From: Escherichia virus TH22 | DNA: 64,000 nt | Sequence record: MT446396.1 | Reading direction: 5' to 3' (one strand) | In this document: positions 1-64,000 of the stretch, one piece after another | Numbering within the stretch: position 1 is the first letter of the stretch | How the letters are laid out: every line of letters begins with the position of its first letter | Position numbers and translations under genes: made by a program | Notes under the pieces: generated by a model | What the model was told of the DNA's origin: nothing | Databases searched by the model: none | The model's input: only the letters and a program-made list of their open reading frames with translations

Positions 1-403
1 CACCACCCCATTGACCGTTACCGTCTCCACCTGAGTGGGTCCAACCACCGTGTCCACCACGTCCCCACATATGAACCCCGCCATGAATAGTCAAATTGAC
101 ATATTCATTAGGTGTATCGCCGTTCATAAAGAACAATGGAACGTTACGGTCGTAAGATACTATATCGCCTACAATATTGAACACAATAGGCGCGCTACCA
201 GCTTCAAAGCAGCGGTCTCGGAACCATTGACCATTAAAGTTATGGTTTGCCGTTATAGTGTGAATTACTTCAACAGACCGACCTATCATATTGCCCATCC
301 AAAACGGAGCACCCATTCTCAATCGCTGGGCGGCGCCGCCCATCCAATTTTGTCCAGTATTAACTACTGCAGACCACCCTACCCACGGTCCTTCAACTGC
401 CAT
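1..403 (-). CDS. 38: gp38 receptor-recognising adhesin (T2-type), partial; start codon in window, 3' end lies beyond window start
   Basis: Minus-strand translation from ATG at 403 reads [20 protein letters not shown]... and runs into a glycine-rich stretch ([28 protein letters not shown]), matching recalled T2/T6 gp38 N-terminus; GGAGG RBS; position downstream of gene 37. Confidence 0.7.
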
Positions 404-415
404 ATAAACCTCCAA

Positions 416-429
416 GGGGCCGAAGCCCC
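416..429 (-). other. GC hairpin (GGGGC-CGAA-GCCCC) in the 37-38 intergenic region, likely 5' leader stem-loop of gene 38
   Basis: Perfect 5-bp stem with tetraloop seen in sequence; no T-run on the minus strand. Confidence 0.35.
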
Positions 430-434
430 TCTTA

Positions 435-3400
435 TTATTTTAACAATGATTTAATTAATGCTTTAAGTTCTTCAATCTCTGACTTAAGTTCTGCAATTTC
501 TGCAGTATGCTCATTGATTGCAGCTGTATTTAAACCAATTACACCGTTATAGTTTAAACGAAGTAAAGCTTCACCATCAGGGTCACCTTCAACCAATTCA
601 GGTAAAATAGATTGAACTTCTTGAGCAATTAAACCAGCGTTAGGTTCCCATTTCTGATTACCTTCTTCGTCCAGGCCACGTTTCTGCATATAAGTGTAAC
701 CGTTAATTTTAGAAAGCTTCTGAGAAGCATTTTCAAATTTAACAAGGTCTTTTTTAACACGAATATCAGAACGGACATAAACATCTCGAACATATGTAGA
801 ATAGGCATCACTTTGTTGGACTAAATGACCAAAAGAAATAATAGCTCTTCCTGTTTCAGTCCACAAAGCACCATGAGTATCCCAAAGACCTTCATGGATA
901 TGGTAAGAGCTAGACCAAGATGCAATATGTGCACCATTTGCAACCATATTGATTCGGCCGTCACCACCATGAACTAATCCTGTATCATTATCACCAATAA
1001 CAAGACACGGACCGGTCCATACAGGGTCACCACCACCAGCTGATAATCTTGCTCCAGTTTTAACCATGTTAGGAACATACATAACTCCATTGTGGTGGAA
1101 TTCATATATAGCTTGTGGGTCGGAACCGTTTTCCTGGTTACCTACACGAATAATACCTTGCGCCCACGTTCCCCAGATGCGACGCATACCAAAATCAACA
1201 CCCGATATGTATCCTTCATTAGTAATACCTGATTTTCCTTTGATAATAGGATAATAACTATCATTACCAACATTACCAAAATCTACAAATACTGGGGCTT
1301 CTTGCTTCCATTGGTTTCCCCACTCGCCAGCCTGGTGCGCAGCCCAGACAGAGCCATTAATAAAAAGCCGGTCCCTATTAAAATTAAAAGTGGCTGAACC
1401 TTGTGGGTTTAAAGCAATATCACCACCTGCATTAATATTAACACCTGAATTAGTTTGAAAACTATAAATTGATACAGCATTATCGGCACCGCCGTTACCT
1501 ACATACCAGTTATCAATACCAGCTTTTTGTCCTTTAACATAACCAGATTCGGTTGCAGCACTGTTAATAACAATAGCATCCGAGTTTGCATTAAGAGTTA
1601 AACGGCCTGTCATCGTGTCGCCACCTTTACCAACACGAGTATTCACCGCTGCGTCAAGGTTGGTAGCACCACTATACTTTTTCCAAATAGAACCTGCAAT
1701 ATTACCATCAGTATTCATGAAAGCTGTACCGGCATATAAGCGGTTCTGAGCCATGAAGTTACCTTCTTTGGTAAAGCGCCAGTATTTTAATCCTGTAGCA
1801 TCACCATCACCAAGCAAATCACCTTGAGCAACAATTCGGTATTCGCTCGTAGCGCGGTCCATACCTTGGGTAATAGTTACATTCGAATCGATATTTTTCT
1901 GCTTAGTAATAGGATAAAATGCTTGGGTTGCAGCATCGAGTGCTTGATACAACGGAGCTTTAGTCGTATTCTGGTTGGCATAAGATGCGCCGTTACTATT
2001 AGGGAATTCCAATGCACCATTACCCCTAAAAGAAACCTGGTCTGCTTCTAAGTTAGGGATTTTAACCCGACCCGTGTCTAACATAATACTTAATGGGCGT
2101 AATGGGCCTAATCCGCCACTTTCGCCGGCATTAACATTGGTTGGGATAATATGCAGCTGGTCTTCCGAATTTCGAAAAATAACACCGTACTTATCGTTCC
2201 AAATACGAAGACCACTAGCAGCGCGAACTTTAATTTCATTGGAAACATACAGATTGCGTTTTAAGGATGTATCTTGATTGACAGTCAATCCTTCAATTAC
2301 ATTCATGGTACCATTTAAATAGGATTCGACTTTACCTGCTGTAGTTCGTTGAATATAATGCATCCAGCCAGTAGCATCAGATGTTTCCATTACGTTTTTA
2401 CGAGAACCACCTACCGTATTAAAAGTGTCACCCCAAACTTTGAGCTCTATATTATCAACTGAACTACTTCCTGTTGTATTTCCTTTAAAAAGCACTGTCG
2501 AAGCATTACTGAGACCATCAATATTAACCGAACCACCACGGACTTCAACGTTACCAGGAGTAACCAACAACCCGTCATGAGTGTTAACGTTTGTTACACC
2601 TTTGCCACGAAAATAATGGTGATATTTGCCGCTTTGGTGATAACCTAAAAGAGTTTGACCGTCGCCGAAGCCGTTTTTATCATTAGTGGTATTAACAATA
2701 ACTAATGGATAGTTTTGAGCTGTAGGAAGAATTAAATCAGAACCGTTGGTTGAATAACCTGCAACTAACTGTTTAAGGCTTGTAACTTCAGTTGGAGTTG
2801 TAAGTAAAGTATAAGCTCCATTATTAATTGTATGGAACTGGCCGTCTTGTCTCCATTTCAAACCTGTGTTATTGTCACCAAGTGCGATAGCAGACGGACC
2901 TAATGTTGAGTATCCTGAGCTATCCCCAGGTAGGCCAACGGAAAGAGAATTTGATGTTTTGACATCACCATCTGCATTAAATGACCAAAGATACTTAGCT
3001 GTTCCGGCTGTAGAAATAGAATGCCATGAAATACCATTTACATTATTAAGTTCACGATACCTAATTCCATTGACAGCGTGTCTACTTATTCTAAGATAGT
3101 TAATAGCCGTTGCGCTTGAACTTGCAGGATTATTATTTGCCAATGAAGATATATCATAATCAAGAGCTGATTTATTACCAGTATCAACTGTATTAGTATA
3201 AATTACTGGAGATTTCACCGATGTTCCGCTGGAAATAGACGGAGCATAAAATAAACCGTCGCCGTTGAATGCAAAAATATTAGATGTTGAATTAGTGTAA
3301 TCTTGAACACGAACGTTCAAGATTTGCTTGGTATCCCCAGTACGGTTTTGAGAATAAATTATACCTCTTTCTCGAGCATCAGCCAAATCCTGGAATCGAA

Positions 3401-3764
3401 CATGAGTGGTTCCTGTACCTCGTACAAGAACTTCACCGTTATCTGTCATTAAACGGGCTTTTGCTGTGACATCACCGGTTGCTATTATATTACCAGTAGT
3501 AGTAAAATGTCCAGACGTTTGTGAAATAGCTCCGGCTATAGTATAGGCGCCGGTTTGGGTGTAGTTACCGTTATGAATAACGTTACCATCAATATTACCG
3601 CCTTTAGCAAAGCCAAGGTCGATGATGGCGCCGGTGTCATCTTTAGTAAAAAGTAAGCGGTCTTTCAGGTTAATAGCCAGTTCACCTTCAGCAAGAACTG
3701 TTGGCGCCGGGCGAACGCCGGCAACCTTACTTCTTTTAAATTGTATTTGTTTTAAAGTAGCCAT
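435..3764 (-). CDS. 37: long tail fiber distal subunit gp37 with C-terminal intramolecular-chaperone (S74-like) domain
   Basis: 1109 aa; N-terminus [13 protein letters not shown]... matches recalled T4 gp37; C-terminal SDIRVKKDL...[15 protein letters not shown] resembles autoproteolytic chaperone domains of tail fibers/endosialidases. Confidence 0.9.
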
Positions 3765-3772
3765 AATGCCTC

Positions 3773-4420
3773 TTAATAATATCCAAAATCTTGTACGGAG
3801 TCTTTAAGAACGATTTGGTCAAAACGGGGCACGTGAGCCGGGTCTGATGCAGGGTTCCTAGAGAAGAAATTAGGTGCTGACAAGTTACCTGTCATTGTTT
3901 GCAATGTACTATTATTTAGTTCTACCTGTTGCTGGTTAGTTACATTACCAAGACCAACTTGAGCTTTTGACGGAGTATTTCCTGGAGAAAATACACGCCC
4001 TGTTTCATCATAAATCTGTCGAGCTAACGTATCACCCATAACAATAAGACGTTTTACTCCCGTCGTAGTGTCAGGGTCAAAAATAACGAATGGTGTTCCC
4101 GTTTCAGTCTCAAATCCAAACGGTCCTTTAATACGGAAAGATGCTGTAAATGGTGCACCGCCCGTTCTCGCTCCCAACTTAATCCCGTAACCATTTGAAT
4201 CGTTAAATGTCAGGCCTTGTTCAAAATATACGTTTGCTTTATAATTACCACCAAGAGCTTTAGAAACGAAATCGTTATCGACTGCTTGTGGCTTGTTATA
4301 TTCGGAATAAATTTTATAAGTTTTGAAATATAAGTCATTACTGACTGGTGTTAATGGGAAATTACCCTGGTGCCAGAGGACCGAACCTCCGGCTGTTGAA
4401 CCTAGTTTTAAATCTGCCAT
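3773..4420 (-). CDS. 36: long tail fiber hinge connector gp36
   Basis: 215 aa; MADLKLGSTAGGSVLWHQGNFPL... and C-terminal PRFDQIVLKDSVQDFGYY match recalled T4 gp36; synteny. Confidence 0.9.
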   Translation of the reverse strand: MADLKLGSTAGGSVLWHQGNFPLTPVSNDLYFKTYKIYSEYNKPQAVDNDFVSKALGGNYKANVYFEQGLTFNDSNGYGIKLGARTGGAPFTASFRIKGPFGFETETGTPFVIFDPDTTTGVKRLIVMGDTLARQIYDETGRVFSPGNTPSKAQVGLGNVTNQQQVELNNSTLQTMTGNLSAPNFFSRNPASDPAHVPRFDQIVLKDSVQDFGYY

Positions 4421-4455
4421 TTATAAGTCCTCTTCAACCGGCATATGATATTTTG

Positions 4456-4463
4456 TATTTATA
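4456..4463 (-). promoter_or_regulatory. late promoter (TATAAATA on minus strand) upstream of gene 36
   Basis: tatttata on plus strand = TATAAATA on coding strand, about 35 nt upstream of the gene 36 ATG. Confidence 0.55.
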
Positions 4464-4465
4464 AC

Positions 4466-4489
4466 GAAAAAAGGACTCCGAAGAGTCCT
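4466..4489 (-). terminator. hairpin plus U-run after gene 35 (minus-strand sense)
   Basis: aggactc-cgaa-gagtcct stem-loop followed on the minus strand by a T-run; same stem sequence recurs at 31087. Confidence 0.45.
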
Positions 4490-5618
4490 ATTGTTTTTCT
4501 CGTAGTTCGGCTGCGTATATCTTGCCGGCTCTCGGAGCTTGTGCATCCGGGAATGTTACAATTGTATTACCTGTATTTGTTGCATCGTTTGCATATGACA
4601 TCCTTATGCCGTTGACACCAAATTCAGCTGGTTTGAATGCCGAGTCACCTCTGGTTATCTCACCAATAACAATATTACGTATTGACCCAGTTCCAGTAGC
4701 TACAGTTCTTGATGTTACTACCGTAAAGCCATCAGCTCCTGCTGGAATCTCAACATATCTTTCGAAACTCGCCCATGCACCAGCTGGAACGTTTGCTGCA
4801 ATATCGATGTTTGTATTTGATATTGGAGCAGTGCTAGGGCTTTTAAAGAATCGAACCGAAGTCCTTACAGTCCCGGCGGCTTTCAGTGCAGTGTCAAATG
4901 ACATCTGAAACTTCAAGTAAAGCACATCCAAAGGTAAAAGGTTATAGGTGCTCATAGGAGTCACCAGGTCCTCTGTGGGGAACCTTTTGATTGTGGTTGG
5001 TGTTCCATCGCCTGTTGATGAATACGTGATCTCGTCTTCCGTTATGCGCACAGGATAGCCTGTTGCTCCTATATCACTAAAGGTATCATAAACGACTTCA
5101 AGCGGAGTCGAAACATCCTCAACTAACTTCCCGTCATTATACTTAACATGCTCCGAAACAATTACGTTCCTGCCGGTTATGTAAAAAGCCGAGTACGATG
5201 TATCAACTTTATCAATCAGCCATTTCTCGGGGAATGCTCTTGAACCGCATTTACGAAACCAGTCAATTAATGTCTGTGAAGCATTTAATTTCCCAGAAGA
5301 AATAAAAGCAATCAATCTTCCAGCTGGAACAGATTCCACAAAGGTGATTAATGCCTGACTGATTACATCATGCGTGCTAGTCAATGAATAGTTTTTCGTG
5401 TTAACAATTTTATTCGTAGTTGTATCAATTTCTAGTAGAGTCAGACCATTACCAAAAGTAGTTGGTCCGATTCGTTCATCCTGAAATTTGATATACGATT
5501 TCACCGTGGAAAGAGTACAGCTCCCTGCTATACTCATTTTAAATTTAACGGCATTATTTTCTGATATAACTGGCGTTTGGACATATCCTTGTCCAAACTC
5601 TGCCATAAATTTTTCCAT
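4488..5618 (-). CDS. 35: long tail fiber proximal connector gp35
   Basis: 376 aa; MEKFMAEFGQGYVQTP... matches recalled T4 gp35 start; synteny between 34 and 36. Confidence 0.9.
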   Translation of the reverse strand: MEKFMAEFGQGYVQTPVISENNAVKFKMSIAGSCTLSTVKSYIKFQDERIGPTTFGNGLTLLEIDTTTNKIVNTKNYSLTSTHDVISQALITFVESVPAGRLIAFISSGKLNASQTLIDWFRKCGSRAFPEKWLIDKVDTSYSAFYITGRNVIVSEHVKYNDGKLVEDVSTPLEVVYDTFSDIGATGYPVRITEDEITYSSTGDGTPTTIKRFPTEDLVTPMSTYNLLPLDVLYLKFQMSFDTALKAAGTVRTSVRFFKSPSTAPISNTNIDIAANVPAGAWASFERYVEIPAGADGFTVVTSRTVATGTGSIRNIVIGEITRGDSAFKPAEFGVNGIRMSYANDATNTGNTIVTFPDAQAPRAGKIYAAELREKQ

Positions 5619-5626
5619 ATTACCTC

Positions 5627-8600
5627 TTATTCAATCCATTCAAACTTAACGGATTTAGTGGTCGGGTCTGGGATGATGCGCACGTTACCGATACGTAACC
5701 AATCGAGAACGGTTAAGTTCCCCATCGTTGTGTTGTCGGCCGGTAATGCACCAACATCCTCTGCAGACGGAGGGTTATCCGCGGTGTAAACCATTGCGAA
5801 AGTCGTCCATGCAGATTTATTTTTCTGCCACGTACGAGTATAACGAATAGTACCACCGTTCAATCCAGTTGGATAGCAAACCCAATCTTGATAGCACGAA
5901 TCCAGCGTATTACCAAACTGAGTCAATGTACCAGGATATTTAATTTGTTTATCACGAACCGAATAGTCAAACCAGGTTCCGCGCAGTTTTTGGCCAGAGC
6001 TACCTAATACTTCATCACCGAGTGTACCATCGTCATTACGATAACGAATAGCAGGCGAGGCGAAAGTTCCATTTTCAGTTAACCAACCAGAAGCATTCCA
6101 AACTTCATCAGTTACCCCGGCAGGTTTAGTTTGAACTGTATCAATGTTTACCTGACGTTTTAACTTCATTGTCCAATAACCAGGGAACTGGCTATAAGTC
6201 GGTTCATCATTGATATCGACAGACCAGAAGCCAACAGTATCTGTAGTCGGAGCTTGTGTGATAAGACTTGGTTTCGTACCGAATACACGGACCGGAGCAT
6301 TCACACGGAGCACACCAGACATTGTATCACCGGCTTGGTTAACAAAGTTTCTATCTACAATCTCAACAGCGTTTTTCTCGGTCAGGACTTTAAATGCGCC
6401 GCCACCATTTGCTATGATATTACCAGCATCAAGAGTTTTAAGCACTAAATTCTGCGAGTTATCACCCAGAGCCAGAGTTGCACCAGAAGCTTCACCCGTT
6501 GTGGTTGCGATAGTACGACCATTTAGAACGTAATTATTTTTGGCTTGAACATCATTTCCGGCGCTAAGGTTGTTCAATACAGCAGCATTACCCGAGGCGG
6601 TGTTTAATGTCAATACGTTAGTCGTATCGCCAATAGTCATTGTCGTTCCGGTGGAAGGAGCGGTGATTTTCCACTTGTTAGTTCCGTTAACAACGTTCAC
6701 AGTTCCGAACGTCGAAGTGCCAGCCGTTACATCAGTAAACACTGCAGTGCTCGTCGATACAACCGGAGCAGATATATTTGTCTGTTTGGTAAGAGTTAAC
6801 ACACCTTCAACAGTCTGAGCAATATCACGACGAATAAACTGGGTCGAATCAAGGTTATCCAGTTTTTCAGCATTAACAGCCATCGCATTTATCGGTAAGA
6901 AGTTTTGCAATACGCGGTTTAATTCGTAAGGCGAAACTGCATAACCAGATTTTGAATAGCTAACCAGTTTACTTGGGTCCGGAGTATACACACCATTTGC
7001 ATATGTAAATCCTGCACCAGTCGTTGTAGTTGCGGCCGAAGTAGCTGTACCAGAAGATAAACGAACAAATCCACGTAGGGTTTCAGATGCTTCCCAGGTT
7101 GTTTCCGTTTGGGCAATATATTTCAGCGCCGACGGACTGATGGCCAAGACTTTTGATGTGCCTGCTGTTGCTTCTGTGTTTGTCGCGATGCGAACAATAC
7201 CTTCGGCATTTTCAGTGGCTTTTTTCGACATCAATTTAAGCGGAGTAACGATTGTTTTATCGTCAGTGCCGGTATTGACTTCACCCTGAGTCGCTAATCT
7301 TGCCGTACCACGTTGAGTCTCATTTGCTTCAAGAATATTCAGGCTATAATGGTCCCAGAGCGTCCCTGTTTCTACTAAACCACTTAATGCATTAACAGAA
7401 GTGCGAGCAGTATTATTAAATCTAGTTTTAATTTTTAATGGAGTTGAGATACGAGTATCATCGGTTCCAGTATCAAATTCTGATTGCGTAGCAATCTCGG
7501 CTATGCCGGTTAACGTTTCTGATGCTTTACGGTCATTTAACGTTTTAGGAGTCACAGCTCTGGTATAATCGGTTCCTGCATCCGTTTCTACTTGAGTTGC
7601 AATCTCGATTAAACCGATACGGGAATCAAGAGCAGTTTTGCGATGCAACATTTCTGGAGTAACGACTGCGTTTGCCCAGCCAGATTGAGAAGTACCAGCA
7701 ATTACTTCACTTTCAACCGCAAGAATAACCGCACCTTGTTGAGTGTAAGTAGCTTTGTACTGGTCAAGAGCTTTCGGAGAAACAACCAGATTAACCGTAT
7801 TTTTATTATAAACGTTTGTACCATTTAATTCACGCGAATCAGCAGGAGTTGCACCGGTTGTTGAAACGTAAGTTACAATACCAGATAGCGATTCCGAGCC
7901 CTGGCGCGCTTGCAGTTTCTTCGGAGTGATAATTGTGGTATCATCTACACCTGCATCGGTTTCTTGCTGTGTGGCGAGTTCTGCGAGCCCACGTCTCGTT
8001 TCTGTTGCCGTACGTTCATTGAGTTTTTTCGGAGAAATAATTACATCATCAACAAATGCAAAATCACTGTTCTGATTTACTTGAGCAGTCGTTGCGATTC
8101 TGGCAATACCTCGTTGGTTCTCTTTAGCAACACGGTTAGCCAAAGTCTGAGGAGTAATTGCGAGTTCTTTCTCTGGGTTATTTTCATGGTCAACGTTTGC
8201 CTGAGTCTGGTTTGCCAGAGCAATAACACCAAGACGCGCACGCGTGGAATCATTTAATGAGTCAACTCGTTCAACAGTCGGAACGTTTTGAGCAACAACC
8301 CAATAACTTGTTCCAGACACTTCATCTTCTGCATATGACAATTCAATAACTGGAGTATAACTGATGTTGCCATTAAAGGTCAATGAATCAACCATCACCC
8401 AAGTTGTATCCGGTGGATACTCGGAACGTTTAGGGAATTGCAGCAATTTAATGTCAGATGCAATCTTATCGCCAACAGCAGCTCTTATATTAACAGTCTG
8501 TGATTTACGGAGATAGTTCAATGCAATTTTAACAATGTCGCCTTGCAAAACATCCGTTGGTAAATCGATATTAATCGTTGCTGGAGTTGAGTTATCTTCG

Positions 8601-9583
8601 CCAAATACAATGATGCTTTCGTTTGGTAAAAGTTTAACGCTGTCGCGAATAACACGAAGACGAGTTTTAAAATCACCGTCCCAAACATGCCAGAGTTTTT
8701 CGGCAGCATCATAAACGAAGAAACCATCACCTGTGGTACGGAATTCCATTTGATGCTGGCCAGCTTTCCCAAGACTGGAACTGGTGTCAAAAGTTTCAAC
8801 CATTAGGTGGAACGTTGGTCCCATACCATCGATATCAACAGATTTGACAATATCACCCTGGTTTGCATACTTAGGAAGAATGAAAGTAATCGGTGCACCA
8901 GTTGTATAACGACGCATAATAAAGTCGCCAGCTTGTGCATGGAAACGACCTGTCGATGGTTCTACTCTGATGCCACGTTCTTCGTTGCCAGCTTCCCAAA
9001 ATTGCCATAAGCGGTTTGAAAAGATAAGCATGTTATAAGAGAATGGTTTGGTAATTAAAACTTCCGGATACTGATTACCGAAACGAACAATCTTTTGGTT
9101 ACCTGCCCCTGGTACGTTGCTTGACTGGATTTTAATTTCATTGTAACCGGTATTGCCGCCGATATCTTTAATAACGATGGTATCACCATCAACCGGGTTT
9201 GCAGGCAATGTAAATGTGGTAAAGCTTGCAGCTGAGTCGACTGCGATAAATTCACCCGAGCTAAGCTGACGAGTTGGAGATGCAACAGTTTCCCATTTAG
9301 GGTCAGTACGAGTTGCTAACCAATACTGAGGGGTAAATTCTCCGGCAGGAGCCGCGATATCACGTTGAGCAACCCAAATACGGTTATCGTTAATAACTAC
9401 AAAGTTCTTTTTGTATCCGCGTGTTGCATCATATTGTTGAACTGTGTTTTCTTCTATAAAGAAATCTACGTTAACGCCGTCTGATAAAACTGAGTAATCA
9501 GCTTTTGCGACATTAATGACTTTCTCACCAGCAGCATCGAGACCGGATGTTGCTCTGAATGCTGGTTTTAAAATATCGGCCAT
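5627..9583 (-). CDS. 34: long tail fiber proximal subunit gp34
   Basis: 1318 aa; extensive match to recalled T4 gp34 (MADILKPAFRATSGLDAAGEKVINVA... ending KSVKFEWIE). Confidence 0.95.
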   Translation of the reverse strand: MADILKPAFRATSGLDAAGEKVINVAKADYSVLSDGVNVDFFIEENTVQQYDATRGYKKNFVVINDNRIWVAQRDIAAPAGEFTPQYWLATRTDPKWETVASPTRQLSSGEFIAVDSAASFTTFTLPANPVDGDTIVIKDIGGNTGYNEIKIQSSNVPGAGNQKIVRFGNQYPEVLITKPFSYNMLIFSNRLWQFWEAGNEERGIRVEPSTGRFHAQAGDFIMRRYTTGAPITFILPKYANQGDIVKSVDIDGMGPTFHLMVETFDTSSSLGKAGQHQMEFRTTGDGFFVYDAAEKLWHVWDGDFKTRLRVIRDSVKLLPNESIIVFGEDNSTPATINIDLPTDVLQGDIVKIALNYLRKSQTVNIRAAVGDKIASDIKLLQFPKRSEYPPDTTWVMVDSLTFNGNISYTPVIELSYAEDEVSGTSYWVVAQNVPTVERVDSLNDSTRARLGVIALANQTQANVDHENNPEKELAITPQTLANRVAKENQRGIARIATTAQVNQNSDFAFVDDVIISPKKLNERTATETRRGLAELATQQETDAGVDDTTIITPKKLQARQGSESLSGIVTYVSTTGATPADSRELNGTNVYNKNTVNLVVSPKALDQYKATYTQQGAVILAVESEVIAGTSQSGWANAVVTPEMLHRKTALDSRIGLIEIATQVETDAGTDYTRAVTPKTLNDRKASETLTGIAEIATQSEFDTGTDDTRISTPLKIKTRFNNTARTSVNALSGLVETGTLWDHYSLNILEANETQRGTARLATQGEVNTGTDDKTIVTPLKLMSKKATENAEGIVRIATNTEATAGTSKVLAISPSALKYIAQTETTWEASETLRGFVRLSSGTATSAATTTTGAGFTYANGVYTPDPSKLVSYSKSGYAVSPYELNRVLQNFLPINAMAVNAEKLDNLDSTQFIRRDIAQTVEGVLTLTKQTNISAPVVSTSTAVFTDVTAGTSTFGTVNVVNGTNKWKITAPSTGTTMTIGDTTNVLTLNTASGNAAVLNNLSAGNDVQAKNNYVLNGRTIATTTGEASGATLALGDNSQNLVLKTLDAGNIIANGGGAFKVLTEKNAVEIVDRNFVNQAGDTMSGVLRVNAPVRVFGTKPSLITQAPTTDTVGFWSVDINDEPTYSQFPGYWTMKLKRQVNIDTVQTKPAGVTDEVWNASGWLTENGTFASPAIRYRNDDGTLGDEVLGSSGQKLRGTWFDYSVRDKQIKYPGTLTQFGNTLDSCYQDWVCYPTGLNGGTIRYTRTWQKNKSAWTTFAMVYTADNPPSAEDVGALPADNTTMGNLTVLDWLRIGNVRIIPDPTTKSVKFEWIE

Positions 9584-9613
9584 GTGCTTTATCCTTATTG
9601 ATTGGTATACGTG

Positions 9614-9621
9614 TATTTATA
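9614..9621 (-). promoter_or_regulatory. late promoter (TATAAATA) for gene 34
   Basis: tatttata on plus strand about 30 nt upstream of gene 34 start. Confidence 0.55.
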
Positions 9622-9622
9622 T

Positions 9623-9650
9623 TGCTTTAAAAATTTTATGCTAATATAAT
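9623..9650 (+). promoter_or_regulatory. possible middle promoter (MotA-box-like TGCTTTA ... TATAAT) for rnh
   Basis: ttgctttaa then tataat about 14 nt downstream; spacing slightly long. Confidence 0.35.
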
Positions 9651-9678
9651 CGAGTCAACTAATTGAACAGAGGTTCAT

Positions 9679-10623
9679 ATGAATTTAGATTTTTTACTCC
9701 CTGAAGAAGACCGCCAAAAAGATGGTTTTCAGTTACTCGATTTTAGTCAGCTCATCATGGCTGCAGCCTTCCAGGAATTCGGCAAAGACGCAGGCTTTCC
9801 GAAGGTAACAACTGCAATGACCAGGCACCTGGTTCTGAACTCTATCCGAAAAAATATCGTGCAGTTCAAGAAGCTCGGTTATAAGATTCCGATTATTTGT
9901 GTTGATAACTCGAAGAATGGCTATTGGCGGCGGACTAAATCTTATTATTATAAGAAAAACCGTGCGAAAGCTCGTGAAGAGTCCCAATTCGATTGGGAAG
10001 GTCTGCATGCTGCCATGCACATCATCATCGATGAAATGGAAAAACATATGCCTTACATCGTGATGAATATGGATAAAGTCGAGGCTGATGACCATATTGC
10101 AGTATTAACGAAGTTGCTCACTGGTCTCGGACATCCGGTTATGATTGTTTCTTCGGATGGTGACTTTACCCAGTTGCATAAATTCCCTGGGGTGAAACAA
10201 TGGTCCCCGATGCAGAAAAAATATGTCAAAACTAAATCAGGCGATGCCCTTATGGATTGCGTGACAAAGGTTGTTAAAGGTGACAAAAAAGATAACGTGT
10301 CAAGCATCAAGGTTCGTGGTGATTTTTATTACACTCACGAAGAAGGTGAACGCACTCCACCGACACGTGCAGCCGAGCTTGAACAAATTGCGCTCAACTA
10401 TTACGACCATGACGTGCTGAAAACGCTTTTAACAGAAGAGCAATATAATAGATTCTGTGAAAACCAATTGTTGATTGATATGGACTTTATCCCAACGGAA
10501 ATATCCGCTTCAATCTTAGAACGATATAATAACTACGTTATCCCAGCCAAAAGTAAAGTTTATCCTTACTTTGTTAAGTCTGGTCTGTCTAAACTAACTG
10601 CAAACATTGCTGAATTTTATTAA
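9679..10623 (+). CDS. rnh: RNase H (5'-3' exonuclease)
   Basis: 314 aa; strong match to recalled T4 RNase H (LLDFSQL..., YYYKKNRAKAREES, SSDGDFTQLHK, YFVKSGLSKLT). Confidence 0.95.
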   Translation: MNLDFLLPEEDRQKDGFQLLDFSQLIMAAAFQEFGKDAGFPKVTTAMTRHLVLNSIRKNIVQFKKLGYKIPIICVDNSKNGYWRRTKSYYYKKNRAKAREESQFDWEGLHAAMHIIIDEMEKHMPYIVMNMDKVEADDHIAVLTKLLTGLGHPVMIVSSDGDFTQLHKFPGVKQWSPMQKKYVKTKSGDALMDCVTKVVKGDKKDNVSSIKVRGDFYYTHEEGERTPPTRAAELEQIALNYYDHDVLKTLLTEEQYNRFCENQLLIDMDFIPTEISASILERYNNYVIPAKSKVYPYFVKSGLSKLTANIAEFY

Positions 10624-10631
10624 GGTATATT

Positions 10632-10901
10632 ATGAAAGAGAAAAAAGTGAAAGTTGAATTTTGTCCTGATACTCATGGTGCTGAACTGGCCAAGCTGATT
10701 AAAGCTGCTTCCGATACCAAATTAAAAATGGAAGCATATGCAGACGAAATTAAAGACCTTAAAGACAAGGCAAAAACTGAATTAGGCGTTGACGGTAAGA
10801 TGTTCAATACACAGCTCGGCCTGTATCATAAAGGCACTCGTGAACGTTTTGAAGATGAAAAAACCGAAGCTGTGGAGCTCTATGATGTCCTCTTTAGTTA
10901 A
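10632..10901 (+). CDS. dsbA: double-stranded DNA-binding protein DsbA
   Basis: 89 aa, same size and position as T4 dsbA (between rnh and 33). Confidence 0.8.
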   Translation: MKEKKVKVEFCPDTHGAELAKLIKAASDTKLKMEAYADEIKDLKDKAKTELGVDGKMFNTQLGLYHKGTRERFEDEKTEAVELYDVLFS

Positions 10902-11175
10902 TTTTGATACACAGAAAACTGAATCGCCTTCCGGGGCGATTAGTAAGCAGCAAAACGGGCTTGATATTGAAGCCATGGTTGAGTCAACTGAAATGTCTTA
11001 TCTGGAAGCTACGACTGCCTGGTTGGAAGAACGTGGAATTCCTGAAGGTAATTTTGCTCGATATATCCCTGCGGGAATCGTCGATAAGATTATGAATGAA
11101 GCATATGATGATAACCTGCTTCGCCCGAGTATGTCTCGTACACAGAAAACTAATACGCTGGACTTTTTGTTATGA
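10882..11175 (+). CDS. 33: late transcription accessory protein gp33
   Basis: Start taken at internal ATG overlapping dsbA end; C-terminus LLRPSMSRTQKTNTLDFLL matches recalled T4 gp33 C-terminus. Confidence 0.85.
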   Translation: MMSSLVNFDTQKTESPSGAISKQQNGLDIEAMVESTEMSYLEATTAWLEERGIPEGNFARYIPAGIVDKIMNEAYDDNLLRPSMSRTQKTNTLDFLL

Positions 11176-11825
11176 TTACGATTCGCATGCCTCCAAATAA
11201 CAACCGATATATAAATGGTAAATCAGTATACCAACTGTACTTATCCATCAAACAGCATTTTTCGGGTCGTTATGATATTATCAAATATAACTGGACCATG
11301 CGAATCTCCGATAGTGCTTATCAAAAACGTCGCGATAAGTATTTTTTCGAAAAGCTTAGCGATAAGTACACTCTTAAAGAATTAACGTTAATATTCATGT
11401 CAAACCTGGTTGCAAACCAGGATGCATGGATAGGTGATATAAGTGATGCCGATGCTCTGATATTTTATAGAGAATATATTGGTAGACTTAAAAGAATTAG
11501 ACAAGTATACGAAGATGATATAAAGAACATCTATTACTTCAGTAAGAAAGTCGAAGTCAAATCACTCCAAGAGATTTTCGAGTATAATACTAAAGTGAAT
11601 ACAAGTTATATTTTCAAACTTCTCCAATCGAATGTTATTTCATTTGAAACGTTTTGTTTGCTTGATTCATTTTTAGGTATAATAGACCAACATGATGAAC
11701 AGACTAACGACTTGGTTTGGGAAAAGTATTCAACTAAACTAAATGCTTATAAGAAAATCTTAAATATCGATTCTCTTGAAGCCCGTAAATTGTTCATCGA
11801 GACTGTTAAAGGGTGTAAGTTTTGA
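11172..11825 (+). CDS. 59: helicase loader gp59
   Basis: 217 aa; close match to recalled T4 gp59 (YIDGKSVY.LYL.IKQH, VANQDAWIGDISDADAL, YIFKLLQSN). Confidence 0.95.
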   Translation: MITIRMPPNNNRYINGKSVYQLYLSIKQHFSGRYDIIKYNWTMRISDSAYQKRRDKYFFEKLSDKYTLKELTLIFMSNLVANQDAWIGDISDADALIFYREYIGRLKRIRQVYEDDIKNIYYFSKKVEVKSLQEIFEYNTKVNTSYIFKLLQSNVISFETFCLLDSFLGIIDQHDEQTNDLVWEKYSTKLNAYKKILNIDSLEARKLFIETVKGCKF

Positions 11826-12460
11826 ATGTTGTATATTGGTTTACATTTGAAACTCGTCTGAAAAATAAAACGCCTCCTTATTTTTACATTGGGTCAAAGC
11901 ATAATTGTGCTTTTGAAAATGGTGTTATAATTGATTCGCATAATAAAGAATACTGGTCTTCATGCAAACAATCTCGTTTTATTGAGGCATTGTCTGAAAA
12001 ACCAACCGTTAAAATTCTGCATGTGTGTGACGATGTGTTGTCAGAAGAAGAGTTTTACCATCAACACTATAATGTGGTTAAATCGCCATTGTTTTTCAAT
12101 AAGGCGAGTGCTCGTGGAACCTTTAAGTCTTCATTAAAAGGTAAACCAAAATCAGAATCACATAAAATAAATATGAAATTAAATTCTCATCTTAAAGGTT
12201 TATTGCCTTGGGAACATCCTAATACAATAGCTAAAGGTGCTCATTTAGTTTGGTTAAATGCTGGAATATATTATGACTGGTATATAGGACCGCATAGAAC
12301 TTCCAGACTTGGTCCAGTTATTATGGCAAGAGAAACTGGTTTACCGTGTACACACACGACCGGTATTTCCATTATAAATAAATTCAAATTAGGATGGAAT
12401 CCCCATCTTGATTCTGAATTTCAAAAGTTTATCGCTTCAATCACTTTGAAGTATAATTAA
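11822..12460 (+). CDS. putative GIY-YIG homing-endonuclease-like protein (segG-like position); no in-frame ATG before residue ~118, possible TTG start or decayed gene
   Basis: 212 aa ORF; N-terminal VVYWFTF...PPYFYIGSK resembles GIY-(N10-18)-YIG; located between genes 59 and 32 where T4 carries segG. Confidence 0.4.
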   Translation: MNVVYWFTFETRLKNKTPPYFYIGSKHNCAFENGVIIDSHNKEYWSSCKQSRFIEALSEKPTVKILHVCDDVLSEEEFYHQHYNVVKSPLFFNKASARGTFKSSLKGKPKSESHKINMKLNSHLKGLLPWEHPNTIAKGAHLVWLNAGIYYDWYIGPHRTSRLGPVIMARETGLPCTHTTGISIINKFKLGWNPHLDSEFQKFIASITLKYN

Positions 12461-12508
12461 TATGTAATCAAAACAACTGCTAAAAATCAAATAATCTAAG
12501 GAAATCAT

Positions 12509-13420
12509 ATGTCTATGTTTAAACGTAAAAACCCTGCTGACCTGGCTGCTTCCCTTAACGCTCTGAAAGGTGGCTCTGGTTTCTCTTCTGACGATAAAAA
12601 AGAATGGAAACTGAAAGATACTGATGGCGTCGGCTCTGCGGTTATTCGTTTCCTGCCTTCCAAAAATGAAGAAAATCCATCTCCGTTCATCAAGCTCGTT
12701 AACCACGGCTTTAAAAATGGCGGTCAATGGTATATTGAAAACTGTACTTCTACTCACGGCGACTATGAAAACTGTCCTGTGTGTGCGTACATGAATAAGA
12801 ATGACCTGTACAATACAAACGAATCCGAATATCGTAAACTGAAGCGTAATACTTCTTACTGGGCTAACATCCTGGTCATTAAAGACCCTGCTGTTCCGTC
12901 TAACGAAGGTCAAGTATTCAAATATCGCTTCGGCAAGAAAATCATGGACAAAATTAACCAGATGGTTGAAGTCGATGTTGACATGGGCGAAACAGCTATT
13001 GATGTAACTTGTCCTTTTGAAGGTGCAAACTTTGTACTGAAATCTAAACTGGTTTCCGGTTATAAAAACTACGATGATTCCAAATTCATGAACCAGTCTG
13101 AAATCGCTGGTATCAATGATGAAGCATTCCAGAAAAAACTTTGGGACGAAATGTCTGACCTGAATGAATTGCTGGTGTTTAAATCCCTTGAAGAGAATCA
13201 GAAGAAATTCTCTAAAGTAATGGGTACGGCCGCTCTCGGTGGCGCTGCTTCTAAAGCCGCCGCACAAGCTGATAAACTGGGCGCTGACCTGGACGATTTC
13301 GATAAAGATATGGAAGACTTCACTTCCAGCAAACCTGCTAAGTCTGAACGCACTGCGACTGCTCCAAGCGCTCCAGAGCCTTCCGATGATGGTCTTGACG
13401 ACCTTCTGGCTGGCCTTTAA
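12509..13420 (+). CDS. 32: single-stranded DNA-binding protein gp32
   Basis: 303 aa; strong match to recalled T4 gp32 ([35 protein letters not shown], acidic C-terminus); RBS AAGGA. Confidence 0.95.
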
Positions 13421-13425
13421 TATAA

Positions 13426-13449
13426 GGGGACCTTCGGGTCCCTTTTTTA
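13426..13449 (+). terminator. intrinsic terminator (GGGGACC-TTCG-GGTCCCC + T-run)
   Basis: Perfect GC hairpin followed by TTTTTT immediately after gene 32. Confidence 0.7.
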
Positions 13450-13462
13450 TTTTCAAAAAGTA

Positions 13463-13492
13463 GTGTACAAGTCCTTTGAGCTAAGGCATAAT
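13463..13492 (+). promoter_or_regulatory. early promoter (GTGTAC -35, N18, CATAAT -10) with conserved leader
   Basis: Member of a recurrent promoter cassette family in this window. Confidence 0.55.
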
Positions 13493-13530
13493 GATTCCAT
13501 CAACTACTGATAACAACTGAGGAAATAAAA

Positions 13531-13893
13531 ATGGAAATCGGCAAAAAATATGAGTTCAATCCACATCGTATTAAATCTTTCATTGATATTAGTTCATCGA
13601 ATGCTAGTATGGTCGATATCATCCAAGAAAATGGTGGTTGGTTTGAAGTTAAATCAATATCAAGTGCAGACGGCTATGATTATGTAACCGAAATCATTTG
13701 TGCTAATGGTGCAATCTATAATGATGATGGTATGGGTGATGATTATTTTGAACTTAGTGAAGAAGAGTTTTATTGCTTCCGCGAATACTCTAGTTATGCA
13801 AAAACACCTTCAGGAGCGGTTTCTATTAATTGTGTTGTGGATGCTAATAATGTCGACCAAATCATTGAACTTCTACAAAAAGCTTTCAAATAG
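13531..13893 (+). CDS. hypothetical early protein (120 aa), paralog of ORF 14242
   Basis: RBS GAGGA; own early promoter; shares length and motifs (YFELSEEEF / YFELGEWEF) with 14242..14604. Confidence 0.6.
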   Translation: MEIGKKYEFNPHRIKSFIDISSSNASMVDIIQENGGWFEVKSISSADGYDYVTEIICANGAIYNDDGMGDDYFELSEEEFYCFREYSSYAKTPSGAVSINCVVDANNVDQIIELLQKAFK

Positions 13894-13895
13894 CA

Positions 13896-13925
13896 GTTTA
13901 CAACGGTCTATGGTTGAGATACTAT
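13896..13925 (+). promoter_or_regulatory. early promoter (GTTTAC -35 ... -10 near TACTAT)
   Basis: GTTTAC followed about 18 nt later by an AT-rich -10, upstream of ORF 13954. Confidence 0.4.
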
Positions 13926-13953
13926 AGACTATCAACTACATGAGGAAAATAAA

Positions 13954-14181
13954 ATGGCTAAGGTTAATATTGATATCGTTGATTTTGAATACACTTACGA
14001 AGTTATTCGTAATCGGTATCCTTCTTTGTGTATGACTTACATTAAAGATACTGAAGTCTTTGGTATTCAAATTGAAGTCCAAGGTCCTCTTGAAGATATT
14101 ACCCGCTTTATGCAAAATGAATATTGTGATGGTATGTACCCAGAAGACACTAAATTTTATATGAATTTGATTGAAGCTTAA
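13954..14181 (+). CDS. hypothetical protein (75 aa)
   Basis: RBS GAGGA 7 nt upstream of ATG. Confidence 0.55.
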
Positions 14182-14182
14182 G

Positions 14183-14211
14183 TATACAAACAAACGGGAA
14201 CATGATAATAT
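14183..14211 (+). promoter_or_regulatory. early promoter (GTATAC -35) whose -10 sits in the loop of an 8-bp hairpin (gggaacat/atgttccc)
   Basis: Seen in sequence; the hairpin embeds the gataat element. Confidence 0.4.
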
Positions 14212-14241
14212 GTTCCCTCAATTGAATATGAGGAAATTAAA

Positions 14242-14604
14242 ATGGAAACTGGTAAATTTTACGTATTAGACCCCGCTGCCAAAAAACAATTCATCGCTGG
14301 TAGTCCTGATGACAATTCGTGCATGGTCAAGTTGATGGAACAACATGGTAATTCCTTCAAAGTCCTGGATATGTGTTATATTGAAGGTGATTATTTTGTT
14401 GAAAAAGTTGAAATGAAAGATGGCACCATCCTGAATAGTATGGGTGATTCTGATGAGTACTTTGAACTCGGTGAATGGGAATTCTGCCACTTCCTGGAAG
14501 TTGATGGCGATGCACCTGTTGATACCCAAACCATTCATGTGCAGGTAAATCATAAAAATGCCGCGGAAGTTATTGCCTTGATTAAAGCAACTTTTGAGGT
14601 CTAA
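14242..14604 (+). CDS. hypothetical early protein (120 aa), paralog of ORF 13531
   Basis: RBS GAGGA; N-terminal GKFYVLDPAAKKQFIAG motif shared with ORF 27480. Confidence 0.6.
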   Translation: METGKFYVLDPAAKKQFIAGSPDDNSCMVKLMEQHGNSFKVLDMCYIEGDYFVEKVEMKDGTILNSMGDSDEYFELGEWEFCHFLEVDGDAPVDTQTIHVQVNHKNAAEVIALIKATFEV

Positions 14605-14605
14605 C

Positions 14606-14860
14606 ATGACTAAAGATGATTTCCTGGATGCAGTAGAAAAAGCAAGCGAACAATTTGAAGTAATGGGTGTACGAGTTCATAAAGACAGAAATTATGGTCT
14701 GGATGTTCAAACATACTCATTATGGCTTGTTGGTGAACACAGTCTTGCAACCAATCTTGTTATGGGGGTTGATACTCATCCTTTATTAGTTAAGTTTAGA
14801 AGTATTGAAAAAGCCACCAAGGAAATGATTAAACTTGGCAAATGGCTTGATAAAATTTAA
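14606..14860 (+). CDS. hypothetical protein (84 aa)
   Basis: ATG with GAGG RBS overlapping upstream stop; track ORF begins at an upstream TTG. Confidence 0.5.
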   Translation: MTKDDFLDAVEKASEQFEVMGVRVHKDRNYGLDVQTYSLWLVGEHSLATNLVMGVDTHPLLVKFRSIEKATKEMIKLGKWLDKI

Positions 14861-14867
14861 AAAAGTA

Positions 14868-14897
14868 GTGTACAACCAAATGGGGCTATGACATAAT
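14868..14897 (+). promoter_or_regulatory. early promoter (GTGTAC, N18, CATAAT) with conserved leader ccatactgagttaacaa...ctggagaataaaATG
   Basis: Near-identical leader recurs at 31150 and 54686. Confidence 0.55.
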
Positions 14898-14938
14898 GGT
14901 CCCATACTGAGTTAACAACTAAAACCCTGGAGAATAAA

Positions 14939-15178
14939 ATGAAATTACAACGTGAGAGCATCAAAGATTCAGAAGTTAAAGGCAAATGGTACTTCACAAT
15001 CCAAGGTAACAATCCAGAAGCTCTGGAAAAAGCTGAAGAAACTTTATGCGCGATGGGTTGGAAAGATGAGTGCGATGGTTGTCCTCTTTATGAAGATGGC
15101 AGCTCATCTGGTTTCTGGATTCATCACTCTGACGTTGACCAATTTAAAGCCGACTGGAAAGTTGCTAAGAAAGCGTGA
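14939..15178 (+). CDS. hypothetical protein (79 aa)
   Basis: RBS GGAG; own early promoter. Confidence 0.55.
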   Translation: MKLQRESIKDSEVKGKWYFTIQGNNPEALEKAEETLCAMGWKDECDGCPLYEDGSSSGFWIHHSDVDQFKADWKVAKKA

Positions 15179-15188
15179 GGAAAATATA

Positions 15189-15433
15189 ATGCAAATTACT
15201 ATCAATTTAAAAGAGTTTACTGGTACTGAAGCAGAATTGGATAGACTTTATAATAATACAGCATATGACGAAACCTTTTGGGTCAGGGACCGTTATGAAA
15301 ACCTCCATAAGGTGTCTTTGACATGGGAGCAAGGTCGCGGTAATAATTATCGTTTTGTTAAGGGTGATATTTTCTATTATAACTCTCATGACATCATTTG
15401 GCCAAACGATATTACACATGTGGAGGTGCTATA

Positions 15434-15434
<1 letters not shown>
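15189..15434 (+). CDS. hypothetical protein (81 aa)
   Basis: ATG preceded by GAGGA; track ORF 14952 begins upstream in the same frame. Confidence 0.5.
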
Positions 15435-17209
<1,775 letters not shown>

Positions 17210-17210
<1 letters not shown>

Positions 17211-17407
17211 TGAATATTCGTATAGTAAACAATAGATACGGCACCAATGAGGTGCTGTTTGAAAAAATGAATATAAGTCTCGATGAACTGCCTAAAGAGA
17301 AAACAACTATTTTTGTTCAGGGCAAAGAACTTTATGTTATGCGTGTGATTAAATCATATGAATATGATGATTTCAATCGGTCTATCTGGTTTATTGTCGA
17401 GGTCTAA
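17210..17407 (+). CDS. hypothetical protein (65 aa)
   Basis: ORF overlapping td stop (TAATG). Confidence 0.45.
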
Positions 17408-17468
17408 TGAAAATTCAAATTGCTGGCCTTTTATTCCTGGCTGTAATGGTCGGGCTTAACTTCCTGCT

Positions 17469-17768
17469 ATGAAAGCCTGTCGGGTTGTTAACAAATATCA
17501 ATCCGACTTTGATGTGAATATTCAACGGGGTACCATGTGGGGAAACCCATACAAAGATGGTACCCGAGAAGAAAATATAAAGAACTTTAAAGAATATTTC
17601 ATATCAAAGATTAAATCGGGTGAAATCAAAAGAGAACATCTAGAAACCCTTCGCGGAATGCGATTAGCATGTACATGTAAACCGAAAGCATGTCATGGCG
17701 ATGTTATCGCTCTGGTCGTTAACAAACTTTTCAAAGACACCTTTTCGCTCGAGGATTTGGGCGCATAA
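17469..17768 (+). CDS. DUF4326-like protein (99 aa)
   Basis: Motifs WGNPY, GTREE, LACTCKPKACHGDVI match the recalled DUF4326 signature (WGNP ... C.C.P..CHGDV). Confidence 0.6.
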   Translation: MKACRVVNKYQSDFDVNIQRGTMWGNPYKDGTREENIKNFKEYFISKIKSGEIKREHLETLRGMRLACTCKPKACHGDVIALVVNKLFKDTFSLEDLGA

Positions 17769-17777
17769 ATACGATTC

Positions 17778-17801
17778 CGCTTTAGGGCACCGTGATATAA
17801 T
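17778..17801 (+). promoter_or_regulatory. middle promoter (MotA-box-like CGCTTTA, N11, TATAAT) upstream of ORF 17828
   Basis: Seen in sequence. Confidence 0.4.
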
Positions 17802-17827
17802 TATTTAAAATTTAATGAGAGGAAATT

Positions 17828-18073
17828 ATGAATTTACGATTTAAACGCCAGTCAGGCGAAGTCATTTTTGAAATGCCACAATTTACCGAACAGGATTTAC
17901 CTGCACCAAATTCTTATATCACTATTGACGGAATCAAATTTCTGGCCAAACGACATGAACGTGTCTACTGTCATGATTCAGCCGGTGACGTCCAGTCATA
18001 TTTTGACATCACTGTCCAGTCAGAAGAAGAATATAACGATGAAATGACTTCGGAACTACCAGTGACAATTTAA
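17828..18073 (+). CDS. hypothetical protein (81 aa)
   Basis: RBS GAGAGGA. Confidence 0.55.
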   Translation: MNLRFKRQSGEVIFEMPQFTEQDLPAPNSYITIDGIKFLAKRHERVYCHDSAGDVQSYFDITVQSEEEYNDEMTSELPVTI

Positions 18074-18106
18074 GGTTCCCAACCCTTTTGAACTATAGAG
18101 GAAAAC

Positions 18107-20362
18107 ATGCAAGTACAAAAAAGTAGTGGTGTATCTCAAGATTTTGATGGCCAGAAAATTATTAAAGTTCTTTCCTGGTCATGTGAAGGAACCAATATCG
18201 ACCCGTATGAATTATACGAAACAATCAAACCACATCTGCGCGATGGTATGACTACTCGCGATATTCAGACGGTTATCATCAAAGTATCCGCTGGGCTTAT
18301 TTCGGTTGAAGAACCAGATTACCAATATGTTGCAGCGAAGGCTACGATGTTTGCTCTGCGTAAAGATGTTTATGGGCAATTTGAGCCACGTTCTTTTATT
18401 GACCAGATTTCTTATTGTGTCAATGAAGGCAAATATGACCCGGAGCTGTTATCAAGCTACTCGGCTGAAGAGATTACTTACCTGGAATCTCGTATTAAGC
18501 ACGAACGCGATTTTGACCTGACTTATGCAGGCGCGATGCAGCTTAAAGAGAAATACCTGGTTAAAGATAAAACCACTGGGAAAATCTATGAGACTCCACA
18601 ATTTGCTATCATGGCCATTGGCATGGCACTGCACCAGGATGAACCAACGGACCGCCTGAAGCACGTTTGCCGTTTTTATGATGCAGTATCCACGCGGCAG
18701 GTTTCGTTGCCCACACCTATCATGGCGGGCGCCAGAACACCTACCAGGCAGTTCAGTTCCTGCGTGGTTATCGAAGCTGCTGACTCCCTGAAGTCAATCA
18801 ATAAGACTGCTAACTCAATCATCGAATATATCAGTAAGCGTGCAGGTATCGGTATCAACGTTGGTATGATTCGTGCCGAAGGTTCGAAAATCGGTATGGG
18901 TGAAGTCAAGCATACTGGTGTTATTCCGTTCTGGAAACATTTCCAAACGGCTGTTAAATCATGTTCACAAGGTGGAATCCGTGGCGGCGCTGCTACTGCT
19001 TATTATCCTATTTGGCATTTGGAAGTTGAAAATTTACTCGTTCTGAAGAACAACAAGGGCGTTGAAGAAAACCGCATCAGACATATGGACTATGGTGTCC
19101 AGCTGAATAACCTGATGATGGAACGACTGGCTAAGAATGATTACATCACATTGTTTAGTCCGCACGAAGCTGGCGGTGAATTATATTATTCATATTTTGA
19201 TAACCCGGATAAATTCCGTGAGTTATATGAAGCCTTGGAAAAAGACCCGACGGTTCGTAAGAAGCGCATCAAAGCAAAAGATGTATTTGAATTATTCATG
19301 ACCGAACGTTCCGGGACAGCCAGGGTTTATCCACAGTTCGTTGATAACGTGAATGACTACACCCCGTTCATCCGTGATAAGGCTCCAATTCGTCAATCAA
19401 ACCTTTGCTGCGAAATTGCAATCCCGACCGCTGATGTAAACAGCGAAGATGCTGAAATCGGATTGTGCACATTGTCTGCATTTGTTCTGGATAGTTTTGA
19501 CTGGCAGGACCAAGATAAAATTAACGAGCTGGCCGAAGTACAAGTTCGTGCTCTTGATAATCTGTTGGACTACCAGGGTTATCCGGTTAAAGAAGCTCTG
19601 AAAGCCAAAAAACGGCGCAACCTGGGTGTTGGGGTTACTAACTATGCTGCATGGCTGGCAAGTAATTTCGCTTCATACGCTGATGCAAATGATTTAACAC
19701 ACGAACTATTTGAGAGATTACAATATGGCCTTATCCGTGCATCAATCAAGCTCGCCAAAGAAAAAGGACCTTGCGAATATTATTCAGACACTCGTTGGGC
19801 TCGAGGCGAATTACCTATCGACTGGTACAATAAAAAGATTGACCAAATCGCAGCTCCAAACTACGTTTGTGACTGGTCGTCGTTGCGGGAAGACCTGGTT
19901 GCACACGGCATCCGTAATAGCACCTTATCTGCGCTCATGCCTTGCGAGTCAAGCAGCCAAGTTTCCAACTCTACAAACGGTATCGAACCTCCGCGCGGTC
20001 CAGTAAGTATCAAGGAAAGTAAAGAAGGTTCTTTTAACCAGGTTGTTCCAAATATCGAGCACAATAAAGGATTGTACGATTACGCATGGGTATTAGCTAA
20101 GCAAGGTAACAAACCTTATCTGACCCAAGTCGCGATTATGTTGAAATGGATTTGCCAGTCAGCATCAGCCAATACCTATTACGACCCGCAGAATTATCCG
20201 AAAGGAAAAGTTCCGATGTCAGTTATGCTTGACGACTTGATGTACTTCTGGTATTTTGGTGGAAAAAACCTTTATTATCATAACACTAGAGATGGTTCTG
20301 GTACAGACGATTACGAAATCGAAGCTCCTAAAGCAGAAGACTGCTCTGCCTGTAAACTTTGA
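18107..20362 (+). CDS. nrdA: aerobic ribonucleotide reductase large subunit
   Basis: 751 aa; class Ia RNR alpha motifs; synteny. Confidence 0.95.
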   Translation: MQVQKSSGVSQDFDGQKIIKVLSWSCEGTNIDPYELYETIKPHLRDGMTTRDIQTVIIKVSAGLISVEEPDYQYVAAKATMFALRKDVYGQFEPRSFIDQISYCVNEGKYDPELLSSYSAEEITYLESRIKHERDFDLTYAGAMQLKEKYLVKDKTTGKIYETPQFAIMAIGMALHQDEPTDRLKHVCRFYDAVSTRQVSLPTPIMAGARTPTRQFSSCVVIEAADSLKSINKTANSIIEYISKRAGIGINVGMIRAEGSKIGMGEVKHTGVIPFWKHFQTAVKSCSQGGIRGGAATAYYPIWHLEVENLLVLKNNKGVEENRIRHMDYGVQLNNLMMERLAKNDYITLFSPHEAGGELYYSYFDNPDKFRELYEALEKDPTVRKKRIKAKDVFELFMTERSGTARVYPQFVDNVNDYTPFIRDKAPIRQSNLCCEIAIPTADVNSEDAEIGLCTLSAFVLDSFDWQDQDKINELAEVQVRALDNLLDYQGYPVKEALKAKKRRNLGVGVTNYAAWLASNFASYADANDLTHELFERLQYGLIRASIKLAKEKGPCEYYSDTRWARGELPIDWYNKKIDQIAAPNYVCDWSSLREDLVAHGIRNSTLSALMPCESSSQVSNSTNGIEPPRGPVSIKESKEGSFNQVVPNIEHNKGLYDYAWVLAKQGNKPYLTQVAIMLKWICQSASANTYYDPQNYPKGKVPMSVMLDDLMYFWYFGGKNLYYHNTRDGSGTDDYEIEAPKAEDCSACKL

Positions 20363-20400
20363 TATAATTATGCTCATGGATGAGCTATTGAGGAAATAAA

Positions 20401-21579
20401 ATGAGTACAGTTTTTAATACCACTCCGGTGGATGTTTTAGCCGAGCCAATGTTCTTCGGTTCAGGATTGGGGATTGCCCGTTATGATATCCAGCGTCATA
20501 AAGTTTTCGAAGAATTAACAGAAAAGCAATTATCATTCTTCTGGCGTCCAGAGGAAGTAAACCTGATGATGGACGGAGCCCAATTTAATAAGCTTCCTGA
20601 ACATCAACAAAATATTTTTACCAACAACCTGAAATACCAGTCGCTTCTGGATAGTATCCAGGGTCGTGCTCCTGCAGCAGCATTAGCCGCATTAGTTTCT
20701 GACCCGAGTCTTGATACCTGGATTCAGACTTGGACATTCAGCGAGACAATTCACTCTCGTTCTTATACGCACATAATGCGAAATCTCTATACGGACCCGG
20801 CGAAGGTATTCGACGAAATCCTGTTAGATGATGCAATCATGAAGCGCGCAGAATCCATCGGTCATTACTATGATGATGTTCTGAATAAAACTCGTCAATG
20901 GCAAAACCAGATTGCTTTTGTTGAACTGGCCAAAGAAACTCCGGAAGCAGATGAACGTTTGGAACGGGCTATCAAACAAGAAGCTATTGCCAAACGAGCA
21001 TTGATGAAGTCTCTTTATCTCTGCCTGCATGTCATTAATGCCCTGGAAGCCATTCGTTTTTATGTATCTTTTGCCTGTACTTTCAACTTCCATAAGAACA
21101 TGGAAATCATGGAAGGTAATGCGAAGATAATGAAGTTCATCGCCCGTGATGAACAGCTCCACCTTAAGGGGACCCAATATATTCTTCGTCAGCTGCAGAC
21201 TGGTGTTGACGGTGGCGAATGGGTTAAAATCGCTCACGAATGTGAAGCAGAAGCCGCAGACATTTTCATGGAAGTTAATCGCCAGGAAAAAGAATGGGCC
21301 GTGCATCTGTTTAAAGATGGTGGACTCCCTGGTCTGAGCGTCGAGATTCTTAACCGGTTCATCGATTATCTGACGGTTTCTCGTATGAAGCAATGCGGCC
21401 TCCCTTGTGAAATCGTGTTAGAATCTACTAAGCACCCGATTCCATGGATTCGCGAATATCTTAACTCTGATAACGTGCAATCAGCACCACAAGAAGTTGA
21501 GTTGTCTGCTTACCTGGTAGCCCAGATTGACAATGACGTCGATGAGAACGTTCTTGCTGGTTTCCGTAAATATCTATAA
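20401..21579 (+). CDS. nrdB: aerobic ribonucleotide reductase small subunit (uninterrupted, no intron)
   Basis: 392 aa continuous ORF; R2 iron-ligand and radical-site motifs; synteny. Confidence 0.95.
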   Translation: MSTVFNTTPVDVLAEPMFFGSGLGIARYDIQRHKVFEELTEKQLSFFWRPEEVNLMMDGAQFNKLPEHQQNIFTNNLKYQSLLDSIQGRAPAAALAALVSDPSLDTWIQTWTFSETIHSRSYTHIMRNLYTDPAKVFDEILLDDAIMKRAESIGHYYDDVLNKTRQWQNQIAFVELAKETPEADERLERAIKQEAIAKRALMKSLYLCLHVINALEAIRFYVSFACTFNFHKNMEIMEGNAKIMKFIARDEQLHLKGTQYILRQLQTGVDGGEWVKIAHECEAEAADIFMEVNRQEKEWAVHLFKDGGLPGLSVEILNRFIDYLTVSRMKQCGLPCEIVLESTKHPIPWIREYLNSDNVQSAPQEVELSAYLVAQIDNDVDENVLAGFRKYL

Positions 21580-21583
21580 GGAA

Positions 21584-21602
21584 AGGGCTTCGGCCCTTTT
21601 TG
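21584..21602 (+). terminator. hairpin (GGGC-TTCG-GCCC) plus T-run after nrdB
   Basis: Seen in sequence; overlaps the denA leader. Confidence 0.5.
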
Positions 21603-21605
21603 TCT

Positions 21606-22016
21606 ATGAAACAAATCGCTGACGAATACAGTTTTATAAAATACGCGGAGTTAGAGTTAGTCGATGGTAAAATCCCTATCCTTACTCTCGCAAACAAGAA
21701 AAATGTTATCTATGCTATTTCAGTTGATGATGAACTAGTGTATATTGGTAAGACGAACAACCTTAAGAAGCGTATCAACTATTACCGGACTGCAATTAAC
21801 CGAATCGAACAGACGAGCGATTCAAACAAATCCCGGATGATACATGAAGCTTTACAAGAAGGCAAAAAGGTGGTATTCTATGCACGACAATGTTTCAATC
21901 TGTCAATGACCAATGAACTTGGTACGATGTCAGTCGAAACGATGTCTCTGGAAGAGCCGATGTTCATAAAGCTTTTTAATCCCCCGTGGAATTACCAACA
22001 TAAGGTGAAGAAATGA
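21606..22016 (+). CDS. denA: endonuclease II
   Basis: 136 aa from ATG at 21606; close match to recalled T4 DenA (YSFIKY.ELEL, DELVYIGKT.NL.KRINYYRTAINR, FYARQCFNLSMTNELGTM, KLFNPPWN). Confidence 0.9.
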   Translation: MKQIADEYSFIKYAELELVDGKIPILTLANKKNVIYAISVDDELVYIGKTNNLKKRINYYRTAINRIEQTSDSNKSRMIHEALQEGKKVVFYARQCFNLSMTNELGTMSVETMSLEEPMFIKLFNPPWNYQHKVKK

Positions 22017-23149
22017 TTGAATTATATGATAACTTAATGAAGCTTTGCGCCGAATCTGATAAAGGTAAGTTTTTCTATACGGATTTTGTTTCTCCATTTG
22101 AAACTAAGTTCCGCATCTTTAGCTATAACTATGCTTCCTATAGTGATTGGCTCCTTGATGATGCTTTAGAGTGTCGTGGCATTATGTTTGAAATGGATGA
22201 CAATGGTCCAGTTCGCATTGCGGCCCGTCCAATGGAAAAATTCTTTAATCTGGGTGAGAACCCAATGACTATTGGTCTTAACCTTGATGAAGTTGTCCTG
22301 GTTACTGCAAAAGCTGATGGTAGTTTGGTTTCCACTTATATGGACCAGACTAATATCGCGTTTAAATCCAAAGGGTCAATCAAAAGCTCACAAGCTGCTG
22401 AAGCTCTGCAGGTGTTTAAACAACCTCATCGTGAAGCGTTCAGAGCCCGTGTGACTGAAATCACTGAAGCTGGATATACTTGCAATATGGAATATGTTGC
22501 ACCAACAAATCGCATTGTTCTTCCTTACCAGGAACGTGACTTGATTTTGTTGAACGTTCGCCATAATGAAACTGGTGAATATATTCCTTATCAGGAGCTG
22601 TTCAAAGATGCTGCACTCCGTCCATTCCTGGTTGAAGCATATGACCCGACGAGCATTGAGAATGTTCGTGATATGAAAGAGATTGAAGGTTTCGTCTATG
22701 AGCTGGCGAGTGGTCAGAAGTTCAAGATGAAAACAGAATGGTATTGTGCTCTACATCATACCAAAGACTCCATTAATAATAATGAGCGACTGTTTGAAGT
22801 TGTTGTTGCTGGCGGTGCAGATGATGTTATTGCCATGTTTACTGGTGATACTTATGCCCGTGAAAAAGTTACTGCCTTTACTGCAACACATCTGGATTAT
22901 CTGTCCAACACTCTTGGACTGTTGCTTGATGCTCAGAAACAATTGGCAGGAAAAGACCGTCGCGAGTTTGCAATTAAAGGTCAAGAGTTGTGTAAACCAT
23001 ACCCGGGATTGTTCTCCGTATTAATGAACACCTATCAACGCCCACAGGAAACTGAACAAACGATTGCTCAAATCAATAAAGTTTTCCTTAAAAATCATAA
23101 ACTTTACATTCCGTTGGACTACCAGGCGGAAGTAATCCTTCCTGAATAA
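22013..23149 (+). CDS. rnlA: RNA ligase 1
   Basis: 378 aa; match to recalled T4 Rnl1 (FFY.D.VS, YRIFSYNYASYSDWLL.DALECRGIMFEMD, KEDGSLVSTY). Confidence 0.95.
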   Translation: MIELYDNLMKLCAESDKGKFFYTDFVSPFETKFRIFSYNYASYSDWLLDDALECRGIMFEMDDNGPVRIAARPMEKFFNLGENPMTIGLNLDEVVLVTAKADGSLVSTYMDQTNIAFKSKGSIKSSQAAEALQVFKQPHREAFRARVTEITEAGYTCNMEYVAPTNRIVLPYQERDLILLNVRHNETGEYIPYQELFKDAALRPFLVEAYDPTSIENVRDMKEIEGFVYELASGQKFKMKTEWYCALHHTKDSINNNERLFEVVVAGGADDVIAMFTGDTYAREKVTAFTATHLDYLSNTLGLLLDAQKQLAGKDRREFAIKGQELCKPYPGLFSVLMNTYQRPQETEQTIAQINKVFLKNHKLYIPLDYQAEVILPE

Positions 23150-23159
23150 TAAAAAAGGG

Positions 23160-23189
23160 GTGTACAAGCCCCTCCTTTCTATACATAAT
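23160..23189 (+). promoter_or_regulatory. early promoter embedded in a stem-loop (aggggTGTACAAGcccct ... CATAAT)
   Basis: -35 GTGTAC lies in the loop of a GGGG/CCCC hairpin immediately after rnlA. Confidence 0.5.
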
Positions 23190-23220
23190 GGTTCCATCAA
23201 CTACTGATGAGGACCAAAAC

Positions 23221-23454
23221 ATGTTAAACTTAATTACAAATGACAGAGTTACACAGGCATATGGTGACAGAAATGATGGAATCTATGTCTACAAGGGAGA
23301 CCGCCGGATTGGTTTCATTACTGACCTGAAGGCCAAATTGTTAAAAGAATTGAAAGCTCAAACAAGTGATTCTGGGTTTAGAGCAAGAGCCAAAAAGAAA
23401 GATGAACGCCTGGGTGCCAACTCTTTTGGCCCCCGGGGTTATAACCGCTACTAA
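23221..23454 (+). CDS. truncated paralog of the Alc N-terminal region (77 aa)
   Basis: ITNDRVTQAYGDRNDGIYVYKGDRRIGFITDLKAKLLKELKA aligns with residues 5-48 of the downstream alc product; the track ORF start at 23188 lies inside the promoter -10. Confidence 0.5.
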   Translation: MLNLITNDRVTQAYGDRNDGIYVYKGDRRIGFITDLKAKLLKELKAQTSDSGFRARAKKKDERLGANSFGPRGYNRY

Positions 23455-23467
23455 TGAGGAAAATATT

Positions 23468-23971
23468 ATGGATATGCAACTGATTTCAAATGAAATGATT
23501 GTCAATGAATATGGTGACCGTCATGACGGAATTTATGTCTATAAAGGGACCAAGAAAATTGGTCTCATGACTGACCTGCGGAAAAAACTCGCCTCCAATA
23601 AAAAGTTGAAGGCGAAACAAAAAGAATATCGTGATAAAAAATCAGAAGAGCGGAAAGAAGCACTGCATGAATCTGTTCCTGAAATGGTTGACTTCTTAAA
23701 GAACCATTTGGTTAAATATGATGCAGAAGTGTTCATTAACCAGACCCAACCTAATGTACATATCAATGGATGTGTTTGTTATGTTGTGGTTGAACCCCTG
23801 ACACTTCAACACCGCCTGGGAATTAAACACCCAGTGTTAACCCAGGATGATATGGCGGATGAAGTTGGTAATCAGTTCCGCATTTCAGCATCTGACAGTA
23901 CAAATCACATCCTCCTGAATGGCTTATCCCAGGATGATATTGTTGAGGTAATCATCAAGTTATGCAAATAA
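23468..23971 (+). CDS. alc: Alc-like protein (host transcription unfolding/termination on dC-DNA)
   Basis: 167 aa, same size and position as T4 alc (between rnlA and the spanin genes); sequence identity not independently verified. Confidence 0.65.
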   Translation: MDMQLISNEMIVNEYGDRHDGIYVYKGTKKIGLMTDLRKKLASNKKLKAKQKEYRDKKSEERKEALHESVPEMVDFLKNHLVKYDAEVFINQTQPNVHINGCVCYVVVEPLTLQHRLGIKHPVLTQDDMADEVGNQFRISASDSTNHILLNGLSQDDIVEVIIKLCK

Positions 23972-24315
23972 GTAATCTCACTGCAGGGCTTATGCTCGCC
24001 CTGGTAGTAACTGCTGGTAGTGGTTTCTATCTAAAAGCAAAAGTAGATAATCTCAAGACGGCGGTGGCGGAAGTCACCAAAGTTGCAGAAGATAACGCGA
24101 AAAATCTGCAATCAGTAAAAGACCAGATTAATCAAATTAATCTCCTTGACCAGGAGCGTCAGGAATATGTTGAACTTCTGCAAAAGGAAAATGATAAACT
24201 TCGCGCAGATGCAAAACGTACTAAGGTTGTGGCAGCGAAGCCTAAATTAGTTGAAAAACAGATTAATCAGTCTTTTGATAAGTTCGCCCAGGACTTCCAG
24301 GAGCTCACCAAATGA
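23962..24315 (+). CDS. i-spanin (inner-membrane spanin component; T4 pseT.3 position)
   Basis: 117 aa; N-terminal transmembrane helix (LMLALVVTAGSGFYL) followed by coiled-coil-like charged sequence. Confidence 0.65.
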   Translation: MQISNLTAGLMLALVVTAGSGFYLKAKVDNLKTAVAEVTKVAEDNAKNLQSVKDQINQINLLDQERQEYVELLQKENDKLRADAKRTKVVAAKPKLVEKQINQSFDKFAQDFQELTK

Positions 24316-24602
24316 TGAAATCTATCATGGCAGTATGTTTGGCTATTGGACTCGTTTCATGCGCCCAGAAGCCCGTTGTGGAGCCCACAATCCAAGTTCA
24401 TCCCAATTGGCCTGTTGCATTGGCTGATTACAAACAGCAATGGGAAGTTAAGGTAATTGAGGGTCAAGCCTGGGTTGGTATGCCTTTTGAAGCATCGCAA
24501 GAATTCCGGATTTGGATGAATGATGTAAAAAGATATGTACATGACCAAAAAGGTATGTTATGTTATTATCGTTCTGAACTAAAAGAGGAACGTTGCAAAT
24601 GA
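24312..24602 (+). CDS. o-spanin lipoprotein (T4 pseT.2 position)
   Basis: 96 aa; signal peptide with lipobox (GLVSC), C-terminal Cys; overlaps the i-spanin stop. Confidence 0.65.
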   Translation: MMKSIMAVCLAIGLVSCAQKPVVEPTIQVHPNWPVALADYKQQWEVKVIEGQAWVGMPFEASQEFRIWMNDVKRYVHDQKGMLCYYRSELKEERCK

Positions 24603-24705
24603 TAGAGACCTGTAGCCTTGGTTGGGATATTGTTAGATTTGGTGCATTCTGTTTTTGTTTTGGAATTGCGGCCACTTTATGTGTTCAAGGTCTTTTTGGA
24701 AAGTA

Positions 24706-24735
24706 GTGTACAAACTCATGGGAGCAGAGTATAAT
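24706..24735 (+). promoter_or_regulatory. early promoter (GTGTAC, N18, TATAAT)
   Basis: Seen in sequence upstream of ORF 24764. Confidence 0.5.
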
Positions 24736-24763
24736 GCTCCTACGGATTATAAAATTTGAGGAA

Positions 24764-25248
24764 ATGACTATGACTTTACGTGATAACAGTTTTGTGGCTA
24801 ATCCTGAATACATTTCAGGTGTTAAATCCCCTGCATTACAAAAGCTCTTAAAATTAGGGTCCTGTGCAAGTACACCAATTGAAAAGAAGGCAACTTTCGA
24901 TTTTGCTTGGGCTATTGTGGACGGTATTGATGTAGTAAGACAGGTAACTTTTTATGCTCCGGGCGCTATTAAGCCTTCGCAAATTATTAATCTGGATGGA
25001 AGTAATTATATTACTATTCAGCATTGGTATCGTATGATGCGACCTGTTTGGGAATACCCAGAATTTATTGAAGAATACAATGAAAAAGAACGTATTCGTG
25101 AACTAGTAAAAAGTTTTGAATACGCGGCTAAACGCCATGGTCAAATGCAATCTGCTGCTGCACTTGGTGATGTTTCTGAAAGCGCAGCTTATGAAACTGG
25201 TAAAATCCTTAAAACTTGTCGCGAAGAACTTTATAAGGAGCTTGGTGT

Positions 25249-25252
<4 letters not shown>
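24764..25252 (+). CDS. hypothetical protein (162 aa)
   Basis: Start at ATG after GAGGA RBS; the track ORF start at 24734 lies inside the promoter -10. Confidence 0.55.
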
Positions 25253-26470
<1,218 letters not shown>

Positions 26471-26471
<1 letters not shown>

Positions 26472-26671
26472 TGGGCTATTATTGCGATACCTGGGCCATT
26501 GTTAATATTACCAATCAGAAAAAGATTGTAGTTATTGACGGCCGTTTCTATACGTTCAGTAACGAATCAGACGCCTGGGAAGAATGTCTCCGATTGAAAA
26601 AATTGAATCCCGAGGTCGAGCTTACTGTAAAACAAACTCGAATCCAATTACCATGGAAAACTTATGAATAA
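26471..26671 (+). CDS. hypothetical protein (66 aa)
   Basis: ORF only. Confidence 0.45.
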
Positions 26672-26861
26672 CATTGAAAAAATTTTTCGCACAATCGAAG
26701 AGATTGAAAAACGTTACGAATACTTTTTCAGCGTATGGCCTTTAACTGATGGACGTATTGGCCTGGATGTAATGGACTATAAAGATGAAGACAAGGTCGA
26801 TGGCGGTATCTTTAAATCCGCTCCAGAACTCTTGGCCTTCTTGGAAGAACATTATGTATAA
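26664..26861 (+). CDS. hypothetical protein (65 aa)
   Basis: ORF only. Confidence 0.45.
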   Translation: MNNIEKIFRTIEEIEKRYEYFFSVWPLTDGRIGLDVMDYKDEDKVDGGIFKSAPELLAFLEEHYV

Positions 26862-27069
26862 CAAACACCATGAAGTTGAAGAAGAAGCTTATAAAGAGCT
26901 TCAGAAACTGGTAGGTCAGAATATGTCTCCTGCTCTTATCAATAACCTGGCTGCACTGCGTAATGACATCAACGAACGGTACAAGGGCGAATATTATGTT
27001 GAATTCGTTCCGCTGACTGAAGTCATTGACCGATTTATCGTTAATGTCAAGGTGCATACCGTCCATTAA
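26854..27069 (+). CDS. hypothetical protein (71 aa)
   Basis: Internal ATG of track ORF 26785 chosen to avoid long overlap. Confidence 0.45.
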   Translation: MYNKHHEVEEEAYKELQKLVGQNMSPALINNLAALRNDINERYKGEYYVEFVPLTEVIDRFIVNVKVHTVH

Positions 27070-27085
27070 CGCTTTAAAAATTTTA
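27060..27085 (+). promoter_or_regulatory. middle promoter (CGCTTTA box, N12, TATAAT) followed by ggggtctaggtcc element
   Basis: Member of a recurrent middle-promoter cassette. Confidence 0.45.
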
Positions 27086-27140
27086 TGGTATAATGGGGTC
27101 TAGGTCCTTTGGATACCCCAATAACTAAGCGAGAAAAGAA

Positions 27141-27419
27141 ATGTTTCCTACATATTCTGAAATTGTTAAAGTACTTTTTAGTCAGATTGTATCTGATTAT
27201 CTATACGAAAGCGTCGACACGTCGACTGAACTAAAAGTGCACGGTCGTTTGTCTGCTATTCTGGAAATCATGTTCCCGGATGCAGTTGATGCAATCACTG
27301 TTCAACTCACGCCTGGTGCAGCATTTGCAATTGTTCCATTTAAAATTGATAACCATATTTTGACTATTTCATGCAAAATGGACTTTCAGACACAAACGGT
27401 AGTTGTCGAAGCAATTTAA
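27141..27419 (+). CDS. hypothetical protein (92 aa)
   Basis: RBS-like GAGAAAAG upstream. Confidence 0.55.
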   Translation: MFPTYSEIVKVLFSQIVSDYLYESVDTSTELKVHGRLSAILEIMFPDAVDAITVQLTPGAAFAIVPFKIDNHILTISCKMDFQTQTVVVEAI

Positions 27420-27421
27420 GT

Positions 27422-27450
27422 GTTTACTTTCACCATGGATGGTGTATAAT
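27422..27450 (+). promoter_or_regulatory. early promoter (GTTTAC, N17, TATAAT)
   Basis: Leader ...catgaggaaaacaaaATG is shared with the promoter at 37952. Confidence 0.5.
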
Positions 27451-27479
27451 GAATTTCATCAACACATGAGGAAAACAAA

Positions 27480-28022
27480 ATGAGCGATTTCTTTGAAGAA
27501 GGTAAGTTTTACAAATTTGTATCCGAAAATGCCAAAAAACAATTTGTCTCCGGTGGTTGGGCAGCTAATTACCAAATTGCTGGATACATCGGTATGACTC
27601 CGTTTGAAGTTAAGATTTTACCTGATAATGTTAGCGGCGGTAAAAAAGTTTGTGAGATTCGTTTGATTGATGAAAATGATTTTGTGGATTTGGCAAAAAT
27701 ATCTGACACACAGAATAGGCATCGTGGAGCAATGTTTGTTTCCGCTGGTCCATTGTCAGATGAATTCCAATATTTCATTCAGGCTGAAGTTGGCGTTAAG
27801 CCAGAAGTTGAACCTGCGCCAGTAAAACTTGCATCAGTTTGGAAATTGCTCGTAGTTAAAAATGGCAAGATTGAGATTAACTCTCGTCATACGTCAAAAG
27901 AATGTGCGGAAGACGAAGCAGAGCGCCTGTTAAACCGCGGTACTGCAGAAGATTGTTATATTATCAAAGGCGATATCACAAAAGCTTCTATCGTTAAACA
28001 AGTTAAACAGGAGACAATCTGA
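27480..28022 (+). CDS. hypothetical protein (180 aa) with N-terminal domain related to ORFs 13531/14242
   Basis: GKFYKFVSENAKKQFVSG motif shared with 14242 (GKFYVLDPAAKKQFIAG). Confidence 0.6.
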   Translation: MSDFFEEGKFYKFVSENAKKQFVSGGWAANYQIAGYIGMTPFEVKILPDNVSGGKKVCEIRLIDENDFVDLAKISDTQNRHRGAMFVSAGPLSDEFQYFIQAEVGVKPEVEPAPVKLASVWKLLVVKNGKIEINSRHTSKECAEDEAERLLNRGTAEDCYIIKGDITKASIVKQVKQETI

Positions 28023-28267
28023 TGCTTAGCGAAACCCCAATTACTGTTGAAGAGTTTCACGAAAAAGTGAAGGCATTTGCTCAAGAGATGATTAACCGCG
28101 TATCACAGCGATTCCCTGCCGCGACTTTGCAAGTTATTCAGGAATCTGCACGCAGTTTTATGATTGTCATTAATCCTAAAATTACTCTAAAAGGTGGTGA
28201 CCAGTTGACCCAACTGAAATTGGGTTCTGATGGTCTGGTTGAAGCGCAGCGAGTGTATATTCAATGA
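28022..28267 (+). CDS. hypothetical protein (81 aa)
   Basis: ORF only. Confidence 0.5.
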   Translation: MLSETPITVEEFHEKVKAFAQEMINRVSQRFPAATLQVIQESARSFMIVINPKITLKGGDQLTQLKLGSDGLVEAQRVYIQ

Positions 28268-28599
28268 TGAATTTAATGGATATTTTCAAAGAAGCACTTA
28301 AAAATGATTTAGGTGACCATCGCAAGTTGGACCCAGAAACAACTGCATTTATCAAAGTAACGCTTGCGAATGATGCTCTGTTTAAAAGTATTCACCCAAG
28401 TAATTATGACGCGGTTGTTATTACAGAAGCTCCTGTAGAAATTGGTGAGCGAATGTTTGGGGTGATTTTTGACGATAAGAAAAAACGCTTCAGCGACGGT
28501 GATAGTATAATTACAACACATGTTAAGAGCATTACTAAATTGCGACATGAATTATATCGTGTTGAAACTATTAAAACCAATTATCTCGTGGTGATGTAA
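28264..28599 (+). CDS. hypothetical protein (111 aa)
   Basis: ORF only. Confidence 0.5.
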   Translation: MMNLMDIFKEALKNDLGDHRKLDPETTAFIKVTLANDALFKSIHPSNYDAVVITEAPVEIGERMFGVIFDDKKKRFSDGDSIITTHVKSITKLRHELYRVETIKTNYLVVM

Positions 28600-29181
28600 A
28601 TGAAACCAACTACTGTTCTGCAAATCGCATACCTTGTATCTCAAGAATCCAAATGTTGCTCCTGGAAAGTGGGAGCTGTTATTGAAAAGAATGGACGCAT
28701 TATTTCTACAGGGTATAATGGTTCCCCTGCAGGTGGGGTCAACTGTTGCGAGCATGCGGAAGAGCAAGGTTGGTTACTGAATAAACCTAAACCTGTTCTC
28801 GTCCCTGGTCATAAGCCAGAATGTGTGAGATTCAGTAAGGTTGACCGTTTTGTATTGGCGAAAGCCCATCGCGAAGCCCATTCCGCCTGGTCAAAGAACA
28901 ACGAAATCCATGCTGAGCTTAATGCGATTCTGTTCGCAGCAAGGATGGGTTCGTCAATTGAAGGCGCCACTATGTATGTGACGCTTTCTCCTTGTCCTGA
29001 TTGCGCAAAGGCAATCTCCCAATCAGGAATCAAGAAATTGGTTTACTGTGAAACGTATGACAAGAATATTCCTGGTTGGGATGATATCCTGAAGAACGCG
29101 GGAATTGAGGTGTTCAATGTGCCTAAGCGTAGTTTAGACAAATTGAACTGGGAAAACATTAACGAATTTTGTGGTGAATAA
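28600..29181 (+). CDS. cd: dCMP deaminase
   Basis: 193 aa; deaminase zinc motifs HAE ... PCPDCAKAI; same length as T4 Cd. Confidence 0.95.
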   Translation: MKPTTVLQIAYLVSQESKCCSWKVGAVIEKNGRIISTGYNGSPAGGVNCCEHAEEQGWLLNKPKPVLVPGHKPECVRFSKVDRFVLAKAHREAHSAWSKNNEIHAELNAILFAARMGSSIEGATMYVTLSPCPDCAKAISQSGIKKLVYCETYDKNIPGWDDILKNAGIEVFNVPKRSLDKLNWENINEFCGE

Positions 29182-29414
29182 TGAAATTTCGTATGGTTAA
29201 AATAACCAGTCTTAGTCCTCGGGGGACGGGTATAATCGCTTTTTCGGTGGAATACAAAAAGTATTTCTTCTCTCGCTGGAAGTCTTACTATAAATCTGAA
29301 TGGATTGACGAAAGCATCCGGTATAAAACGGACCCGGTTTTTGAAAAATGCAAATCCCTGCTGAGCGCTTTAAAAGAGCGTAATGCAACCACTATTAAAA
29401 CTGTTTTGGAATAA
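29181..29414 (+). CDS. hypothetical protein (77 aa)
   Basis: ORF only. Confidence 0.5.
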   Translation: MKFRMVKITSLSPRGTGIIAFSVEYKKYFFSRWKSYYKSEWIDESIRYKTDPVFEKCKSLLSALKERNATTIKTVLE

Positions 29415-29416
29415 TT

Positions 29417-29716
29417 ATGATTTTAACTGAACAAGAAACAATTCGCCTCCGTGAAAAAGTCAAGACTATTTTGTCTGTCGGCTTTCACGAAGTTCTGTTT
29501 GAAAAAGCAGATGGTAGTGTTCGTCGTATGACTTGTACTCGCGACCTGGACTTGCTTCCATATAAAGAAATCCAGGCCCCTGGGCCAGAAGTCAATAAAG
29601 AACCAGTTAGCTATATCCGGGTATTTGATACCAAGCTTAATGAATGGCGTTCATTCTGTTTCAATAAATTGATTTCCGTGAATGGACTGCAGACCGAGAC
29701 TCTGCTCGTCCTTTAA
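29417..29716 (+). CDS. hypothetical protein (99 aa)
   Basis: ORF only. Confidence 0.5.
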   Translation: MILTEQETIRLREKVKTILSVGFHEVLFEKADGSVRRMTCTRDLDLLPYKEIQAPGPEVNKEPVSYIRVFDTKLNEWRSFCFNKLISVNGLQTETLLVL

Positions 29717-29741
29717 TGCTTCAAACAACGCGTGTTATTAT
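29715..29741 (+). promoter_or_regulatory. possible middle promoter (AATGCTTCA, N12, TATTAT) for gene 31
   Basis: Seen in sequence. Confidence 0.35.
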
Positions 29742-29771
29742 TAATACATGACCAAACAACATGGATTAAAT

Positions 29772-30095
29772 ATGGAATTACCAATTAAAGCAGTAGGTGA
29801 ATATATTATTTTGGTTTCTGAGCCAAAGCAAGCCGGTGATGAAGAAACTACGGCATCAGGTATAGTTATCGGAAAACTCCATCAGGGTGAAATCCCGGAG
29901 ATGTGTGAAGTATTTTCGGTTGGTCCGGATGTTCCTGAAGGATTCTGCGAAGTAGGTGATTTGACTCCTCTTCCGGTTGGCAAGATTGCAAACGTTCCAC
30001 ATCCTCTGGTTGCACTGGGACTTAAGCAGGCTAAAGAAGTTAAGCAGAAATTTGTGACTTGTCATTATAAAGCTGTTCCTTGTCTTTATAAGTAA
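29772..30095 (+). CDS. 31: co-chaperonin gp31 (GroES analogue)
   Basis: Strong match to recalled T4 gp31 ([51 protein letters not shown]); start at second in-frame ATG (alternative 29748). Confidence 0.9.
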
Positions 30096-30104
30096 AATTA
30101 GCGT

Positions 30105-30112
30105 TATAAATA
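30105..30112 (+). promoter_or_regulatory. late promoter (TATAAATA) upstream of the rIII-like gene
   Basis: Exact TATAAATA in the 31 to rIII intergenic region. Confidence 0.5.
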
Positions 30113-30266
30113 ATAATATGGATTGGTTGATGTCATACAGAGCTTTGCTGGTGTATGGGGTTAGCTAATCCTAAACGGTGGACTACAACTGAGAGACTTG
30201 CCGAAAGGAAGTGAAATTCAGAAGAACGTGTCCACCAAATATTCACCTCATATTGAGGCTTCTAAA

Positions 30267-30521
30267 ATGTCTTTAAACAAACAATTACAACACGCTCTCG
30301 AACTGCAACGCACTGCATGGAATAACGGTCACGAAAACTACGGCGCATCTATTGATGTTGAAGCCGAAGCACTGGAAATTCTGCAGTATTTCAAACATCT
30401 TAACCCGGTTCAAACCGACCTTCGCGCCGTGCTCGAAGCAAAAGATGAACTGAAATTTGCTAAGCCGCTGGCATCTGCTGCCCGTAAAGCTGTTCGCCAT
30501 TTTGTCGTAACCCTGAAGTAA
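30267..30521 (+). CDS. small cytoplasmic protein at the T4 rIII position (putative antiholin RIII)
   Basis: 84 aa from ATG with GAGG RBS; position between gene 31 and the 30.x island and size near T4 RIII (82 aa); sequence identity not verified. Confidence 0.5.
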   Translation: MSLNKQLQHALELQRTAWNNGHENYGASIDVEAEALEILQYFKHLNPVQTDLRAVLEAKDELKFAKPLASAARKAVRHFVVTLK

Positions 30522-30919
30522 GCTGTAGGTGATTCGCTACCTTAGTGCGGCTAGAAAATCGAGGAGCCGTCGAACCGTCTGATTAATGATTTGCGAATCA
30601 TTATAGTTTTAAGACCCCGGCAGTTTTACGGTGTACCTCTTGAATGTTATTCTTATAGCGGCAAGTGCATGCTACCCCGAGGTGATGGCCAATCGGGAGT
30701 ACGCCTCAAGGCCTATATATCCATCAGTATATATCTTATCCTCGAGAAATCGAACCCGGAACCTTTAAGCTAACGGTGTGCAACAGATAAGAGCTATAAG
30801 GTATGTTGACGAGGTTTATGGTTATCCTGTCGTTAAATATCCGAAACCTAATGTTCCCTTCGAGGGCTTGCGCAGGCAATGCCAATAAGTCCTGCATTCT
30901 ATTTTAAAGAGAATTTAAT

Positions 30920-31081
30920 ATGGCTAAGAAAGAAGTTAAAGTTGTTGATGGCTCCTCCAAACGCGCTGGTTACAAGCGTGCGTCCAACAAGCGAATCAAT
31001 CAGGTGACTGATAAACTTCAGGCTCGTGCTCGTGCGGTATTGCGTGCCGATGCAGCTTGCTTTGGTAAGCCGAAAGCATAA
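30920..31081 (+). CDS. small highly basic protein (53 aa), below the ORF-track cutoff
   Basis: MAKKEVKVVDGSSKRAGYKRASNKRINQVTDKLQARARAVLRADAACFGKPKA; AAGAGA RBS-like sequence upstream; followed directly by a terminator. Confidence 0.45.
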   Translation: MAKKEVKVVDGSSKRAGYKRASNKRINQVTDKLQARARAVLRADAACFGKPKA

Positions 31082-31086
31082 GTTCA

Positions 31087-31110
31087 GGGACTCTTCGGAG
31101 TCCCTTTTTT
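31087..31110 (+). terminator. intrinsic terminator (GGGACTC-TTCG-GAGTCCC + T-run)
   Basis: Perfect hairpin followed by TTTTTT. Confidence 0.7.
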
Positions 31111-31125
31111 ATTTTCCATAAAGGG

Positions 31126-31155
31126 GTTTACAACAGGGTTGGTCCAGTGCATAAT
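31126..31155 (+). promoter_or_regulatory. early promoter (GTTTAC, N18, CATAAT) with conserved leader
   Basis: Leader nearly identical to those at 14892 and 54686. Confidence 0.55.
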
Positions 31156-31196
31156 GATTCCATACTGAGTTACACAATAAAACACTGGAGAATAAA

Positions 31197-31565
31197 ATGA
31201 AAATCAATCTTAACTCATACATCAAAGGTAAAGACCACGACGGTTACAAAGCCATTGAAACTAAAGAGATGCAATGGCACTTGTATAAAGAACAGTTTGA
31301 ATTTGTTGGTTGCATGACTCCTGAAGGTCCTTCTGATGACTTCTCCTGGAAAATTATGGTAACAAACTTTTTTACTGGTGATACCTACGAACTGAAAACT
31401 TTGATTCTGGGTAAGATTCGTTGTAAGACCTATGAAGATGAAGAAACTGGTTATTCTGAAGATGTTACATGGTATCAAAATGGTCGCACCACTGCAGACC
31501 TTCTGATTGAAAAAATGAAAGCTAATGGTGAATTAAATTTAGATAATTGGATTAAAGTCGCATAA
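31197..31565 (+). CDS. hypothetical protein (122 aa)
   Basis: RBS GGAG; own promoter. Confidence 0.6.
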   Translation: MKINLNSYIKGKDHDGYKAIETKEMQWHLYKEQFEFVGCMTPEGPSDDFSWKIMVTNFFTGDTYELKTLILGKIRCKTYEDEETGYSEDVTWYQNGRTTADLLIEKMKANGELNLDNWIKVA

Positions 31566-31636
31566 AACAGTTTACTTTGGTACAGGTTATGATATTATAA
31601 ACCTGTACCAACAAATGAAAACAACTGGAGAATAAA

Positions 31637-32002
31637 ATGAACTACATCAACTTTGAACGCAAATATGTTTCTAACTGCATCCCAGGTTCTTCTGAAGTTA
31701 TTTGCTTGTGGAAACATCAAAACGGTTCAGTGTGTGAAATTGAACAATATATGACCCCTAACTACGTTTATATGCGATTTGAAAATGGTATCACTCTTTC
31801 AATCACGATGGAAGGTTCGGTATTCAAAATCGCATTAGATGATGATTTCCGTGAGCGTGATTTAGGGACTCATCCTTGCTGGAATGGTGTTAATCGCAAG
31901 CTTCTGGTTAAAACTTGGATTCGTCACATCCTGAGCAACAAAGCAAAACCTGAACACCTGGAAGCAATCTTTGATATAGTTCTTAATGAATTTGATATCT
32001 AA
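31637..32002 (+). CDS. hypothetical protein (121 aa)
   Basis: RBS GGAG with leader ctggagaataaaATG. Confidence 0.6.
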   Translation: MNYINFERKYVSNCIPGSSEVICLWKHQNGSVCEIEQYMTPNYVYMRFENGITLSITMEGSVFKIALDDDFRERDLGTHPCWNGVNRKLLVKTWIRHILSNKAKPEHLEAIFDIVLNEFDI

Positions 32003-32040
32003 TCTTAAATGGGGGCGAAAGCCCCCTTGAGGAAAATACT

Positions 32041-32331
32041 ATGTTTATGACTACTTACTTTGATACACGTAAAAATTTCTGTGAAGTTGTTTTCTCTAAA
32101 AAAGGCCCTAATGTTCCTGCTGGGTGTGAACCAACACGTGATTCCATTAAGAACTATGTTGATGTAGTTTGCCCACTAGAATTCCGGACTGTTAATGGAC
32201 GCGATACTCTGGCAATCACTAAGCTTAGTCGTGACATTAATATTGACCCAACCGTGGCGCGCGAAATTAATTCATCTGATATTAATGGCGGTAATGTTAA
32301 ATCACACGGTTTCCAGATGAGGTTCCAATGA
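32041..32331 (+). CDS. hypothetical protein (96 aa)
   Basis: RBS GAGGA. Confidence 0.55.
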   Translation: MFMTTYFDTRKNFCEVVFSKKGPNVPAGCEPTRDSIKNYVDVVCPLEFRTVNGRDTLAITKLSRDINIDPTVAREINSSDINGGNVKSHGFQMRFQ

Positions 32332-32522
32332 AATTATTCTTATCACAAACTGTTCAGTTAAAAGGTGTGGGTATTCCTGGAATGATTTCAAAGGTCCTGC
32401 CTACGTTTAAATTAGGCAATACCCAAATTAAAGAAGCATATGCAGTCTTGTGGGTTGATGGAACTGAAGACGTTCGCATGGGTGGTGAGTTGTCTGTAAT
32501 CAAATGCTTAAAGCGAGGATAA
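32328..32522 (+). CDS. hypothetical protein (64 aa)
   Basis: ORF only. Confidence 0.45.
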   Translation: MKLFLSQTVQLKGVGIPGMISKVLPTFKLGNTQIKEAYAVLWVDGTEDVRMGGELSVIKCLKRG

Positions 32523-32523
32523 T

Positions 32524-32736
32524 ATGTTTAAGAAACTGATTCAGAAAATTTTGGGAACGGAAATGGTTGAAGTTACTTATCGCGTGACTGACGTAAGTCC
32601 ATGGGCCCGAAATATTGAACCATATACTAAAACAATTAAAATGCTGAAATCTGACGGTGGATTATCTATTAAAGACCGTTTACCTGGTTATGGTCATTGG
32701 GCTGATGTAGAGATTATCAGTGTCAAAAATGTCTGA
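32524..32736 (+). CDS. hypothetical protein (70 aa)
   Basis: ORF only. Confidence 0.45.
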   Translation: MFKKLIQKILGTEMVEVTYRVTDVSPWARNIEPYTKTIKMLKSDGGLSIKDRLPGYGHWADVEIISVKNV

Positions 32737-33187
32737 GTTAGAAATCAGAAGCAATTTCCCATGGCCATCATGTGCATTAAGTAACTTTGCTAAATGGCCT
32801 TTTGTTATGGAGGGTATCCAGTTTGGAGGTCTTGAAGGCTTCCTACAAGGGTGCAAGGTGAGAAATCATGAACAACAAAAACGTATATTTGGGATGTCCG
32901 GATTGGCCGCCCAGCAAAGTGGAAGAGCTTATGCAAGAGCTGCGGACCGTGGGACGCTTTTCTGGCTTGGAATTCCCTTTTCAAGATACTCTGCAGCATG
33001 GAAAGAGCTGTATACAAATGCATATTTTGAAGCAGCGCTCCAGAACCAAGGATTCCGCAATGCGTTACAATCCACAAAAGGCAAAGTTTTAAAGCATTCG
33101 ATGGCGAGCCACCTTACTGTTCATGATACAATATTGACTGAACAAGAATTTATTGACATACTTAACCAATTGAGAGATGCATTATGA
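32729..33187 (+). CDS. NADAR-like (YbiA/DUF1768 family) protein
   Basis: SNFAKWPF and LEGFLQGCKV motifs resemble recalled E. coli YbiA (FSNFAAWPI ... SEHYFQAQKF); start at first ATG (track ORF begins at an upstream GTG). Confidence 0.65.
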   Translation: MSELEIRSNFPWPSCALSNFAKWPFVMEGIQFGGLEGFLQGCKVRNHEQQKRIFGMSGLAAQQSGRAYARAADRGTLFWLGIPFSRYSAAWKELYTNAYFEAALQNQGFRNALQSTKGKVLKHSMASHLTVHDTILTEQEFIDILNQLRDAL

Positions 33188-34008
33188 AACCCGTTATTTT
33201 AACAGATATTGATGGCGTATGTTTGTCATGGCAGTCTGGCTTGCCTTATTTCGCTCAAAAATATAATTTACCCCTGGAACACATCCTTAAGATGATTCAG
33301 GATGAAAAATTTGTGACCCCTGGTAAACTTTTCAATTGTGATGAAGAGTTAGGCGCGCAGTTAATTGAAAAATATAACTGTTCAGACTTTATTCGCTATT
33401 TGTCTCCTTATGCGGATGCATTAAGGGTTATCAATAACCTCAAAGAGCAATATGATTTTGTGGCTGTTACAGCCCTGGGTGATTCTATTGATGCTCGCCT
33501 GAATCGTCAATTCAACCTGAATGCTTTGTTCCCTGGGGCATTTAAAGAAGTGATGATGTGCGGCCATACAGCTTCTAAAGAAGATTTGTTTCAGAAAGCG
33601 AAGACCAAATATAATGTCGTTTGTTATATTGATGACCTTGCCCACCATTGCGACCATGCGAGTGAAATTCTCGAGGTTCCGGTTTATTGGATGGCACGCG
33701 GCGAACGTGATGCTATTCCTAAAACAGCTTCCAAAGTTTTTAATTGGGACGATGTTGCTGGACAGCTTAAACTGAAACACAAAGATGAACCGGTCAAACC
33801 AGAATTCACTCCAGATGAACTCCGTAAACTGGAAGAGCTGTTTCGTGAAACTCGACGCCTTCAACAACAAATGCAGCAAGGCTGGCAGCCTGGTCAACCG
33901 TGGACTCCTGGGTATAATCCAGCATATCCATATCAATATGGTCAGCGTGTAGGTACTGGTATTGAATACTGGTACAATCAACCGACCGGTGGCCAAGGGG
34001 GTAATTGA
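33184..34008 (+). CDS. HAD-superfamily phosphatase-like protein with Q/P/G/Y-rich C-terminal tail
   Basis: N-terminal VILTDIDGV (DxDG[TV] HAD motif I) reminiscent of 5'(3')-deoxyribonucleotidases; low-complexity C-terminus QQGWQPGQPWTPGYNPAYPYQYGQ. Confidence 0.6.
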   Translation: MKPVILTDIDGVCLSWQSGLPYFAQKYNLPLEHILKMIQDEKFVTPGKLFNCDEELGAQLIEKYNCSDFIRYLSPYADALRVINNLKEQYDFVAVTALGDSIDARLNRQFNLNALFPGAFKEVMMCGHTASKEDLFQKAKTKYNVVCYIDDLAHHCDHASEILEVPVYWMARGERDAIPKTASKVFNWDDVAGQLKLKHKDEPVKPEFTPDELRKLEELFRETRRLQQQMQQGWQPGQPWTPGYNPAYPYQYGQRVGTGIEYWYNQPTGGQGGN

Positions 34009-34286
34009 TGTTTGTCGTTCATACTATTTCTGACCGTGGTCCAACTACCACGATGGATTACGGTCATGTTAACCAGTTTATTCGTCATGTGAATTATAAT
34101 TACTCGTTTGATATTAATCCGGCTAAAGATAACCCCGTTTGGCGTGAATGCGTTGAGCAAGGATTTATCTATGTTCACTTCATGACCAAAATGAAACCAG
34201 ATGGGGCAACTAAATTTGTGTTCACTTATCATAAGCGGCTGGATTTGCTTTTGGAAGACGTGGCATATAATAGAGTCAACGACTAA
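34008..34286 (+). CDS. hypothetical protein (92 aa)
   Basis: ATG overlapping upstream stop (TGATG). Confidence 0.5.
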   Translation: MFVVHTISDRGPTTTMDYGHVNQFIRHVNYNYSFDINPAKDNPVWRECVEQGFIYVHFMTKMKPDGATKFVFTYHKRLDLLLEDVAYNRVND

Positions 34287-34296
34287 GAGGTGATTA

Positions 34297-35829
34297 ATGA
34301 TTTTAGATATTTTAAATGAAATTGCTGCAACTGATTCTACGAAAGAGAAACAAGCTATCTTGGAATCGTATTCTGATAATGAAACCCTTAAACGTGTGTA
34401 TCGTTTGACATATTCCAAAGGCATCCAGTTCTATATCAAGAAATGGCCAAACGCTGGGTTAACTACCCAAAGCTTTGGCATGCTGAATATCGATGATATG
34501 CTTGACTTTATCGAATTCACATTAGCCGCGCGCAAATTAACAGGTAATGCTGCAATCGAGGAATTATCTGGCTATATTGCAGATGGTAAAAAAGATGATG
34601 TTGAAGTCTTGCGCCGCGTGATGATGCGTGACCTGGAATGTGGTGTGTCTGTATCAATTGCGAATAAGGTTTGGAAAGGTTTAATTCCTGAACAACCACA
34701 GATGCTCGCTTCTTCTTATGATGAAGCCGGTATTGCTAAGAACATTAAGTTCCCGGCATTTGCACAATTGAAAGCCGATGGTGCTCGGTGTTTTGCAGAA
34801 GTTCGTGGCGATGAGTTGGATGATGTTCGATTGCTATCCCGAGCTGGTAACGAATACCTTAAGCTTGACCTCCTTAAAAAGGAATTGATTGAAGCTACCC
34901 GTGAAGCGCGCGAGAGACATCCTGAGGGCGTTTTAATTGATGGCGAGTTAGTATACCATGAGCAGAAAGTAGCTCCCCAGAATGACGGTTTGGGCTTCCT
35001 TTTTGACGATTCAGATGAGATTGCTCCTGCAAAAGAATTTGCAGAATCAAGAACCTTTTCAAATGGCATGGCAAACAAATCATTAAAAGGAACTATTTCT
35101 GCGGCAGAAGCTTCTTGTATGAAATTCCAGGTTTGGGATTATGTTCCACTGATTGAAGTCTATTCTGATGTTAAGATTCTCAATCCACTGAAATATGATG
35201 TGCGTTTTGCTGTTCTGGAAAAGATGATTGCAGATAATGTGGTATTGCATGGTTTTGACCGCATGATTCTGATTGAAAACCATGTTGTTAACAATCTCGA
35301 TGAAGCGAAAGTTATCTATAAGAAATATGTAGATGAAGGTCTTGAAGGTATTATCCTTAAGAACATGGCATCGATTTGGGAAAACAAGCGCTCAAAGAAC
35401 CTGTATAAGTTCAAAGAAGTAATTGACATTGCAATGGAAATCATTGGATATTACGAGCACGATAAAGACCCGAATAAGATTGGCGGTGTGGTGCTTCGTT
35501 CTTCTTGTGGTAAGATTACAAATAACTGTGGTTCTGGTTTTAAAGACACAACTCAAGTCAAAGATAAGAAAACCAAAAAATGGGTTACTATTCCGATTGA
35601 GGAGCGTCATGAAATGGACCGTGAAGCCTTGATGGTTAAAGCACGTAAAGGTGAATTGGTTGGAATGATTGCCGACTGTGAATGCAATGGTTGGTTGACT
35701 TCCGAGACTCGTAAAGATAATACGGTTGCATTGTTCCTGCCGATTATTAAAGGGTTCCGTTTCGATAAAGACCATGCAGACACATTCGAAGATGTATTTG
35801 GCGACTGGTCAAAGACCGGGTTAAAATAA
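34297..35829 (+). CDS. 30: ATP-dependent DNA ligase gp30
   Basis: 510 aa; long stretches match recalled T4 ligase (MILDILNEIA...STK.KQAILE, KADGARCFAEVRGDELDDVRLLSRAGNEYL, EGVLIDGELVYHEQ). Confidence 0.95.
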   Translation: MILDILNEIAATDSTKEKQAILESYSDNETLKRVYRLTYSKGIQFYIKKWPNAGLTTQSFGMLNIDDMLDFIEFTLAARKLTGNAAIEELSGYIADGKKDDVEVLRRVMMRDLECGVSVSIANKVWKGLIPEQPQMLASSYDEAGIAKNIKFPAFAQLKADGARCFAEVRGDELDDVRLLSRAGNEYLKLDLLKKELIEATREARERHPEGVLIDGELVYHEQKVAPQNDGLGFLFDDSDEIAPAKEFAESRTFSNGMANKSLKGTISAAEASCMKFQVWDYVPLIEVYSDVKILNPLKYDVRFAVLEKMIADNVVLHGFDRMILIENHVVNNLDEAKVIYKKYVDEGLEGIILKNMASIWENKRSKNLYKFKEVIDIAMEIIGYYEHDKDPNKIGGVVLRSSCGKITNNCGSGFKDTTQVKDKKTKKWVTIPIEERHEMDREALMVKARKGELVGMIADCECNGWLTSETRKDNTVALFLPIIKGFRFDKDHADTFEDVFGDWSKTGLK

Positions 35830-35833
35830 CAAA

Positions 35834-35853
35834 AGGGCTTCGGCCCTTTTTTA
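35834..35853 (+). terminator. intrinsic terminator (GGGC-TTCG-GCCC + T-run)
   Basis: Seen in sequence after the ligase. Confidence 0.6.
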
Positions 35854-35887
35854 GTATAAATACATCATATTTTATAAGGAACCTATT

Positions 35888-37948
35888 ATGTCTGAACAAT
35901 TAAATGAACTCTTTGACAAATATATCGAAGCCTTCGGTTATCCTGTCATTAATATGAATCCAAAATACAAGGTCCCACAGGTTTGGCAATTTGGTGTTCC
36001 TGGGACCAATTCTCTTATGGCTCGTTTGATGCAATTCACGGGCAAAGAAACAGTTAAACAATATAAACGCGGCGATGCAATTGCCGAGGTATTCCTGTTA
36101 TCCGGAACTTCACACGGTCATGCTGTTCCTCTGAAGGGTGGTTTAGGTGAAAAACCTCTTGATGCAATTAACTTGATTTTTACTACAGTCTGGGAAAGCA
36201 TTAAACTAGGCAAACCTGATGTAGTCTTGTTCCGTTTCCCATCCAAAAAGATGAAAGGACAAGACCAAGCTATTATTCGTATTATGAATCGACTGATTCA
36301 AATGAAAACCAGCGGACGTTATCATGTTCTTCCGAATGCTTCTGGCCTTGGTAAAAAGAACGCTTATGTAATTATGTACAAAAGGGGTGTTGACCTGCTT
36401 TCAGTCGATGGTATGCCACCAGTCCCTGAGAAATATAAAAAAGTCGAAACTAAAGTTGGTGATGTATTCACCAATAAAGATAATGGTGCACAAGTATCCA
36501 AACAAGAAATTGCAGCCGAGATTCTGATTGACGCAGCAAACAAAAAGACCGATGCTGCTGTTGCCCAGAAAACTAAAATCAGTCGCCGAGCTATTGCACA
36601 AGCCCAGTACGCTCCAAGTGATTCCGTGCCAGAAGGTTGGGACGAAATCGATGCAGAAGCTGCTAAGTTTAGTCGACCGGCTACGGCAGAACTTATCGAT
36701 GATTATGAAGAACTGGAAATTTTTGTTCGACCTTCCGAAACGAATACTATGGCTCGTATGCGCGCAGCAGATACGGCTATGCGAGCAAATGGTGTTTGGA
36801 AAGAAGAAATTCGTGTTGAAGACTCTGACCCAATTTTTAACCGTATGCATCGCGAACTTAAACGTGCTCCAGTTGGTAGTATGAAGCAGATGCAGATTTT
36901 TGCCGAATCATGCGCAGAGATTCTTAACCTTCGCAAAGCCGCATTTATCGAAAGAAAAATGAATGATGCTCCTCCTAATGTGGATGCAGCCACTTATGCA
37001 GCCTCGCTCTGGGAAAAAGAATACACAAGCGCCATTCGTGTTGCAGTTAAAGACTTTGCTGAAGAAGCATCAGAAAATACTCTTAATTTCACAGCAGGGT
37101 ATACTGACAACCGTTTCCATTATGGTCAGCGAGAAGCAATTGCAGATTATTGTGGAGCAAACTATGCCGATATTAATAATTATTTGATGGGCAAATATTA
37201 TGAAGAAGAAGCTGAATTCCTAAATCTAGACAGAGTTGTCGAAACAATTAAGGAATTGGATTCGGCCTTTGAAATTGGACATAAGTTGCCACCTAATACA
37301 ACTCTTTGGCGTGGTCAATATTTAAACGTTCCTACATTTGATAAAATTAAGAAATCTAAATTATTTTATTTCAGGAACTATGTATCAACGTCGTTTAAAC
37401 CGATTATCTTTGGTGGCTGGGTGGCGAACGTTGCTATGGCTGCAGTTCATCAGGACTATCGTGATGGGACATCTTTCCAGGCTGATGACGAAATTGTTTT
37501 ACCAGATATGCCGGAAGCACGCCGCGACCACGTAATGATGCATGTTGGTTGGAAAATTTCTGGGGCGGACTTAATTAACGTAATTGTTCCTGGGGAATTG
37601 TCAGGCAACCCATCCGAGCAGGAAGTTATTCTTCCTCGTGGGACTGTAGTTAAGATTACCAAAATTACTGATGCTTCGTATCAAGGAAACGCGAACGTCA
37701 AAATGCTGGAAGCTGATATCCAGACTACGGACCAACTGGATGAAAATGCAGTTATCTATGATGGTGATGTGTTGATGGAAACTGGTGAGCTTGTCGTTTA
37801 TCAGGGCGAGGAAACAGAAGAGCCAGTAGAATCTGTTGACTTTGCATCGTTTGCATCCTCTGGGGTAACGAAGAAAGTCAATCAAGGTCTTGGTATTCTT
37901 GCTAGTTGTATTAATTTGGAAGCTATTCCTCCTAAATTCCTTTCGTAA
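35888..37948 (+). CDS. alt: Alt ADP-ribosyltransferase (packaged, modifies host RNA polymerase)
   Basis: 686 aa; match to recalled T4 Alt (KISRRAIAQ, FYFRNYVSTS, EVILPRG.VVK..KITDASY, IYDGD.LMETGELV, VDFASF.SS). Confidence 0.9.
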   Translation: MSEQLNELFDKYIEAFGYPVINMNPKYKVPQVWQFGVPGTNSLMARLMQFTGKETVKQYKRGDAIAEVFLLSGTSHGHAVPLKGGLGEKPLDAINLIFTTVWESIKLGKPDVVLFRFPSKKMKGQDQAIIRIMNRLIQMKTSGRYHVLPNASGLGKKNAYVIMYKRGVDLLSVDGMPPVPEKYKKVETKVGDVFTNKDNGAQVSKQEIAAEILIDAANKKTDAAVAQKTKISRRAIAQAQYAPSDSVPEGWDEIDAEAAKFSRPATAELIDDYEELEIFVRPSETNTMARMRAADTAMRANGVWKEEIRVEDSDPIFNRMHRELKRAPVGSMKQMQIFAESCAEILNLRKAAFIERKMNDAPPNVDAATYAASLWEKEYTSAIRVAVKDFAEEASENTLNFTAGYTDNRFHYGQREAIADYCGANYADINNYLMGKYYEEEAEFLNLDRVVETIKELDSAFEIGHKLPPNTTLWRGQYLNVPTFDKIKKSKLFYFRNYVSTSFKPIIFGGWVANVAMAAVHQDYRDGTSFQADDEIVLPDMPEARRDHVMMHVGWKISGADLINVIVPGELSGNPSEQEVILPRGTVVKITKITDASYQGNANVKMLEADIQTTDQLDENAVIYDGDVLMETGELVVYQGEETEEPVESVDFASFASSGVTKKVNQGLGILASCINLEAIPPKFLS

Positions 37949-37951
37949 GGG

Positions 37952-37981
37952 GTTTACAAGCACAAGGAAGTGCGATACAAT
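37952..37981 (+). promoter_or_regulatory. early promoter (GTTTAC, N18, TACAAT)
   Basis: Seen in sequence upstream of ORF 38013. Confidence 0.5.
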
Positions 37982-38012
37982 GTTCATATCAATTGTACAT
38001 GAGGAAAACAAA

Positions 38013-38303
38013 ATGAAATCATCTTTTCGCTTTAACGGTCAGGAACTGGTAGTTGAGAATGTTATCCCGGCTTCAGAAGAGTTTGACAGCGCAGTGGGTA
38101 ATGAATTACGCCGTGTATTTGGTGAAGATAAGAAGTTTGACCTTCGCCCTGTTGAGAACTTTGTAAATTCTGAACAAACAGAAAATATTTTTAATGGTGT
38201 AGTAACTGGTCAGCTTGAATCTGAAGCGCCAATTGCAATTACAGTCTTTGCTAAGAAAGAAGCTGTAATGACTGCAGCAGGTTTCATTTCATTCCGCAAA
38301 TAA
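38013..38303 (+). CDS. hypothetical protein (96 aa)
   Basis: RBS GAGGA; bracketed by its own promoter and a terminator. Confidence 0.55.
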   Translation: MKSSFRFNGQELVVENVIPASEEFDSAVGNELRRVFGEDKKFDLRPVENFVNSEQTENIFNGVVTGQLESEAPIAITVFAKKEAVMTAAGFISFRK

Positions 38304-38332
38304 AAAAGGGACCTTCGGGTCCCTTTCTTTTT
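38302..38332. terminator. bidirectional terminator (A-run, GGGACC-TTCG-GGTCCC, T-run) between convergent genes
   Basis: Perfect hairpin flanked by A-run and T-run. Confidence 0.7.
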
Positions 38333-39290
38333 ATAATATACGTTGACTTCCACCAGAGACTGTTCTCCCAGAACCAGTGAACGTATTGTATAGACTTGTT
38401 AATCCAGATTGGGCACCAGACAAGCGGCTCAATTTGGCAACTTCTGCGTTCAAGTTGTTATCTGAACTAATACCAGATACACCCTTAATAACCTTATCTT
38501 CTAACCATTCCAATGCAGCAGCTCTTCCCACCGCACCAGTTGACATAACGCGATAAGCAAAAGTCACATCAAATGTAGCTATCTGATTATCCCCTTCATA
38601 ACTCAATTCAGGCGCTGATACACTTACAGGAACACAACCAGTTAACATAACAACCGTATGCGGCAATCCATTACGTGAGTGAAGGTTAACCTGAATATCA
38701 GCTTCAACGTCTTCAGGCAAGGCCCTTAGCTGGGTAACCGGGTCTTGCACAGAGTTAACCCAATCGTTAAATGCTCTGTAGTTCCCTGCCTCTGAATCCA
38801 TTCTAAAGCTCAATACCAATGGAGAATATTCTCTTCCTGTTATCTTAATATTTGGTGCGTTATGGTTGAGGTCCATTTCGTAGTTCAACGTGTTATCCGG
38901 AAGCTTAACAGAGTGGACCAATAGACCAGCCGTTGGATATGCCATATTAAAGAAATCAAGCAGGTAAGTACCAACCTCAAATTCCCCCAATAATGATTGC
39001 ACAACACGGTTACTCATTGCCCCGATAAGATATTTGCTTATCCCTGATTTGCGAATAAGCTTTTGTGTCCCAGCAGTAACAAGAGTTGTTATCCCTTGAG
39101 TTAAGTCGCCTTGCGTTAAACCAAACCAATCTGAGTTAACAGGAAGGTTGCTGAATAATGCGCCACCAAACTGGTCCAGAAGATTCTGAGATTTGGAGGA
39201 AGGCGTGGTCGCGAAGACCACACTAAAAAGGTTATTCCTTTGTAAGTCGATATTAATCGCCTGCGTTTGGAATTCTTGTAAAGTAAACAT
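38331..39290 (-). CDS. 54: baseplate tail tube initiator gp54
   Basis: 319 aa; match to recalled T4 gp54 (QAIN.D.QRNN.FS.VFATTPS, DVEADIQVNLHSRNGLPHT). Confidence 0.9.
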   Translation of the reverse strand: MFTLQEFQTQAINIDLQRNNLFSVVFATTPSSKSQNLLDQFGGALFSNLPVNSDWFGLTQGDLTQGITTLVTAGTQKLIRKSGISKYLIGAMSNRVVQSLLGEFEVGTYLLDFFNMAYPTAGLLVHSVKLPDNTLNYEMDLNHNAPNIKITGREYSPLVLSFRMDSEAGNYRAFNDWVNSVQDPVTQLRALPEDVEADIQVNLHSRNGLPHTVVMLTGCVPVSVSAPELSYEGDNQIATFDVTFAYRVMSTGAVGRAAALEWLEDKVIKGVSGISSDNNLNAEVAKLSRLSGAQSGLTSLYNTFTGSGRTVSGGSQRIL

Positions 39291-40384
39291 TAGAAACCCT
39301 CCGCATATAACGAGCCACGGTTAAGCGTAATGATTTCACGGAAAGTGATTTCAAGTACAAAAGTCGATGGCAGGTTAGGAGCAATAGCTAATCCGCCGAA
39401 ATGACCATCCGGAGATTTATCAAATCTTATGCTCTGAATCTGACATGGCCCAAATAGCTCCCCACGACCATCGTACGAGCTTGTATCACCAAAGTTGCGG
39501 ATATACCAGATAGTAGGGTTAGAGACCACCAGAACGTTCGTTAGGAAGCTTGTTATCTCTTCACCGAGCAACTTGCCGTCAAAGTTATCGATTGCTTCCT
39601 TTTTGAAGGTGGATTTATACCATGTATCGATTTTTTCTTTCAGCTCGGAAGCAAACGAACTTTTACCAGTTTCCCCATATGAGTAATAGTTAAAAATCTC
39701 GTATATCTTCACTATCTGGATTAAGTCCTGGGCCGAACGTGGAGTCATTTCCCATGTGTAAACTTTTGTCCTGTTATCCGGGCCAGCGTACATGCTTCTT
39801 GCCGTTGTGTAAATCTGTTCACCGTGGTCGGCCATTACACCGTTTGTAACTGATTCGAGTGCGCCGAAAACTGCAGTCGATGCGATGTTACTAAGAATAC
39901 CGGTGGCTGAGCCACCCCCTTTCGTAATAAGAGATTCACCAACATCATTGAATCGATGCGACACGGATTCTACATCAGACTTCGAACGAGGCAATAGGAT
40001 ATTTGCAACAGCGTTCGAATCAAAACTTTTACCTGTTGAGCCGGCGCCGGTTAATTTCGATTTAGCAAAAGATGTTAAACTTTTAACCGGGTTAAATGAA
40101 GCACCATTTGAAACGTTCTTTAATGAAGTCAATTGGCTTGACCTATCTGAGCGTAATTCCGGAGATGTTCTTGAACTGAAATTGTATGCCGTGAATAACA
40201 GACCATTTTTATAAAGGTCATTAACTCGCATATCATCTGAAGAATCATTACCGGAAGCTCGTTCTGCTGGATATTGCGCCACAATAGTAGCTTGAGTCGG
40301 GGCAGCTTTTGACTGCCCCGCGGAGGTCTTAGAACCTCCGTTAAACAAACCCGCAATATCAATATCGAGTTCTTTTACTTTCAT
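39290..40384 (-). CDS. 48: baseplate tail tube cap gp48
   Basis: 364 aa as in T4; partial match (KTSAGQS, VTAQYPAERS.GND, RVNDLYKNGLLFTAY). Confidence 0.9.
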   Translation of the reverse strand: MKVKELDIDIAGLFNGGSKTSAGQSKAAPTQATIVAQYPAERASGNDSSDDMRVNDLYKNGLLFTAYNFSSRTSPELRSDRSSQLTSLKNVSNGASFNPVKSLTSFAKSKLTGAGSTGKSFDSNAVANILLPRSKSDVESVSHRFNDVGESLITKGGGSATGILSNIASTAVFGALESVTNGVMADHGEQIYTTARSMYAGPDNRTKVYTWEMTPRSAQDLIQIVKIYEIFNYYSYGETGKSSFASELKEKIDTWYKSTFKKEAIDNFDGKLLGEEITSFLTNVLVVSNPTIWYIRNFGDTSSYDGRGELFGPCQIQSIRFDKSPDGHFGGLAIAPNLPSTFVLEITFREIITLNRGSLYAEGF

Positions 40385-40392
40385 ATTATTCC

Positions 40393-42138
40393 TTAGTTAA
40401 TTCTCGTAGCCTGTCTCATGCCAGGGGCAGGGGTTGAACTTTGGGGAGGCATATTGTATTGCGTCCTGGAAGTCTTCTGAATATTATTGACTGTGTTAAT
40501 TTGGGCCTGAGCCGGTGCATCCTTGTATTTATTTTCTTTGGCCTTCATGCCTTCATCGACCTTCGCAGCTTGTTGTGCATCTGGAGAAGTCTTAATGTCT
40601 GGCGGTTTAACCTTCGGTTCATCTTTGAACTTCTCAAGAGACTTATCAAGTTTTTCCAGGAGAGCACGCATATTCAAGTCTTTCGGAGCTCCACCTTTCG
40701 CCATAGCAGGGTCAGCTAATTGTTTTTCAATGTTAGCTCTCATTTCCAGCGCATTCTTTTTATCGGTCGCATCTGGCTTCATTAGGTTGTCAGCAGTTTG
40801 GGTCAAACGAATAATATCAGCCTGTGCTTTGTCACGCTTCTTGAAATAGTCCAGACGTTCTTCTTCTGGAAGGTCTCTGAAGCTTGTATCAATACCACCC
40901 GCGCGAAGCTGGTCAGCTTGTTCCTTGGTAAGGTTACCATATTTTTCGGCTTGATTAATTAGTTCAGGTTTATCCTTATACTTCTTATTCATCTTCTCTG
41001 CAGCTTCCATTGCTTCGGCCGAACGTTTGTCATGATATTTTGCTATCTTGGTTTGGTCTTCATCATCCAGAGTTGCCCCTGTATTTTGCTGATAAGACAT
41101 CAAAGCCGAGGCCTCCACATTATCTGCTAAATCACCCATCCCAGGGATTTTGCTTAAGATAGCTGAAATCAGTTTCGAAATCCCAAGCATAAGAAGTTGA
41201 GCCATGTTCTTCGTTAAGTTAACCATCCCACGGATAATAGCTTCAGCTAATCCCAACCAGTTCCTTTCACTAAACATCGCTTCAGCATTCTTAGCCCAAG
41301 TCATTAGTCCTTCGAGTAACGGTCCCCATTCTTTGAACTTGTCATTAAATTCGGCCCATCCTTTTTCGAATTGCTTCATGAAATATTGAAAATAAACTCG
41401 TATCGCATCGATACCAAATACCAACAGCAATAATCCACCAATAAGCTTGGCTGCTTCAGCAGCGGCCGTAATTGTGTATTTGAACAGCATCCCGGAGATT
41501 CGGTCAGCAACAGAAATCGATGCCTTAAATCCTTTTTCGGTTATCTTCGAAAGGGTGTCAAGCTTATCGCCAAGTGACCAGGTATTAGTCTCTTTGCCTT
41601 CTGCATCGTTTTTTGGTTGTTCTGGTTCTGGAATGAAGTCTGCGTCTGGCTTTTGTTCTTCTGGCGGTATGAGCTCTGGAACGCTCGCCGTGGGCTTATT
41701 CTCTTCAGGCTCTGGTAATGCATCCTCCACAGGTTTAAGGCTTTCAGAACCAGCCACAGGAGACGTGACGCCTAGTTTACCGCTTATCATTGCACTGAGT
41801 TTGTCGAGTTTATCCGAGAGAATATCCGTGAGGTTTTTAATCCCTTGTTGAGTCTTCTCGGTGGCTTCGGCCGTCAGTTCGACCCCAGCACTGATATCCT
41901 GGAGGACTCCATTATTGGTTTGGATATTCTCGATAATCTGATTACCCTTATCCTCAATAGCTTCCGACACAAGTTCGGTTGCAGCTTGTGTATTTGTAAG
42001 AGTTGTATTCAGATTCGATAGTTCATCATTCTGTTCGGCAGAGAGGGCTTCCGCCCTCCTTTGTGGTGCTAATTCTTCAATAAGCTTTTTATTCGGTCCA
42101 CTGCGTCTGAAGCTCGTTTGTTCGGAGTTCTTATTCAT
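40393..42138 (-). CDS. 29: tail tube length determinant / baseplate hub subunit gp29
   Basis: 581 aa; synteny between 48 and 28; size close to T4 gp29. Confidence 0.8.
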   Translation of the reverse strand: MNKNSEQTSFRRSGPNKKLIEELAPQRRAEALSAEQNDELSNLNTTLTNTQAATELVSEAIEDKGNQIIENIQTNNGVLQDISAGVELTAEATEKTQQGIKNLTDILSDKLDKLSAMISGKLGVTSPVAGSESLKPVEDALPEPEENKPTASVPELIPPEEQKPDADFIPEPEQPKNDAEGKETNTWSLGDKLDTLSKITEKGFKASISVADRISGMLFKYTITAAAEAAKLIGGLLLLVFGIDAIRVYFQYFMKQFEKGWAEFNDKFKEWGPLLEGLMTWAKNAEAMFSERNWLGLAEAIIRGMVNLTKNMAQLLMLGISKLISAILSKIPGMGDLADNVEASALMSYQQNTGATLDDEDQTKIAKYHDKRSAEAMEAAEKMNKKYKDKPELINQAEKYGNLTKEQADQLRAGGIDTSFRDLPEEERLDYFKKRDKAQADIIRLTQTADNLMKPDATDKKNALEMRANIEKQLADPAMAKGGAPKDLNMRALLEKLDKSLEKFKDEPKVKPPDIKTSPDAQQAAKVDEGMKAKENKYKDAPAQAQINTVNNIQKTSRTQYNMPPQSSTPAPGMRQATRIN

Positions 42139-42649
42139 TTAGGAGTTCCATTATTTTCAGTAACCCCTTAACAGGACCATTCGGTCCCGGGATTGCTAAT
42201 GTGCTTGTGATATCGTCTGCCCACTTAGCAACAAAAGCAGGCATATCCAGAAAGTCTGGAACGTCTTCCCCGAGATAAAGAGTCTCCAGAAGATTGTCAA
42301 CTGGTCCGAATTCTTCATACGGTTTATTAGAGCGGAATTTAAATGTTTTTCCTTGATAAGAGAATTCAAGGCGCTGACAGATATAAACATCATCCAGCTT
42401 ATATGTAAACCCATCAATCTCACGTTTGTCTTTTAGCTTACCATTAAATTCCAGAAGATGTAAAGATACAAAGTCGGATTCAGCTGCTGTAAGATTAGGG
42501 AATATCGATTGCATAATCTTTCTTAATGCAGCGTATGGGTTAGGTTCGTTTTTAATCAGATTGTGATGTTTAAGACCCAGCTTAGGAATGTGAATCTCTT
42601 TATCACCCAGCTGTATTTTCTTCGTCGGCAGAATCAGTTTTAAGTTCAT
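42131..42649 (-). CDS. 28: baseplate distal hub subunit gp28
   Basis: Synteny; start set at internal ATG with AAAGG RBS (172 aa); track ORF extends to 42691. Confidence 0.65.
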
Positions 42650-43772
42650 TTTTAACCTTTGGTGGCTCTTCAACTTCAATAGGCTTACCATTGGTAAACA
42701 TATAGAGGTTTGTAATTGATGTATTGTTACTCACTTCATGAATAACTTCGTCTACGTAAAAATCATATTTGAATTGGTTCTTCGGGTCATAGAAATTTAT
42801 CTTATCACCCGGGGTTAATTCAAAGTTCCCGTATGTTTTGCAATGCGCGTAACCATCATATTGAGACATGGTTATTAATCGTTGCGCTTCTTCGAAACCG
42901 TTTCGGTATGTATAATCCGAATAGCCGCCTGAACGAGATACCAGAATGCTGTTTTGTCCTTCCCCAAAAGTTATTCTGGTTGCGTTCTTGTCAAGGAATG
43001 AATGTGCATACACGGTTGCGTTTTCGTATGGTTTTCTTGTGTGTTGGTTCGCCTTTGTTAACCATTCAAAATCGAAGGCCAATGGAGTCTCGAGGTTTTG
43101 TACAAACTGGCCAACCAATCGAGGTTCACCCACCACGAAATTAATTGGCTCTTGTGATGTTAACCATTCATAATCCTGGATACTTATTCCATCAATATCT
43201 TCCCATACAAAAACAAATTTATCAGTTTCTACTGCCAAACCAACTTCCCTTATGAATTCCATATATCGGTTCATCGAATCACACCATGGAACGTTAGGAG
43301 CATAAACGTTTATGCCGTTTATTGGTGGAGAAAGCAACGGTCTATCCTGATAAATTACCCCGGTCATTTCGACTAATGTTTCTTGTACACTCGGGTAAAA
43401 CATACGACTAAATTTCAGGTCTTCAATTTCGTGAATAGGAGCCAGCTGAATTGTAATTATATTATCGCCTTTTGAATCCACAGAAACTGCAAAGTGTTTG
43501 CTTCCATATATTCTGGATTGGGTTCGGTCTGAGTTGGCATTCTTAACGGAGACTTGTATAATTTGTTCACCGTTCATTTTTGTATGTAAGTTCTTTGTGT
43601 CGTAGAATTGCAATAGACCTTCGTTTCTTCCGTAAAGGGAATCACGCATGGTCATGGTTGTAAATGTTGCAGCCAGTTCTACAAAACGGTGTTCGAGCCA
43701 GGCATCATAATCTTCGTAAAGGCGTATGCTGATATTAGGAAAGCCTTCACGCTGCATAGATTTAGCTGTCAT
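42603..43772 (-). CDS. 27: baseplate hub subunit gp27
   Basis: 389 aa; strong match to recalled T4 gp27 ([32 protein letters not shown]). Confidence 0.9.
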
Positions 43773-44521
43773 TTCTTCAAGTCCTTCTCAACTAACGATA
43801 AAGCAATACCTCGTTCGATAGGAATCATGTGCATGATGCTATCCAGTGTATATTGATTCTTTACCAGTAAGTGGTTAATTTGATAAAATACAAAGACTTC
43901 ATCCGGGTTAAGGATAAGCTTAAAGACATCAATCAAGTCTGTATATTCGGTTTTGTGTTTTTCGCAGCAACCATATGTAAATGGAATATAAACTGAATGC
44001 ATTTTCTTAAGGAGCTCTTCGAGACTCTCTATATCAATTGCATCAATAACCTGCATCTTCGTTTCTTCAGGAAGGTCTTCCCAATTGTATTTTTGTTCTG
44101 AGTCTTCGACAGTCTGGATGGTGTTTAGAACAAGCTCTGACTTATCTTTATATTCTACTTCAGGGAACTTAAATTGTATTTTTATCCCCGCGGTTTCCAT
44201 TGTTGGATTTGTCAATGGACCTTGGCTCATATTAAACAAAGTCTGCTTTGTCTTTTTACATTTTTGACATTCGAACGCTACCGGGACTTTTGTCTTACCG
44301 ATAGAGGAAGTGAATACCTTCAAGAATATGTATGGTCTCCATGCTTTCGGATACTCTCCAAAATAATCTTCCAACAGTTCGTCTAATAATTGTTTTTGTT
44401 CTTCGACGGGTTTGTTGTTCATGTCGTTTCGCACAAGCAGTAAATCACGGTAATCAGCGACTGTAAACGGTTTGAAACGATGAACTCCGTCTGGCATTTC
44501 ACATCTTACGATATTGGCCAT
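43769..44521 (-). CDS. 51: baseplate hub assembly protein gp51
   Basis: 250 aa; synteny and size as T4 gp51; contains CxxC / CC Cys motifs. Confidence 0.8.
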
Positions 44522-44549
44522 AGAATCCCCTTTTATCTTTATTGATATT

Positions 44550-44557
44550 TATAAATA
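44550..44557 (+). promoter_or_regulatory. late promoter (TATAAATA) for gene 26
   Basis: Exact TATAAATA 17 nt upstream of the AAAGGAG RBS. Confidence 0.55.
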
Positions 44558-44574
44558 CAGTAAAGGAGCAAATT

Positions 44575-45198
44575 ATGACTTATGAATTTATTGTCCAAAT
44601 TAAAAATAAAACTATAAATTGTAGGGCTTTTACATTGCGCGAATACAAAGATTTGCTTCAGGCAAAATTAGAAAAGCGTATGGAACCTGCAATAATTGAA
44701 CTGCTTAATAAATGCACTGATGCTAAAGGGTTAAACAAACAGGAAGCCGAGCTGCTTCTTATTAATCTCTGGGCAAATAGTCTCGGAGCTGTTAACGTCG
44801 AGCATACGTGGGTATGTGAGTGTGGAAAGGAACAAGATATTCCTGTGACTATAAGTCGTGCAAGCATCGTGGATGAGTCTGAAGTTATTCGTGATTTCGG
44901 GGCATTTAAAATTAAATTCCGTTATCCTGGGTTGTTTGAAGACGGCGATAAAGGTAAAATGATTGCTTGTTGTATCGAATATATTATCACGGAAGGTGGC
45001 GAGCGCATCGTTGTTGATGACTTAAATGAAGCCGAAATCGAGGACCTATACAACGCAATTACCCTCGATGATATAAATGCACTAACCGAAGAACTTCTCA
45101 AGCCACAGGTCCAAATGGCTATTCCTATCTCTTGCGAGTGCGGAGCGCATTCTGTCCATGTAATTAAGGGGCTTAAAGAATTCTTTAAGTTTATGTAA
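44575..45198 (+). CDS. 26: baseplate hub subunit gp26
   Basis: 207 aa from ATG after AAAGGAG RBS; synteny; size as T4 gp26. Confidence 0.8.
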   Translation: MTYEFIVQIKNKTINCRAFTLREYKDLLQAKLEKRMEPAIIELLNKCTDAKGLNKQEAELLLINLWANSLGAVNVEHTWVCECGKEQDIPVTISRASIVDESEVIRDFGAFKIKFRYPGLFEDGDKGKMIACCIEYIITEGGERIVVDDLNEAEIEDLYNAITLDDINALTEELLKPQVQMAIPISCECGAHSVHVIKGLKEFFKFM

Positions 45199-45588
45199 AT
45201 GAATATAAACAAAATGTATAGCGATGTATCTCCCGACTTATCTACAAGTTGGGATAAAGACGTTGCTAAAGTAACTGGTGCAAGGTCTGTTAAGAACAGT
45301 CTTCTGGGAATAATCACCACAAGAAAAGGGTCACGGCCTTTTATGCCTGAATTTGGATGTGATATAAGTAATCAGCTTTTTGAGAATATCACACCGTTAA
45401 TTACAGATACCATTAAACGCAACATCGTCTCCGCGGTGCGGAACTTCGAACCAAGAATAAGCAATCTACAGGTTGCAGTTGTCCCTATGTATGATGATAA
45501 CTCCATTATCGTAACGGTTCAGTTCAGCATTGTTGATGACCCTGATACCCTCGAACAAATTAGGATTCAGTTAAGTCAAAACGGTTAA
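45199..45588 (+). CDS. 25: baseplate wedge subunit gp25
   Basis: 129 aa; strong match to recalled T4 gp25 (NSLLGIITTRKGSRPF.PEFGCD.S.QLFEN.TPL). Confidence 0.95.
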   Translation: MNINKMYSDVSPDLSTSWDKDVAKVTGARSVKNSLLGIITTRKGSRPFMPEFGCDISNQLFENITPLITDTIKRNIVSAVRNFEPRISNLQVAVVPMYDDNSIIVTVQFSIVDDPDTLEQIRIQLSQNG

Positions 45589-45613
45589 TGCTTTAATTTT
45601 ATGGCTGTATAAT
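45587..45613 (+). promoter_or_regulatory. middle promoter (AATGCTTTA MotA box, N12, TATAAT) followed by ggttctagaccc element
   Basis: MotA box overlaps gp25 stop; -10 followed by a near-palindromic GGTTCTAGACCC. Confidence 0.5.
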
Positions 45614-45641
45614 GGTTCTAGACCCTTACATTGGATACATT

Positions 45642-46076
45642 ATGAAAACAGAGATTGAATATAAGTTAGAAGTCTTTCAGGATGAGTTAGATGCGGATTT
45701 AAAAATTGATGGTACGCAACTTCAATATGAAACACAAAACAACGTTTTGTTGCATAGCAAATGGTTGAGATTGTATACCAACTGCAAGAAAGAAATAATG
45801 CGTCTTGAGATTCAGAAGAAAACTGCACTGAAAAAACGACTAGACCATTATACTGGAAGAGGTGACCCAGGGGAAGAGGTATGCATGGATGTATACGAGA
45901 AGTCGGAATTGAAAACAGTCATGGCAGCAGATTCAAACATACTGAAGATTGATACTTCAATTCAGTATTGGGCACTACTCCAGGACTTCTGTAGCGCTGC
46001 ATTAGATGGTGTTAAGTCGCGAAGTTTCGCACTTAAACATATGTTAGAAATAAGACAATTCGAGGCAGGCAAATAA
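45642..46076 (+). CDS. uvsY: recombination mediator UvsY
   Basis: 144 aa from internal ATG; match to recalled T4 UvsY (KLQYE..NNV.L.SKWL, KSRKL... SLQYW..L.DFCS.ALD..KSR.FA.KH, FEAGK). Confidence 0.9.
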   Translation: MKTEIEYKLEVFQDELDADLKIDGTQLQYETQNNVLLHSKWLRLYTNCKKEIMRLEIQKKTALKKRLDHYTGRGDPGEEVCMDVYEKSELKTVMAADSNILKIDTSIQYWALLQDFCSAALDGVKSRSFALKHMLEIRQFEAGK

Positions 46077-46309
46077 TGCGATATTCTATCGACGATGCGT
46101 TTAACCAAGACGAAGAGTTCGAAGAAGAAATTAAGTATATGATGAAGGAATGGAAATTGAATCGTGCAGATATTCGTATCTGCGCTGACCACCCTTGTGG
46201 TGAAGATGTTATCTATGTTAAAGGTAAATTTGCAGGATACATCGATGATGCGTTCTATTCTCACAATATGGGGATAGATACTGGTATGAGATACTTTAAG
46301 GAAAATTAA
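46076..46309 (+). CDS. hypothetical protein (77 aa)
   Basis: ORF overlapping uvsY stop. Confidence 0.5.
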   Translation: MRYSIDDAFNQDEEFEEEIKYMMKEWKLNRADIRICADHPCGEDVIYVKGKFAGYIDDAFYSHNMGIDTGMRYFKEN

Positions 46310-46420
46310 ATGAAAAATATTAGTAAGATTCTCGACGAGATGGTTATCTCTGCAAACCGAATAACTGAAATTGTTAATGAGATGAAAGCTCGTGCTGCTA
46401 TTATGAAGAGCACTAAATAG
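46310..46420 (+). CDS. possible small protein (36 aa)
   Basis: ATG immediately after upstream stop; below ORF-track cutoff; weak evidence. Confidence 0.3.
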   Translation: MKNISKILDEMVISANRITEIVNEMKARAAIMKSTK

Positions 46421-46448
46421 ATATGTAAGTTTAACTGAGGAGACAATC

Positions 46449-46616
46449 ATGTCAGATAAGATTTGTGTTGTCTGTAAAACTCCAATCGATTCTGCATTGG
46501 TTGTGGATACAGACCAAGGTCCGGTGCATCCGGGCGCCTGTTATAATTATGTTCAGAGTTTGCCAGTTACGGAAAATACAGAAGAGCAACTGAACGAGAC
46601 CCAACTTTTAATTTAG
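46449..46616 (+). CDS. possible small Cys-containing protein (55 aa)
   Basis: Strong RBS TGAGGAG 7 nt upstream; CVVCKT ... HPGAC suggests a metal-binding knuckle. Confidence 0.4.
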   Translation: MSDKICVVCKTPIDSALVVDTDQGPVHPGACYNYVQSLPVTENTEEQLNETQLLI

Positions 46617-46639
46617 CTAGTGTTGTTAACCATTTTTGG

Positions 46640-46672
46640 TTTTGCCCCTTCCTTTTGGTTGGGGCCTTTTTA
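46640..46672. terminator. terminator-like hairpin (GCCCC ... GGGGC) with flanking T/A runs between convergent genes
   Basis: Seen in sequence. Confidence 0.45.
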
Positions 46673-46673
46673 T

Positions 46674-46901
46674 TTAGAAATCTTCGTCTTCATCATCGTC
46701 CATATCCTCAAGCTCGGCGCGTTTACCGGCAAGAGCATCACGAACACTGATATCATCGGAATCTTTTAGTTCAGCTTCTTTGCTGCGTTTTTTATAATAG
46801 CTTTCCAACTCCTTCAGACCGTCTATGGTCTGGCAGGAACCAATCTTAGCCATAAAGCCTTCAATTGATGCTTCGTACATAATTTCTTCAAAGGATTTCA
46901 T
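46674..46901 (-). CDS. uvsW.1: UvsW.1-like small acidic protein
   Basis: 75 aa with acidic C-terminus, start overlapping uvsW stop (TAATG), as in T4. Confidence 0.7.
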   Translation of the reverse strand: MKSFEEIMYEASIEGFMAKIGSCQTIDGLKELESYYKKRSKEAELKDSDDISVRDALAGKRAELEDMDDDEDEDF

Positions 46902-48400
46902 TATATTTCCACCTGTTTAATTACATAATTGAATTTTTCGTCTGCATACCGTTGAATACGTTCTAGTGCATGTTTAAGCGCAAAGTTAATATGAACATAT
47001 TTCTTTTTAGCGTTTGCTGATTTGGGTTTGACCCCCATATCATCCACAATGTCCCACACGTTTGCGGTCGATTTAGATTCATGTTTTCGAAGCACACGGC
47101 CAATTGTCTGGAGTACAATTACCTTTGATTTGACCGGGTGAGCGAAAATAATATGATGGAGGTTTTTAACGGAAATACCCGTCGAGAATACACCATATGA
47201 AGCTACAACGATAATTCCCTTTCCATTCTCTGCCATGACCTTCAGAGCATTACGGGTTTCGGTATCAACTTCCCCGGAAACATAATACACTTTCTCATGC
47301 CCAGCTTCCTTAAGCATTTCAAACATCGATTTGCCATGCTCGATATTCTTAAACATCAAAAAGACGTTTTCATCTTTTTTAGCAAGCTTGATAGCAAGAT
47401 TTGTTACCCATTTATTTCGGCGCGTAGCTTTTGTAATTACCTTAATTTCATCCTGATAAGTTTTACCTTTCATTTTAACGGTAAATTCATCAGGGTAACG
47501 AAGGAAAATACTATTTATTTTAAGGTCAGTGACCTGACCATCTTCCATCAATTTAGATGTTGATACTGGTTTAAAGATATCACCAAACAGACCCATATAT
47601 TGCATAAGGTTGGCTTTGCCGTCACGGAGTGAACCGGACAAACCAAATTTAAACATACAATTCGTAAGGCCTTCGATAACCGTCGAAATTGATTTACCTG
47701 TAGCCATATGACATTCGTCATTCATAAACTGACCAAACTGTTCAAACCATTCTTTAGGTTGTTTTACAGCCGTCTGATAAGTCGATACATAAATCATCGC
47801 ATCAGAATCGCGTTTGGTACCAGAACGAATACCCAGACAAGCTTCACGAGGGAACAGACGATAATCAACAAAGTCATTAATCATCTGGTCAACAAGCGCG
47901 GTTGTAGGAACAAGGATAAGTACCTTGCCTTCATAGTTCTCGAGATAATATCGCGCCAGAAGCGCCTGGATGAGACTTTTACCTGCAGACGTAGGTAAGT
48001 TCAGAATCTTTCTTCTGTTGACCAGACCATCATATACGGCGTCAGATTGATACCAATGGGGCGTTATCTTAGTATTGCCTGAATAGATTTCTTTTGACTC
48101 AACCCATTTGTCGAATTCTTCGCGAGAGATTTCTTCTTTCTCGGTGATTTGTGGGTCAATCCAGAATGAATAGCCAAACTGGTCAGCGAACTTTTTAATT
48201 TGATTAACCAAACCGTATGGTAATTTACGATTGTAATCCAGGAGGCGGATTCGTCCGTCCCAAACTCCCTGCTTGAATTTTGGATTGAAGCGATAGTTTT
48301 CAGCTTCGAAGCTGAAGTAATCACGGAGTTCGTAGAAGATTCCATCTTCACATTCAACATGCACGTGACTAAAATTTAGAAAGTTGATTTTAATATCCAT
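46901..48400 (-). CDS. uvsW: UvsW DNA/RNA helicase
   Basis: 499 aa from ATG at 48400 (MDIKINFLNFSHVHVECE...); strong match to recalled T4 UvsW; the track ORF starts at an upstream GTG. Confidence 0.95.
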   Translation of the reverse strand: MDIKINFLNFSHVHVECEDGIFYELRDYFSFEAENYRFNPKFKQGVWDGRIRLLDYNRKLPYGLVNQIKKFADQFGYSFWIDPQITEKEEISREEFDKWVESKEIYSGNTKITPHWYQSDAVYDGLVNRRKILNLPTSAGKSLIQALLARYYLENYEGKVLILVPTTALVDQMINDFVDYRLFPREACLGIRSGTKRDSDAMIYVSTYQTAVKQPKEWFEQFGQFMNDECHMATGKSISTVIEGLTNCMFKFGLSGSLRDGKANLMQYMGLFGDIFKPVSTSKLMEDGQVTDLKINSIFLRYPDEFTVKMKGKTYQDEIKVITKATRRNKWVTNLAIKLAKKDENVFLMFKNIEHGKSMFEMLKEAGHEKVYYVSGEVDTETRNALKVMAENGKGIIVVASYGVFSTGISVKNLHHIIFAHPVKSKVIVLQTIGRVLRKHESKSTANVWDIVDDMGVKPKSANAKKKYVHINFALKHALERIQRYADEKFNYVIKQVEI

Positions 48401-48428
48401 GATGATTCCAAGGTAATAAATATATCTA

Positions 48429-48436
48429 TATTTATA
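48429..48436 (-). promoter_or_regulatory. late promoter (TATAAATA) for uvsW
   Basis: tatttata on plus strand, 28 nt upstream of the uvsW ATG. Confidence 0.5.
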
Positions 48437-48454
48437 CACTAACCGAGGTTCATC

Positions 48455-49123
48455 ATGATTGACAAGAACTACATTGAGGAAATTCGTGTCCTCGAGAAAA
48501 AAGAAGCTAAAGAAAAATTAGCCGAATACGCAGCATCACTTGGCGTTGATGTTAAGAAAACAAAAACCTTTGATAATATGTTGGCTGACCTGGAAGCAGG
48601 ACTTAAAGCATTTGCTGACATGCCTATGCCTGATGATAATGAAGGTCTGAGCATCACTGACCTTATCGATGCCGACGATGAATTATCTGGTGCTAAATTC
48701 GAAGGCGATGAGTCTGCTAAAGAAGAAGCCAAACTATTATTTGATGCTCCGACCGAAGCAAAGGTTGAAGTTGTAGAAATTGAAAAACCTGCAACAGTTT
48801 TGGTTGAAGAAGATGTTCCTTTTATCGAAGAAAAGTTCGAAGCAGCTGTTGCTAAGGTTATCGAATCTGAAAAACCTGTATTTGCTCTACCAAAAAACTT
48901 TAGTCCAAATCTTATGCTTATTGGCAAGAACCCTGGATTCTGTACTGTTCCATGGTGGATTTATCAGTGGATTTCTGAGACTCCGGATTGGAAAGAACGT
49001 CCAACTGCTTTCCCACATCCCACCGCACATCAAACCCTATTCAGTTTGATTTATTACATCAATCGTAATGGGTCTGTTCTAGTACGAGAAACTCGTAACT
49101 CATCTTTTGTCACTTTAAAATAA
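48455..49123 (+). CDS. inh: Inh-like protein (inhibitor of prohead protease)
   Basis: 222 aa; position between uvsW and hoc and size as T4 inh; sequence identity not verified. Confidence 0.65.
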   Translation: MIDKNYIEEIRVLEKKEAKEKLAEYAASLGVDVKKTKTFDNMLADLEAGLKAFADMPMPDDNEGLSITDLIDADDELSGAKFEGDESAKEEAKLLFDAPTEAKVEVVEIEKPATVLVEEDVPFIEEKFEAAVAKVIESEKPVFALPKNFSPNLMLIGKNPGFCTVPWWIYQWISETPDWKERPTAFPHPTAHQTLFSLIYYINRNGSVLVRETRNSSFVTLK

Positions 49124-49132
49124 GGGTTTATT

Positions 49133-50266
49133 ATGGCTTATACCGTAGCTATTGCTCCTTTGGCGGCTACGGCCGTTATTGGAGCAACAACCAATTTCAC
49201 TGCAACCGGCTCTGGTGCTGCAGCTGAAGGTGTTGAATCATTTGTATGGACCGTTGATGGCGTTCCTCAATCTTCTGTGACTGCAGCAATGGCTTATGTC
49301 GCTGTTGGCCCAGCAGGCAGTAAGACTATTAAAGTTGTTGCAACAACTACACCAGCGGACGGCGAACCGGAAACTGCTGAGGCTGAGACGACTTTAACTA
49401 TCCAGAATAAAACAATGCCGGCAATCACGCTGACTTTAGACCCAGCCTCTGTTACTAAAGAAATAGGACAATCTCAAGTTGTTACTGCTAACGTGACAGG
49501 CGCTCCTTCTGGTGCAACAATCGCTTACGTTTGGAAACGTAACACTAGCGTAATCGCAGGTCAAACTGGTAAAACTATTACCGTCACCGAATCAGCAGAA
49601 GCAAATTATACATTGAACTGTGAAGTTACTGTTTCTGCACCCGATTATAATAATGGCACCGCATCTAAAGGAGCTGCGGTAACTTTTGTTAAGAAAACTA
49701 TGTCGGGTGTTTCTGTTACTTTAGCACCGACCTCTATTAATGTTCCTGAAGGAACTCCGGCTTCTTTTAAAGCTACTGTAGCCGGTGCGCCTGCTGGTGC
49801 TACTTTTGCCTATTCTTGGAAGAAAGATGGTTCACCAGTCGCTGGTACCACGGATACTTTAGCAATCGATACAAGCGCCGAAGGTTCCCAGTTAATTGAA
49901 GTTTCTGTTGTTGTATCTGCTACAGATTATAACCCTGTAACCGTTACCAAAACTGGTAATGTAACAGTCACGGCTAAAGTCGCACCAGTTCCAGATGGCG
50001 AATTACCATATATTCACCCATTGCCAGTACGTAATTCAGCTTATATCTGGTGTGGTTGGTGGGTTATGGATGAAATTCAGAAAATGACTCTTGCCGGACA
50101 AGACTGGAAAACTGATGACCCAGATAGCCCGTATTATTTGCACCGATACACACTTCAAAAAATGATTACCGACTATCCAGAGGTTGATGTACAAGAATCT
50201 CGTAATGGTCGAGTTATTCATCGCACCGCTTTAGAAACTGGTATTATATACGATTACGTTTATTAA
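49133..50266 (+). CDS. hoc: highly immunogenic outer capsid protein Hoc
   Basis: 377 aa; strong match to recalled T4 Hoc (NVTVTAKVAP.P.GELPY.HPLP, AYIWCGWWVMDEIQKMT, DWKTDDPDS.YYLHRYTLQKM). Confidence 0.9.
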   Translation: MAYTVAIAPLAATAVIGATTNFTATGSGAAAEGVESFVWTVDGVPQSSVTAAMAYVAVGPAGSKTIKVVATTTPADGEPETAEAETTLTIQNKTMPAITLTLDPASVTKEIGQSQVVTANVTGAPSGATIAYVWKRNTSVIAGQTGKTITVTESAEANYTLNCEVTVSAPDYNNGTASKGAAVTFVKKTMSGVSVTLAPTSINVPEGTPASFKATVAGAPAGATFAYSWKKDGSPVAGTTDTLAIDTSAEGSQLIEVSVVVSATDYNPVTVTKTGNVTVTAKVAPVPDGELPYIHPLPVRNSAYIWCGWWVMDEIQKMTLAGQDWKTDDPDSPYYLHRYTLQKMITDYPEVDVQESRNGRVIHRTALETGIIYDYVY

Positions 50267-50271
50267 TTAAA

Positions 50272-50299
50272 AAGGGACCTTCGGGTCCCTTTATTTTTA
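50272..50299 (+). terminator. intrinsic terminator (GGGACC-TTCG-GGTCCC + T-run)
   Basis: Same hairpin sequence as at 13427 and 38308. Confidence 0.7.
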
Positions 50300-50388
50300 T
50301 GGTACTGAGCAAACGTTGCCTGGCCCCCTTTCTCTAGTGAGTCCTTGTGGTCATACCATAACAATTGTTCATCTGGCATAAAAATCAT

Positions 50389-50418
50389 GTTTACAAGTTA
50401 AAAATTCCATGTTAAGAT
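50389..50418 (+). promoter_or_regulatory. early promoter (GTTTAC, N18, TAAGAT)
   Basis: Seen in sequence upstream of ORF 50448. Confidence 0.45.
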
Positions 50419-50447
50419 AGCTTCACTAACTCAACATGAGAATCATT

Positions 50448-50639
50448 ATGGATAAGGTTAAAGTACATTTTCTGCATGAATCTGGCATGACATTTATTGA
50501 AATCGCCAAGGTATTAGGCGGGACTGCTAAAGAGATGGCAAAGGCCTGGGTTGATGTAGAACAAGCCAAAGCTAAATTTAAAGCGAAAGAAAAGATTGTT
50601 TATCGTAAACGTTTGAATAACAAAAAGGTGAAGAAATGA
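50448..50639 (+). CDS. hypothetical small basic protein, possible helix-turn-helix (63 aa)
   Basis: GMTFIEIAKVLGGTAKEMAKAW resembles an HTH; lysine-rich C-terminus; alternative start 50436. Confidence 0.5.
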   Translation: MDKVKVHFLHESGMTFIEIAKVLGGTAKEMAKAWVDVEQAKAKFKAKEKIVYRKRLNNKKVKK

Positions 50640-50899
50640 CATTCGCAGAAGAACTACGCCAAATAGCCAAAGAGTCACAAGATAAAGTTGCAAATGACTT
50701 TATTTCTATATTTCGCAAAGTGGCTATTGCCGCCGCCGAGAACGGCAAAGATGCTGTTAATATGGCAGTTTCTGAAAAAGAGTATGAAGAAGGAAACCGT
50801 GCAAAGATATCTGAATTTCTGCGAGCAGAAAAATTTACATCTTTTACCTGGAATTATGATTGGCAAGAATCCAAGCCAATGCTGTATGTAAAATTCTGA
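50636..50899 (+). CDS. hypothetical protein (87 aa)
   Basis: ORF overlapping upstream stop. Confidence 0.5.
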   Translation: MTFAEELRQIAKESQDKVANDFISIFRKVAIAAAENGKDAVNMAVSEKEYEEGNRAKISEFLRAEKFTSFTWNYDWQESKPMLYVKF

Positions 50900-50904
50900 C
50901 CCTT

Positions 50905-50932
50905 TTTGCTTCAAATAAAAATGCGGTATAAT
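50905..50932 (+). promoter_or_regulatory. middle promoter (TTTGCTTCA MotA box, N13, TATAAT) followed by ggttctagaccc element; likely rnlB promoter
   Basis: Seen in sequence. Confidence 0.5.
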
Positions 50933-51029
50933 GGTTCTAGACCCTTTGCAACTATTAATTCCTTTCAGAGAAAGAAAGTATAGTGGGTCTAATTTATAAT
51001 GATATTTATAACATCAAAAGTGAGAGATT

Positions 51030-52037
51030 ATGTTTAAGAAATACAACAGCCTTGAAAATCACTATAATAACAAGTTCATTGAAAAGATTCGCCTGCAAGG
51101 CTTCACCAGCGGTGAATGGGTAGCTCGTGAAAAGATTCATGGTACCAACTTTAGTTTAATCATTGAACAAGACAATGTGACATGCGCGAAACGCACTGGA
51201 CCTATTCTACCTGCAGAAGATTTCTATGGTTATGAAATTGTATTAAAGAACTACGCAGATTCTATTAAATCTGTGCAGAAACTTTTACAGGATATTAATT
51301 ACCAGGCTTACCAGATTTATGGCGAGTTTGCTGGTACAGGTATTCAGAAGAATGTGGATTACGGCGATAAAGATTTCTATGTGTTTGATATCCGCGTTAC
51401 TAAGGAAGATGGCTCTGAATCCGTCCTGACTGACACACTTATGGAAGCCTTTTGTATTATTCATAAGTTTAAAGTTGCCCCACGCCTGGCCACAGGTAGC
51501 TTTGAAGACTTGATTAAGCTCCCTAATGACCTGGATTCTGTGGTCCCTGATTACAATTTTACAGTGGATAACGCAGGATTGACTACAGCAAATACCACTG
51601 ATTTTGATGCAAAGGTGGAAGGTAAAGTATTCACTGCTGAAGGATTTGTATTAAAACCTGATGTTCCTGCATGGTTACCTAACGGCGAGCGTGTAGCGAT
51701 TAAATGTAAGAACTCTAAATTCAGCGAAAAGAAAAAGTCTGATAAGCCTATTAAGGCTGCTGTTGTGTTGTCCCAGGAAGACCTGGATGTTTTATGGAAG
51801 TTTACTGATTATGTGACTGTCAACCGTATCAATAATGTTATCAGTAAGATTGGGGAAGTAACACCTAAGGATTTTGGGAAGGTAATGGGTTTGACTGTCC
51901 AGGATATCCTGGAAGAAGCGGGTCGTGAAGGCCTTGAATTGACCCAAACAGAAAATCCTGTTGAAGTTAAAAAGCAACTTATCGCAAATGTAAGAGAAAC
52001 ATTAAGACATGTTTGGATTGCATTAATTAGTGAATAA
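51030..52037 (+). CDS. rnlB: RNA ligase 2
   Basis: 335 aa; strong match to recalled T4 Rnl2 ([52 protein letters not shown]). Confidence 0.95.
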
Positions 52038-52067
52038 AAAAAGGGCCGCAAGGCCCTTATTCTTTTT
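52035..52067. terminator. bidirectional terminator (A-run, AGGGCC-GCAA-GGCCCT, T-run)
   Basis: Seen in sequence between convergent rnlB and the gene 24 paralog. Confidence 0.6.
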
Positions 52068-53340
52068 CCAGCGGTGGAAGTTTAACACCAAGATAAGAAC
52101 TCAATTGACTTTGGTTAGCCATCTTATCCATATCAGCTCCATCAATAAGGCGAGCTTCTTTATCATCTTTAGCAACGGTGTAAGGGTTCGCAGTCAAAGC
52201 ATAACGAGCTAACAGTGCAACCGTAGGCTGTAAGCTTTCAGGGTCAACAATAACCTTGAATTCCCCAACCGAGGTATCACCCTCATCATCAACTTCGCTA
52301 AGCCCTTCCGTATAAGGCGCATAATACAAAGATGCGACCGTCTGACCTTCACCCATATCTGCATTTACACCAACAATAACATAATCACATGGACTATTCA
52401 TATCAGCGTAAAGAGGCAAACCGTTCTTCAGAACACCATAGGCCAATTCATCCTGGTCTTCCTTTTTCTCAACCCAGCCAGAAGCGGCTAAAATAGCTGC
52501 ACAACGGGAAGAAGCAACCGCATATGTACCAGCAAACGAAGTCTGACGTTGAACTGCAGAATTCATTTCACACATATAATAATACAGGGTTCGCGCGCGG
52601 TCCTGCGCGTTATCATATTTCGGGTCAGTAAGATTCAATACACCTTTTTCCGAAACACCTTGCACCTTGAAGCGGGAACTAACAGTAATAAGGGATTGCA
52701 ATACATCCTTATTAATTTCCTCTGCCATTTGAATGCCGAGAATATTATCGATGAAGTCTGTTGCATCAAAACCGTTTGCTTCCAGGTCCTGGGCAAGCTC
52801 GACAGTTAAAGAAGTTTTCAACTTTCTGGATTTAACTTCAGTCTGCCATTTATCGATACGAAAACCAGCTTCAGCAATTTCAGGATGCCCCTTTTCAAAT
52901 TTATCAGTGAAAGCAGCATCTGACATCATTCTTATATGCCCAGCAGCAATGGCTTCAGAAATAACTTCACCTAAATCAGTTTCGAGTGTACCGGCGAATG
53001 GGGATGCTTCCAAAACTTTGAACACAACACTTTCAAACTGGAACATATCGCCGACTGCATAAGCTTCGTCTTTGTTTGTAAATTCTGGAATATTCTTACG
53101 CTCGAACATACCAATCTGACCTGCAAATGTTGCTCCACCGAGATAAGTCATTTTATCATCTGGGTTCAGAACACGAACACCATACAGCGCTGCAACAGGC
53201 TGGGTAGTTTTCTGTTCGGCCACGAGCGCTTTAAAAATTCGTTTATTCGTGGCTTGAGTATAAGAAAGCAAATTAGGACGGGCGACCTGGTTGGCCGCCG
53301 TTAATGTTGATTCGTGAATTAGTGCATTAATCTTTTGCAT
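52057..53340 (-). CDS. second, diverged copy of head vertex protein gp24 (gp23/gp24 fold)
   Basis: 427 aa; colinear similarity to the adjacent gp24 (MQKINALIHESTLT... vs MAKINKLLRESTIT...; shared KSRKLKT..TVELAQDLEANGF, NKDVLQSLITVS, YAPYTEGL, ANPYTVAKDDKEAR). Confidence 0.8.
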   Translation of the reverse strand: MQKINALIHESTLTAANQVARPNLLSYTQATNKRIFKALVAEQKTTQPVAALYGVRVLNPDDKMTYLGGATFAGQIGMFERKNIPEFTNKDEAYAVGDMFQFESVVFKVLEASPFAGTLETDLGEVISEAIAAGHIRMMSDAAFTDKFEKGHPEIAEAGFRIDKWQTEVKSRKLKTSLTVELAQDLEANGFDATDFIDNILGIQMAEEINKDVLQSLITVSSRFKVQGVSEKGVLNLTDPKYDNAQDRARTLYYYMCEMNSAVQRQTSFAGTYAVASSRCAAILAASGWVEKKEDQDELAYGVLKNGLPLYADMNSPCDYVIVGVNADMGEGQTVASLYYAPYTEGLSEVDDEGDTSVGEFKVIVDPESLQPTVALLARYALTANPYTVAKDDKEARLIDGADMDKMANQSQLSSYLGVKLPPLEKE

Positions 53341-54621
53341 TTACGCCTCATAAATGATTGGCGGAAGTTTAACACCGAGCAGATAAGACATATTGCTCTG
53401 ACCGGCCATTAAATCCATATTGGTTGCATCGATAATACGAGCTTCTTTATCGTCTTTAGCAACGGTGTACGGGTTAGCTGAAAGTGCGTAACGAACCATC
53501 AGAGAGATAGATGGCTGCAAGCTGTCTGGGTCCACAATGACCTTAAACGCACCAACGTGCTCTTCATCATCCAAGTCCAGGCCTTCGGTATAAGGAGCAT
53601 AGAAAATTGCGCCTACGACTTCGTTTCCGCCGTAATTTTCTTTAACACCAACAGTTACATAATCCAATGGACTGTTAACATCACAGAATACAGGGAGGCC
53701 ATTAATCAAATAACCGTACGCTGTTTCGGGGAGCCACTGTTCGTCTTCTGGTCTGTGTTTCAACCAACCAGAACCGGCCAACATAGCAGCAACACGGCTA
53801 GAGGCAACAACAAAGGTACCGGAATAAGATGTAGTTTTCTGAATTTCGGAGTTCATTTCGCAAACCAGTTCGTACAGTTTACGTGCACCTTCTGGGGCTG
53901 CATCGTATGTTAAATCGATGGTGCCATTGTCAGAAACGCCAGTTACTTTATAACGCTTGGAAACGGTAATAAGAGACTGAAGAACATCTTTGTTAATTTC
54001 ATCTGCCATAATAGTGGCAAGCAGGTCTTCTAAGAAAGCAGGAGCATTAAAACCATTTGCTTCCATATCCTGGGCAAGTTCAACAGTTAATGCAGTTTTC
54101 AATTTACGTGTTTTAACCGGAGCATTCCATTTGTTAACCTGGAATACAGCATTGCTAATTTCAACATCACCGGCTTCGAATTTTTCAGTGTGTGCGGCAT
54201 CAGGAACAAGGCGAATAGTCGATGCAATAAGACCTTCTTGCAGAACATCAGATAACACTGTTTCTGTGGTCGATGCAAATGGATTATCAACCAGAGCTTT
54301 GTAAACGATATTTTGGTATTTTATATATTCGCCTTTAGCCACAGGCTGAGTGGCTGTAGTTAATTCTGGAATAGTTGTGCGGTCTTTAGAACCGACTTCG
54401 CCTCCATAAGTAGCGCCCGTCTGGAAACTGAATTCATTATCAGGAGTAAGATATTTAACACCATACAGTGCAGCAACAGGTTGGTTAGTACGTTGTTCAG
54501 CGATGATATCGCGGTAAATCAATTTAGTCGTAGCGCGGGTCAAAGCAACAAGATTCGGGCGGCCCAAGGAGTTGCTGGTAGTAATAGTTGACTCGCGCAG
54601 TAATTTGTTAATCTTTGCCAT
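53341..54621 (-). CDS. 24: head vertex protein gp24
   Basis: 426 aa; close match to recalled T4 gp24 (MAKIN.LLREST.T.SNS.GRPNLVALTRATTKLIY.DI.A.QRTNQPVAA). Confidence 0.9.
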   Translation of the reverse strand: MAKINKLLRESTITTSNSLGRPNLVALTRATTKLIYRDIIAEQRTNQPVAALYGVKYLTPDNEFSFQTGATYGGEVGSKDRTTIPELTTATQPVAKGEYIKYQNIVYKALVDNPFASTTETVLSDVLQEGLIASTIRLVPDAAHTEKFEAGDVEISNAVFQVNKWNAPVKTRKLKTALTVELAQDMEANGFNAPAFLEDLLATIMADEINKDVLQSLITVSKRYKVTGVSDNGTIDLTYDAAPEGARKLYELVCEMNSEIQKTTSYSGTFVVASSRVAAMLAGSGWLKHRPEDEQWLPETAYGYLINGLPVFCDVNSPLDYVTVGVKENYGGNEVVGAIFYAPYTEGLDLDDEEHVGAFKVIVDPDSLQPSISLMVRYALSANPYTVAKDDKEARIIDATNMDLMAGQSNMSYLLGVKLPPIIYEA

Positions 54622-54647
54622 TTGCGCTTTCCTTTTGTGATATACTT

Positions 54648-54655
54648 TATTTATA
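54648..54655 (-). promoter_or_regulatory. late promoter (TATAAATA) for gene 24
   Basis: tatttata on plus strand, about 27 nt upstream of the gene 24 ATG. Confidence 0.55.
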
Positions 54656-54661
54656 AAAGTT

Positions 54662-54691
54662 GTTTACAACCAGATTAAGATAAGACATAAT
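54662..54691 (+). promoter_or_regulatory. early promoter (GTTTAC, N18, CATAAT) with conserved leader, divergent from the gene 24 late promoter
   Basis: Seen in sequence. Confidence 0.55.
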
Positions 54692-54733
54692 GATTCCATA
54701 CTGAGTTAACAAACAAAACCTTGGAGTTTAAAA

Positions 54734-55015
54734 ATGAACAAAGCAACTTTCCTTCTGAACACCTTTAAAAAATTGGAAATTGAAGTTATTACATTGGTCA
54801 ACAAATACCCAAATGGTGTTAATGGTAATGCTCTGAACAAACTAGTTAAAAAATATGAAAACTTAGCATATGACACTGATTTCTGGTGGAATGGTAATTA
54901 TTCTACTCACACTAAAGATAAAAATGGTAACTGGTTGAAACTTCAAGAAAACAATGTTAACTTCAGAGACCTCATCAAGCGCCGGGTAGAAGTTCATTTA
55001 AATGGTATGGTATGA
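54734..55015 (+). CDS. hypothetical protein (93 aa), early-promoter moron between genes 24 and 23
   Basis: RBS GGAG; bracketed by early promoter and terminator; opposite strand to flanking late genes. Confidence 0.55.
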   Translation: MNKATFLLNTFKKLEIEVITLVNKYPNGVNGNALNKLVKKYENLAYDTDFWWNGNYSTHTKDKNGNWLKLQENNVNFRDLIKRRVEVHLNGMV

Positions 55016-55023
55016 AAACAAGA

Positions 55024-55049
55024 AAGGGACCTCAAGGGTCCCTTTTTAT
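55024..55049 (+). terminator. intrinsic terminator (GGGACC-TCAAG-GGTCCC + T-run)
   Basis: Seen in sequence. Confidence 0.65.
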
Positions 55050-55065
55050 TTAACTTAATCTAGGA

Positions 55066-56625
55066 TTAAATTCCTTTAACATATACGCGGCGGAAGTAAC
55101 CGTTCAAGCCGAGGCTGTTAACGATGTCTGGCATGCCGTTCTGAATGCGCTTGGTCGGAGCCTGAGCTACCGGGTCAGCGAACGGGTTAATACCGATACC
55201 GTAACGGGTTTTGAAGCCCATAACCGGCTGGAAGTTTTTCGGGTCAGAGCCACGCAGCGGGGTCAGTGCAACATATGGTGCGTAGTAGATACCAGCATCC
55301 ATTTCGTTAGCGCCTTTGTAACCGATGGTGAAATAGTCTGCACGAGCATACTGGTCGATGTATACACGGTATTTGCCACCCAGAACACCAGCGAACACAG
55401 CTTTAGTGGTGTCAACGTTGAAACCTTTACCCAGACCCTGAGCAGCATAAGATACGGAGGTATCAACTGCAGCCAGTACGTTAACTACGTTACGGGAAGC
55501 GATGATGAAGTTACCTGCACCACGGCCAGTCTGACGAGCGATTTCAGCGGCTTCTTTATCAATCTGGAACAGTAAAGCTTTGAAGCTTTCACCAGCCCAA
55601 CGAGCGCCACGGATATCAATCGGGTCCTGGAAGTCAAACACACCAGCTTTAGCGCCAACGGTGTTGGTCATACCAGATTTACCAACCTGTGCGGAGTAGT
55701 TAATCCAATCGATAACTTCGCGGTTGATTTCCAGCATAATTTCGGTAGCCAGAATACCACTCAATTCGGCATCAGCATCCATACCATGAACAGCGCGCAG
55801 GTCCTGTGCCAGTTCGATGGAGTAACTTGCTTTCAGCTGACGGGATTTAGCTTCGATAACTTGTTTATCGATACGGAAGCCCATTTCGTTCCACGGGTTA
55901 TCAGTAGAACCGTTGAAGCCTTCCTGCAATTCGGCGATAGAGGTAGCCATACCTTCAGCGATTTCGGCCAGCTTACCAGCTTCGAGCAGTTTGGTAACTT
56001 CGGCGTCAAGTTTAGCGGCATCAGTAGCAGCAGCATCAACGGTTACAGCTTCAACAGCCTGGAAGTGCGCGGCACCGGTTGCTTCGAAGAAGTGAGAATA
56101 AATTTTACCAACGGTAAGAACTTTGCTTGCAGCCAGAGCTTCGAAAGCCTCAGCAGCGCCCTGACCAGAGAACATAGCATTTGGAGCATACATCGGGTGG
56201 AAAGCTTCTTTAGCACCAGCAGCTACAGGGTCTTTACCGTAAACTGCACGCAGGGCAAATACCTGGCCAGTCGGGTTGTTCAGAGGCTGTACGCCACAAA
56301 TATCAAACGCAATCAGATGTGGGATAGCACGACGAACCATACCCATAACTGCCGGCCCAATCTGAGTTACTGCACCAGAGGTCTGGCCAGCAGCGATATT
56401 GGTAGCATCATAACCATGGTCACCACCGATTTCAGCTTCGGTCAGGAAAGAACCAAATGCTTCGGAGATTTTTTCGTCACGGTATTCAGGAGCGGTCAGA
56501 ATATCTTGTTCCTGGTTTTCAAAGATTTTAGCGATGATAGCTTGTTTAGAAGCACCAACGATTTCCGGAAGAGCTTCGTTTTCCAGCAGAGCGGACCATT
56601 TTTGAACTAATGCATTCTTTTTCAT
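55066..56625 (-). CDS. 23: major capsid protein gp23
   Basis: 519 aa; very high similarity over the whole length to recalled T4 gp23. Confidence 0.95.
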   Translation of the reverse strand: MKKNALVQKWSALLENEALPEIVGASKQAIIAKIFENQEQDILTAPEYRDEKISEAFGSFLTEAEIGGDHGYDATNIAAGQTSGAVTQIGPAVMGMVRRAIPHLIAFDICGVQPLNNPTGQVFALRAVYGKDPVAAGAKEAFHPMYAPNAMFSGQGAAEAFEALAASKVLTVGKIYSHFFEATGAAHFQAVEAVTVDAAATDAAKLDAEVTKLLEAGKLAEIAEGMATSIAELQEGFNGSTDNPWNEMGFRIDKQVIEAKSRQLKASYSIELAQDLRAVHGMDADAELSGILATEIMLEINREVIDWINYSAQVGKSGMTNTVGAKAGVFDFQDPIDIRGARWAGESFKALLFQIDKEAAEIARQTGRGAGNFIIASRNVVNVLAAVDTSVSYAAQGLGKGFNVDTTKAVFAGVLGGKYRVYIDQYARADYFTIGYKGANEMDAGIYYAPYVALTPLRGSDPKNFQPVMGFKTRYGIGINPFADPVAQAPTKRIQNGMPDIVNSLGLNGYFRRVYVKGI

Positions 56626-56646
56626 GTGTTGTATAACCTTATTAAA

Positions 56647-57465
56647 TTAAGAAATTCGTGATGCTGCGAGAGCAGACAAGTCCGCGAAGGACAGGGTAGG
56701 CTTGGCGCCTTTTTCTTCAACTGCTTCTGAAATGTAATTCAGTGCCGCAGCATCGTCTACATTTTTATTTATAGCGGCTTCGGTGATTGGTTTGTCGGTG
56801 GGTTCTACCTGACCTTTAACCATTTCAACGATAGCGCCAATTTTGGTACCGAATGCATCAGAGTATTCCATGCCTTCTACCAGAGAACCAACTTTTTCTT
56901 TTTGAGATTCAGTCAGGTCTTTAGTCGCTTCAGTCAACGCAACTTCACGTTGGACATAATTGATATAAGCATCACGCTTAGCAACTTCTTCGAACAGATT
57001 AGCGGTTTCTTCTTTCTGTTCAGCCAGTTCTTCCTGCATTTCTGCAACAACATCGACAGATTCTTCTGGAACAACAACGTTGTGCTCAACGAACAGTTCT
57101 TTCATGCCGGTGAACATGGATTCGAACAGGTCAGCTTTAATGCCACGGTCGACAGCCAGTTTATTTTCAGCGAGCCATTCTTTAGCAACGTGGTCCAGGA
57201 ATTTAGCTGCAGATTCTTTCAGTTTTTTCTCTGCTTTTTCGTCGGCTTCTTCTTTATTCTTTTCGACTTCTTCTTCAGCTTTTTCAGCGATGGCGTGAAT
57301 GTGAGATTCTGCCAGTTTGATGGCGTGTTGCTTGACGGTAGCTTCGAATACAGTGCCGAAGGTAGCTTTCGCTTCCGGGGACAAATTAACTGATTCGAAA
57401 ATACTATCGAGAGCAACGGAAGCATCGATATTCTGAGCTTCAGAAATGAGTTGTTCTTTAAGCAT
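56647..57465 (-). CDS. 22: prohead core scaffold protein gp22
   Basis: 272 aa, acidic coiled-coil-like; synteny and size as T4 gp22. Confidence 0.85.
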   Translation of the reverse strand: MLKEQLISEAQNIDASVALDSIFESVNLSPEAKATFGTVFEATVKQHAIKLAESHIHAIAEKAEEEVEKNKEEADEKAEKKLKESAAKFLDHVAKEWLAENKLAVDRGIKADLFESMFTGMKELFVEHNVVVPEESVDVVAEMQEELAEQKEETANLFEEVAKRDAYINYVQREVALTEATKDLTESQKEKVGSLVEGMEYSDAFGTKIGAIVEMVKGQVEPTDKPITEAAINKNVDDAAALNYISEAVEEKGAKPTLSFADLSALAASRIS

Positions 57466-57493
57466 TTTGTAGTCCTGTTGTTAAGATATACAT

Positions 57494-57501
57494 TTATTTA
57501 T
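57494..57501 (-). promoter_or_regulatory. late promoter (TATAAATA) upstream of gene 22
   Basis: tatttata on plus strand overlapping the gp21 stop. Confidence 0.5.
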
Positions 57502-58136
57502 AACGTCTTTAAAGCCTCTGCGAGAGCCATAAAGGCGTCATCGGCACTGGTATCGGCAACTGCCGTTTGTGATTCTGTAATCTGCTTTGGTTTGACCCAA
57601 GCGTCCGGAGCACTTGGCCCCCATACTGCATCTACTCCAACCGTCAATTTAAAACCTTCATTAACGATGCTATAACCTTTTGCTGATTTAGTCAAGGAAC
57701 CAAGTCCACGACTAGATACACCTGGAATCCAACCTGCTCTTATATTTGCAGCAAGTTTATCACCTGGGCCATGGTCGCCTTCGATAATGCGCGCGCGACC
57801 ATATACATCATTACCTTTCCACCACATATCTTCAATAATAATAGCGGCTTGCATAGGGTCGACGTTAGCACGGGGCGGATGATTTAATTCTCCTAAAGCT
57901 TGTTTAGTAGCAACCTGTTCTGCCATATAATCAGCAACGGCTTTTTCCAAAATATGTTTAGGATAAAGTCGTTTATTACGGTTAACAACTTCAGCTTGTA
58001 GGAAAATACCTTCAATATAAAGTCCTGGCTTTAAATCGCTGTTGGAACCGTCATGAGATTCCAACATCGGTACACCATCTTTAATTTCGCCCGGTTGACC
58101 CCAGTGTTCGATTAGTAACTCTGGTTTCTGTTCCAT
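57498..58136 (-). CDS. 21: prohead protease gp21
   Basis: 212 aa; match to recalled T4 gp21 (LLIE.WG.PGEI..GVPM.ESHDG, LKPGLYIEGIF). Confidence 0.95.
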   Translation of the reverse strand: MEQKPELLIEHWGQPGEIKDGVPMLESHDGSNSDLKPGLYIEGIFLQAEVVNRNKRLYPKHILEKAVADYMAEQVATKQALGELNHPPRANVDPMQAAIIIEDMWWKGNDVYGRARIIEGDHGPGDKLAANIRAGWIPGVSSRGLGSLTKSAKGYSIVNEGFKLTVGVDAVWGPSAPDAWVKPKQITESQTAVADTSADDAFMALAEALKTL

Positions 58137-58564
58137 TAATCAAGTCCGAATGCTTTACGCTTAGCTCGAGCTTTTTTGCGCTTGCGCTCTGCTCTGATTT
58201 GCGTAGATGGGTTTGCTCTTTTCGTTTTAGTAGCCAGACGGGCAATTTGACGACGTTTAGCTTTAGAAAGACCAGTTGTTTGGAAAGCATTACGCTTACG
58301 AGTAGCTAGGTCTTTTGTGCGGGTTAACTCACCGCGAGACGATACATGTTTAACGATAAATTCGTTAAGCTGAACACCTTCATTCAGCGCGCCGATAACC
58401 GTTGCTTTTTCATATTCACCGGCTGCAAACATGTTTTCTACAATAATATTTATATCGTCTTTTTCTAAGGCTTCAGATAATGAATCAAATTGTCCCTGAG
58501 CTTCTTCGGAAACACTTTCAATGTTTTCAAGAGTTAATTCGTAATCATCAGGGATAATAAACAT
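58136..58564 (-). CDS. 68: prohead core protein gp68
   Basis: 142 aa with basic C-terminus; synteny and size as T4 gp68. Confidence 0.7.
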
Positions 58565-58818
58565 TATTCATCGTCCTCATCATCATCTTCGTCATCGTCG
58601 CCTTCGTCGGCGTCATCAGATTCTTTTTTGTCTTTCTTTTCTGCTTTACCGTCTTCATCATCTTCTTTAGGCTCTTCGCCTTCAATCATGATGGAACGTG
58701 CAATTTCAATCTTACGTTCTTCAATCAAACTACCGCATACTGGGCCAATGTTTTCAGCAAAATATTTGCGAACGGCTACGAGGTCGTTTGATTTAATGGC
58801 TTCAAATAAATCATCCAT
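58564..58818 (-). CDS. 67: prohead core protein gp67
   Basis: 84 aa with poly-acidic C-terminus; motif [14 protein letters not shown] as recalled for T4 gp67. Confidence 0.75.
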
Positions 58819-60392
58819 TAGAAATCCTCTTCTTCTTCTTCAGGGTTTTGGAAACGAGCCTCTTTGGACTCCAATTCAATTTGCTTAGCTTCTTGATTAA
58901 TTTCTTCATCAGACATCTGGAGGAAGTCCTTCATAGCCGTTTGATGCGAAATATATTTACCGATAAACGGTTCAGCCATCGTTAGCATATTGATTCTGCG
59001 TTCCATGATTTCTGCGTCTTTCATTTCGGTGAAATAGCTATCACGGTTGAACGTAACTTTAATATTATTTAGTTCCTTTTCCCATTCCTCTTCTGAAATA
59101 ATTTTTTTCAGGATAAGGTTGGTTTTAAGCGGGTCGAGGAAAACTTCTTCAAATTTATTCTGTAGCTGCCTAATCCATTTAGAGAAATTCAATTCATCGC
59201 GAGTAATTGTCGCGCCCGCATCAAACATAACGCCGCTGTTTTGGTCATTAGGGATACGAGATAATGGAATTCGGAGAGCCTGATATAGGTTGTTCTTAAA
59301 CCAGCGAACATCGTCCATATCCGACATGCCTTGTGCACCCGGGAGTGTATCAACTTCGGTGACTGCTTTACCATCACGACGTTGCAACCAATAGTCTTCT
59401 GTCATTGACATGTTGTGCTGTTGGTTTTTGATTTTACCCGTGGTTGCATCATATACGACACGGTTTTTCATCGTATTCATAATATGTTGCATGTGTGCTG
59501 CTGCTTTACGAGACGGCATATTCCCAGTATCGATATAAAAGACTCGGCGGTCTGGGGCACGAGTTATACGATAAATGACTAAAGCATCTTCTAATAGTTT
59601 TAATTGGTTTGCAGGTTTAATTGCTCGTTGTAAGTATCCGATGATATTCTTGCCACAGCAATCGAGTAATCCAGAATGCGCATATACAATCGCCGCACGA
59701 GGAATTTTTATTTTAGTACCTGCTTCATATATACGACCATCGGCACAATAACTTTCGTGGCCAGTATCGTATACAAAATATTCTCTGTAACCGTCGACAA
59801 TTTTTGTGCCATTTTCCATGCGTGTAACGATTTCACGGATGAACTGGATTTGTCTTGGGTCAAGGCGACGAAGTTCTTGAACTCCATCTTTAAGTTTTGA
59901 AGGGTTGATAATTTTGTGGAAGAAAATTCGAGAATCCACATACCAACGTTTAAAGTGGTCAGAACCTTTACGCTCGAAATTAAGGAGGTTATTAACTTCC
60001 GCGAATTCTTCGAGGATTCGGTCTTTAATTTTCTGACTAAATTCGGTAGCATCAAGATTAAGAGCTACAACATCTTTACCGTCTTCAAAAACGATAGCAT
60101 CAGACACAATTTCTTGCACCGCGTTATCAACTTCATAATTATTTAGTAAGTTGCGGTAGGTGTCAATTAATTCCCTGGTATTTTTTACTTCAGGTTCATT
60201 ACTCCCGAACATCTGTTGCATCAATGCATTATACGGGACGTTTTGTTCTTGTGACTCAATTTCGCGAGCCCCATCGTCAAACTTCGGCCCGGTCATTGAC
60301 TCTAAATTATTTTTTTCTTGTTGCTTATATTCTTGTTCATCTTCTTTAGCCCAAGGCTTAAGAAAATTTAGTATTGTGTTAAAACCTGCCAT
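58818..60392 (-). CDS. 20: portal vertex protein gp20
   Basis: 524 aa; strong match to recalled T4 gp20 ([48 protein letters not shown]). Confidence 0.95.
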
Positions 60393-60440
60393 TAGAGTCT
60401 CCGAAGTTTGGGAAATGAGGCCGAAGCCTCATAATAACTT

Positions 60441-60448
60441 TATTTATA
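60441..60448 (-). promoter_or_regulatory. late promoter (TATAAATA) for gene 20, followed by a leader hairpin (gaggc-cgaa-gcctc)
   Basis: Seen in sequence between genes 19 and 20. Confidence 0.5.
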
Positions 60449-60449
60449 C

Positions 60450-60941
60450 TTATTCCCACCAGTCAATTGCGAACGTTGCTTCGAACGTTTCAATTTCGTT
60501 GTTACTGTCCCAATCCATCTGGACTTCCCCAACGTTGGTTGGCCACATGCCGGTAATAACAACTTCTTTCGTAACGGTCTTACCATCACGATGGAACTGA
60601 CGAACAGTAGCGGTTTTCTTATAATCAGCAGGAGCTGCACCGGTGATTTCGTTAGTCATACCGTGACACAGGTTTTGCCAATCAACAATTGCTTGACGAA
60701 CTTTATGAGCATCGTCGTTATAAATCGTAATAGTCCAGTCATCAAATGTACGGTCGCCCGCAACGTTGATTTTACGGTTCATGTAACCGACAGGAACTTT
60801 TTCTACAATGCCTGCTGGCATCGGGGCTGCTTTACAATGGAAAGCAAAGTTTTTACCCAGGAATGGGATTTCGACTTCGAACAGGTTAGGGCGAGCAAAG
60901 TCGCCGGATTCGAAAGCGCGTGTGATATCGGTCAACTCCAT
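60450..60941 (-). CDS. 19: tail tube protein gp19
   Basis: 163 aa from internal ATG with AGAGG RBS; strong match to recalled T4 gp19 (DVTRAFESGDFARPNLF.VEI, WPTNVGE.Q.DWDSNNEI.TFE). Confidence 0.9.
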   Translation of the reverse strand: MELTDITRAFESGDFARPNLFEVEIPFLGKNFAFHCKAAPMPAGIVEKVPVGYMNRKINVAGDRTFDDWTITIYNDDAHKVRQAIVDWQNLCHGMTNEITGAAPADYKKTATVRQFHRDGKTVTKEVVITGMWPTNVGEVQMDWDSNNEIETFEATFAIDWWE

Positions 60942-60993
60942 TAAGGAATCCTCTTTATAGACACAGGTCGCGCGAACGCGTCCCTGATGCATG

Positions 60994-61001
60994 TATTTAT
61001 A
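60994..61001 (-). promoter_or_regulatory. late promoter (TATAAATA) for gene 19, proximal copy
   Basis: tatttata on plus strand, 52 nt upstream of the gene 19 ATG. Confidence 0.5.
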
Positions 61002-61072
61002 CTAGGTAATATGATTCATCATCTCAAGATAATGGCTTCCCAGAATCAACCACAGGAGCCCGTAGAACCGAT

Positions 61073-61100
61073 TATGCTTTTATTTATATCACTGTATAAT
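61073..61100 (+). promoter_or_regulatory. middle-promoter-like cassette (ATGCTTTT box ... TATAAT-ggttctacgg) oriented antisense to gene 18, flanked by a perfect 10-bp inverted repeat
   Basis: Near-identical to the promoters at 45587 and 50905 but no plus-strand gene downstream. Confidence 0.4.
61081..61088 (-). promoter_or_regulatory. late promoter (TATAAATA) for gene 19, distal copy
   Basis: tatttata on plus strand. Confidence 0.45.
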
Positions 61101-61145
61101 GGTTCTACGGTTTCTAACTGATTAATTCATTCTAAGCGATGATAA

Positions 61146-63125
61146 TTATTGTGGCCCAATCAGCTCATCAAAATCAGCACCAGTGCTAGTGGCTACGAAG
61201 TTAAGAGTGATGTAGTTGATGCTGCGCGCAGGTTTAAAATAAATGCTAGCAACAAACTCATTTCGGTCTATGACCGACGGGGTGTTGTTAGTAGTATCAC
61301 AAACTACACGACCTTCATAAATGCCACCAAGTGCACGAATACCATCCAAGTATTGAGAAGTTTCCATACGGAATGATGCACGAGTGAAGTTATCGTTAAG
61401 CTCAAACAGTTTATATTTGGATGCATCACCGATATTTTTCTTCAGCATATTCGTAAGACGACGAACGTTAATATGGTCCATCGGAGATGGAACTTTAGTT
61501 GCAGTCTTATCACCATACAGAACAAAACCATCACCACCTGCGAAACCAACAACCGGGTTGATAGCTTCTTGATACATGCGGTCACGTTGGGTCTGACGTG
61601 GTTCAACAGCCAATTTCAGAACGTTCAGAATCTGACCGCGGTTATAACCAGCCGGAGACATCCAAGGCTGAGAAACATCATCAGTACGAGCACACAGACC
61701 AGCCATATCAGCTGCCAGAGGAACCCAACGGTTAACGTCATTATATTTATCATACTGATATTTATAGTTGCCATCAATCGCTGCATAAGTCGTGCTGATA
61801 TTCATGTTATCAGTATCAAATGCGCCAGCACCTGTACGCCAGTCAATCAGGTTATCCACTGCACGGGTCAGAGGAACGTTAACCAACAGACCTTTCGGCG
61901 GGGAAATAAATGCCAGACAATCCTGACGTTCGTCAGCAATAGAAACCACGTGTTTCTGAACAGTGGAAGCGGTTGCATCACCTTCACCAGCTACTGCACC
62001 AGCGATAAGCAGGTTAATATGCAGTGCTTCACGGTCAGCAAACAGGTCCCAACCTTGCATCAAATCACCAGCGGTAATCTTATCGTTTGCAGAAATACCA
62101 CCTGACAGATTGATGATACCACTGAAGCCTGCAGGCCAGTTGCGAGATGTTGCATAGATGTAGTTGGAAGTACCTTTTGCAAAGTAGTCATCCAAGTAAA
62201 TGTTATTACCGTAAACATCTTTTTCGCCCTGCTTGGTAGACAAAACAACGTTTTCGACGATTGCACCATCGCGGCGAACGATAATTGCATATTGGTTTTC
62301 AGACTGTGGGCCATAGTTAAACACGGCACGAGCCACAGAAGCACGCGTTCCGCCGCCCGGGAAAATATTCAGATTTGCAGCTGCGCCTTTTTCAAATTCA
62401 GCTTTAGATACGATTTCAACTTCCAGAGTCGAACCGATTTCACCTGGATAAAGAGCAACAACACCTGGCATTGCATATTTTGCTAATGATGCCTGGAATT
62501 CCAGAGAAGTAATTGCTTCTTCACTATTTTCTGCTTCAGTCAACAGAATGCCAGAATCGGTAACAATTTTCCCAACGGTGATGGTACCAGATACGCCAGA
62601 AGAAGTGGTTGTAACTTCTGCAGTCCATGCACTACCTAAATTAGGATACTGGTTAATAGTTTTGGCAAATGCAATAATCTTATCGGTAGGAATAAAGATT
62701 GCCTGAATTTTACCATCAACGTCGACCTTGGTCACACGGCCAGCCGGTTCAACAACAGTCTGGTTGTGTTTAACCTGAATAACATCACCGACAGCATAGT
62801 TTGTACCAGCAGTTACGATGGTAGTTTCAATATTGCCAGCAATAGGGGATGCGTTTTTAGCTTCGTCACGGTTAACAACACGTACAGTACGGAGGTCGTT
62901 ACCATATTGCAGGAAGTTCATCCCACTCATAAAGTAATCTGCTGTTTCATTATTCGGACCACCAAACAAATCAACAAGTTCAACTTCGTTTGTAATTTGA
63001 GTTACCTGGAAAGCTGGGCCCCACTGGAATTTACCAACCAGCGCCGCACGACCCGTCGCGTTACGAACAACAGTGCTTTGTACCGTTGTTTCTTTGAGCT
63101 CAATGCCCGGGGATAATAAAGCCAT
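61146..63125 (-). CDS. 18: tail sheath protein gp18
   Basis: 659 aa as in T4; very high similarity to recalled T4 gp18 (LLSPGIELKETTVQSTVV ...). Confidence 0.95.
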   Translation of the reverse strand: MALLSPGIELKETTVQSTVVRNATGRAALVGKFQWGPAFQVTQITNEVELVDLFGGPNNETADYFMSGMNFLQYGNDLRTVRVVNRDEAKNASPIAGNIETTIVTAGTNYAVGDVIQVKHNQTVVEPAGRVTKVDVDGKIQAIFIPTDKIIAFAKTINQYPNLGSAWTAEVTTTSSGVSGTITVGKIVTDSGILLTEAENSEEAITSLEFQASLAKYAMPGVVALYPGEIGSTLEVEIVSKAEFEKGAAANLNIFPGGGTRASVARAVFNYGPQSENQYAIIVRRDGAIVENVVLSTKQGEKDVYGNNIYLDDYFAKGTSNYIYATSRNWPAGFSGIINLSGGISANDKITAGDLMQGWDLFADREALHINLLIAGAVAGEGDATASTVQKHVVSIADERQDCLAFISPPKGLLVNVPLTRAVDNLIDWRTGAGAFDTDNMNISTTYAAIDGNYKYQYDKYNDVNRWVPLAADMAGLCARTDDVSQPWMSPAGYNRGQILNVLKLAVEPRQTQRDRMYQEAINPVVGFAGGDGFVLYGDKTATKVPSPMDHINVRRLTNMLKKNIGDASKYKLFELNDNFTRASFRMETSQYLDGIRALGGIYEGRVVCDTTNNTPSVIDRNEFVASIYFKPARSINYITLNFVATSTGADFDELIGPQ

Positions 63126-63154
63126 TTTGAGTCCTCTAATAGTTTGCTTTACTT

Positions 63155-64000
<846 letters not shown>

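Follow-up and report, generated by a model that had tools for sequence, protein, structure and literature searches.

A conserved copy of the Alc head encoded upstream of alc in Gaprivervirus phages

Alc and the short genes described beside it

In phage T4, Alc terminates host RNA polymerase on dC-DNA, and it depends on the paf site of the polymerase's beta subunit to do so (PMC2988021, PMC2939025). Bound Alc could read the cytosine modification on the DNA (PMC2939025; PMC2988021). How termination comes to be specific to DNA with unmodified cytosine has been unsolved since the 1990s (PMC2988021). We did not find a solved structure or a domain dissection of Alc in the literature or the PDB, and a sequence search of the PDB with Alc gave no match. 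Published surveys describe the Gaprivervirus clade as being without the known hydroxymethylcytosine pathway, though it retains alc along with denA, denB, and dCTPase (PMC8056088, PMC12115623). We checked the VR7 locus and found that the hydroxymethylcytosine synthase (gene 42) has been lost, which agrees with the published surveys. With alc but no gene 42, these phages must have another means of shielding their own DNA from Alc.

The short gene that we describe here lies between rnlA and alc and is not new. It has been annotated under the names alcb (Shigella phage SP18, 2010) and VR7ORF243c (phage VR7), and it makes up PHROG 17715. These are the same gene: the proteins are 94.8–100% identical, they cover all 77 profile positions, and there is no structural difference. 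Their label, “inhibitor of host transcription,” is a similarity annotation that was transferred from Alc, and a literature search for alcb or VR7ORF243c found no paper. Another ortholog (in record PQ341120) is annotated as a PRC-barrel domain protein, which we reject, as Pfam and NCBIfam give only ALC, even at E ≤ 10 (the NCBIfam search itself had no match).

A similar gene has been annotated in a different genus. G28_00229 from Tequatrovirus vB_EcoM-G28 (63 amino acids, “N-terminal part of inhibitor of host transcription”) is also a truncated Alc-head ORF that results from a tandem duplication between rnlA and alc. However, the G28 duplication is recent: the two copies are 100% identical, and it is found in one genome only, in which G28_00229 shows no sign of selection. 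The duplicated unit (351 bp) also differs in that it takes in the 3' end of rnlA and the whole intergenic region, so that the promoter was duplicated too, and the tail of G28_00229 is out-of-frame rnlA sequence. This duplication could be an assembly artefact. If it is genuine, it is independent of the duplication that we describe below, at the same spot.

The alc locus of a Gaprivervirus

We analysed a stretch of 64,000 nucleotides from Escherichia virus TH22 (MT446396.1), which we call the window. TH22 is a Gaprivervirus, and its locus is identical to those of phages UPEC07 and TH55. The order rnlA-alc-pseT.3-pseT.2 is the same as in T4, and rnlA and the spanin genes fix the synteny of the Alc locus in the window. 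The features are listed in Table 1; an earlier note, made from the DNA alone, had given the coordinates and the sequences of both ORFs correctly.

Table 1. Features of the alc locus, in coordinates of the window.
Feature	Position	Strand	Basis
rnlA (RNA ligase 1), upstream neighbour	22013–23149	+	PF09511 and PF20819; phrog_562, E = 2.3e-138
Stem-loop AGGGGT-GTACAA-GCCCCT, right after the rnlA stop	23156–23173	+	Terminator-like scan, RNA fold
Early-promoter-like site: -35 GTGTAC (23160–65), 18-nt spacer, -10 CATAAT (23184–89)	23160–23189	+	
Upstream copy of the putative duplication: leader, Shine-Dalgarno, short-gene codons 1–36	23190–23328	+	Local DNA alignment, repeats
GAGGA, the short gene's Shine-Dalgarno, 7 nt before ATG	23209–23213	+	Read from sequence
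Short Alc-head paralog gene (77 aa and TAA)	23221–23454	+	alcb / VR7ORF243c / phrog_17715
Head module, residues 1–48 of the short protein, Alc-homologous	23221–23364	+	AF2 model; extent of Pfam ALC match
Family-specific tail, residues 49–77: GF, basic linker RARAKKKDER, conserved end LGANSFGPRGYNRY	23365–23451	+	Codon variation, motif
Downstream copy of the putative duplication: last short-gene codons and stop, alc Shine-Dalgarno, alc codons 1–37	23437–23578	+	
Shine-Dalgarno GAGGA of alc, 7 nt before ATG, adjoining the short-gene stop	23456–23460	+	
alc, encoding a 167-aa homolog of T4's inhibitor of host transcription	23468–23971	+	PF17527, phrog_1253
pseT.3 / pseT.2 spanin pair, downstream neighbours	23962–24602	+	phrog_739, phrog_812

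Much depends on whether the downstream gene is really alc, as the earlier note had supposed, and our searches bear this out. PF17527 (ALC) spans the product end to end (residues 1–166 on profile positions 1–176/177, E = 6.5e-49, 166.4 bits versus a curated cutoff of 25), phrog_1253 matches it with E = 1.6e-73, and its identity to the T4-type cluster of Alc proteins is 55%. Judging from the full-length match, this identity, and the T4 gene order, the product is an Alc homolog. In its AlphaFold2 (AF2) model (pLDDT 91.9), Alc has a head (residues 1–33), a long helix (34–80), and an alpha/beta domain (87–166), and the best structural matches of the C-terminal domain are to the dsDNA-binding domain of T4 MotA, which makes it plausible that Alc works in two parts. 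Alc evolves fastest in its head: within the genus, 12 of the 50 residues of the head are variable versus 3 of 117 in the remainder, and between lineages, the head is 65–68% identical versus 81–84% for the remainder.

The short product is clearly similar to the N terminus of Alc, and the similarity is colinear, as the note had also claimed. With BLASTP, 31 of 64 residues are identical (E = 4e-17), and the short ORF matches positions 3–62 of the 177 in PF17527 (E = 2.4e-10, 40.8–41.1 bits versus the cutoff of 25), so both products pass the same profile. The DNA tells the same story: a local alignment of 23201–23328 to 23448–23578 scores 67, versus 19.2 ± 2.3 in 200 shuffles. The homologous positions that are invariant in both proteins can be written as I-x9-G-x3-DGI-x9-G-x3-DL. 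The description of the short ORF as a free-standing copy of the N-terminal module of Alc is thus apt.

The model of the short protein has a helix (residues 7–14), a beta-hairpin (22–32), and the start of the stalk helix, with pLDDT of about 90 for residues 11–40. The same elements are found at residues 8–33 in the model of Alc. As modelled, the short protein keeps the Alc head only, without most of the 47-residue stalk helix (of which just 12–15 or so conserved residues are kept) and without the C-terminal alpha/beta domain. It is like a competitor truncated paralog in that one module of the parent is retained and the effector part is missing. A 77-residue product does not have the full architecture of Alc (head, long helix, and C-terminal alpha/beta domain, in about 165–170 amino acids), and we suggest that the gene should be filed as a domain-level paralog and not as an Alc ortholog. 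Like T4 Alc, the short protein has the Alc head (its homologous residues 1–48, with the same predicted fold), and its gene is at the same locus with the same promoter-like element. On the other hand, the short protein is missing about two-thirds of Alc (most of the helix and the entire C-terminal domain), it carries an unrelated conserved peptide at its C terminus, and it evolves 2.5–3 times faster. It seems unlikely that it has termination activity.

The tail had been described as basic. The basic stretch RARAKKKDER is present, but this description is incomplete, as the conserved end LGANSFGPRGYNRY comes after it. Residues 67–77 have pLDDT below 50. The short protein has a tail motif, GF...R.G.NSFGP...N[KR][YF], in common with those of the uncultured lineages L018 and L019/L020, to which its overall identity is about 50%, and nothing like NSFGP occurs a second time in the six-frame translation of the window.

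Searches for more distant relatives of the head turned up none. In a profile search against 1.84 billion representatives, all 7 matches were Alc or short copies. A word-indexed search gave 2 clusters, no structure from beyond the family was matched by Foldseek in BFVD, and a search of IMG/VR returned only VR20, VR25, and VR26. PADLOC gave no match, and neither did Rfam for the region 22000–25000.

Start, expression, origin, and conservation

The short ORF could also be read from an upstream ATG at 23188, which would give 88 amino acids. The evidence supports a start at 23221: GAGGA lies 7 nt upstream, the 77-position PHROG profile begins there (phrog_17715 matches residues 12–88 of the 88-residue reading, at 77/77 profile positions, E = 1.1e-52), and six relatives, including SP18, P896, and UPEC01, have an in-frame TAA between the two candidate starts. 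The Shine-Dalgarno sequence of the short gene is conserved in 15 genomes, and TGAGG is invariant in an alignment of six lineages.

The short gene had been credited with its own early promoter and a stem-loop. A promoter-like element does precede it. In a sigma-70 scan, this site matches the consensus at 9 of 12 positions (an alternative -35, TGTACA at 23161–66, is one base on), and there is an A-tract upstream, though sites of this quality are no less frequent in shuffles, so the match alone is not above chance. In an alignment of intergenic regions, GTxTAC, the -10, the Shine-Dalgarno, and the ATG are in register with the region between rnlA and alc in T4, L018, L019, L021, and L024. So rather than being the short gene's own, this promoter-like element is orthologous, by position, to that of the ancestral alc and was captured by the upstream copy. 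In the window, alc follows the short gene after just 13 nt and lacks a promoter. Because the upstream copy kept the promoter and alc starts 13 nt past the stop of the short gene, we think that the two genes are very probably co-transcribed on one early transcript. The stem-loop exists (6 bp, -10.2 kcal/mol, z = -2.2), overlaps the -35-like hexamer, and could serve as a weak terminator. T4, L018, and L019 lack it, and because it is invariant across 15 Gaprivervirus genomes, these give no information about covariation. We found no significant predicted structure at the translation-initiation regions of the short gene or alc, which appear to be unstructured, and no RNA structure that would couple them. 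We also considered a programmed frameshift that would fuse the two ORFs, which we dismissed: the Shine-Dalgarno and ATG of alc are identical to those of single-copy relatives.

It is very likely that the short gene arose by tandem duplication in place. A repeat search found direct repeats that are 250 nt apart, with 72% and 90% identity. The leaders of the two genes (23190–23218 and 23437–23463) are similar (z = 5.2), including CTACTGATGAGGA / CTACTAATGAGGA, and the leader of alc in the window is similar to the alc leader of a relative with a single copy, L021 (z = 6.1). In L024, AATGAGGAAAATATT is identical. We propose that about 250 bp, comprising the 5' leader of alc and roughly its first 50–63 codons, were duplicated in tandem. 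The upstream, truncated copy would have kept the ancestral promoter and ribosome-binding site, and its product would later have gained a basic linker and the C-terminal peptide R-x-G-x-NSFGP-x3-N-[KR]-[YF]. If so, the last six codons and the stop would be derived from the duplicated 5' untranslated leader of alc, and a non-coding sequence would have become the end of a conserved peptide. We also asked about the rest of the tail, as GTGCCA...TATAAC resembles GTGTAC...CATAAT by eye, which would make the tail a translated copy of the promoter or intergenic region. But in semi-global alignments (with three lineages, plus T4, L021, and L024), the similarity was not above that of shuffles, and homology of the tail to the leader is demonstrable only for the last 28 nt or so.

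The heads themselves say little about dating: the short head is 49% identical to its own Alc and 49–53% identical to the Alc of other lineages or T4, and in a head-only tree (47 columns), the short family is monophyletic in just 3 of 60 bootstraps. Because neither the tree nor the identities group the copies, the case for a single origin in situ relies on the position, the size, the homology of the leaders, and the tail motif. A skeptic could propose that recombination among different T4-like phages had placed a fragment of a foreign alc allele upstream of alc, which would fit with a short head that is as far from its own Alc as from foreign Alc heads. Also, the short protein from L018 has a head (YGTHSDGIYIWKG) that looks like the Alc head of P0029 (YGTHSDGIFVWNG), which is an unrelated lineage, and the two heads group together in the tree. 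However, a later exchange of heads by recombination would account for the pattern in L018. Both copies are preceded by a homologous leader and Shine-Dalgarno, and the alc leaders of single-copy relatives align to the last part of the short ORF, exactly as a head-to-tail duplication would leave them. G28 shows such a duplication at exactly this site. So we view a foreign origin as quite improbable.

The order rnlA, short gene (77–78 amino acids), alc is also found in L018 and L019/L020. Relative to the window, their Alc proteins are 76–77% identical, and their short proteins are 48–64% identical with the same tail motif. The short proteins of L018 and L019 score close to the PF17527 cutoff (23.2 bits, just under it, and 29.5 bits, just over it), and in the divergent lineages, the Pfam match ends at residue 46–48. 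By position, by length (77–78 amino acids), and by R.G.NSFGP...N[KR][YF], the members of the family are the window, 14 further Gaprivervirus genomes, L018, L019, and L020. Lineages whose Alc is 60–63% identical to the window's have no short copy. The short gene is confined to the Gaprivervirus clade. It is older than the cultured genus and would date from an ancestor that Gaprivervirus shared with at least two uncultured sister lineages. A 3-nt deletion has moved the stop in the VR7 clade to the TGA of TGAGGA, and the product still has 77 amino acids. L018 and L019 also use the TGA of TGAGGA.

The earlier note had asked whether the short ORF is absent or frameshifted in close relatives. It is present and intact in all 33 of the phage records that have the locus (each with a single unbroken tblastn match of 76–77 residues). 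Across 15 aligned genomes, dN/dS is 0.115 for the short gene, as compared to 0.114 for alc, 0.076 for rnlA, 0.090 for pseT.3, and 0.160 for pseT.2. Within codons 50–77, which encode the tail, there are 11 variable nucleotide sites, all of them synonymous, and no amino-acid changes; for instance, GPRG is encoded by GGC CCC CGG GGT or by GGT CCT AGA GGT. The suggestion that the ORF might be a duplication remnant therefore does not hold: the selection analysis indicates a maintained protein-coding gene, and we are highly confident that it is real and selected. Between lineages, where synonymous sites are saturated (so we compared dN only and dropped dN/dS), the short protein evolves about 2.5–3 times faster than Alc, with dN of 0.36–0.61 versus 0.16–0.20. 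In one metagenomic contig (L028, from ERZ27275844), a 35-nt deletion frameshifts the tail; if this is real, then the tail is dispensable.

Possible roles of the short protein

Our preferred explanation, to which we assign a probability of roughly 0.55, is that a partial duplication of alc gave rise to a selected early gene whose product would dock, by its head, on Alc's partner and would modulate Alc. The Alc head would be the part that docks, most plausibly on host RNA polymerase near the paf site of the beta subunit, and the short protein, which has no effector domain, would bind there too. This might tune, time, or antagonise Alc-dependent termination, or it might bring the short protein's own tail to the polymerase. 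Our confidence differs between the parts and is highest for the gene itself and its origin. That the short protein shares the binding partner of the Alc head is not quite an even bet, and a net effect of modulating Alc is only a tentative suggestion. Alternatively, the Alc head could be an element for oligomerisation or for contacting DNA or RNA. It is more speculative still, and probably wrong, that the short protein is a natural anti-Alc or Alc-tuning factor that sits at the docking site on the polymerase without the DNA-sensing domain and so limits or times the action of Alc in a T-even lineage that has lost gene 42. There are precedents for truncated paralogs as regulators, such as “microproteins” and the holin/antiholin pairs, in which one interaction module is kept, the effector domain is missing, and the two proteins are co-expressed. 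However, the analogy is one of logic only. Also, simple dominant-negative fragments need no additional conserved motif, but the short protein has one.

Instead of competing for Alc's partner, the short protein could be a regulatory subunit that binds Alc itself and forms mixed complexes via a self-associating head, as either a cofactor or a dominant negative. Adjacent genes that are probably co-transcribed are typical of partners, and the fast evolution of the Alc head would fit with interfaces that co-evolve. But Alc is not known to oligomerise, the short copy keeps few of the conserved residues of the long helix, and the alleles of the short gene are not linked to the two classes of Alc-head alleles (for example, UPEC01 combines an SP18-type short allele with a window-type Alc head). 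We consider a subunit of this kind unlikely. It is much less likely that the short ORF acts only in cis, with translation through the region coupling or setting the level of translation of alc and with an irrelevant protein. The stop of the short ORF does abut or overlap the Shine-Dalgarno of alc (with a 13-nt gap in the window and by way of TGAGGA in VR7, L018, and L019). However, a role purely in cis would not conserve amino acids, and yet 11 of 11 substitutions in the tail are synonymous and the NSFGP motif persists despite saturated synonymous sites. Furthermore, no structure is predicted to sequester the initiation region of alc, and single-copy relatives use the same Shine-Dalgarno for alc with no upstream ORF. 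The poorest candidate is a decaying remnant with no function. The short protein does evolve faster than the alc product between lineages, there is the deletion in L028, and G28 illustrates the spontaneous origin of such truncated copies. But 33 records and three deep lineages all have an intact ORF of 77–78 codons, dN/dS stands at 0.115, the tail is invariant across 11 synonymous changes, and the motif is kept at about 50% identity. The selection data effectively refute this reading.

If the short protein does modulate Alc, then it could help Gaprivervirus phages live with their own Alc. If the anti-Alc idea is correct, then the Alc head is a polymerase-binding module and gives a handle on the mechanism of Alc. 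Similarly, if the short protein binds polymerase at the paf site, then Alc would be anchored by its head and would sense through its C-terminal domain. A stand-alone Alc head that has been maintained by selection would be a ready-made reagent for the question of how Alc terminates transcription. Should all of the functional readings fail, this would simply add to the small conserved phage genes that databases already list. The locus is also a clean example of the birth of a gene by partial tandem duplication, with both a “fresh” stage (in G28) and an “established” stage at the same place in the genome.

A paralog of the Alc head upstream of alc

The 77-aa product of the short gene resembles the N-terminal ~60 residues of the 167-aa protein encoded by the next gene (31/64 identities, E=4e-17). 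The two genes can also be aligned as DNA (23201-23328 versus 23448-23578, score 67 as against 19.2 +/- 2.3 for shuffles), and the direct repeats at the locus have a spacing of 250 nt. The earlier note had described the short ORF as a truncated N-terminal paralog of an alc-like gene, and this observation is real and was described correctly. All of the sequence tests at hand identify the downstream gene as an Alc homolog: its product matches PF17527 from end to end (E=6.5e-49) as well as phrog_1253 (E=1.6e-73) and shares 55% identity with the T4-type cluster. The short ORF is above the Pfam ALC cutoff at profile positions 3-62 only, and it matches its own PHROG (17715) across all 77 positions. 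We favor its start at 23221 over the ATG at 23188 because GAGGA lies 7 nt 5' of 23221, the PHROG profile agrees, and six relatives have an in-frame TAA 5' of 23221.

From 22900 to 24400, the sequence is the same as in Escherichia phages UPEC07 and TH55 (100% identity), and it is 93-98% identical to ~30 other records from Gaprivervirus (the T4-like VR7/SP18 group). The genes here are in the T4 order.

Features of the locus, in window positions
Feature	Position	Remarks
rnlA	22013-23149	upstream neighbor of the short ORF
Hairpin	23156-23173	
Promoter-like element	GTGTAC 23160-65, CATAAT 23184-89	18 nt between the hexamers; A-tract upstream
Short ORF	23221-23454 (+)	77 aa; between rnlA and alc
alc	23468-23971 (+)	167 aa
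pseT.3 / pseT.2	23962-24602	spanin pair, downstream of alc
pseT.2-pseT interval	24600-25570	cassette region, variable within the genus

The variable cassettes (matching parts of comparison sequences L002, L008, and L010-L017) have ORFs of 35, 172, and 106 aa in the window and UPEC07, 160 and 99 aa in VR7, 118 aa in SP18, and 112 aa in P479; DCP80 diverges immediately after alc.

The novelty of the short gene is limited, as databases already include it. In SP18 (GenBank GQ981382, 2010), the pair was named alcb and alca, with alcb annotated as "similar to N-terminal region of bacteriophage JS98 Alc," and in VR7 the short gene is VR7ORF243c. Both genes carry the label "inhibitor of host transcription" in RefSeq and in several newer records. 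A literature search found no paper that discusses alcb or VR7ORF243c. What our analysis adds is the evidence for selection, the duplication mechanism, the motif conserved in the tail, and the presence of the gene in a wider clade. We also note that several records (UPEC07, L001 3503-4072; UPEC01; DCP80; proteins P0003/P0004) annotate alc as 188-189 aa, with a start inside the short gene and a 53-nt overlap; the Shine-Dalgarno sequence, T4, and single-copy relatives all support the start at 23468 instead. Product names in PQ765507 (phage 212) are displaced by a single gene, which leaves the short ORF labeled "RNA ligase."

Conservation of the short gene

With tblastn, we found one unbroken match of 76-77 residues, at 94.8-100% identity, in 33/33 records that contain the locus, so the ORF is neither absent nor frameshifted in close relatives; there was no full-length copy in the rest of the 795 records with an alc-like match. 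Across 15 aligned genomes, which are closely related and recombining, dN/dS (Nei-Gojobori) was 0.115 for the short gene, 0.114 for alc, 0.076 for rnlA, 0.090 for pseT.3, and 0.160 for pseT.2. The most telling part of the selection evidence is the tail that is not Alc-like: within codons 50-77 the genomes vary at 11 nucleotide positions, with 0 amino-acid changes. For example, GGC CCC CGG GGT and GGT CCT AGA GGT both encode Gly-Pro-Arg-Gly. The TAA stop is lost to a 3-nt deletion in the VR7 clade, where the TGA of the alc Shine-Dalgarno takes its place and the product is still 77 aa.

These patterns bear on two explanations that do not require a working protein. The earlier note had allowed that the short ORF could be a duplication remnant, but a dead remnant is contradicted by conservation at the amino-acid level, and we reject it. 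The same conservation contradicts the idea that the short gene is a cis-acting upstream ORF. Judging from its sequence evolution, this is a maintained gene. Apart from a 35-nt deletion (window 23385-23419), one metagenomic contig (L028, ENA ERZ27275844 contig k141_9694, 1501-1728) is near-identical to the window. The deletion frameshifts the tail, and the ORF extends across the alc start; an assembly error may be the cause.

The Alc head is itself dimorphic within Gaprivervirus (the 15 genomes), with allele classes MDMQLISNEMIVNEY...GTKKIGLM and MNMQLISNDMIVDVY...GSKNVGFL that are unlinked to the short-gene alleles. In the head (23468-23617), 12/50 residues are variable and dS is 0.38, while the other 117 residues (23618-23968) are near-invariant (3 variable, dS 0.09). 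This contrast implies that a recombination breakpoint lies within alc or that the head is under different selection.

Sister lineages, duplication, and expression

Searching 1.84 billion representative proteins with a profile of the module gave just seven hits, including a 78-aa protein (P0026) from an uncultured lineage, L018. There, and in L019/L020 (short protein of 77 aa), the order is rnlA, short gene, alc, and Alc is 77% and 76% identical to the window's, respectively. Relatives without the short gene are more distant (Alc 63% identical in L021-L023 and 60% in L024/L025). By this comparison, the short-gene family predates the cultured genus. The short proteins of the three lineages are just 48-64% identical to each other, with synonymous sites saturated, and between lineages they evolve faster than Alc does (dN of 0.36-0.61 versus 0.16-0.20). 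Nevertheless, frame and length are kept in all three, as is a tail motif in which GF is followed by a linker, either basic or rich in proline, and then by R-x-G-x-N-S-F-G-P-x3-N-[KR]-[YF] at the C-terminus. In the short proteins of L018 and L019/L020, the Pfam ALC match stops at residue 46-48, so the Alc-derived part is about 48 residues and the remainder is family-specific.

The paralogy reaches 5' of both start codons. The 29-nt leader segment of the short gene (23190-23218) aligns with 27 nt (23437-23463, z=5.2) that take in the final codons of the short ORF, its stop, and the alc Shine-Dalgarno. The latter segment can be aligned, too, with the 5' leader of alc in L021, a relative with a single copy (z=6.1), and in the leader comparison AATGAGGAAAATATT is identical in L024. 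Such a pattern is the mark of the leader and the 5' part of alc having been duplicated head to tail, with the truncated upstream copy reading on into the second leader copy until a stop. Alignment does not demonstrate that the remaining tail, including NSFGP, derives from the duplicated intergenic region. At the same locus, Tequatrovirus vB_EcoM-G28 (L003, MG867727, 2433-3134) has an exact 351-bp tandem duplication (copies 100% identical) of the rnlA 3' end, the intergenic region with the promoter, and alc codons 1-48, which yields a 63-aa Alc-head ORF and a 41-aa rnlA-tail ORF. This is either an independent and very recent event or an assembly artefact.

A 47-column tree of heads does not resolve their history, and it places the L018 short head beside P0029, the Alc of an unrelated lineage. 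The L018 short head (1046-1282, KKYGTHSDGIYIWKGEKRIGF) and P0029 (NKYGTHSDGIFVWNGTKKVGF) have unusual T-H-S and W substitutions in common that are absent from L018's own neighboring Alc (FGDRHDGIYVYKQ). A head swap by later recombination is possible.

The earlier note gave the short gene its own early promoter. There is a promoter-like element, which by itself (a 9/12 match) is not above chance. Downstream of rnlA, an alignment of six lineages (the window, T4, L018, L019, L021, and L024) has a GTxTAC -35, a -10-like hexamer at constant distance, TGAGG, and ATG in register, so the putative promoter is the ancestral alc promoter rather than a new one. Because alc itself has a gap of 13 nt upstream, with no space for a promoter, the two genes are probably co-transcribed. 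The stem-loop noted before the short gene does exist; it is modest (-10.2 kcal/mol, z=-2.2), Gaprivervirus-specific, and invariant within the genus, and an Rfam search of the region matched no family.

A possible role at RNA polymerase

An AlphaFold2 model of the window's Alc (mean pLDDT 91.9, pTM 0.68) has a head (helix 8-15, beta-hairpin 23-33), a stalk that is a single 47-residue helix (34-80), and an alpha/beta domain (87-166). The model of the short protein has the same head (pLDDT ~90 for residues 11-40), followed by a helix of falling confidence; pLDDT is below 50 for residues 67-77. We found no structural relative of the head outside the Alc family in BFVD.

Alc acts via RNA polymerase, and mutations that block its function lie at R368 and P372 of the beta subunit, at the mouth of the main channel; Alc bound there could inspect cytosine modification on DNA, although the mechanism itself is not known (PMC2988021, PMC2939025). 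The modeled architecture fits an "anchor plus sensor" design. We infer that the head is the anchor and that its partner is RNA polymerase. The short protein would then be an anchor without a sensor, made together with Alc. It might compete with or tune Alc, or it might use the same dock to bring its conserved tail onto the polymerase; the direction of its effect is likewise our inference. We count the paralogy, the selection, the architecture, and the probable co-transcription as established steps; modulation of Alc by the short protein is a hypothesis. In the main rival reading, Alc molecules contact each other through the head, which would make the short protein a subunit or an inhibitor of Alc itself.

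The clade that carries the short gene may also matter. According to two surveys, Gaprivervirus lacks dCMP hydroxymethylase (gene 42) and retains alc, denA, denB, and dCTPase (PMC8056088, PMC12115623). The clade-specific short gene coincides with the loss of gene 42, a correlation only, and a possible link. The syntenic locus of VR7 (L027, HM563683 20000-32000) contains uvsX, ORF049c, 42.1, imm, and 43, and at this locus, compared with T4 (L026), there is no gene 42 or beta-gt. This agrees with the published loss of the known hydroxymethylcytosine pathway. Where T4 has beta-gt and gene 42, VR7 has just ORF049c and 42.1 between uvsX and imm.

Follow-up and report, generated by a model that had tools for sequence, protein, structure and literature searches.

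A candidate structured RNA domain in the rIII-30.9 intergenic spacer of Escherichia virus TH22 and related T4-like phages

Introduction

What fills the 398 nt between the lysis-inhibition gene rIII and gene 30.9 of Escherichia virus TH22? The spacer lies at 30522-30919 on the + strand of the window, the 64,000-nt stretch of sequence record MT446396.1 analysed here, and is bounded by the rIII stop codon at 30519-30521 and the ATG of 30.9 at 30920. A preliminary description, made from the sequence alone, had presented it as a GC-elevated region free of ORFs and offered three readings: a structured RNA, a leader controlling the downstream gene, or the decayed remains of deleted genes. The analysis below corrects present annotations, in which the stretch is either empty or occupied by small, spurious ORFs. 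The sequence comparisons indicate that the spacer is a modular non-coding RNA region, probably transcribed by read-through, and that its central 149 nt (30653-30801, hereafter the core) form a real candidate for a new structured RNA family. It is this core that is new here; the 53-aa ORF that follows the spacer is the already known gene 30.9.

Results

Genes and signals around the spacer

Upstream of rIII, a T4-type late promoter motif, TATAAATA, can be read from the sequence at 30105-30112 (+ strand), in agreement with the late promoter earlier placed at 30105; its function we presume from established knowledge of T4 late promoters. The rIII gene (30267-30521, +) encodes a lysis-inhibition accessory protein of 84 aa, counted from its ATG, which belongs to phrog_1457 (E = 2.4e-42) and is labelled rIII in UPEC07, SP18 and JS98. 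On the other side of the spacer, 30920-31081 (+) encodes a 53-aa, Lys/Arg-rich conserved hypothetical protein. Reported initially as unannotated, this ORF is gene 30.9 and as such annotated in SP18, JS98, T4 and PEi20; its product matches phrog_1427 (PHROG 1427) over the full length (E = 2.9e-26), and both its position after the rIII spacer and its annotation are the same in SP18, JS98, T4, PEi20 and S16. Searches of Pfam, NCBIfam and the PDB returned no relatives of gp30.9, and a single-sequence AlphaFold2 model predicts one long helix over residues 12-48 (mean pLDDT 80).

The terminator proposed 3' of this gene is present, with its stem-loop at 31086-31105 followed by a T-run (31086-31115 in all, +; 8-bp stem, UUCG loop). 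It is followed at 31127-31155 (+) by an early-type promoter for 30.8 (TTTACA-17-CATAAT, 10 of 12 consensus matches) and then by gene 30.8 itself (Pfam PF06019), with a RegB-consensus Shine-Dalgarno sequence, GGAGAAUAAAA, at 31187-31197. Positions 31086-31155 thus have the layout of a T4-type cassette, in which a G+C-rich stem-loop and T-run precede early-type -35 and -10 elements, and which may be of the published 'PeSL' type. A weak second copy at 13427-13497 was the sole such repeat found by searching the window.

The spacer is non-coding and conserved across genera

The ORFs within the spacer are a TTG-initiated ORF of 60 aa (30591-30773), an ATG-initiated ORF of 34 aa (30803-30907) and a 53-aa ORF on the minus strand. 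No PHROG family matched the spacer-internal ORFs, Pfam and NCBIfam searches gave nothing in favour of a coding reading, and every frame is broken in some homologue, also within the 149-nt core, where each frame carries stops in some homologues. Short ORFs are called here by some annotation pipelines, for example in UPEC07 and Klebsiella phage 15882-6-1. Neither sigma-70-like promoters nor terminators were found inside the spacer. The region is thus free of credible ORFs and of promoters, as first described. Its composition was overstated: it has 43.7% G+C, where the window averages 40.9% (sd 3.5%), and falls at the 78th percentile of 398-nt windows, and the neighbouring rIII gene, a flank that it was said to exceed, is the richer of the two.

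Homologous spacers of 204-398 nt occur between rIII and 30.9 across all genera examined, and 998 phage records match some portion of the TH22 spacer. This includes T4, which had been thought to hold only tightly packed 30.x genes at this position; its spacer measures 244 nt and has the flanking modules in common with that of TH22.

Predicted fold of the core

The core (30653-30801, 149 nt, + strand) is predicted to fold into a four-way junction closed by helix P1, with nine helices, a GNRA hairpin and a kissing loop of 6-7 bp. Its arms would be P1, P2/P3, P4 and P5, the loops of P3 and P4 being locked together by the kissing interaction. The 5' strand of P1 (30655-30659, +) pairs with 30793-30797 and in TH22 lengthens to CUUAUAGC/GCUAUAAG (30652-30659 with 30793-30800); double changes occur in all five pairs (UA/AU, AU/GC and others). 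The 3-bp P2, predicted between GGC at 30660-30662 (+) and GCC at 30711-30713, is nearly invariant, with a single C-to-U change giving U·G, and is without covariation support.

The long hairpin P3 (30671-30704, +; GCUACCCCGAGG ... CC AA UCGGG A GUA(C)GC) carries compensatory changes in 8 of 10 outer pairs. The pairing of CCCGA at 30676-30680 with TCGGG at 30693-30697, remarked on from the sequence of TH22, exists and is part of this helix, where relatives have CUCUA/UAGAG, CCCAA/UUGGG and CCGAU/AUCGG instead. The terminal loop of P3, UGAUGG (30683-30688, +), kisses the P4 loop CCAUCA (30721-30726). Seven covarying loop pairs were found, every one perfectly complementary over 6-7 bp: CGAUGG/CCAUCG, UGAUGG/CCAUCA, CUAUGG/CCAUAG, CAAUGA/UCAUUG, CAAUGAU/GUCAUUG, UUGUAUU/AAUACAA and, in JC03, UGCAUU/AAUGCA. 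Despite misalignment of the loops, double changes are seen in 4 of the 6 kissing-loop columns. The P4 hairpin itself (30714-30733, +; UAUAUAU - CCAUCA - GUAUAUA) varies as UAUACA/UGUAUA, UAUUCA/UGAAUA, UACACA/UGUGUA and AUGUA/UACAU.

The P5 arm (30734-30792, +) is closed by UCUUAUC (30734-30740) paired with GAUAAGA (30786-30792), with double changes in 5 of 7 pairs (UUCUAUC/GAUAGAA in EcS1, UUCGUG/CACGAA in JC03). Inside it lie P5a and P5b, which account for the CTCGAG...TCGAACCCGG segment pointed out earlier. P5a (30742-30753, +) is a UCGA-GAAA-UCGA hairpin with a GNRA tetraloop; all four of its pairs show double changes (UCGA, CCGA/UCGG, CAGA/UCUG, CUGA/UCAG), with GAAA or GUAA as the loop. 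P5b, on the same strand, pairs ACCCG at 30754-30758 with CGG·GU at 30774-30779 and has double changes in 2 of 5 pairs (U-A in Cronus, ACCUG/CAG in JC03). The strands GCUAACGGUG and GCAACAG of the P5 arm are invariant.

Comparative evidence for a structured RNA

Among 30 distinct core homologues, standard pairs make up 98.6% of pair cells, and double compensatory changes affect 32 of the 49 core pairs, compared with 5-9 when the partners are slid, and none of 500 shuffles reached these values; the alignment behind these largest counts was fitted to the model and so favours the structure. The unbiased check, RNAalifold on a plain MAFFT alignment of fewer sequences, gave 44 pairs, 15 of them compensatory. 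Covariation is present in every core helix except P2, and also in the kissing loop. It rests largely on some 8-10 divergent lineages, since the median pairwise identity is 88% and most sequences are close kin.

Single-sequence minimum free energy folds showed no extra stability over shuffles, either for the core (z = -1.3) or for the whole spacer (z = -0.15); the evidence for structure is therefore comparative rather than thermodynamic. The pairs also give the strand, because the numerous U·G and G·U cells would become A·C mismatches if read from the other one, which places the RNA on the + strand. Taken as comparative evidence, these results strongly support a structured RNA at 30653-30801.

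The core is better conserved than the flanking genes, with 81-99% identity to relatives compared with 75-83% for rIII and 67-82% for gp31. Invariant positions are concentrated in its unpaired parts, where they make up 27 of 51 positions, compared with 26 of 98 in the paired parts. Junction bases kept above paired bases are the pattern of RNAs that make specific tertiary or ligand contacts, not of simple stabilising hairpins.

Distribution of the core and its independence from gene 30.9

The core is present in about 420 T4-like phage genomes, comprising approximately 400 records of Tevenvirinae and 20 of GAP161-like phages, whose hosts include Escherichia, Klebsiella, Enterobacter, Yersinia, Serratia, Erwinia, Edwardsiella, Cronobacter and others. 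A covariance model of the core matched 37 loci at 81-186 bits, with a single match per genome, and no further copy was found in the TH22 window. Outside phages, BLAST against 5,426 E. coli genomes and the PLSDB plasmids and an exact 21-mer scan of GTDB genomes detected no core sequence, which speaks against host origin or mimicry. Degenerate-pattern searches of IMG/VR returned solely T4-like genomes (approximately 144-179 kb) or their fragments.

In about 400 phage records the core lies upstream of 30.9, at a distance of 65-177 nt from the ATG. Its order relative to the small modules A1, C1 and C2a described below varies by genus, and in Karamvirus, Cronus and JC03 it begins only 5-16 nt past a stop codon. 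It is cleanly absent from T4, T2, S16 and RB43, and T4 and S16 retain 30.9 though they are without the core. Conversely, in the GAP161-like phages and JC221 the core sits 3' of the uvsY operon, where nothing but a terminator and the convergent gene uvsW comes after it and no same-strand gene lies downstream, and contig L043 has it beside a truncated 30.9. From these three observations we conclude that the core is probably not a 30.9-specific leader, although its place upstream of 30.9 in most phages means that it may still affect 30.9 in cis. Of the three original readings, the evidence strongly favours a structured RNA for 30653-30801, lends no support to the core as a leader specific to 30.9, and rejects gene decay, as discussed below.

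Small RNA modules flanking the core

The remainder of the spacer is occupied by small hairpins on the + strand. Module A1 (30534-30550; stem UCGC/GCGG, conserved loop UACCUUAGU) is kept in T4, S16, Klebsiella phages, PEi20 and JC221, with 95.7% identity over 23 nt to the last; its stem changes in the alignment from G-C to A-U in T4 and from C-G to U-A in a Klebsiella phage. A likeness of A1 to type I-F CRISPR repeats, and of the 5' part of the core to tmRNA PK1, was seen by eye; in both cases the hairpins do not correspond, and we rejected these identities. Module A2b (30584-30603) reads as UAAUGAUU-UGCG-AAUCAUUA, with a compensatory variant, UAUCGAUU...AAUCGAUA, in contig L043.

On the 3' side, Module C1 (30808-30850) is a GACG.../...UGUC hairpin with conserved GGUUAUCC and CGUUAAAUA and an AAACC tail. 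It is found in all genera, including T4 and S16, either 5' or 3' of the core, and its stem shows compensatory changes in L019 (A-U to G-C) and in a Klebsiella phage. Pairing between loop and tail exceeds shuffles only in Karamvirus-type sequences and not in most lineages, so that a C1 pseudoknot is no more than possible. Module C2a (30856-30866; CCCU-UCG-AGGG, then CUUGCG) is kept as GUWCCCYUYGAGGGCUUG in all Tevenvirinae examined, with a GCCU/AGGC variant in Cronus, and similar hairpins occur in RB43 (GUACCCCUUG(U)UGGG), JC221 (GUACCCUUUGGGG) and JC03. Module C2b (30872-30895), a GCAGG...CCUGC hairpin, corresponds to ACUGG...CCAGU in S16, and in other genera another long hairpin, GGGAGC...GCUCCC, occupies the equivalent site; RNAalifold on the 3' modules of close relatives left C2b unresolved, the variation among them being too low. 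Lastly, a weak hairpin at 30896-30914 (AUUCU...AGAAU; UCUCC...GGAAGA in other genera) overlaps the 30.9 Shine-Dalgarno sequence (AAGAG) and might influence translation. Being universally conserved, C1, C2 and this hairpin are better candidates for a 30.9 leader than the core.

Searches against known RNAs

The core alone had no match at E <= 10 among the 4227 covariance models of Rfam 15 (cmscan), and its 2.5-kb surroundings, both flanks, the sub-parts and five homologous loci gave only chance-level scores of approximately 10-21 bits, far below gathering thresholds; as a positive control, 8 of 8 T4 tRNAs were recovered. The Rfam 15 results included none of the hammerhead, twister, twister-sister, pistol, hatchet, hairpin, HDV, glmS and VS ribozymes, and ARAGORN predicted no tRNA or tmRNA genes in the whole window. 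Full-text literature searches, including searches with exact sequence words, retrieved no description of the core RNA.

Homology to the T4 rnaC and rnaD RNAs was considered and dismissed: with filters off, the core model gave nothing above 7 bits in the T4 tRNA-rnaC-rnaD region and no match on their strand, its best score on the two RNAs being 2.3 bits on the wrong strand. A resemblance to RNase P RNA was also noted, as the short words shared with E. coli rnpB (GUGCAACAGA, GAUGGCC, CAAGGCC and GAACCCGG) exceed those in dinucleotide shuffles (P about 0.01-0.03). We attribute it to chance, since the comparison was chosen post hoc and the words are not collinear; neither the Rfam RNase P models nor BLAST against E. 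coli genomes matched the core.

Discussion

Our preferred reading, to which we assign a probability of roughly one half, is that 30653-30801 is an autonomous + strand RNA domain of about 145 nt that serves as a recognition module and is accessory and independent of 30.9. The core would be carried within the rIII-30.9 read-through transcript and would work as RNA, presenting a specific binding surface to a protein, another RNA or a small ligand. It may do so embedded in the mRNA or once processed to a stable RNA, in which case it could act in trans, and it would presumably be of some benefit to the phage. The modules A1, A2, C1 and C2 and the SD-proximal hairpin would form a separate conserved set, common to T4, that is likelier than the core to be the leader of 30.9.

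Several other explanations start from the position of the core. It might be a cis-acting mRNA element, a compact fold that halts scanning by RNase E, stops 3' exonucleases or guides processing, and that thereby stabilises either the message 5' of it (from rIII or the uvsY operon) or the 30.9 message 3' of it. The core always lies within an operon on the sense strand, without a promoter of its own, and its start just past a stop codon in Karamvirus, Cronus and JC03 would suit such an element; pseudoknotted and kissing folds make good nuclease barriers. RegB, RNase E and RNase G are known to shape T4 mRNAs (PMC1702504, PMC9409239). A stabiliser, however, needs stable helices alone, yet conservation within the core is highest at its unpaired junction bases, and the core as a whole is better conserved than the genes supposedly protected. 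The GAP161-like phages already have a strong terminator hairpin 3' of the core, and T4 and S16 run the genes without it, and we regard a purely cis-acting role as unlikely, if still worth serious thought. A riboswitch, with the core as aptamer for a metabolite or signalling nucleotide that controls 30.9 and the genes downstream, draws on the aptamer-like fold (P1-closed multi-helix junction, kissing loop, invariant junction nucleotides), an architecture akin to that of the purine and lysine aptamers, and on the roughly 400 records with the core upstream of 30.9. It is nevertheless improbable: there is no conserved expression platform, C1, C2a or another hairpin following the core depending on genus; the distance to the ATG varies with no terminator between core and 30.9; in the GAP161-like phages and JC221 no same-strand gene would be left to control; and the core alone hits no Rfam riboswitch family even at E <= 10. 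Intergenic regions of phages often harbour self-cleaving ribozymes, several of which combine loop-loop contacts with a multi-way junction. The core might be a new ribozyme, self-cleaving or catalytic in some other way, that processes the polycistronic transcript; this would fit its invariant junction strands and its location between cistrons or in a 3' UTR, but no known class in Rfam 15 was matched and 149 nt exceeds the size of most self-cleaving classes, leaving this a slim prospect.

Two further explanations deny that the core functions as RNA at all. Its clean presence or absence among close relatives (missing from T4, T2 and S16 but found in other Tevenvirinae, missing from RB43 but found in GAP161), its two distinct genomic loci and its variable order relative to neighbouring modules could point to mobile DNA, either a MITE-like element or what is left of a homing element, with a terminal inverted repeat that only looks like a stem. 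Such an element is hard to reconcile with a single copy per genome and none in the rest of the window, E. coli genomes, plasmids or GTDB; the P1 'repeat' changes by lineage yet stays complementary, the internal helices and the loop-loop contact covary with G·U pairs that fit one strand only, the core has diverged roughly in step with the flanking genes, and the T4 junction shows no target-site duplication. We consider it very improbable. Debris of deleted 30.x or other genes could explain why some pipelines annotate short ORFs, as in UPEC07 and Klebsiella phage 15882-6-1. The stretch, though, is conserved above the flanking genes, has all frames interrupted in some homologue and ORFs with no PHROG match, and shows compensatory substitutions in its helices; with no conserved open frame and no similarity to a protein family, a gene or pseudogene is hardly credible here.

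Returning to the autonomous recognition module, a bolder and tentative extension, which we hold to be possible but doubtful, is that the core represents, as its first member, a novel class of functional RNA in T-even-type phages, be it ribozyme, sensor or decoy. As a sensor, it would detect a small molecule derived from the host or its defences; as a decoy, it would bind and neutralise a host factor such as an RNA-targeting defence protein or a protein of RNA metabolism. If true, this would account for the accessory pattern and for the clean loss of the core in lineages that include all classical laboratory phages. T4-type phages are the best-studied large lytic phages, and the core RNA has plausibly gone unnoticed so far because T4, T2 and RB43 all lack it. 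Many of the phages that carry it are phage-therapy candidates. With relatives that naturally carry or lack it, and with a precise deletion feasible, the element is directly testable.

The combination of four-way junction, kissing loop, GNRA hairpin and invariant junctions has elsewhere proved to mark a riboswitch, a ribozyme or an RNA with a dedicated protein partner. Like other orphan RNAs with complex folds that comparative genomics has uncovered in bacteria and phages, such as the raiA motif, ROOL and GOLLD, the core has a conserved, covarying multi-helix fold with conserved junction nucleotides and resides in a non-coding gap, and with ROOL and GOLLD it also shares an association with phages. 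It matches none of the three in sequence or structure in Rfam 15, is much smaller than ROOL and GOLLD, is limited to T4-like phages of Enterobacterales, and is embedded in mRNA rather than placed beside tRNAs. With the purine and lysine riboswitch aptamers it has in common a P1-closed junction, two adjacent hairpins locked loop to loop and invariant junction bases, whereas the missing Rfam match, the lack of a conserved expression platform and its occurrence with no following gene set it apart. The T4 rnaC and rnaD RNAs (species 1 and 2) are likewise encoded by a T-even phage and measure about 120-140 nt, but they belong to the tRNA cluster, are processed with the tRNAs and are present in T4, which has no core. 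Finally, the T4 gene 32 pseudoknot and the RegA and gp43 operators are RNA structures in T-even intergenic regions that, like the core, precede a small gene. Leaders or operators of this type may include C1, C2 and the SD-proximal hairpin; the core differs from the T4 elements in its much greater size and intricacy, in being dispensable in T4 and S16, and in having no fixed downstream gene.

Gene organization around the spacer

The window comes from a T-even-type phage and in this region is 100% identical to Escherichia phages TH55 and UPEC07, genus Gaprivervirus. Every gene of the locus lies on the + strand: gp31 (29748-30095) precedes a late-promoter motif, TATAAATA (30105-30112), and rIII (30267-30521), and a 53-aa ORF (30920-31081) is followed by an intrinsic terminator (31086-31115), as the preliminary description had noted, an early-type promoter, TTTACA-17-CATAAT (31127-31155), and gene 30.8, which starts at 31197. 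The 398-nt gap between rIII and the 53-aa ORF (30522-30919) indeed holds no credible ORF, the 60-aa TTG and 34-aa ATG ORFs annotated there by some pipelines having no PHROG match. Its G+C content is 43.7% against a window mean of 40.9% (s.d. 3.5%), which is the 78th percentile, so the earlier characterization of the spacer as GC-elevated carries no weight. In the public records of UPEC07, EAWsc9 and Klebsiella phage 15882-6-1, the spacer is occupied by small ORFs named 'hypothetical protein', which are spurious; the labels 'tail fibers protein' for gp31.1/31.2 in these annotations, and '1,4-alpha-glucan branching enzyme' for gp30.9 in one of them, are annotation errors.

The 53-aa ORF is real, but it is neither unannotated, as had been stated, nor novel, being gene 30.9 (phrog_1427, E = 2.9e-26), named as such in the SP18, JS98, T4 and PEi20 annotations. 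No relatives of gp30.9 were found in Pfam, NCBIfam or the PDB, and AlphaFold2 predicts a basic N-terminus followed by a single long helix. Downstream, the terminator stem-loop leads directly into the early-type promoter (31086-31155), and a 74-nt copy of this unit, with 77% identity, occurs at 13427-13497; we take both to resemble the terminator/promoter cassettes that recur in T4-type genomes. In Shigella phage SP18 and a few relatives, this cassette is the insertion point of an extra gene, 30.6A, between 30.9 and 30.8 (2457-2807 of the SP18 locus, L002), which accounts for the BLAST matches that come in two pieces. Genes 30.8 and 30.7 have ribosome-binding sites (31187-31197 and 31627-31637) that match the published RegB/S1 target consensus, GGAGAAUAAAA, exactly (PMC1702504), whereas that of 30.9, AAGAG, does not, an indication that regulation of 30.9 probably differs from that of the adjacent early genes.

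The spacer is a mosaic of conserved modules

A rIII-30.9 spacer is present in all T4-type phages examined, measuring 204 nt in S16, 291 nt in PEi20, 317 nt in myPSH1140, 321 nt in EcS1, 332 nt in Cronus, 334 nt in PS2, about 338 nt in Klebsiella Jiaodavirus, 352 nt in JS98 and 397 nt in SP18; T4, for which the preliminary description gave only tightly packed small 30.x genes here, has one of 244 nt. With the gap alone as BLAST query, 998 phage records matched. The alignment is a mosaic of short conserved modules, with A1 and A2 on the 5' side and C1, C2a, C2b and a hairpin that covers the ribosome-binding site of 30.9 on the 3' side. Among them, a block of approximately 150 nt behaves as all or none, its absence being a clean one; in T4, T2 and S16, which lack it, the flanking modules abut. 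The module order is C1-(A1)-block-C2 in Klebsiella phages, PEi20 and PS2 and A-block-C1-C2 in the window phage and JS98, and in Cronus and Karamvirus phages the block begins 5-16 nt past the rIII stop codon.

C1 (30808-30850; about 813-860 in the T4 locus, L005) is a hairpin of approximately 45 nt with invariant GGUUAUCC and CGUUAAAUA and an AAACC tail, kept in phages from E. coli to Erwinia, Serratia and Edwardsiella, T4 included. Its stem carries compensatory changes. Pairing of the loop with the tail as a pseudoknot is evident in Karamvirus-type sequences alone (UUGUGAG/CUCACAA, UUAGUAG/CUACUAA), and no Rfam family matched C1. The universal 3' modules (C1, the C2 hairpins and the Shine-Dalgarno-overlapping hairpin), whose predicted structures are partly supported, are better candidates than the block for a true 30.9 leader.

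Covariation defines the fold of the core

The block is a 149-nt domain (30653-30801), here termed the core. We aligned 17 distinct copies with MAFFT; of the 44 base pairs that RNAalifold returned, 15 show compensatory changes on both sides. Searches with a covariance model of this alignment recovered exactly one full-length copy per genome at 37 loci (81-186 bits) and nothing in T4, S16, RB43 or the rest of the 64-kb window. Across 30 distinct core sequences, with pairwise identity down to 47% (median 88%), 98.6% of pair cells are standard pairs and both-sided changes occur in 32 of 49 pairs, bearing out the structured non-coding RNA envisaged in the preliminary description; with the 3' partners slid by 1-3 columns as a control, only 5-9 pairs showed such changes, and none of 500 column shuffles matched the observed pairing values. 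Alignment of relatives, suggested in that description for telling covariation from decay, thus gave compensatory support for every helix but the 3-bp P2. Folding, suggested alongside, gave no stability beyond that of shuffles for the single sequence (z = -1.3), so the case for structure is comparative rather than thermodynamic.

The core is closed by P1 (30655-30659 with 30793-30797) and comprises P2 (30660-30662 with 30711-30713), P3 (30671-30682 with 30689-30704), P4 (30714-30720 with 30727-30733), P5 (30734-30740 with 30786-30792), P5a (UCGA-GAAA-UCGA, 30742-30753) and P5b (30754-30758 with 30774-30779). The CCCGA/TCGGG hairpin observed earlier is the middle of P3, and the CTCGAG...TCGAACCCGG segment corresponds to P5a/P5b. 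The P5a cap is GAAA or GUAA in most sequences, over stems of UCGA/UCGA, CCGA/UCGG, CAGA/UCUG or CUGA/UCAG. The six bases of the P3 loop, UGAUGG (30683-30688), form the complement of those in the P4 loop, CCAUCA (30721-30726), and the pair occurs in seven versions among lineages, complementary in all (the others being CGAUGG/CCAUCG, CUAUGG/CCAUAG, CAAUGA/UCAUUG, CAAUGAU/GUCAUUG, UUGUAUU/AAUACAA and UGCAUU/AAUGCA), which marks the two loops, on sequence grounds, as a covarying kissing loop. Read on the complement, many U·G and G·U pairs of the core would become A·C mismatches, which identifies the + strand as the functional one. No reading frame is open throughout the homologues.

The A1 loop UACCUUA (30538-30544) could also pair over 7 bp with UAAGGUA (30798-30804), just past P1. 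JS98 lacks both elements and other phages have one alone; this complementarity is probably due to chance or lineage-specific.

Distribution and conservation

A Tevenvirinae-type core occurs in approximately 400 GenBank phage records, with hosts including Klebsiella, Escherichia, Enterobacter, Shigella, Yersinia, Salmonella, Citrobacter, Serratia, Erwinia and Raoultella. Another 20 records, from GAP161-like Pseudotevenvirus (GAP161, JC03 and others), phiEap-3 and Yersinia phage JC221, carry a divergent copy 3' of the uvsY operon, with a strong terminator and convergent uvsW 160-400 nt past it; RB43, which is related to these phages, has no core at this site. Pattern scans of IMG/VR and metagenomes matched T4-like contigs only, an exact 21-mer scan of GTDB genomes returned nothing, and BLAST against E. 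coli genomes and plasmids returned nothing meaningful.

In every genus compared, similarity to the window is higher for the core than for the flanking genes: identities for core, rIII and gp31 are 91.9%, 79.3% and 71.9% in a Klebsiella phage and 81.0%, 75.1% and 73.2% in EcS1. The divergence ranking of the core roughly parallels that of the genes, a pattern more readily accounted for by vertical descent under strong constraint than by recent transfer. Invariant positions make up 27 of 51 unpaired but 26 of 98 paired positions, and invariant strands include CGGCAAG-GCAUG and GCUAAC.GUG.GCAAC. Such an excess among unpaired bases is typical of RNAs with junctions engaged in specific contacts, whether tertiary or with a ligand or protein.

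JC221 has approximately 700 nt without a credible ORF between the uvsY operon and convergent uvsW (about 950-1640 of locus L027), holding the core, A1-like and C2a-like hairpins, more hairpins and a terminator; the 3' half is conserved in RB43-like phages, and the stretch may be a longer, multi-domain non-coding RNA. In metagenome contig QZLZ01027750.1, 3' of an intact core, the C2a hairpin is fused directly to mid-30.9 with the 5' half of the gene deleted, which could be an assembly artefact in a contig of 1.5 kb.

Proposed role and relation to known RNAs

Judged by comparison of genomes, the core forms a compact, self-contained RNA domain on the + strand. With neither promoter nor terminator in the spacer, it would be transcribed within the rIII-30.9 message. 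Constraint on the core exceeds that on its neighbours, and some lineages dispense with it. We infer that it acts independently of gene 30.9, because 30.9 and the 3' modules persist in T4 and S16 in its absence, GAP161-like phages and JC221 carry it with no gene after it, its order relative to other modules varies, and contig QZLZ01027750.1 keeps it beside a truncated 30.9. This independence leads us to favour, with a confidence of about 0.5, an autonomous recognition module whose partner would be a protein, a small molecule or a second RNA and which may first be processed into a stable RNA.

We ranked the alternatives in the order in which they follow. A cis-acting nuclease barrier or processing element is the foremost but still unlikely, given that unpaired bases are more conserved than paired ones. 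A leader of the small basic protein, as proposed in the preliminary description, is doubtful for the core, which T4 and S16 dispense with while keeping 30.9; a 30.9 riboswitch in particular is improbable, as a conserved expression platform is absent and one clade has no downstream gene. A new self-cleaving ribozyme seems slightly less probable still. We give little credence to a mobile DNA element, and a multi-copy one was ruled out; the terminal stem of the core covaries without conservation of sequence. Decayed gene remains, also raised at the outset, are negligible as an explanation, with no frame open in homologues and a core more conserved than the flanking genes.

In the scan against Rfam 15, which had likewise been suggested, no family matched, not even when the core was searched on its own at E <= 10, and the same tool recovered all T4 tRNAs as a positive control. 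A tRNA, a tmRNA and a relative of the T4 stable RNAs rnaC and rnaD were ruled out. The few short words in common with E. coli RNase P RNA, slightly above shuffles in a post hoc comparison (P about 0.01-0.03), are not collinear and come with no RNase P model match, and we treat them as chance. A literature search, including exact sequence words, found no description of this RNA. On comparative evidence, we regard the core as a strong candidate for an RNA family of T4-type phages that had not been described before.

Follow-up and report, generated by a model that had tools for sequence, protein, structure and literature searches.

The gp30.3 protein of phage T4, named AdfN, is a phage-type NADAR that strips the guanine ADP-ribose made by DarT1 from DNA (Mol Cell 2023 PMC11543638, Toxins 2024 PMC11125620, Nat Commun 2025 PMC11825919). 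Purified T4 AdfN alone de-ADP-ribosylates G-ADPr DNA in vitro (PMC11125620), and the protein is both necessary and sufficient against DarTG1 (PMC11825919). Its function is abolished by an E36A or a K43A substitution, the RB69 allele, which is 15 residues short at the C-terminus, is inactive and RB69 is rescued by AdfN alone supplied in trans (PMC11825919). The phage NADAR class is defined by a histidine (H123 in AdfN) at the position taken by Glu in YbiA and by Asp in DarG1 (PMC11125620, PMC11543638). AdfN rescues T-even phages and hardly T5 or Bas25, and full activity is seen only in T-even infection; the protein does not detoxify DarT1 in uninfected cells, and DNA modification is no explanation (PMC11825919). 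In published T4 transposon sequencing on one laboratory host carrying DarTG1 on a plasmid, insertions in 30.3 were lost (log2FC -7.25, q=0), whereas those in the adjacent gene 30.2 were neutral (log2FC -0.12, p=0.61, q=1, 71 TA sites), as were those in alt (log2FC -0.01). The published value for 30.2 in M9 medium was log2FC -0.10, and the gene is non-essential in T4, with insertions recovered at 72 of 72 TA sites.

We analyzed a window of 64,000 nucleotides from Escherichia virus TH22 (sequence record MT446396.1), a T4-like coliphage that shares ~2 kb at 100% identity with phages TH55 and UPEC07. Note that the annotation of UPEC07 carries baseplate names across the matching 2-kb stretch, which is thus mislabelled, and that in the closest records 30.2 is given as "hypothetical protein" or wrongly labelled. 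The gene order of the window, 30.4-30.3-30.2-30.1-30-alt, matches that of T4 (Table 1). The start of ORF1 (adfN) was set at the ATG at 32729, not at the GTG at 32720 given in the program-made list of open reading frames, because the T4 orthologue has the N-terminus MSELEIR. The ORF1 protein includes the sequences ALSNFAKWPF and LEGFLQGCKV. The ORF2 (30.2) protein begins MKPVILTDIDGV, and Q, P, G, Y, N and W make up 53% of its final 81 residues. The original prediction, made from the letters of the window, had both frames, their motifs, the overlapping stop and the Q/P/G/Y-rich tail right, and correctly put the pair upstream of DNA ligase with Alt ~2 kb downstream; the overlap is ATGA and alt starts 1.9 kb past the end of ORF2. 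An equal 4-nt overlap of adfN and 30.2 is found in T4 (128307-128310), the last 8 nt of the 30.4 orthologue lie within adfN and the 30.2 stop overlaps the 30.1 ATG as TGATG. With tblastn, ORF1 was located in 1510 phage records; for the ORF2 core the number was 1439, and ORF2 matches phrog_420 (E=1e-78). Judged from sequence, both are genuine genes and not chance open reading frames. A promoter and terminator scan gave 22 promoter-like sites versus 15.5 +/- 4.2 in shuffles, which is no enrichment. The start of the 30.8-to-30 transcription unit is hinted at only by a hairpin at 31086-31105 and by the promoter-like sites that follow.

Table 1 Features of the adfN-30.2 region, in window coordinates
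Feature	Coordinates	Strand	Basis
Gene 30.4 orthologue, 70 aa	32524..32736	+	phrog_2042 E=1e-34; arrangement as in T4
adfN (ORF1; T4 gene 30.3 orthologue), phage-type NADAR, predicted DNA guanine-ADP-ribosyl glycohydrolase, 152 aa; ATG start, TGA at 33185-33187	32729..33187	+	PF08010, T4 identity, AF2 model
E36 codon (GAA), predicted catalytic glutamate	32834..32836	+	Invariant in 39 homologues
K43 codon (AAG), predicted catalytic lysine	32855..32857	+	Kept in at least 90% of 39 homologues
H123 codon (CAT), phage-NADAR marker histidine (YbiA: Glu; DarG1: Asp)	33095..33097	+	Invariant in 39 homologues
ATGA overlap of adfN stop (TGA) and 30.2 start (ATG)	33184..33187	+	Sequence read directly
T4 gene 30.2 orthologue (ORF2), predicted C1-capped HAD-superfamily phosphatase, C-terminal helix and low-complexity tail, 274 aa; ATG start, TGA at 34006-34008	33184..34008	+	
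HAD motif I, D8-I-D10 (predicted nucleophile and general acid/base Asp)	33205..33213	+	Invariant in 41 homologues; at least 90% of 142 distant relatives
HAD motif II, T96	33469..33471	+	At least 90% of homologues; end of strand 91-96
HAD motif III, K132	33577..33579	+	Invariant in homologues; at least 90% of distant relatives
HAD motif IV, D150-D151 (predicted Mg2+ ligands)	33631..33636	+	Invariant; end of strand 145-150
Predicted long helix, aa 210-233, linking HAD core and tail	33811..33882	+	AF2 secondary structure, pLDDT ~93
Predicted disordered Q/P/G/Y/W-rich tail, aa 236-274, lineage-variable	33889..34005	+	pLDDT 46-53
Short conserved motif GIEYWYNQPT near gp30.2 C-terminus	33958..33987	+	Pattern G[IVL]EY[LW]xxxPT
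Gene 30.1 orthologue (DUF3045)	34008..34286	+	Pfam PF11243 E=9e-18
Gene 30, ATP-dependent DNA ligase (context)	34297..35829	+	Pfam PF01068 E=2e-28
alt, virion Alt-type ADP-ribosyltransferase (context, outside the mechanism)	35888..37948	+	PF03496 E=1e-19; 32% identity to T4 Alt

The ORF1 product aligns without gaps to T4 gp30.3, a protein of the same length, at 84% identity and its gene has the T4 flanks, 30.4 and 30.2; by these sequence measures it is the orthologue of AdfN and a NADAR-superfamily enzyme. The match to PF08010 (Phage_30_3) has E=1.1e-62 and 210.4 bits versus a cut-off of 36, and covers profile positions 2-138 of 138. The Pfam NADAR model PF08719, the profile by which the original prediction expected the protein to be recognized, gave no match at E<=1, the phage NADAR clade being a separate Pfam family, PF08010. 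Because PF08719 fails on ORF1, the link to NADARs was built from PF08010, the fold, the catalytic residues and a set of bridging homologues, and on these the NADAR-like call on ORF1 was borne out. The AF2 model of the protein has pLDDT 92.8 and pTM 0.88, and in a Foldseek search of the PDB its sole matches with a probability of at least 0.99 were YbiA (2b3w; E=4.7e-5, TM 0.69), PnNADAR (8bau) and a Geobacter NADAR (8bat). The predicted catalytic residues are conserved (Table 1), and H123 lies where the final strand of the model (120-122) ends. As to bridging homologues, four members of the ORF1 family have precomputed PF08719 matches. The family profile retrieved YbiA from the PDB sequences at E=0.0078, phmmer with ORF1 against the same sequences gave zero matches, and NCBIfam and PADLOC gave nothing useful for ORF1 or ORF2. 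The C-terminus of the protein (...TILTEQEFIDILNQLRDAL) is intact, as the alignment reaches the last residue of T4 AdfN, and the C-terminal helix (138-151) is modelled with high confidence. Because of the 84% identity, the equal length, the retention of the catalytic residues and the intact C-terminus, we infer that the ORF1 product shares the DNA de-ADP-ribosylation and DarTG1 escape activities of T4 AdfN. The NADAR function of T4 30.3 is already known, and the proposal that ORF1 erases the DarT mark as a counter-defence thus names an activity shown for gp30.3/AdfN (PMC11543638, PMC11125620, PMC11825919).

The ORF2 product is orthologous to T4 gp30.2 and, read from its motifs and AF2 model, is a C1-capped HAD-fold phosphatase with invariant motifs I-IV. 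The model has a Rossmann-like HAD core of pLDDT >93 with a cap insert, a helical segment of ~80 residues between motifs I and II (C1 cap), and motifs II-IV are at the expected strand ends. The second Asp of the motif I DxD is the mark of phosphotransferases as opposed to dehalogenases. With D8, D10, T96, K132 and D150/D151 all intact, the fold is that of a HAD enzyme and the protein is predicted to be catalytically competent. The expected HAD assignment was supported, with motifs I-IV invariant, but gp30.2 scored below cut-off with the Pfam HAD-clan models (HAD_2, 13 bits versus 23.8, E=0.11); PF00702 was matched at E<=0.1 by 9 of 41 family members, at best with E=3.5e-4. The C-terminal tail is at least 40 residues long in 59 of 117 homologues, and in 52 fewer than 25 residues follow the core. 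The pattern G[IVL]EY[LW]xxxPT is found 16-20 residues before the end in 16 tailed homologues, among them the close T4-type protein P0002. A literature search for gp30.2 found no paper assigning it a function or biochemical activity.

By transitive homology, the nearest family of gp30.2 appears to be the 5'(3')-deoxyribonucleotidases (NT5C), the resemblance put forward in the original prediction. The best Foldseek match to the gp30.2 model was cdN (2jao, E=5e-8). The same protein came first in searches of the PDB sequences with the single sequence and with the profile, at non-significant values (E=0.13-0.28; profile, E=0.13). The NT5C model PF06941 gave no match to gp30.2 itself; it matched 5 of 41 close homologues at E<=0.1 and, at E<=1e-3, 33 of the 141 distant relatives retrieved with the gp30.2 profile (E<=2.4e-19), among which NT5C was the commonest family matched. 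Three of ten distant relatives scanned singly (P0360, P0370 and P0377) exceeded its 24.8-bit gathering cut-off. In the HMMER alignment to 2jao, W16, F43 and Y64 of gp30.2, each present in at least 90% of homologues, lie opposite F20, F46 and Y67 of mouse cdN, which are reportedly base-pocket residues (Wallden et al. 2007). Domain fusions in distant relatives (P0292, P0346, P0238, P0278 and others) were considered as a hint to function and discarded, the extra regions having no Pfam match.

The two genes are neighbors in some phages. A 30.2-type gene is within 6 kb in 20 of 80 NADAR loci, with none that near in the other 60, and a NADAR is within 6 kb of 30.2 in 34 of 69 loci of the latter gene, with both genes on one strand and the NADAR first. 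In several complete genomes they are ~55-60 kb apart, and the NADAR of Jiaodavirus is within a tRNA cluster. The order NADAR-30.2-ligase is common to Tevenvirinae and Twarogvirinae, and this order, together with the overlap of the genes, is compatible with some selective linkage of adfN and 30.2.

It is likely, in our judgment, that adfN and 30.2 are two independent accessory genes of the T4 30.x early block, co-transcribed and overlapping and not a two-component system, and conserved gene order is the best reading of their pairing. AdfN would be a NADAR hydrolase reduced to the core. When a DarTG1 host fires DarT1, the guanines of the phage DNA would become ADP-ribosylated and replication would stall; AdfN, through E36, K43 and the H123 typical of phage NADARs, would cut the guanine-N2-ribose bond, thereby releasing ADP-ribose and restoring plain guanine, and the phage would escape. 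The gp30.2 protein would be a HAD phosphomonoesterase that depends on Mg2+ and has a helical C1 cap. In the HAD superfamily the C1 cap accompanies small substrates and therefore a small-molecule substrate is expected for gp30.2, not a polymer end. As its nearest relatives seem to be 5'(3')-deoxyribonucleotidases, the likeliest reaction would therefore be dephosphorylation of a (deoxy)nucleoside monophosphate or of some comparable small phosphoester. The variable C-terminal part, made up of the helix and the P/W/Y-rich tail, is probably an appendage for docking or localisation.

Alternatively, gp30.2 could serve in counter-defence or host takeover, independently of DarTG, by destroying a nucleotide-pool precursor or a phosphorylated small-molecule signal, and would then show a phenotype only in hosts having the matching system. 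The gene is near-universal in the Straboviridae (1439 records) yet fully dispensable on K-12 whether the medium is LB or M9, as is typical of genes that are needed under certain conditions, and the block already holds one anti-defence gene. Moreover, the tail evolves fast and is lineage-specific with short conserved motifs, which suggests a changing binding partner. However, PADLOC and the known anti-defence families gave no match, 30.2 is not highlighted among the clinical-isolate hits in main-text passages of the transposon study and nucleotide-pool housekeeping fits the observations equally well. We consider such a role unlikely, and are no less doubtful of its most specific form, in which gp30.2, instead of being a housekeeping nucleotidase, is a conditionally required counter-defence or host-takeover enzyme for a specific small phosphoester and its tail, with short motifs such as GIEY(L/W)xxxPT, directs it to a partner protein or complex. 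In a weaker form of this idea, gp30.2 would contribute to the dependence of AdfN on T-even infection.

The position of 30.2, two genes upstream of ligase at all loci examined and directly upstream in an Acinetobacter phage, together with a weak match to phrog_415 "polynucleotide kinase" (E=0.0019), could be taken to mean that gp30.2 is an end-healing 3'-phosphatase that readies nicks for the neighboring DNA ligase. This is improbable given the large helical C1 cap that the model places above the active site; Pnkp-type phosphatases are, to our knowledge, capless. The sequence relatives are also NT5C-type, and T4-like phages already encode a Pnkp.

The functional pair of the original prediction was not supported. 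As a coupled module, gp30.2 would process the released ADP-ribose or a phosphorylated derivative of it, or would be the T-even factor that AdfN needs in vivo, for which the ATGA overlap, the shared strand and order and the T-even limitation of AdfN rescue, with no detoxification in uninfected cells and no role for DNA modification, can be cited. RB69, the phage rescued in trans, presumably has its own 30.2 gene, and if so, the sufficiency of AdfN is known only alongside gp30.2. We nevertheless think coupling very improbable, given that 30.2 insertions are neutral on DarTG1 when 30.3 insertions are lost, that purified AdfN acts on DNA ADP-ribose by itself, that the genes adjoin in some lineages only, that HAD phosphatases act on phosphomonoesters, of which free ADP-ribose has none, and that stop/start overlaps are usual in the block (30.4/30.3 and 30.2/30.1). 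Since the DarTG1 data come from one laboratory host with plasmid DarTG1, 30.2 may make a conditional or redundant contribution to escape. Alt was considered as a functional partner and rejected, as it is neutral on DarTG1 in the T4 transposon sequencing. Alt targets proteins, not DNA guanine.

With adfN and 30.2 read as independent genes, the 152-aa gene can be annotated adfN, and its presence would predict resistance to DarTG1-type defence in this phage and in the related TH55 and UPEC07, a prediction useful in picking therapeutic T4-like phages. A suitable name for the 30.2 product is HAD-family, NT5C-like phosphatase. It is among the few enzyme-like, near-universal T4-family genes without a phenotype, and thus a reasonable target for substrate screening. 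The current understanding of DarT/NADAR biology is unchanged by these findings.

Among the known systems, the DarG1/BC4488-type and YbiA-type NADARs (8bat, 8bau and 2b3w; PMC11543638) resemble the ORF1 protein in fold (Foldseek TM 0.56-0.69), in the Glu/Lys pair and, by analogy, in a presumed guanine-ADP-ribose hydrolase chemistry. The phage protein differs in having His where the residues of YbiA and DarG1 are Glu and Asp, respectively, in belonging to PF08010 and not PF08719, in being a bare core whereas DarG1 has extra N-terminal elements, and in not being encoded beside a DarT toxin. The T5 deoxynucleoside-5'-monophosphatase Dmp is, like gp30.2, a phage early enzyme with a HAD-type motif I (DxDGT), but was rejected as a characterised dNMPase relative; it shows no specific kinship to gp30.2 (hhalign probability 1.4%) and matches no Pfam family, and hence is an analogy at most. 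The cdN/mdN and bacterial NT5C-like enzymes (PF06941; 2jao, 2i7d, 1q92 and 3bwv) share with gp30.2 the HAD core, the helical C1 cap and the DxDGV motif with an aromatic residue at +8 and then SGL. In contrast, identity to gp30.2 is just 15-21%, gp30.2 falls under every Pfam threshold and it ends in an additional helix and ~75 residues of low-complexity tail. The closest system is T4 AdfN, an orthologue of 152 aa and 84% identity in the same slot between 30.4 and 30.2, with E36, K43, the phage-type H123 and an intact C-terminal helix; ORF1 differs from it by 24 substitutions, none of them at conserved catalytic positions.

The source of the window is, by sequence, a T4-like coliphage: a 2-kb query matched Escherichia virus TH55 and phage UPEC07 at 100% identity and VR7-type phages at 93%. 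The gene order, drawn from the ORF list, family matches, and the T4 annotation, is gp31, rIII, 30.9, a hairpin, 30.8, 30.7, 30.6, 30.5, 30.4, ORF1, ORF2, 30.1, ligase, and alt (rIII, 30.9, and 30.6-30.4, like gp31, were named from ORF size and position versus T4). This order, together with the family matches and T4 annotation, identifies ORF1 as T4 gene 30.3 and ORF2 as T4 gene 30.2. Both ORFs, with the motifs quoted in the original prediction, were read from the window, and they share an ATGA (33184-33187).

Features of the TH22 locus, with positions in the window
Feature	Position	Strand	Remarks
gp31	29748-30095		Named from ORF size and position versus T4
Hairpin 3' of 30.9	31086-31105		Strong, terminator-like; AGGGACTCTTCGGAGTCCCT then T run
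30.8			PF06019
30.7			PF06919
30.4	32524-32736	+	8-nt overlap with adfN start
ORF1 (adfN)	32729-33187	+	152 aa; contains ALSNFAKWPF and LEGFLQGCKV
E36 codon	32834-32836	+	Invariant in 39 diverse homologues
K43 codon	32855-32857	+	Kept in at least 90% of 39 diverse homologues
30.3'-like ORF	32868-33092	+	74 aa, ATG start, +1 frame within adfN
H123 codon	33095-33097	+	Invariant in 39 diverse homologues
ORF2 (30.2)	33184-34008	+	274 aa; N terminus MKPVILTDIDGV; C-terminal tail 53% Q/P/G/Y/N/W
ORF2 tail motif	33958-33987	+	aa 259-268; G[IVL]EY[LW]xxxPT
30.1			DUF3045
Ligase	34297-35829		PF01068
Hairpin after ligase	35831-35850		In the ligase-alt gap
alt			PF03496; 32% identity to T4 Alt

Promoter-like sites lie immediately after the first hairpin (window 31086-31155), and the 30.8-to-ligase transcription unit probably begins just past it. 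The ligase has 510 aa versus 487 aa in T4. The ligase-alt gap is only 58 bp, and the ORF list contains no alt.1-like ORF between these genes (window 34297-35887). Note that in the 2-kb regions of MW250787.1 (UPEC07) and PP693301.1 (vB_YenM_P8) matching window 32400-34400, the 30.x genes are annotated as 'baseplate tail tube cap protein' and 'baseplate hub', which look like mis-annotations.

ORF1 matched Pfam PF08010 ('Phage_30_3') with 210 bits (E=1e-62) and aligned without gaps to T4 gp30.3, also 152 aa, with 84% identity and a complete C terminus. On these sequence matches ORF1 is adfN. The AlphaFold model, built on an alignment of the 39 diverse homologues (pLDDT 92.8, pTM 0.88), had E. coli YbiA as its best PDB match (E=4.7e-5, TM 0.69), and the only two other meaningful matches were a Phytophthora NADAR with ADP-ribose and the Geobacter lovleyi DarG1-type NADAR. 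The expected NADAR likeness was borne out, and the window allele has catalytic residues E36 and K43 and the phage-type H123. The Pfam NADAR profile PF08719, proposed as a check, gave no match to ORF1 at E<=1, because the phage clade is a family apart in Pfam; both PF08719 and PF08010 are assigned to some ORF1 homologues, and a profile of the ORF1 family matched YbiA at E=0.0078.

The internal 30.3'-like ORF corresponds to the annotated T4 gene 30.3'. Among 13 close alleles, 12 retain its 76 codons without a stop (the exception is L009) and two (L002 and L006) lack its ATG, a comparison that argues only weakly for constraint. Several T4-like phages, e.g., SV76, UGJNEcP4, and NR1, have gp30.3 products that are truncated or in pieces (89-126 aa; clusters P0120-P0122, P0129, P0131, P0132, and P0135); by comparison with RB69, whose allele is truncated, these may be natural DarTG1-sensitive variants.

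The NADAR biology has already been published for the T4 orthologue, and the guess of a counter-defence against DarT was right for that protein (PMC11125620, PMC11825919). The phage NADAR class was defined by its His at the position of the YbiA Glu or DarG1 Asp (Schuller et al., Mol Cell 2023, PMC11543638). T4 gp30.3 strips guanine-linked ADP-ribose from DNA in vitro (Toxins 2024, PMC11125620). The Methods of that paper give the construct as 'gp30.3; residues 1-208' versus 152 aa in NC_000866, a figure that may include tag or vector residues. The name AdfN comes from Johannesman et al. (Nat Commun 2025, PMC11825919), who found the protein necessary and sufficient for T-even phage resistance to DarTG1; E36A and K43A each killed activity, and the RB69 allele, which naturally lacks its last 15 residues, was inactive. 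Purified AdfN is active alone in vitro (PMC11125620, PMC11825919), and its full activity only during T-even infection is a published puzzle (PMC11825919).

The remaining proposal, that NADAR and phosphatase form a functional module, is not supported. In the HIDEN-SEQ preprint (bioRxiv 2025.11.20.689424; T4 transposon sequencing, sheet Data S6), 30.3 was essential only on the DarTG1 host (log2FC -7.25, q=0); 30.2 was neutral there (log2FC -0.12, p=0.61, q=1, 71 TA sites), as was alt (log2FC -0.01, not significant). The same study gives 30.2 as non-essential (insertions in 72/72 sites) and neutral in M9 versus LB. Given its neutrality on DarTG1, gp30.2 is unlikely to explain the T-even dependence of AdfN, but a redundant contribution is conceivable. 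Gene 30.4 was depleted on DarTG1 (log2FC -1.79, q=0.014 in Data S6). As 30.4 lies upstream of adfN and overlaps its start, polarity on adfN would account for the depletion most simply; a role of 30.4 itself is possible.

Gene order gave a locally mixed picture. Nearly all sequenced T4-family phages carry both genes (30.2 core, 1439 records; NADAR, 1510 records), so genome-level co-occurrence is uninformative. A gp30.3-type NADAR lay within 6 kb of 30.2 in 34/69 viral loci, always upstream on the same strand, and only 20/80 NADAR loci had 30.2 within 6 kb. Comparison of contig ranges placed the genes ~55-60 kb apart in several complete genomes, and in Klebsiella phage Metamorpho (Jiaodavirus, L151; MT701588.1 103754-104197) the NADAR is located in the tRNA cluster, a long way from 30.2. 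The Jiaodavirus arrangement suggests that the anti-DarT gene was relocated, or lost and re-acquired, within Tevenvirinae. The NADAR-30.2-ligase-alt order persists in Acinetobacter Lazarusvirus, a different subfamily, and the adjacency is therefore old, which is also expected from a conserved T4 backbone. HAD enzymes cleave phosphomonoesters, and ADP-ribose, the AdfN product, has none.

The remaining interest is gp30.2, an orphan phosphatase that carries a variable tail. ORF2 matched phrog_420 ('unknown function') at E=1e-78 and T4 gp30.2 with 72% identity. All four HAD motifs are fixed across 41 aligned homologues: D8 and D10 (motif I; DxD, phosphotransferase form), T96 (II), K132 (III), and D150-D151 (IV). 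The model has a core (residues 1-200, pLDDT above 93) with an ~80-residue all-helical insert between motifs I and II, the C1 cap; after the core, a long helix at residues 210-233 leads into a disordered tail. By sequence and model, ORF2 is a real, conserved, and apparently catalytically intact HAD phosphatase. Some database records label such proteins 'putative phosphatase', 'HAD-like', or '5'(3')-deoxyribonucleotidase'.

The predicted low-complexity tail is present. At least 40 residues follow the core in 59/117 homologues and fewer than 25 in 52/117; tails vary by lineage, with short motifs kept within each. G[IVL]EY[LW]xxxPT, ~16-20 residues from the end within otherwise divergent, disordered tails, is common to 16 sequences including the window protein and the close T4-type P0002 (the homologues are P0002, P0022-P0032, P0043, P0046, and P0055). 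Other lineages end in LRAYY, PDYxLLNKVTANDS, or GDIPEWAKFPRLT. This pattern suggests a docking appendage that is modular and evolves fast, and G[IVL]EY[LW]xxxPT may be a docking peptide.

The expectation of a HAD protein held for fold and motifs; in the Pfam scan the only match was HAD_2, sub-threshold at E=0.11. T5 Dmp, the classical phage dNMPase, has no specific relationship to gp30.2. The family profile found 1428 relatives among 1.84 billion representatives. Of the 141 next-most-distant (E<=2.4e-19), 33 had a Pfam NT5C match at E<=1e-3, a count that no other family reached; of the ten scanned singly, three passed the curated threshold of NT5C. The top Foldseek match of the gp30.2 model was mouse cytosolic 5'(3')-deoxyribonucleotidase (2jao, E=5e-8), with human cdN, mdN, and the bacterial deoxyribonucleotidase-like 3bwv also high. 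The 2jao chain was also the best PDB sequence match, at non-significant values (E=0.28 single protein, E=0.13 profile), and in the HMMER alignment W16, F43, and Y64, all of them conserved, align with F20, F46, and Y67 of mouse cdN, which we take to be base-pocket aromatics. By transitive homology, the structural, PDB sequence, and NT5C matches make gp30.2 probably a divergent branch that adjoins the NT5C family and may belong to it.

Follow-up and report, generated by a model that had tools for sequence, protein, structure and literature searches.

Genomic context and promoter anatomy

The window analysed here is a 64,000-nucleotide stretch of the Escherichia virus TH22 genome (MT446396.1). 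It corresponds, with 2 mismatches, to positions 15878-79877 of phage UPEC07 (MW250787.1; Straboviridae, Tevenvirinae, Gaprivervirus), a T4-like phage of 170,004 bp on which all genome-wide counts were made. The A+T content of the UPEC07 genome is about 60% throughout, and the + strand of the window carries early and middle genes. Outside the window, the UPEC07 record annotates MotA (12498-13106) and the anti-sigma-70 protein AsiA (14522-14797). A first-pass annotation of the window, made from the sequence alone, had listed four sites (numbered here along the window) in which a MotA box, a spacer and TATAAT are followed by the near-palindrome GGTTCTAGACCC or a variant. Every one of them was recovered at its position, and their assignment to a MotA-type middle-promoter family is upheld by the presence of both MotA and AsiA in the genome.

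Site 3 is the promoter of rnlB. Its MotA box TTTGCTTCA (50905..50913, +; TGCTTCA at 50907-50913) and -10 hexamer TATAAT (50927..50932, +) are followed by the start-site module GGTTCTAGACCCTTTG (50933..50948, +), in which GGTTCTAGACCC occupies 50933-50944 and the predicted +1 is A 50939. The rnlB ATG is at 51031. The leader between them contains a degenerate second copy of the core, TATAGTGGGTCTA (50979..50991, +), 52 nt downstream of site 3, and the GGGTCTA within this copy is complementary to the TAGACCC heading the site 3 transcript. In a sister phage, whose leader differs (AGACCTTCC...), AGAGGGTA stands at the same place, where pairing is possible too.

Site 2, the promoter of uvsY, corresponds by position and orthology to T4 PuvsY / oriF. 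It consists of the MotA box TAATGCTTTA (45586..45595, +; TGCTTTA at 45589-45595), TATAAT (45608..45613, +) and the module GGTTCTAGACCCTTAC (45614..45629, +), with GGTTCTAGACCC at 45614-45625 and a predicted +1 at A 45620. The GenBank record of UPEC07 places the uvsY start at ATG 45612, within the TATAATGG of this promoter. The start kept across relatives is the ATG at 45642, downstream of the predicted transcription start.

Site 1 lies in the cd.x region, upstream of a small ORF (ATG 27141). It has the MotA-box-like TAACGCTTTA (27067..27076, +) with CGCTTTA at 27070-27076, 12 bp upstream of TATAAT (27089..27094, +), and the module GGGGTCTAGGTCCTTTGG (27095..27112, +) with a predicted start at 27101/27102. 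The sequence after the -10 is GGGGTCTAGGTCC (27095-27107), with one more G in the discriminator than the other copies have. The core of site 1 is the same as the core at the Dhakavirus rnlB promoter.

Site 4 is located between late genes 19 and 18 and is directed antisense into gene 18. Its MotA box is TTATGCTTTT (61073..61082, +; TGCTTTT at 61076-61082), its -10 hexamer is TATAAT (61095..61100, +), and its module GGTTCTACGGTT (61101..61112, +) has a predicted +1 at A 61107. The module of site 4 is also the right arm (GGTTCTACGG, 61101-61110) of an inverted repeat of 11 bp with 1 mismatch, whose left arm is CCCGTAGAACC (61059..61069), so that the whole promoter lies inside the repeat. This enclosing repeat could form a hairpin in the late-strand intergenic RNA. 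Repeats of other sequence enclose the antisense promoter adjacent to gene 3 in Gaprivervirus (TCAGTGTTAT/ATAACACTGA) and also in Dhakavirus.

The MotA boxes of sites 2-4 read TGCTT(T/C)(A/T), in line with a consensus (a/t)(a/t)(a/t)TGCTT(t/c)A near -30. The MotA-like motif of the first-pass annotation thus stands as TGCTT at these three sites, whereas site 1 has CGCTTTA; CGCTT is a tolerated MotA-box variant (PMC2988021). The -10 hexamer is TATAAT at all four sites, and the spacers between MotA box and TATAAT are 12, 12, 13 and 13 bp, within the 12±1 bp of middle promoters. The near-palindrome is exact only at sites 2 and 3, with variants at sites 1 and 4. A borderline member, the P34i / oriG orthologue, was found antisense within gene 34 (7322..7362, +) as ATTTGCTTCA-N13-TATAAT-GGTCCCAGAGCG; its match to the module is limited to -6 to +2. 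Judging by orthology to the mapped T4 promoters PuvsY, PnrdC.7 and P34i, initiation at these sites would depend on MotA and AsiA.

The mapped starts of the T4 promoters PnrdC.7 (53325), PuvsY (115371) and P34i (153011) (Hinton 2010, PMC2988021 Table 1) are each the A seven bases past TATAAT. The first-pass annotation had placed the element where transcription would start, in agreement with these orthologous starts. Since the T4 starts fall at the central A, the block straddles +1. It consists of the discriminator GGTTCT (-6 to -1) and the initial transcribed stretch AGACCCTTTG (+1 to +10), or AGRYCCTTY in degenerate form. One-base indels are found precisely where the two halves meet: site 1 has an additional G, the UPEC07 nrdC.7 copy lacks an A, and T4 has an additional A. 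This tolerance at the junction fits two halves that are read independently.

Abundance and distribution of the start-site module

The composite motif TATAATGGNTCTA, searched with at most one mismatch, gave 4 matches in the window against 0.34 expected, and none of 100 shuffles reached 4, which rules out a chance origin for the positioned motif. The bare 12-mer with up to two mismatches gave 5 matches in the window against 2.6 expected, which was not significant. Therefore, the signal is the fixed register beside the -10. In the UPEC07 genome, seven full copies were found among 37 MotA-box/-10 candidates. Nine of the 37 have GG at -6/-5, and seven of these nine go on with TCT(A). Of the three copies additional to those in the window, one precedes an nrdC.7-like gene. 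The other two are on the opposite strand, one of them flanked by a homing-endonuclease gene and gene 3 and the other at the modA 3′ end. The modA 3′-end and gene 3/2 promoters are antisense, at genome positions 164129(-) and 102609(-). The module-bearing promoters are a discrete subclass and not the general middle-promoter consensus.

The seven copies align at the MotA box, at the -10 and from -6 to +10 only; flanks and spacers are unrelated, and identity among the paralogues ends sharply at -12 and +11. The first-pass annotation had named recent duplication of one segment as the result that would undo its proposal. Such a duplication is ruled out by the unrelated flanks and spacers and by the positional conservation of the loci across genera. 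An exact 17-mer scan of IMG/VR returned Gaprivervirus contigs only, plus 4 unrelated chance matches. A relaxed scan found the family in T4 and other genera, so the element is not private to UPEC07.

Conservation across T4-like phages

Positional orthologues of the module-bearing promoters were found in T4, Dhakavirus, RB69-like phages and Klebsiella T4-like phages. In T4, the module reads TATAATgaatctaagtccatcc at PuvsY, TATAATggttctaagcccttt at PnrdC.7, TATAATgaatctaagtccttcc at a promoter between srd and modA (11885(+)), and TATAATgggtctaagtcccttcc at a promoter between genes 3 and 2 (75988(+), or 25988(+) of T4 segment L022). The latter two are absent from the table of 58 T4 middle promoters (Hinton 2010, PMC2988021). 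The antisense promoters at modA and at gene 3/2 are present in T4, Gaprivervirus, Dhakavirus and other contigs. In the Dhakavirus VR5, the module occurs at the uvsY and rnlB promoters and also at the 18/19 junction, the last at a position matching site 4. Downstream of the antisense promoters (site 4, modA and gene 3/2), no credible ORF was found.

A motif, GATAATAGATTAT (GATAATAGAATTAG in T4), occurs 35-50 nt downstream of the antisense promoters by gene 3 and gene 18, just beyond the stop codons of opposite-strand late genes. Its positions are about 2920-2935 (-) in L058-L062 and L075, 37770-37785 in L018, about 36655-36670 (-) in L002, and 26045-26060 in the T4 segment L022.

Three promoters keep their position across several genera: that of uvsY (31 contigs), the one divergent from gene 3 and the one by the modA 3′ end. 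These loci were picked by protein and not by motif, and the UvsY proteins are 56-84% identical. When the uvsY promoters of 11 lineages are aligned, TATAAT and G-6 never vary, and conservation of G-5, T-1 and A+1 is at least 90%. The spacer between MotA box and -10 and the leader diverge in the same alignment. Taken over 35 representative copies, the information content is high between -6 and +1 and moderate between +3 and +9; past +10 there is none. The stretch from -6 to +1 was partly used in finding these 35 copies, and the alignment of the 11 uvsY lineages serves as the unbiased check. The module thus exists at a fixed position, is conserved at orthologous loci across genera, and has its start mapped in the T4 orthologues. 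The sequence comparisons indicate that the start-site block is real and ancient.

The consensus differs from lineage to lineage and is common to the paralogues of each: TCTAAGTCC in T4, TCTAGACCC in Gaprivervirus and YCTAGGTC in Dhakavirus. Copies within one lineage are more alike than their orthologues.

The first-pass annotation did not recall the element as part of the T4 middle-promoter consensus, and the published consensus indeed stops at the -10 or extended -10. Most other mapped T4 middle promoters are A/T-rich after TATAAT. The module promoters share with T4 PuvsY and PnrdC.7 the MotA box at -30, the 12±1 bp spacer, the sigma-70 -10 and the same start A; what sets the subclass apart from T4 middle promoters is the block from -6 to +10. 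The module appears to be undescribed in the reviews and papers on T4 middle transcription that were searched. Searches on the sequences themselves, on PuvsY properties and on T4 antisense or transcription start site maps returned nothing relevant, and the T4 GenBank records annotate no promoter features.

Symmetry and RNA structure

The first-pass annotation had read the near-palindrome as suggestive of an operator for a dimeric DNA-binding regulator. This was not borne out. Near-symmetry is confined to the Gaprivervirus version. T4 copies, GAATCTAAGTCC or GGTTCTAAGCCC, have an extra central A and no symmetry past CTAAG, and Dhakavirus copies read GGTCCTATGGTT or GGGTCTAGGTCC, the latter at the rnlB promoter. 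The distance between the halves varies by -1, 0 or +1, and no covariation was found at the symmetric positions 3/10 and 4/9. Neither the dyad nor a fixed half-site spacing is therefore kept among copies and orthologues. Asymmetry, varying spacing and lack of covariation together argue against a classical dimer operator and against a DNA or RNA hairpin. The near-palindrome looks incidental, a by-product of GG...CT|AG...CC.

The other suggestion of the first-pass annotation, a conserved 5′ RNA end, would be viable only for +1 to +10: the best-conserved bases (-6, -5, -2 and -1) are untranscribed, and the leaders have no common fold. Among 11 leaders folded from the mapped or predicted +1, no shared fold was found, and most z-scores were between -0.4 and +1.3. 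The 5′ ends of the family leaders are mostly predicted to be unpaired. A search of the whole window against Rfam at the gathering score gave 0 matches. Sequestration of the Shine-Dalgarno region by the pyrimidine-rich 5′ end, inspected by eye in the uvsY leaders of five lineages, was inconsistent. Two resemblances were dropped: one to the tRNA T-arm, because the GGTTCT half is untranscribed, and one to boxA, because the match is weak.

A proposed core-promoter module and its alternatives

Our preferred, though tentative, reading is that the block is the start-site module of a distinct and ancient subclass of MotA/AsiA middle promoters of T-even-type phages, acting in cis on the polymerase. Its discriminator part would be GG(T/G)(T/C)C(T) at -6 to -1, and its transcribed part A(A)G(R/K)(Y)CC(Y)TT(Y) from +1 to about +10, with the start at the central A. 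At other promoters, G at -6/-5 is read by sigma-70 region 1.2 and G+2 (the core recognition element) by the core enzyme, and both stabilise the open complex. The module would act in this way on the host RNA polymerase, region 1.2 reading non-template G-6/G-5 and the core enzyme recognising G+2 as well as the pyrimidine-purine step at -1/+1. The combined effect of these contacts would be an open complex with a long lifetime and a start fixed precisely at +1A. The beneficiaries would be promoters that lack -35 or UP-element contacts and stand mostly alone, beside late genes or antisense. A self-sufficient core promoter is plausible in such settings, given the lack of -35 and UP contacts and the isolation of many members.

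The upstream half, with G-6/G-5, pyrimidines from -3 to -1, A+1 and usually G+2, looks like an optimal discriminator and start context for E. coli RNA polymerase. The strong early-type promoters of UPEC07 likewise favour G-6, pyrimidines at -3 to -1 and A+1, so this part of the module is a general strong-promoter feature. The lambda PR sequence, GATAAT-GGTTGC-A-T, is close to TATAAT-GGTTCT-A-G; common to the two are G-6/G-5, a discriminator of 6 nt and a purine start preceded by a pyrimidine. The discriminator of lambda PR reportedly has a role in open-complex stability, and sigma region 1.2 is said to follow a GGGA rule. However, contacts of the lambda PR type, known from other promoters, leave +3 to +10 and the lineage variants unexplained. 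To our knowledge, RNA polymerase makes no base-specific contacts at +3 to +10, and the transcribed half is thus not accounted for by the polymerase model. It also counts against this model that the host polymerase is the same, yet the consensus is lineage-specific and the module has sharp edges. These two features look closer to selection by a lineage-specific reader than to random conversion tracts. Within-lineage likeness may come from short-patch homogenisation among repeated regulatory cassettes, as in PeSL elements; the lineage-specific version could possibly reflect either such homogenisation or a lineage-specific reader, be it a DNA-binding regulator or an RNA 5′-end factor. Since most mapped T4 middle promoters are A/T-rich after the -10, the module is unnecessary for middle transcription as such.

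A reader on the DNA would be a phage DNA-binding protein, not necessarily a symmetric dimer, that sits on -6 to +10, occludes the start and times or shuts off this promoter subset, for instance when infection passes to late transcription or to recombination-dependent replication. It would explain why the consensus is peculiar to each lineage and common to its paralogues, why paralogue identity stops sharply at -12 and +11 though the spacers differ, and why conservation reaches past the base-specific polymerase contacts. It would also suit the retention of CTAG at the family starts, which goes against strong genome-wide avoidance: CTAG occurs 100 times in the UPEC07 genome against about 614 expected, a six-fold depletion, and family starts make up three of the eight genomic TCTAGA sites. 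The retained CTAG is in keeping with the core-promoter reading too. We nevertheless regard an operator as unlikely, because dyad symmetry is not conserved, the half-site spacing shifts one base either way, positions 3/10 and 4/9 do not covary, and the reviews that cover prereplicative transcription and replication in T4 are silent on a site of this kind. If the reader acted on RNA instead, the transcribed half (5′-AGRYCCUUY...) would function as a short, unstructured, pyrimidine-rich 5′ leader, recognised by an RNA-binding or RNA-modifying factor or by 5′-end-dependent decay machinery, or serving as a pairing seed. Conservation extends to +9/+10, the same 5′ sequence heads both mRNAs (uvsY, rnlB, nrdC.7) and ORF-less antisense RNAs, and the 5′ ends are predicted to be mostly unpaired, all of which favours such a leader. 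The strongest conservation, however, is upstream of +1 and untranscribed, the leaders lack a common fold, complementarity to their own Shine-Dalgarno regions was inconsistent on inspection by hand, and Rfam recognised nothing in the window. A functional leader therefore has a fairly small chance of being the explanation.

The copies might also be a repeated or mobile cassette of the PeSL/PmSL kind, or a recent segmental duplication, with a functionless downstream part. PeSL and PmSL elements are cassettes of T4-like phages that combine a promoter with a terminator (Arbiol 2010; Comeau 2014; PMC2839356, PMC4122927). Like the module, they are repeated, promoter-centred regulatory cassettes with a consensus slightly different in each lineage; T4-type phages are known to carry such families (PMC2839356, PMC4122927), and the early promoters of UPEC07 form families of this sort with conserved leaders. 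PeSL elements, however, have a stem-loop just upstream and are associated with hyperplastic regions and indels, whereas the module has its conserved part downstream, at the start site, and its loci are syntenic across genera. Upstream PeSL stem-loops are absent at sites 1-3: no inverted repeat of at least 7 bp precedes the promoter at site 2 or site 3, and the one ahead of site 1 is weak. At site 4, the inverted repeat encloses the promoter instead of preceding it. Flanks and MotA-to--10 spacers are unrelated between copies. The copies occupy the same loci in several genera (uvsY, rnlB, gene 3/2, the modA 3′ end and 18/19), in phages with UvsY identities as low as 56-60%, and must therefore be old and stable. 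Positional conservation largely rules out the cassette or duplication reading, to which we give a very slight chance. A hairpin or terminator arm was also discarded as the common element, because flanking inverted repeats exist only at site 4 and at the gene 3 antisense copy.

The early-type promoters of UPEC07 (-35 GTGTAC/GTTTAC) occur in cassette families, each with its own leader (ATCAACTACTGGAGA..., ATACTGAGTT...). They were located at 24730, 27445 and 37976 of the window and at 8155, 8735, 9634, 105871, 118076, 156198 and 168670 of the genome. In the copies at genome 8155, 8735 and 9634/168670, inverted repeats flank the -10 in a PeSL-like manner.

Possible relation to replication origins

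An origin of the oriF/oriG type combines a middle-mode promoter with an A+T-rich unwinding element no more than about 50 bp downstream (PMC3016281). The module might mark transcripts that prime replication at such R-loop origins, in which case the antisense copies would be origin or primer promoters. Site 2 and the promoter at window 7345 are middle-mode promoters orthologous to both T4 origin promoters, PuvsY (oriF) and P34i (oriG). The two T4 promoters both carry G-6, a purine at -5 and a C-Y-A start, and P34i and its window 7345 orthologue match the module from -6 to +2. Moreover, four members are antisense or have no credible downstream ORF, and the distances of the five T4 members to the five mapped origins (A, C, E, F and G) are 0.06-5.7 kb (post hoc p about 0.002-0.04). 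Several observations speak against the idea. The -10 and discriminator of P34i are forced by the gp34 codons L-W-D-H-Y, so the match may be a coincidence, and because they mirror conserved codons the origin link via P34i is weakened. The oriA-associated promoter P56 has no module, while nrdC.7, rnlB and cd.x have ordinary mRNA promoters. The oriF R-loop needs only a promoter and an unwinding element with no specific sequence, and oriF and oriG have little homology, origins being without a common motif (PMC3016281). A pyrimidine-rich RNA start would also disfavour stable hybrids. Finally, T4 origins are defined experimentally, by autonomous plasmid replication and persistent R-loops, and the members of the module family other than the oriF and oriG promoters are plain mRNA or antisense promoters. 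Marking of primer transcripts thus has a small chance of being the role of the module. The wider proposal, that the -6 to +10 module is the signature of primer/R-loop promoters and the family a set of transcription-primed origins of T-even phages, is a long shot. If true, it would imply that the conserved antisense promoters of the modA 3′ end and the gene 3/2 interval are unrecognised origins that fire the opposite way, clockwise. It would also account for origin activity being limited to some middle promoters, and for the closeness of the T4 copies to mapped origins.

At window 7345-7359, the -10 and discriminator of the P34i orthologue are the reverse complement of the gp34 codons L-W-D-H-Y. 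The promoter could be located in 15 of 21 contigs from several genera, and in these 15 the TAT/CAT codon choice that preserves TATAAT is kept, which implies selection on the promoter within the gene 34 coding sequence.

T4 middle transcription and origin firing are textbook systems, yet the middle consensus goes no further than the -10 and the origins reportedly have no motif in common. The module defines a middle-promoter subclass that includes the oriF promoter and the conserved antisense promoters missing from the PMC2988021 table. It also offers a mutable sequence for asking how certain MotA promoters stand out from the rest, be it in open-complex stability, in timing or in priming, and raises the questions of a lineage-specific start-site reader and of the role of antisense middle transcripts opposite modA, gene 2 and gene 18. 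Even if the core-promoter module favoured here only tuned polymerase binding, it would improve promoter annotation for hundreds of T4-like genomes and help to prevent misplaced start codons, like the uvsY start annotated within the -10.

Other features of the genome

Besides the scarcity of CTAG, GATC occurs once in the 170,004-bp UPEC07 genome (window 5028) against about 614 expected from base composition. GATC is absent in 20 kb of a Klebsiella T4-like contig (L049), scarce in VR5 and normal in an RB69-like contig (L039). The depletion of GATC and CTAG, seen in the sequences compared, suggests a strong lineage-specific avoidance of Dam or restriction sites. At window 52057-54621, two adjoining paralogous capsid vertex protein genes represent a duplication of gene 24, and VR5 is arranged alike.
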